A stretch of DNA of 64,000 bases. Source: Eledone cirrhosa. Lineage: Eukaryota. Positions 1 to 64,000 of the stretch are shown here, one piece after another; within the stretch, counting starts at the first letter, position 1; each line of letters opens with the position of its first letter. The notes under the pieces were generated by a model, which was given only the letters and a program-made list of their open reading frames with translations, was not told the origin of the DNA and did no database searches. The stretch lies in the NCBI GenBank assembly GCA_964016885.1, contig OZ024754.1, forward strand, positions 45,260,001 to 45,324,000. Reading direction: 5' to 3'. Position numbers and translations under genes: made by a program.

Positions 1-47458: not shown

Positions 47459-48280
47459 ATATATATATATATGGATATATATCTTTATTATCTATTTTTT
47501 ATATATATGTGTATGTGTGTATGTGTTGCGCGTGTGTGTGTGTGTGTATATATATCCTTTTATATGTGTATGTGTATGTTCGTGTAAGTGTATGTGTGTG
47601 TATGACTGTATACGTATGTGTGTATGTGTGTATGCGTAAATATCTCTATGTGCGCGTACATGTATGTACGTGTATGTATATCTGTATGTGTATGTACATT
47701 ATATTATATTTATTATATTTTATTGTTTTTATTTTTTTATTTTTCTTAATTTATAGATACATTTATATTAGGCAGTCTGCTCTGACAATCTAATACTGAC
47801 CCCTCCCCCCCCTCCCACCTAATTTCTGTATCTTGATCTTGAAATGTGTGTGCCAGTGTTTTATGTGAGTGACTTAATTTCTATTTGCTTATGATTTTAT
47901 ATCCACATATATAAATGTGAGTGGGGGAGTGTGTGTGTTTGTATGTTCGTGGTTATGTGTATATTTATGCATATACGCGCATGTATGTGTGATTATACTG
48001 ATATGTGTGAGTATGAAAAAAATATATTTATATGCTTGACTCCATAAGTATCATTGCGCATCTTATCAGCGCATTAAGCTTACAGAGATATTAACCTTGA
48101 AATTTTGTGTTTGCATCCATCTTTTTAGTATGCACATACAAATTATACACACATTATTGTAAAATATGTGTAAGGATTTTACATGTATATACACACACCA
48201 AACTGCTTTTAACCCTTTGTGTTTTCATTGGTCAATTTTGAACTGATATTTTGAATTGTTGTTATTATCAATAAATATAC

Positions 48281-48435
48281 TTCATTATTTCTGAAGACGG
48301 CGTATATATGTGTTAGGTATGTATATTTAATCTTGATAATTTGTATAATTTTGTATAATTTTGTACATAGATCTGTTGAATATGCATACCAATTATAACA
48401 CATATATACCCTAGAAACGATCGTTAAATAGTGAA
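48281..48435 (+). ncRNA. Type I hammerhead ribozyme with a 10-bp stem I and a ~115-nt stem II
   Basis: Stem I ttcattattt/aaatagtgaa, CTGAAGA 48291-48297, GAAA 48414-48417, stem III AC-GATC-GT and a GUU triplet (predicted cut after 48425). Confidence 0.8.
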
Positions 48436-48630
48436 CTTTTTTTGTTTAATATAAGGAATTGTTTGTTCATTATTTGTTTAATATTTTATCTTGACTCTGT
48501 ATACCGTTTATCTTTCACCGAAAGTGGATTTTCATTACATCTCTTCTTTCCATGATATCCGGAATACATATACATTGAGTTCTTCATACGGATTGGACAC
48601 TACCGTAAACTCTTGGTAGATTTATCTACA

Positions 48631-49836
<1,206 letters not shown>

Positions 49837-50063
49837 CCTAACAGTGCAGCGAATTATCTCAGTAGAAATAGTTAATTACTTATGTACGCACTGTTACATA
49901 AACGTTTCTGTGAGGGAAATTAATATCCCACTTCATGATTTTTCTGAGGTTAATAATTGTTATCTCGTCTGAAATAAATTAGCTACAAAAGTTAATGGAA
50001 AACTCATCAGGATTATATCTCCGTGTCTCAATTGGAATTGAATTGATTTATTATGAAGCGTTA

Positions 50064-50254
50064 TGGTGGATTGGCAGTATCGGTAGAGGGTTGGACACTA
50101 TGCTTTGACGCATAGAGTTACGGCCCTTGCCATGTTGAGTTCGAATCCCGCCGAGGTTAACTTTGCCTTTCATCCTTACGGGGTCAATAAAATAAAGTAC
50201 CAGTAATGCACTGGGTCATTGCTGGCCTTGTGCCAAAAAGTAGAAACAGTTATT
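50064..50254 (+). mobile_element. tRNA-derived SINE (main family, well preserved); the central domain resembles the Meta/MESC-type domain
   Basis: A box tggcagtatcggtag, B box gagttcgaatccc, central gcctttcatccttacggggtcaataaaataaagtaccag and 3' ggccttgtgccaaaaagtagaaac-TTA. The domain assignment is from recall, not a search. Confidence 0.85.
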
Positions 50255-50413
50255 GTAAGATCTTCAAAAACAAAATAAATAAGATAGAATATGATAGTTA
50301 TTCTGAGTAAATCTCATGTAAAGTATCAATTCTTACTCTATATCTCTTTCTCATTCTCCCCTCTCTCTTCTCCAGCTCTCTCGCTCTAGTCGCGCCCCGC
50401 TCTCTCTAGTCCA

Positions 50414-50453
<40 letters not shown>

Positions 50454-51017
50454 GTCCATCCCTCTCTCTCTCTCTATAGCTCTCTTTGGAAGAAATCTGC
50501 TGTACTTACGCCAGGAGAGGGATGGGCTTCACCACGCTTAAAATGTCCAAGAAACGACCCATATCTTCACGGCGCCATCCGATTCTAACATCAAGTGCAT
50601 GCACATGTAACTTCATTTAGCTTGGTCACCGCACGTATATTCATGGATCTGTTTACCTTGATCACAAAAATAATTTCCAGAAACGAAGACATGATTTCTC
50701 TACAAGCAAGAGCTAAATATTTCCATATTTATACAAATGAATATATTTATACGACATTTAGTTAAACGGTAGAAATGAATGTACGCTTACATATATATTC
50801 ATAGATACCTACATACAGATATACATATATACATATAGATACATCTATCCAAACATATGGAGGTGAGAGGTGGGTGCAGTTTTAAATTAATAATCTACAC
50901 ACCCACAAACTCACAAACAGATAGTGTATTTCTATTTTTATTATATATCTATATATAATTATATATATATACATTATATACCTACACACATATATACACA
51001 CATATATACATACATAT

Positions 51018-51066
<49 letters not shown>

Positions 51067-51432
51067 CAATAAAATAGTGTCAGAATAATTCATTTTCAGT
51101 TCTATCCGACTAGGCCATTCTTCTCTGTAAGTATAATAAATTCGAGAGCCTAGCGTGTTTCCTTTCTCAGGTATTGGACTAGAATTCCATTGGCTCTGCA
51201 TGGACAAATGTAAGACAGGAACACGGAATTGCTGAATAGAATTACGCACAATGAGATTTTGCTTTGAATGAAGTTTGTTAACGCAAGCTGAAATACTTTC
51301 AGATGCAATCACACGCACATACACGCATACACGTATGCGTCTACATATACCTCATAGATCAATTTATATTGCTACACATACATATATATATACACGTACA
51401 TTTACCCACACACACATATATACATATATATA

Positions 51433-51544
<112 letters not shown>

Positions 51545-52901
51545 GTGAATGTGTACATTGATAAACGGGAATTTGTGTATATCTATATTTTGTTACTTAG
51601 TATTTGTATATAAGGGAAGTAAAAGGCAAAGACATGCAAAAGAAAAGTCATTCACGTGTATAGACGGCTGAATAGAATCTGTTGAAATGTTCCTTCATAT
51701 AGTTAAACAGGAATATATATATTTAAAATAACAGATAACGAGATCATATTTATACGGCGAACTACACAGCCATACTCTCAAATACACACACATATACACT
51801 TAGGTTTATCTCTCTCGTTCTATCTCTCTCTCGATATATATATATGCACGAATATATATACATATGTATGTATCTATATGTTTTAGTAGAGAGTAGGTCT
51901 TCAGGATACTCCCACTTCAGCAATGCTAACTTTAACTCTGAAACATCCTCTAACTAATGAAGCCCAGCCCTTGGCCTTCACCTGGCAGAACTATTTGGAT
52001 CTAACAAGAAGAAAAACAAAGCAAGTTACGGTGTAAAACCAACACATTTACCTCTATCCTAATCACTATAGGGAACTATTTTCTTTGGCTCATTATTTAA
52101 GTATAAACACACACACATATGTATTTCTGTATATTTGTGTGTTCTACTATGGATTGGGTGAATTCTTCTTATTATTTTAATTATAAAGAATCTGGCATCG
52201 CTCTCAATTATACCTGTCACAGAATTGACAAAAGTCCGAAATATTTTTCTTCAACAAACAAACACCGCTCGGTGTTTATCAAATTACAGTAATGTAAATA
52301 TATAGATAGAAATCAGTTTGAATTTGATTATCGAAAACGTTCGATTTTATTGGGTGAAAAACAAACTTCTAATTGATCTATTCCAAATAAAGAGTAAACA
52401 ACGAACCTTATATATTTTACAGTTGACTATTTGTAGTTTGACAAATACTAAATATACACTGTTTTAACATTGAGGTGGAGGGAAAGGCTATGATTTCAAA
52501 GCAAGTGAGGATCAATAGATATATTTTGTACACGTAGTGTGAGGGTATGCGAATATGAACCTGGTGGATATAGAAATTATAAAGAAACATGTCGAGAAAT
52601 GTATATATATATATATATTCTAAAGTCTTGATCAGTAAATTATCAATCATACATCGGCTCACAAATTGTTGACTTGTATCAAACTGGAATTATTGCAATA
52701 GCAATATCATCGAAAATAATTACATAGAAAAAGGAGATATAATTTGTCTCAATGAATAATCACAGCAGATATAAAATTCAGTAAATCAAACAATCTACTG
52801 GCTTCACTGTATTCTATTAATGTACAGAGATAATATATAGAGGAAATAGATATTTCATTTATACATATTTGTACAAACATAAATACGCACACTCTCGCAT
52901 A

Positions 52902-52906
<5 letters not shown>

Positions 52907-52953
<47 letters not shown>

Positions 52954-52959
52954 AATATA

Positions 52960-53013
<54 letters not shown>

Positions 53014-53070
53014 AATATATATATGTACATATATATATACATATATATACTGTATATATATATATACTGT

Positions 53071-53119
<49 letters not shown>

Positions 53120-53236
53120 TATATACTGTATATATGTATATATATATATACACATATATATACTGTATATATGTATATATATATATACACATATATATAC
53201 TGTATATATGTATATATATATATACACATATATATA

Positions 53237-53291
<55 letters not shown>

Positions 53292-53833
53292 CATATATTT
53301 ACTGTATATATGTATATATATATACATATATATACATATATATACTGTATATATATATATATATACATATATATACATATATTTACTGTATATATATATA
53401 TATATATACATATATATACATATATTTACTGTATATATATATATATATATACATATATATACATATATATACTGTATATATATATATATATACATATATA
53501 TACATATATTTACTGTATATATATATATATATATACATATATATACATATATTTACTGTATATATATATATATATATACATATATATACATATATATACA
53601 TATATATACTGTATATATATACATATATATACATATATATATACATATACATATATATACATATATATACATATATACATATATATACTGTATATATATA
53701 TATACATATATATACATATATACATATATATACTGTATATATATATACATATATATACATATATACATATATATACTGTATATATATATATATACATATA
53801 TATACTGTATATATATATATATACATATACATA

Positions 53834-53896
<63 letters not shown>

Positions 53897-54133
53897 CATA
53901 TATATACATATATATACATATATATATACATATATACATATATATACTGTATATATATATATATATATATACATATATATACATATATATACATATATAT
54001 ACATATATATACATATATATACATATACATATATATACATATATATACATATATATACATATATATACATATATATACATACATATACATATATACATAT
54101 ATATACTGTATATATATATACACATATATATAT
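52907..54133. repeat. ~1.2-kb (TA)n array with CTG and CA interruptions
   Basis: Read directly. Confidence 0.9.
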
Positions 54134-54206
54134 GTAACAAAGGAAATGTGGTAAGAAACCAGATGGACCATAACGCACCAGAGTACTCAATACTTAGAGT
54201 AGTAGT

Positions 54207-54209
<3 letters not shown>
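54134..54209 (-). mobile_element. Family D PLE tail fragment
   Basis: Minus strand ctactctaagtattgagtactctggtgcgttatggtccatctggtttcttaccacatttcctttgtt matches 33673-33738. Confidence 0.8.
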
Positions 54210-54263
<54 letters not shown>

Positions 54264-54268
<5 letters not shown>

Positions 54269-54421
54269 TATGTGAGAGTGTGCGTATTTATGTTTGTACA
54301 AATATGTATAAATGAAATATCTATTTTCTCTATATATTATCTCTGTACATTAATAGAATACAGCGAAGCCAGTAGATTGTTTGATTTACTGAATTTTATA
54401 TCTGCTGTGATTATTCATTGA

Positions 54422-54425
<4 letters not shown>
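54264..54425 (-). repeat. Inverted duplicate of unique flank 52745-52906
   Basis: 162-bp reverse-complement match with 3 visible mismatches, bounded by (TA)n on both sides. Confidence 0.9.
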
Positions 54426-54511
<86 letters not shown>

Positions 54512-56275
54512 CATCTGTTTAAAATGGTTTAACCACTGTCAGATAGAAAATACTCAATGGAAAATCAATACAGGTAAAGAAAGTGTTTAATATTTGACGA
54601 AACCAATATTTACAAAACAGTTTAATTATAACGAAAATAAGTAAATATTGTCAGTCATTTTCATTCACAGACTCTCCCAGAGGTTGTCAGTGGTTATAAA
54701 ACAAACGATCATCAATGTTGATTTCTTCACAAAAGACATATTTTAAACACTATTTACATAATAGATGTCATTTACGAAGATGATAATTGAATAAAATATA
54801 CTCTATTTAAATCACATACATACTGCCTCATATATATGTATCGATATATAATATATATATCTATATATTTACATATGTATATATATGTATCTATATATAA
54901 TATATATATATATGTATATATTTACATATGTATATATATATATTTGTTAATTTGTTTTTATATAATGTCGCTGGGATATAACGTTTGCATAGGGTATTTC
55001 AAAGACGAAGGAAAGAAAGAAAAGTGAGCTTCGGTATTTTTTATTATTAAATATGTTTTTCGCCCTTATGGGGTCGATAAAATAACCACTAAGCCTGGTG
55101 TAGAATTAATTGACTTTCCCATTCCTTTGTTTTTTGTCTATCAAATACTAACTTTGCCTATGTGCGTTTTTTTAAAAATAATAAATTGTAGGGTTAAAAT
55201 ACTTCTTATATTGTTGGAAATATAAAACAGTTATTTACATATATGGTTAAGAAGAGAACAATTCACATCGACGTAAAATCAACCGCTGAAATGCAGGCAT
55301 TTAATTTGATGCCATACGCACAATGTTTCACTTCACAAACTAACTTAACACCAGTATAGTCCCGTAGACTCTGCTGAAGCAGAAGAAGACATGACAGATT
55401 TAAACCTAGTAAACAATAATTTCTTGTGGCGAGAGTTATAAGTGAGTGACAAATATTTCGAAAGAATTCCATGAAAAGGGAGAGATGTTTCCCGTTTGGT
55501 TTTCTTTTTGGTAGGGGTTGTTTATATTCTTTAATAATCAGCGAAATTTTTACACTTGTGCATAAACACACATTTGCTCTCTCCCCCTCTCTCCCTTTCT
55601 TTCTCACTCTCTGTCTAATTATCACACACACGTACTCACGTACACACTCACTCAATCACACACCCACACCCACACACACACATACACACGCCCATATCCT
55701 CTTACGGGTTTCAAATGTAGTGCGTCCATTATTGGATATTTCCATCCTTCAGGGGTTTAGTCAAGTCTCAAGGAATAAATATCTAAATAATACTCAATAT
55801 CTGTAATTTTAATTCAAATATAGCTCGACACCATTCTCTGTTTCTTATGGTGCACCAACGACAAAATGGAATTATGGTGCTTATATATTTCTATGATTGA
55901 TATAGAAAACGTGAAAGGATACTACAAAGTAATTCCCTTAACATTCATATTGCAACAGGTTACGTACATTCTAAACTGTGATTGGCCTGATGAAAATATG
56001 TAAACATCATCACTGCTTTATTCGAGTTCAGATGGAGGACATAAAAATTGAAATATTTGTGCGAACTTGATGAAGACTAAATTGGTATCCGCGTATAAGT
56101 CGATCACTATCAAATACATTTTGAGAAACCGGGTTAAGTACCCGAAGAATTACACGTGATATTTATATATAATACATATACACATACCAGATACACATAC
56201 ATGCATACACACACTTATGTATGTACGTATGTATGTATGCATGTATGTAGGTATGTATGTTTGTATTATGTATGC

Positions 56276-56308
<33 letters not shown>

Positions 56309-56400
56309 TGTTTGTTTGTATATGTATGTACGTTTGTATGTATGCATATATATATATATATATATGTGTTTGTTTGTATATGTATGTACGTTTGTTTGTA

Positions 56401-56435
<35 letters not shown>

Positions 56436-56468
56436 GTTTGTTTGTATATGTATGTACGTTTGTATGTA

Positions 56469-56522
<54 letters not shown>

Positions 56523-57039
56523 GAGCGAGATGAAGAGTGGGACGGAAGCATGCTCTAAAGGGCGGAGAGAATAGTTAAAGCAGAAAGCCAGTGCTTCCGG
56601 TCGGAATGCCATTTCGAGTTTATAGGTTTTTCTATAAGTTGCCATAATTTCTAGAAATATGTATTGGATTTCCGCCAAGATCCAAGATGTAATATTTGCT
56701 ATGAAGAAATCGGGATGGAGTGAAAGAAGGAACTGGCGGGGCGCTTTAAGATATGGATTTATCATCCAGTTTTTGGTATTGTCAATAGTATTTCTATTAG
56801 TAGATGGCGTTGTAGGGTTTAATACTTTCACTTCAATTGATTTTATTGTGGGATTTATGTACGGTGGTGGTTGTGAAATAGTTGCTACGATTTATATATT
56901 AATGGGTGTCGTAATGTGGTATTATTAGATATTACAATTTAAGCCGAATTTCAGTTTTGATCGAGTAAATATATATGCAAATTCATTTCAGCTTTGAGAA
57001 TACATCCTCCTTATTTTAATATTTCCATGGTTATCTGCA

Positions 57040-57364
57040 GGATTGCATTATGCCGACAACATGCTTCGCGGCATAGAGTTAAGGCCCTTTACGTTCATAT
57101 TCCCTATGGATCTTTTTTTTTTGTATCTCGTTAATTAAATAAATATTTCGTATTTCCCGGTTATAATTTTATAATTTCTATTGCAAAGGGCGGTGGATTG
57201 GCATAATCGGTTGAGCGTCGGACAACATGTTTAGGGGCATAGAGTTACGGCCCTTAACGTTCTTAGTTCAAATCCCACCGAAGTTAGCTTTGCCTTTCAT
57301 CCTTACAGAGTCGATAAATAAAGCACCAGTGACAGCGTTGTGCCTAAAGTAGCAACACTTATTA
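57040..57364 (+). mobile_element. SINE fragment (57040-57095) and SINE copy (57189-57364)
   Basis: Match to the main SINE family (gttcaaatccc, gcctttcatcctt, ttgtgcctaaagtag). Confidence 0.8.
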
Positions 57365-58448
57365 ATGTTCTTTCGTTACTTTTCAATGTAAATTGAAGGA
57401 AAATTGACTGCTATTTCTAGCATTCAGGTAGAAGTAGCCTTATTGGGGAAAAATGAGATTTAGCGGCACTAGTAGTAGTAGTAGTAGTAGTAGTATAATG
57501 TTGAGTTCGTATTAAATATAACTTTATACACTTAGTTTTTAATTCAGGGAGAGAAAATGTCAAATGGTAATGATGATGATGATGATGATGTTGATGTTGA
57601 TGATGGTGATGATGATGACGTTGATGATGGAGATGATGATGGTGACGATGATGATGTTGATGATGGAGATGATAAACTTATCAACAAATAACATGTTGTA
57701 CATAAATATAGAAAATATAGAAAGGAAGAAGTAGGAGGAGGTGGGGAAAGAAGAGAGAGGGGAATGGGAGAAGGGGGAGCGAAGGGCGAGGAAGAGACAA
57801 AGAAGAAGAAGAAGAAGAAGATGAAGAAATGTATTTATAAGAGAGTTTAAACGTTATAAATAGTTGAACATATACGAAGAATATTCTAAGAAGACTGAAG
57901 GAGTTGGACTAACTTAACGGAAACGAATAAAACATGGAAGAATTCTGGGAAATTAAAGAAAGAAGGAAAGAAAGAAAGAAATAGGAAAAGAGGGGAAGAA
58001 GGAATTAAAGTATGAATCACTCATAAGAATTGACTGTTTCCGAGTATATTTTGGAAATATGAATTCTTTATCAAAAATCGCTTTCTAAATAAATCTCTTT
58101 TTATCAAGATACACACATATATATATATCTATATGTCCGTGTATACATGTGTGCGCATGTCAACATCTCTCTCTCTCTCTCTGTATGTATGTATGTATGT
58201 ATGTATGTATGTATGTATGTATGTATGTATGTATGTATGTATGTATGTATGTATGTATGTATGTATGTATGTATGTATGTATGTATGTATGTATCATTGG
58301 ATATGTAAAGGAAGGGAGGGATGCTGTACATAACATCAGGCATAGTGAAGTACGCACACATACAAAATCACACAAACATAGAAACAAATACTATTACACA
58401 CACACACACGCGCGTATATATGTATATATGCATGTATGCATGTATGCA

Positions 58449-58480
<32 letters not shown>

Positions 58481-61400
58481 CATATACACTCACATATATC
58501 CATACATTTGAGTGTATACCCGGCATAACCGGAAATGTATATATATATATATATGTATATACGTATATATATATGTGTGTATATACGTATATATATATAT
58601 ATGTATATACGTATATATATATATGTGTATATACGTATATATATATGTGTGTATATACGTATATATATATATGTGTGTATATACGTATATGTGTTTGTTT
58701 ATCTCAATGTCTGTTTTACTGTAGATCTATTTATATATTTTCAATTATATAAGTATAATTAAATATTCGTGTTTTCCTAGGTTTAATATTTCCTCTCAAC
58801 GTAAATATTCATACATTTAGAAGTTTCAGCTAAAGAAAGAAATTGATTGAAAAGACGGTAATGAAGACGCACTGAACATCAAATACTGGGCGGGGAGAGA
58901 TTGATATGTCAGACTTCATTCACTCTCTCCCCCTCTCTCTCTCTCTTTCCGTCTACCTGTCTTTGTTTCTCTCTATATATCTCTATCTATCTCTCTATCT
59001 AGCTCTGTTTCTCTTTCTCCTTGCTCCTCTCTCTCTGTCTCTCTCTCTTTCTTTCTTTCTTTCTCTTTCAGTCATTCCCTCTGTCTCTCTCCAGGTCTCT
59101 CTCTGTCTCTCTCTCTTCCTCTATCTCTCTCCCTCTTTCTCAGTATATTTATTTGTTTATAAGAGATATATCAAAAATCAATGTCACGGTGTTCAGCTGA
59201 TTTAAATGTGTATAATTAATTACTCTGTATTTTAACGGATATGTATTTGGTATTTTTAGCAAAAAATGCAAATATAGATAGTTTTTCTTTATTAACATCT
59301 TTTTATCTCTTTTGTTTGATGTCTCGTTTAGTTTCGTTTCTTGCTGGTTCAAATTCTTCTACAGTTAATGGCAACCAATACAGATCCTTTTTTTTTTATT
59401 TTAACAAAACCAAAAATTAAAAACATACTTTCCTTAAATCTACATTGCAAAACTTGTTCTGACTTTTAAGAGACTAGCATAAATTTCAAGAGAGTTGTGT
59501 CTGTTACATCTAGCGAGACTAACAACTACATAGATGTCAATTCATCAAATCTATTTACATATCATAGATAGTGAACACAATCTAGTGAAAACGATCTAGG
59601 AAGAATGAAGTTCAAATAAGATGTGATCATGATTTGAACTCAGGATATAATAGGTAGGGACAAGTGCCGCAAGGCATTTCTTTGACTCACCGATGATACT
59701 GCTAAATCTATAGTTTCTTGAAAACCGAAAAGTATTAGCTTCACCTATAACTTACATCCTTCAGTAATTGGGAAAACAAATACGGAGAACTAATAAGATA
59801 AATATTGGTTTCTAATTCATATTACAAAGAATATTTTATTTCAGTATTTGTCATGGACGATATTAATCTAAGGGAAATCAGCCATATTAACAATTAGATT
59901 TGATTTCCCAGAAGGGCAAGTCCATTTTCTCCACAACCATATGATCTAATATATATATAATTAACTGTCATGTCCCGAGCCAGGACACAGCTGCCATTAC
60001 TAGCCAACAAGAGAGATTCTACGTGACCACGCGATCTGACAGAAATACCTGCCAAATCACATTCAGTTCGAAAATTAGTTCACCCTCCTAAACATACAAA
60101 AGAATGTATTGAATAATTTAGAATAAGAAACCGTAAAATGAAGAGATGGTCTCGTCTGGCAATATTTTATTCATGCATTTATTAATCAGAGTTGATCTTC
60201 GATTAAAGAACAGCAAAGACCCGACCATGAATATGTATCAGTCGCTTGTGTCCTGAGAATTCATTATTCAAGGTAACTACATGACACACCACAACTACTA
60301 GGAAATATTTGCTCGTTATACGAAAGATTATGCGATTATTTACAATTCGTGTTTTGTTTATAAAAAAAAATTCTTATTGAATATGAAAAAAAAAACAATA
60401 TGGGATAAATATAAAAGAGAAAAGACAAACATTGTTTACACACGAACACGTTATGCAGCAGTGAAATGAGCACTCAAAATTATACATGTAAATTGCACTT
60501 TTATCCTATAACTCTACTAATTGATGCATGTATATCATCTCTTACATTTTACTATTAATGATCAGTTTAGCATATAACATTTCGTAAAATACCTTTTTAA
60601 TTAGATAATTAGATAATTCGGATGTTGATTAATCGTAGGTTATTACATATAACTCAAGATTTAATCTGATACATCACCCCACCACTCCCGGAAAAGGAAA
60701 TGATTCTTTCCTATTTTATTCAATTGCAATACATTTCGCTTTCGATTTTGCATTTCAAAACCTAAAACGCGATATATATATAATGTCAAAAAAACTTAAT
60801 TAAAAAATTCACCTCTCTATAAATCCTGACTTCGCTCTTGTTTCAAATCCTCATTTTGATGTGTATCTGACGTGTATCTGTTTAATTAAAACCAGGTGAG
60901 CAAATTTGCCAGTTCATGTCAGCAAACCTAATTCGTCGCAGGAACTGATTCCATTCAATTATACCAACTTGTAAAATATATATATTGAATGATTTCTCCC
61001 TGGGTTTCATCCACGTAGAAAAATAAAAAAATTGTATGTATGACACTGTACTACATCTGACTATAGCTAACATGTGATTATACGACATCAATGCCCACAA
61101 CCACCTTACTCGTTATATAAAATGCTCATTTAAGTGAGTTGCGTTGCATGGATAATGTCAGCGTTTGCATGGAATGAATGGTATTAAGATAGAATTGGCC
61201 ACGTGATTCATAATCTCAATGATACGACGTCAAATAATTTTTAGAGAACTGGATATCAAAACCTAAATAATTAGAAGTAATCATTGCCATGAGAATATCC
61301 AGATTCACCCAGATTGAAGTTCTTTGTAATGGACGGGTATTATGTCTAATTGAGCCACAACATTGTTTTTCTCAATCTTCCAAATACTAAAAAATGGTTG

Positions 61401-61745
61401 AACAATTACATGACATTCAGCTTTATATTATAAAATTATCTGCAACTACTTGATTTAGGGGTTGCAGTAATTCTATTTCCTAATTATAACCACCTCACGT
61501 CGTCGTCGTCGCCGCTGTCGAAGAAAAAGAAGAAAAAGAAGAAAAAGAAGAAAAAGAAACAATACCAGTGATATACCAGGATCAATTCTATAACTTATAC
61601 ACGTAAAATAAATTCCTGTTTCTTGACTTTCTGAAGAATTATCGTAAAATGTCGATGACATCTTCGATTGGATTAGCAGAGTGTATAAAACAGAAACAAG
61701 ATAAAAACAACATAACTACTATATGAGATCGAAACAACATTGAAT

Positions 61746-61819
61746 GGGTGGGAAAGTCTGATACTACGGTGGGTGGGAAAGTCTGATACTTCGGTGGGTG
61801 GGAAAGTCTGATACTACGG
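61746..61819. repeat. Tandem repeat, 3 x 25 bp
   Basis: gggtgggaaagtctgatact(a/t)cggt repeated three times with no spacers. Confidence 0.9.
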
Positions 61820-62806
61820 AGCAATAGAATATCCTGTTGCCATACAAGAGATCGATCCGAATTTGTTTCAAGGAATATTGGAAGCTATGACTCAGCAGCA
61901 ACTTTGTAACTGTGCAGTGATTGTGGCAACTTCTATATTCATTTGACATGATCGAAAGTAATGTTCTTCCAGCGATGTAATTGCTATCTCTTCCCTTATA
62001 GGATACATCTATCTGATACTACTAGAACATTGGATTGCACATTATATGATCATGTATGTACACGTATAGACATATATAAAACCACAAACACACACATATG
62101 TATATGTATGTGTGTGTGTACCGATATATATATGTATATATATGTGTATATTTATGTATATATATAAAGAGAACATATAAAGTTATGCACTGGACCATAC
62201 TACTTCAAATCACCAATATATCTAGATAACTAGACACTTGTGAAAATACATACGTACAAACACGTATATATGGCGGCATACACACATACGCACATATATA
62301 TACATGCATACATGCATAAATAAATACATAAATAAATACATACATTCAAACATACATAGATACATACATAGATTCATACATACATACATACATACATAGA
62401 TTCCTACATACATACATACACACATACACACATACAAACATATATACATAGGCGATCACAAACCGAGCTAGAACGATGTGTCAGTTAATACTAATTACAT
62501 GATTTGACCGCGCAACCTCTATCGACCAAAGATGGCGCCAGTTGTGTTTCCACCAGGAAATGATACGTTAGCAATACCCCCCCCCCCCTGAACAATACCA
62601 GCAACGATAACATAAGAAGAATAACATAAAATCTTAAAATTTACAAAGGCAACTAATAAGAAAGTGGAAGTGAATTTTAGTTTTAAGGAACCAAAACTCA
62701 CAACGCTTGATATACACAGTAAAGAATAATTTAATTTATATATTACCCAGTCTTTTTTCTCTATATATAGGAGGAGGGTGATATTATGAGATAATATATG
62801 TGATTC

Positions 62807-62898
62807 TGTTATATTCGGGGAGGGTCATGTTCTTATAATATTGTGATAATATTGCCAGAATATATAATAAAACACTGTTTGGTCTGGGTTGGTTTTCG

Positions 62899-62901
<3 letters not shown>
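62807..62901 (-). mobile_element. Diverged family A pLTR end fragment
   Basis: tgttatattcggggagggtcat...taatattgccagaat...cactgtttgg...ttggttttcgctt matches 9222-9305. Confidence 0.7.
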
Positions 62902-62933
<32 letters not shown>

Positions 62934-63569
62934 ACACACCGATATTCAAATTTCTGTTAAAGAGATTAGTTTTATTGCATATATATATATATATTCGGCA
63001 GGCATATTACGTTGAAGTAAAAAGGCTGGTTCGCTCTTGCTTGTGTTAAATGAACATAAAATAATCATTGGTCACGATTGCCGAGTGATTTATTAGAAAT
63101 TTCTCCTTGTTTAGTTAGCACGTTAGTTACTGTCAAGTAGTCAATTATTTGTGAGGACTATAGCAAAGAGGAACGGAGAAAAATAAAGTTAATTACTGAA
63201 TTGATTGCAGTTAATTATTTATGTTTCTGAGGATGTTTTCGATTAGCTACTTAGTTAATTAATTTTCCTTTTATTTATTTATTTGGTTAAATCGATGAAT
63301 ATTTGGTGGGTTATTTCCCTGCATTAGCTACCTTGGCAAATATGTGGAATATGTGTAGATATTAGAACTGTTATTATATATATATGTATGTATATATGGC
63401 CCCGTATCTCCTGAGAGATTGGTAGGGGCACTGTATCGACATAAGTCGTTCCATAGGCATTTTTAATCCTGGCGAAGCCCATCCCACTCCAGAACTGAGT
63501 ACAGTAGATTTCTTCCAGAGAAAAATAGAGAGAGGGAGAGAGAGGAAATGAGAAAGAGATATTAGAGGA

Positions 63570-63782
63570 AGAATCGACCCCAGTACTAGTTTGGTACTTT
63601 TTTATCGAACTTTAAATGATGAAAGGCAAAGTTGACCTCGGTGGGATTTGAACTCAGAGTGCAGAGAGCCGGTATGAATACCTTAAAGTATTCTATCAGA
63701 CGTTCTAACGACTGCCATTCTATCAGACGTTCTAACGACTGCCATTCTATCTGATGTTCTAACGACTCTCAATTCAGCGTCT
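63570..63782 (-). mobile_element. SINE copy containing an internal ~27-bp triplication (63691-63767)
   Basis: gatgaaaggcaaagttgacctcggtgggatttgaactcaga, followed by ttctatcagacgttctaacgactgcca three times. Confidence 0.75.
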
Positions 63783-64000
63783 ATTTGAAATGTTAGTCTT
63801 ACCAGCCAAATCTTACCCAAATCATACTAAACAAACATAAACAAGAAAACAACCATTGTTTAATATAAGATCTAATGAACAGCGCCTGATGATGAAACCC
63901 GTGATGGTAAACTAGATACGATTTTACCTCAATGTGGGTTGACTGAGGTTACAGAATAGCACCAATGACAACATCATGTCACGGTAATCTTAGAATTGGA

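What the first reader, a model, noticed from the sequence alone, without database searches (positions are those of the whole stretch)
52745..54425. Second inverted flank duplication with the same polarity, around a 76-bp family D tail
Seen: unique 52745-52906, then a 1.2-kb TA array, the family D tail pointing left (54134-54209), (TA)n, an inverted copy of the unique flank (54264-54425) and (TA)n again. The duplicated DNA is again the flank beyond the element 3' end, deposited on the 5' side. There is no gap here, and 3 mismatches in 162 bp argue against a simple read-level artefact. A different family repeats the 40140/49837 pattern.
Basis: partly seen in the sequence, partly recalled or inferred. 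Interest (0 to 1): 0.72.

Follow-up and report, generated by a model that had tools for sequence, protein, structure and literature searches.

The report
Fold-back duplication at a TA repeat
A 162-base piece of unique DNA sits twice, back to back, around a TA repeat that also holds the tail of a very common Penelope-type jumping gene; it likely arose when a broken TA end folded back and copied its own neighbour, an event that turned up about as often at TA repeats without this jumping gene in the sample checked, so it is mostly ordinary.

Summary
In detail: 52745-52906 and 54264-54425 are inverted copies (162 bp, 3 transitions, two at CpG, one per arm) and occur nowhere else in the genome. 'Family D' is the 3' tail of a Penelope-like retroelement with Hydra-clade motifs (718-aa RT ORF, at least 21,600 copies, inserted in (TA)n). 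The proposed rule (3' flank always copied to the 5' side during insertion) did not hold. Inverted flanks bracket 4 of 161 D units and 13 of 761 TA tracts without D (p=0.52), and polarity went both ways (3-4 versus 2-3). Here the copy lies outside D's usual second-priming junction, (TA)n-GGA, so it is most likely a TA-primed fold-back made apart from the insertion. Capture during insertion does occur: at L242 a mismatch-free copy of the 3' flank (at least 162 bp) lies between D's two cDNA arms. Similar fold-back duplications are published for human L1. Earlier notes of this scan already reported two-sided priming and Hydra-clade elements on other DNA of this genome. Reads could not test the junctions.

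The parts
52745..52906 (+). Original arm (A): unique DNA, continuous with upstream unique sequence, ending in the TA array
   Evidence: no hit in 269 other loci
52905..54133 (.). 1.2-kb interrupted (TA)n array (C, CTG, A, G interruptions, internally re-duplicated); first 31 nt are pure TA
54134..54205 (-). 3' tail of family D, a Penelope-like element with Hydra-clade motifs (positions 68-137 of the reference 33602-33738); 3' end points left into the TA array
   Evidence: family ORF in L303
54206..54208 (-). GGA stub directly after the 5' TA tract: the first three bases of the inverted piece that starts most D copies (inferred second-priming junction; 3 nt could be chance)
   Evidence: 174 of 326 units begin (TA)n-GGA; 188 of 232 inverted pieces start at one position
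54209..54265 (.). Pure (TA) tract, 57 nt; inferred fold-back primer
54264..54425 (-). Inverted copy (A') of 52745-52906, 3 transitions
   Evidence: its alleles at two sites are in a Logan contig of run X19
54425..54508 (.). Pure (TA) tract, 84 nt; outer junction to the right flank, with only 1 nt of exact homology (imperfect ATATAATT versus ATATATAT)

Best explanation
This is a 162-bp inverted duplication of unique DNA beside a (TA)n tract, likely made when a broken TA end folded back on its own strand and primed DNA synthesis, and likely in a separate event from the insertion of the Penelope-like tail that lies between the arms. Shown: the two arms, their uniqueness, the identity of D, and similar inverted flanks at TA tracts without D at a similar rate. 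Inferred steps: (1) a nick or break in (TA)n, from a PLE endonuclease or from the fragility of the repeat; (2) resection exposes the plus strand; (3) because (TA)n is its own reverse complement, the 3' end pairs with the pure TA next to 52906; (4) a DNA polymerase copies 162 nt leftwards to 52745; (5) the new end joins the TA overhang of the right fragment through 1 nt or imperfect homology. D entered the same TA region by ordinary two-sided (twin) priming, before or after; the order is unresolved.
For: No enrichment at D: 4 of 161 versus 13 of 761, p=0.52; 5 of 230 TA blocks whose flanks are not TA-abutting repeat ends also have inverted flanks. Polarity is mixed: same in 3 (+1 possible), opposite in 2 (+1 ambiguous) (binomial p=1.0). 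One-sided fold-backs are not in excess on the 5' side: 11 versus 25 of 307 units. The inverted 5' piece of D behaves as a second priming on RNA: 188 of 232 start at one site, in 47 the inverted arm reaches more than 10 nt further upstream than the forward arm, and 25 do not overlap it. The finding has that junction, (TA)57-GGA, between D and the copy, so the TA tract was most simply already the flank when D's second primer fired. Two of the three mismatches are CG/CA changes, one in each arm (read), as expected from germline decay after duplication.
Against: The GGA stub is only 3 nt and may be chance. Capture during insertion with exactly this polarity is real at L242 and L085. Event numbers are small, so a modest enrichment or polarity bias cannot be excluded. 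All 13 control events have repeat DNA on at least one side, 7 of them TA-abutting element ends that may be independent insertions, so they are imperfect analogues of a unique-DNA arm; the only clear unique-arm analogue was L227. The 5' side is harder to anchor than the 3' side, which may lower the 5' counts. Ages do not separate the models: D has 1 private change and nearest neighbours at 2 of 68 nt, against 0.63 expected from the arms.
Confidence: 0.5

Rival explanations
1. Made during D insertion: the first cDNA, linked to the left flank, stopped after about 70 nt, slipped onto TA, folded back on its own strand, copied the flank and was joined to the other broken end.
For: L242 shows this class directly: at least 162 bp of the 3' flank, no mismatch, lying between D's inverted piece and D's forward copy, with a 4-nt microhomology TTCT/AGAA. 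L085 has 36-41 bp of 3' flank fused to a truncated D 5' end with AGT shared. Polarity and arm length match the finding. L1 precedent in PMC10191854 and bioRxiv 2024.12.14.628481 (passages).
Against: In L242 the copy is inside the second-priming junction; here it is outside. A cDNA ending at position 68 holds no template for the TCC that precedes the TA57. No enrichment and mixed polarity for TA-bounded copies.
Confidence: 0.32
2. RNA-templated capture: the right-hand TA end primed the PLE reverse transcriptase on a minus-strand transcript of the target locus at the AT-rich patch by 52745, copied the flank and TA, then switched to D RNA at the GGA site.
For: Explains both the polarity and the position outside the GGA junction. 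This enzyme primes on about 3 nt of TA homology. One co-inserted local pre-mRNA is reported for L1 (PMC10191854, passage). L139 has the same layout with an 18-20 bp copy.
Against: No evidence of transcription was sought or found. The three mismatches are not A-to-G on the minus strand. Opposite-polarity cases exist (L227, L130).
Confidence: 0.07
3. Assembly or haplotype artefact: the two arms are the two alleles of one locus, wrongly joined through the self-complementary TA.
For: A Logan contig of run X19 carries the copy's alleles in line with the upstream unique flank. No contig was laid on the right flank 54518-54830 in X18-X20, and no piece spans either junction. The window has other inverted repeats beside an N gap.
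Against: The arms share 61 identical bases before the first difference, so short-word contigs cannot phase them (my inference about how such contigs are built). A false join would need a junction at 52745, which is not a repeat. A read fold-back chimera would not carry three differences. Inverted flanks with a range of divergence occur across the sample.
Confidence: 0.09
4. The arms are terminal inverted repeats of a DNA transposon or MITE.
For: Two inverted arms around a spacer, with TA beside them.
Against: Only two copies in 3.0 Gb; the left arm runs on into unique DNA with no matching outer boundary.
Confidence: 0.02

Closest known systems
Short fold-back inversions (inverted duplications) at somatic L1 insertion sites (Nam et al. 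2023, PMC10191854; Mendez-Dorantes et al., bioRxiv 10.1101/2024.12.14.628481; passages read)
   Same: Local genomic DNA of about 52-220 bp duplicated in inverted form next to a TPRT insertion, at 0.3-0.4% of insertions, explained by self-annealing of a 3' end that primes synthesis (TA/AT homology in one case).
   Different: There the duplicated DNA is 5' of the target site, on the reciprocal end; here the original lies 3' of the element, the primer is a long (TA)n, the element is a PLE, and the link to the insertion is not shown for this locus.
Inverted duplications as a structural-variant class in humans (PMC12350158; passages read)
   Same: Most common small inversion class outside mobile-element insertions (277 events, median 284 bp), mostly with 1-15 bp microhomology.
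   Different: The passages read do not tie them to (TA)n tracts or PLEs.
Hydra clade of EN+ Penelope-like elements (Craig et al. 2021, PMC8557442; sections 6 and 11 and passages read)
   Same: Single short ORF with DKT, CxCX5C linker, CxxC and CxH motifs; insertion in (TA)n; inverted 5'-truncated copy and a one-sided tail.
   Different: The parts read describe inversions of element sequence, not of host flank; the tail here is about 78 nt against 30-40; the hammerhead core is a variant.
Flank-derived 5' extra nucleotides at LINE junctions (PMC4245944; passages read)
   Same: Sequence at the 5' junction copied from flanking DNA during 5' joining.
   Different: Described as several nucleotides, not 160 bp; orientation not given in the passages read.

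Membership tests
Hydra-clade EN+ PLE (family D) | Single ORF, element under about 3 kb, telomerase-like RT | tested here: met
   718-aa reading frame in L303; model pLDDT 92.7, best Foldseek match TERT 3du5, E 2.8e-8. Pfam gave no family for two partial ORFs and the PDB sequence profile gave no significant hit.
Hydra-clade EN+ PLE (family D) | DKG changed to DKT; RWK motif | tested here: met
   DKT at residue 116, conserved 98/100/93% in 110 sequences; RWR rather than RWK near the N terminus (not scored across the alignment).
Hydra-clade EN+ PLE (family D) | [quoted passage not shown] | tested here: met
   C571-x-C573-x5-C579, C669-xx-C672, E675, N688, C697-x-H699, each 99-100% conserved.
Hydra-clade EN+ PLE (family D) | C-terminal GIY-YIG endonuclease lacking CCHH | tested here: inconclusive
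   VIY...YIG with conserved R and H by motif; the 50 Foldseek rows shown were all polymerases; absence of CCHH was not formally tested.
Hydra-clade EN+ PLE (family D) | Insertion in (TA)n with an inverted 5' copy | tested here: met
   337 of 356 3' ends are followed by TA (most loci were picked by a TA-ending pattern); 232 of 337 have an adjacent inverted piece.
Hydra-clade EN+ PLE (family D) | Canonical hammerhead ribozyme in the pseudo-LTR | tested here: inconclusive
   Three-way junction with CUGAGAA...GAAA and GUC in the lowest-energy fold, but z = -0.49; no Rfam hammerhead hit; core differs from CUGAnGA.
Hydra-clade EN+ PLE (family D) | RT phylogeny within the Hydra clade | not tested
   No named reference proteins were in hand.
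Insertion-coupled fold-back duplication (L1 type) | Copy joined directly to cDNA or lying inside the insertion | tested here: not met
   The copy is separated from D by TA57 and lies outside the GGA junction; met at L242 and L085.
Insertion-coupled fold-back duplication (L1 type) | Absent from the pre-insertion allele | not testable with these tools
   Contigs break at TA; RAD runs do not cover the site.
TA-primed fold-back inverted duplication | Both inner ends abut self-complementary repeat; outer junction with little homology; only two copies | tested here: met
DNA transposon / MITE terminal inverted repeats | Multicopy arms with matched outer boundaries | tested here: not met

The most novel reading that the evidence does not exclude
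Penelope-type insertion into (TA)n leaves two free, self-priming TA ends, and the enzyme or its repair helper regularly jumps from the element RNA onto local host sequence (own-strand DNA, perhaps the locus's own transcript) and back. With more than 20,000 copies of this one family and about 1% of insertions affected, PLEs would be a standing source of hundreds of small inverted duplications per family in the germline, and this locus would be one of them.
Probability: 0.3. Interest if true: 0.55.

Novelty: new member of a known kind. Interest (0 to 1): 0.3.

Why it matters
How PLEs finish an insertion is an open question (PMC8557442 calls for an in vitro system). This locus alone says little about it. 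The sample does give two usable facts: inverted flanks at TA tracts are a background event of about 2% in this genome, which any claim about insertion footprints must control for; and a rare class (L242, L085) shows host flank captured between or against the cDNA arms, evidence that the first cDNA end can fold back on its own strand in a PLE, as published for L1. Six library searches listed no paper on flank capture by PLEs; the library lacks most subscription journals, and no supplements were read.

Tried and rejected
Rfam scan of the window: the 150 rows shown (of 420) were all below-threshold microRNA matches to simple repeats. Reads: of 23 runs listed, 5 were laid; runs X1-X17 had shares near 0.1 and were not used. 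X18-X20 are one sample and may be the assembly's source; they show both allele sets but no spanning piece; RAD runs X21 and X22 do not cover the arms. Snap-back of the first cDNA as the source of D's usual inverted piece was rejected because the inverted arm often reaches further upstream than the forward arm or does not overlap it. An RNA-editing signature in the three mismatches was looked for and not found. Identical tail-to-tail D pairs as self fold-backs: 1 of 13 pairs had no mismatch (L086), so not general. Dating D against the arms was not discriminating. L116, L247, L254, L021, L068, L220, L289, L235 and L174 were set aside from the polarity tally as tails or internal repeats of other elements, direct duplications or old unpolarisable repeats. 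A Neptune/Nematis assignment, my first guess, was dropped for Hydra after reading the clade description. The Pfam scan of the whole alignment was not obtained.

Full report
Observation. Positions 52745-52906 and the reverse complement of 54264-54425 align over 162 bases without gaps and differ at 52806 (A/G), 52843 (G/A) and 52897 (G/A). A search of the 3.0-Gb own genome finds only these two copies (that search states that it skips very common words). Between the arms lie an interrupted TA array (52905-54133), a tail of family D on the minus strand and a pure 57-nt TA tract; a pure 84-nt tract follows the copy. The only N run is 41012-41211. Two of the three differences are CG versus CA, with the CG kept once in each arm, which fits CpG decay in both arms after duplication (sequence reading plus general knowledge).

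What family D is. A 31-nt pattern from its 3' end has 10,901 + 10,699 exact matches and 0 for the reversed control. Long copies lead to a 718-aa reading frame (L303). It has 2,218 relatives among 7,998 candidates scored, almost all unnamed. Pfam gave nothing for two partial frames and a PDB sequence profile gave nothing significant, but the predicted structure (pLDDT 92.7) matches telomerase RT best (E 2.8e-8). The motifs that Craig et al. 2021 list for the Hydra clade of Penelope-like elements (PMC8557442, section 11 read) are present and conserved in a 110-sequence alignment: DKT, CxCX5C, CxxC and CxH around E and N. The endonuclease is identified by motif only. A hammerhead-like three-way junction lies just upstream of the tail, with a variant core and no Rfam match. 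The Hydra lead came from earlier notes of this scan and was then checked here; no tree was built.

How D normally inserts. I examined 269 loci (1.87 Mb) plus the window: 29 best BLAST hits, 80 regions from the first listed matches on contig C1, and 160 from two variant patterns on C1 and C2. L001-L003 (the window itself) and L033-L062 (lying in or overlapping the larger regions) were left out. They hold 337 D ends followed by TA, of 356. Of 326 units, 174 begin (TA)n-GGA on the 5' side. Of 337, 232 have an adjacent inverted piece; 188 of these start at one position; in 47 the inverted arm reaches more than 10 nt further upstream than the forward arm (up to 1.6 kb), in 12 the reverse, and 25 do not overlap the forward arm. 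This is what priming from both cut TA ends on the RNA predicts (twin priming; name seen as a citation in PMC10191854), and earlier notes reached the same view on other DNA. The finding's D piece reads (TA)57-GGA followed by positions 68-137. I read GGA as a 3-nt second-priming stub; other short stubs of 6-9 nt exist (L279, L243, L248), but 3 nt could be chance.

With one criterion for both sets (an 18-mer flank, at most 1 mismatch, inverted across the block), 4 of 161 D units and 13 of 761 TA blocks not touching D have inverted flanks (Fisher p=0.52). Restricting the control to blocks whose flanks are not TA-abutting repeat ends gives 5 of 230; all five still lie in repeats found in other loci, whereas the finding's arm has no such hit. 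A looser junction scan of 307 units gave 7 with the 5' junction matching the inverted 3' flank, 4 the reverse, 11 fold-backs on the 5' side and 25 on the 3' side, with direct-match controls of 6 and 5. Read by eye: same polarity as the finding in L242, L085 and L139, possibly L173; opposite in L227 (unique arms) and L130 (primed at a GT repeat), and opposite or independent in L069; L116 is two different element tails. There is no detectable bias, though numbers are small.

Two classes. L242 (G000:C2:84545847-84553846) has, in element orientation: TA, D's inverted piece, at least 162 bp of the 3' flank inverted with no mismatch and a 4-nt microhomology, TA56, a short second inverted piece, D forward, TA24, then the flank (my alignment was clipped at its edge). 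The host copy is inside the insertion, so it was made during it. L085 has 36-41 bp from about 500 bp downstream fused to a truncated D 5' end. That is 2 of 314 usable units (the window's own included), close to the 0.3-0.4% of L1 insertions with short fold-back duplications in Nam et al. (PMC10191854, passage); self-annealing of a resected 3' end is the model in bioRxiv 2024.12.14.628481 (passages). The finding, L139 and L227 are the other class: a copy bounded by TA on both sides and lying outside the D junction, in either polarity, at background rate.

Mechanism. I therefore favour (0.5) a TA-primed fold-back apart from the insertion: break in (TA)n, resection, self-pairing of the 3' end with the pure TA next to 52906, 162 nt of synthesis, joining to the other TA end with 1 nt or imperfect homology. 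All five steps are inferred. D came before or after; the pure 57- and 84-nt tracts beside an old interrupted array weakly suit a later fold-back. Coupling to the insertion remains a close rival (0.32) because L242 proves such events exist with this polarity and size. Ages do not decide: D differs from the family majority at 5 of 68 nt, 4 of them shared variants, with nearest neighbours at 2, against 0.63 changes expected from the arms.

Reads. Three runs of one sample hold the region. X18 has a contig with the left-arm alleles and X19 one with the copy's alleles at 52806 and 52843, so both sets exist in raw data; the X19 contig runs on into the upstream flank, which such contigs cannot phase but which also fits a second haplotype. 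No piece spans a junction, none was laid on the right flank 54518-54830, and two RAD runs gave no coverage of the arms. An artefact is kept at 0.09.

The 40140/49837 pair. It is unique to two places, but the copy is about 8 kb from the element's 5' end, beyond an N gap and a 2.3-kb inverted repeat, so it does not confirm a shared rule.

Verdict. A real, small inverted duplication of a known kind around the tail of a known kind of element. The proposed fixed-polarity mechanism is not general; a rarer insertion-coupled form exists and is best seen at L242. Six searches listed no paper on flank capture by PLEs; PMC12350158 and PMC4245944 were read as passages; supplements were not read.

Noticed in passing
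L242 = G000:C2:84545847-84553846, around locus 3750-4450: At least 162 bp of the 3' host flank, inverted and mismatch-free, lies between the two arms of a family-D insertion with a 4-nt microhomology: the clearest case of flank capture during PLE insertion.
   Followed up: partly
L085:4911-5010 and 5568-5607: 36-41 bp from about 500 bp downstream is fused, inverted, to a truncated D 5' end with 3 shared bases.
   Followed up: partly
window 41212-43513 / 44254-46578: 2.3-kb inverted repeat at 98-99.7% identity starting right at the 200-N gap; could be a young fold-back or an assembly join.
   Followed up: no
window 33542-33740 and 7636-7741: Two more family-D copies; the first is a perfect 59-bp palindrome plus tail, the second has a 19-bp inverted piece.
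   Followed up: yes
window 31132-31560: Internal piece of what reads as the family-D ORF region with a 63-bp inverted duplication (31132-31194 / 31434-31496), next to a TA array; recognised by eye from the translation, not aligned.
   Followed up: no
window 13541-14091 and 48282-48637; L238:5800-6690: Another TA-targeting family, once as a 387-bp palindrome; in L238 it forms a 430-bp tail-to-tail inverted pair across a 30-nt TA tract with 6 mismatches.
   Followed up: no
window 9219-9825 / 11233-11844, 5085-5700, 37936-38577: Further inverted repeats bounded by TA arrays; the last is a fold-back made of simple-repeat units only.
   Followed up: no
L086:4528-4637 / 5416-5525 and L021:917-1702: D copies duplicated in inverted form together with intervening DNA (L086: 109 nt without mismatch).
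   Followed up: partly
L014:1585-1715 (minus strand): Hammerhead-like fold with a CUGAGAA core and a long stem-II insertion; cleavage untested.
   Followed up: partly
window 21740-24512, 35711-35917, 50063-50256, 57055-57363: A dispersed short repeat of about 190 bp, not TA-bound, in many copies and both orientations.
   Followed up: no
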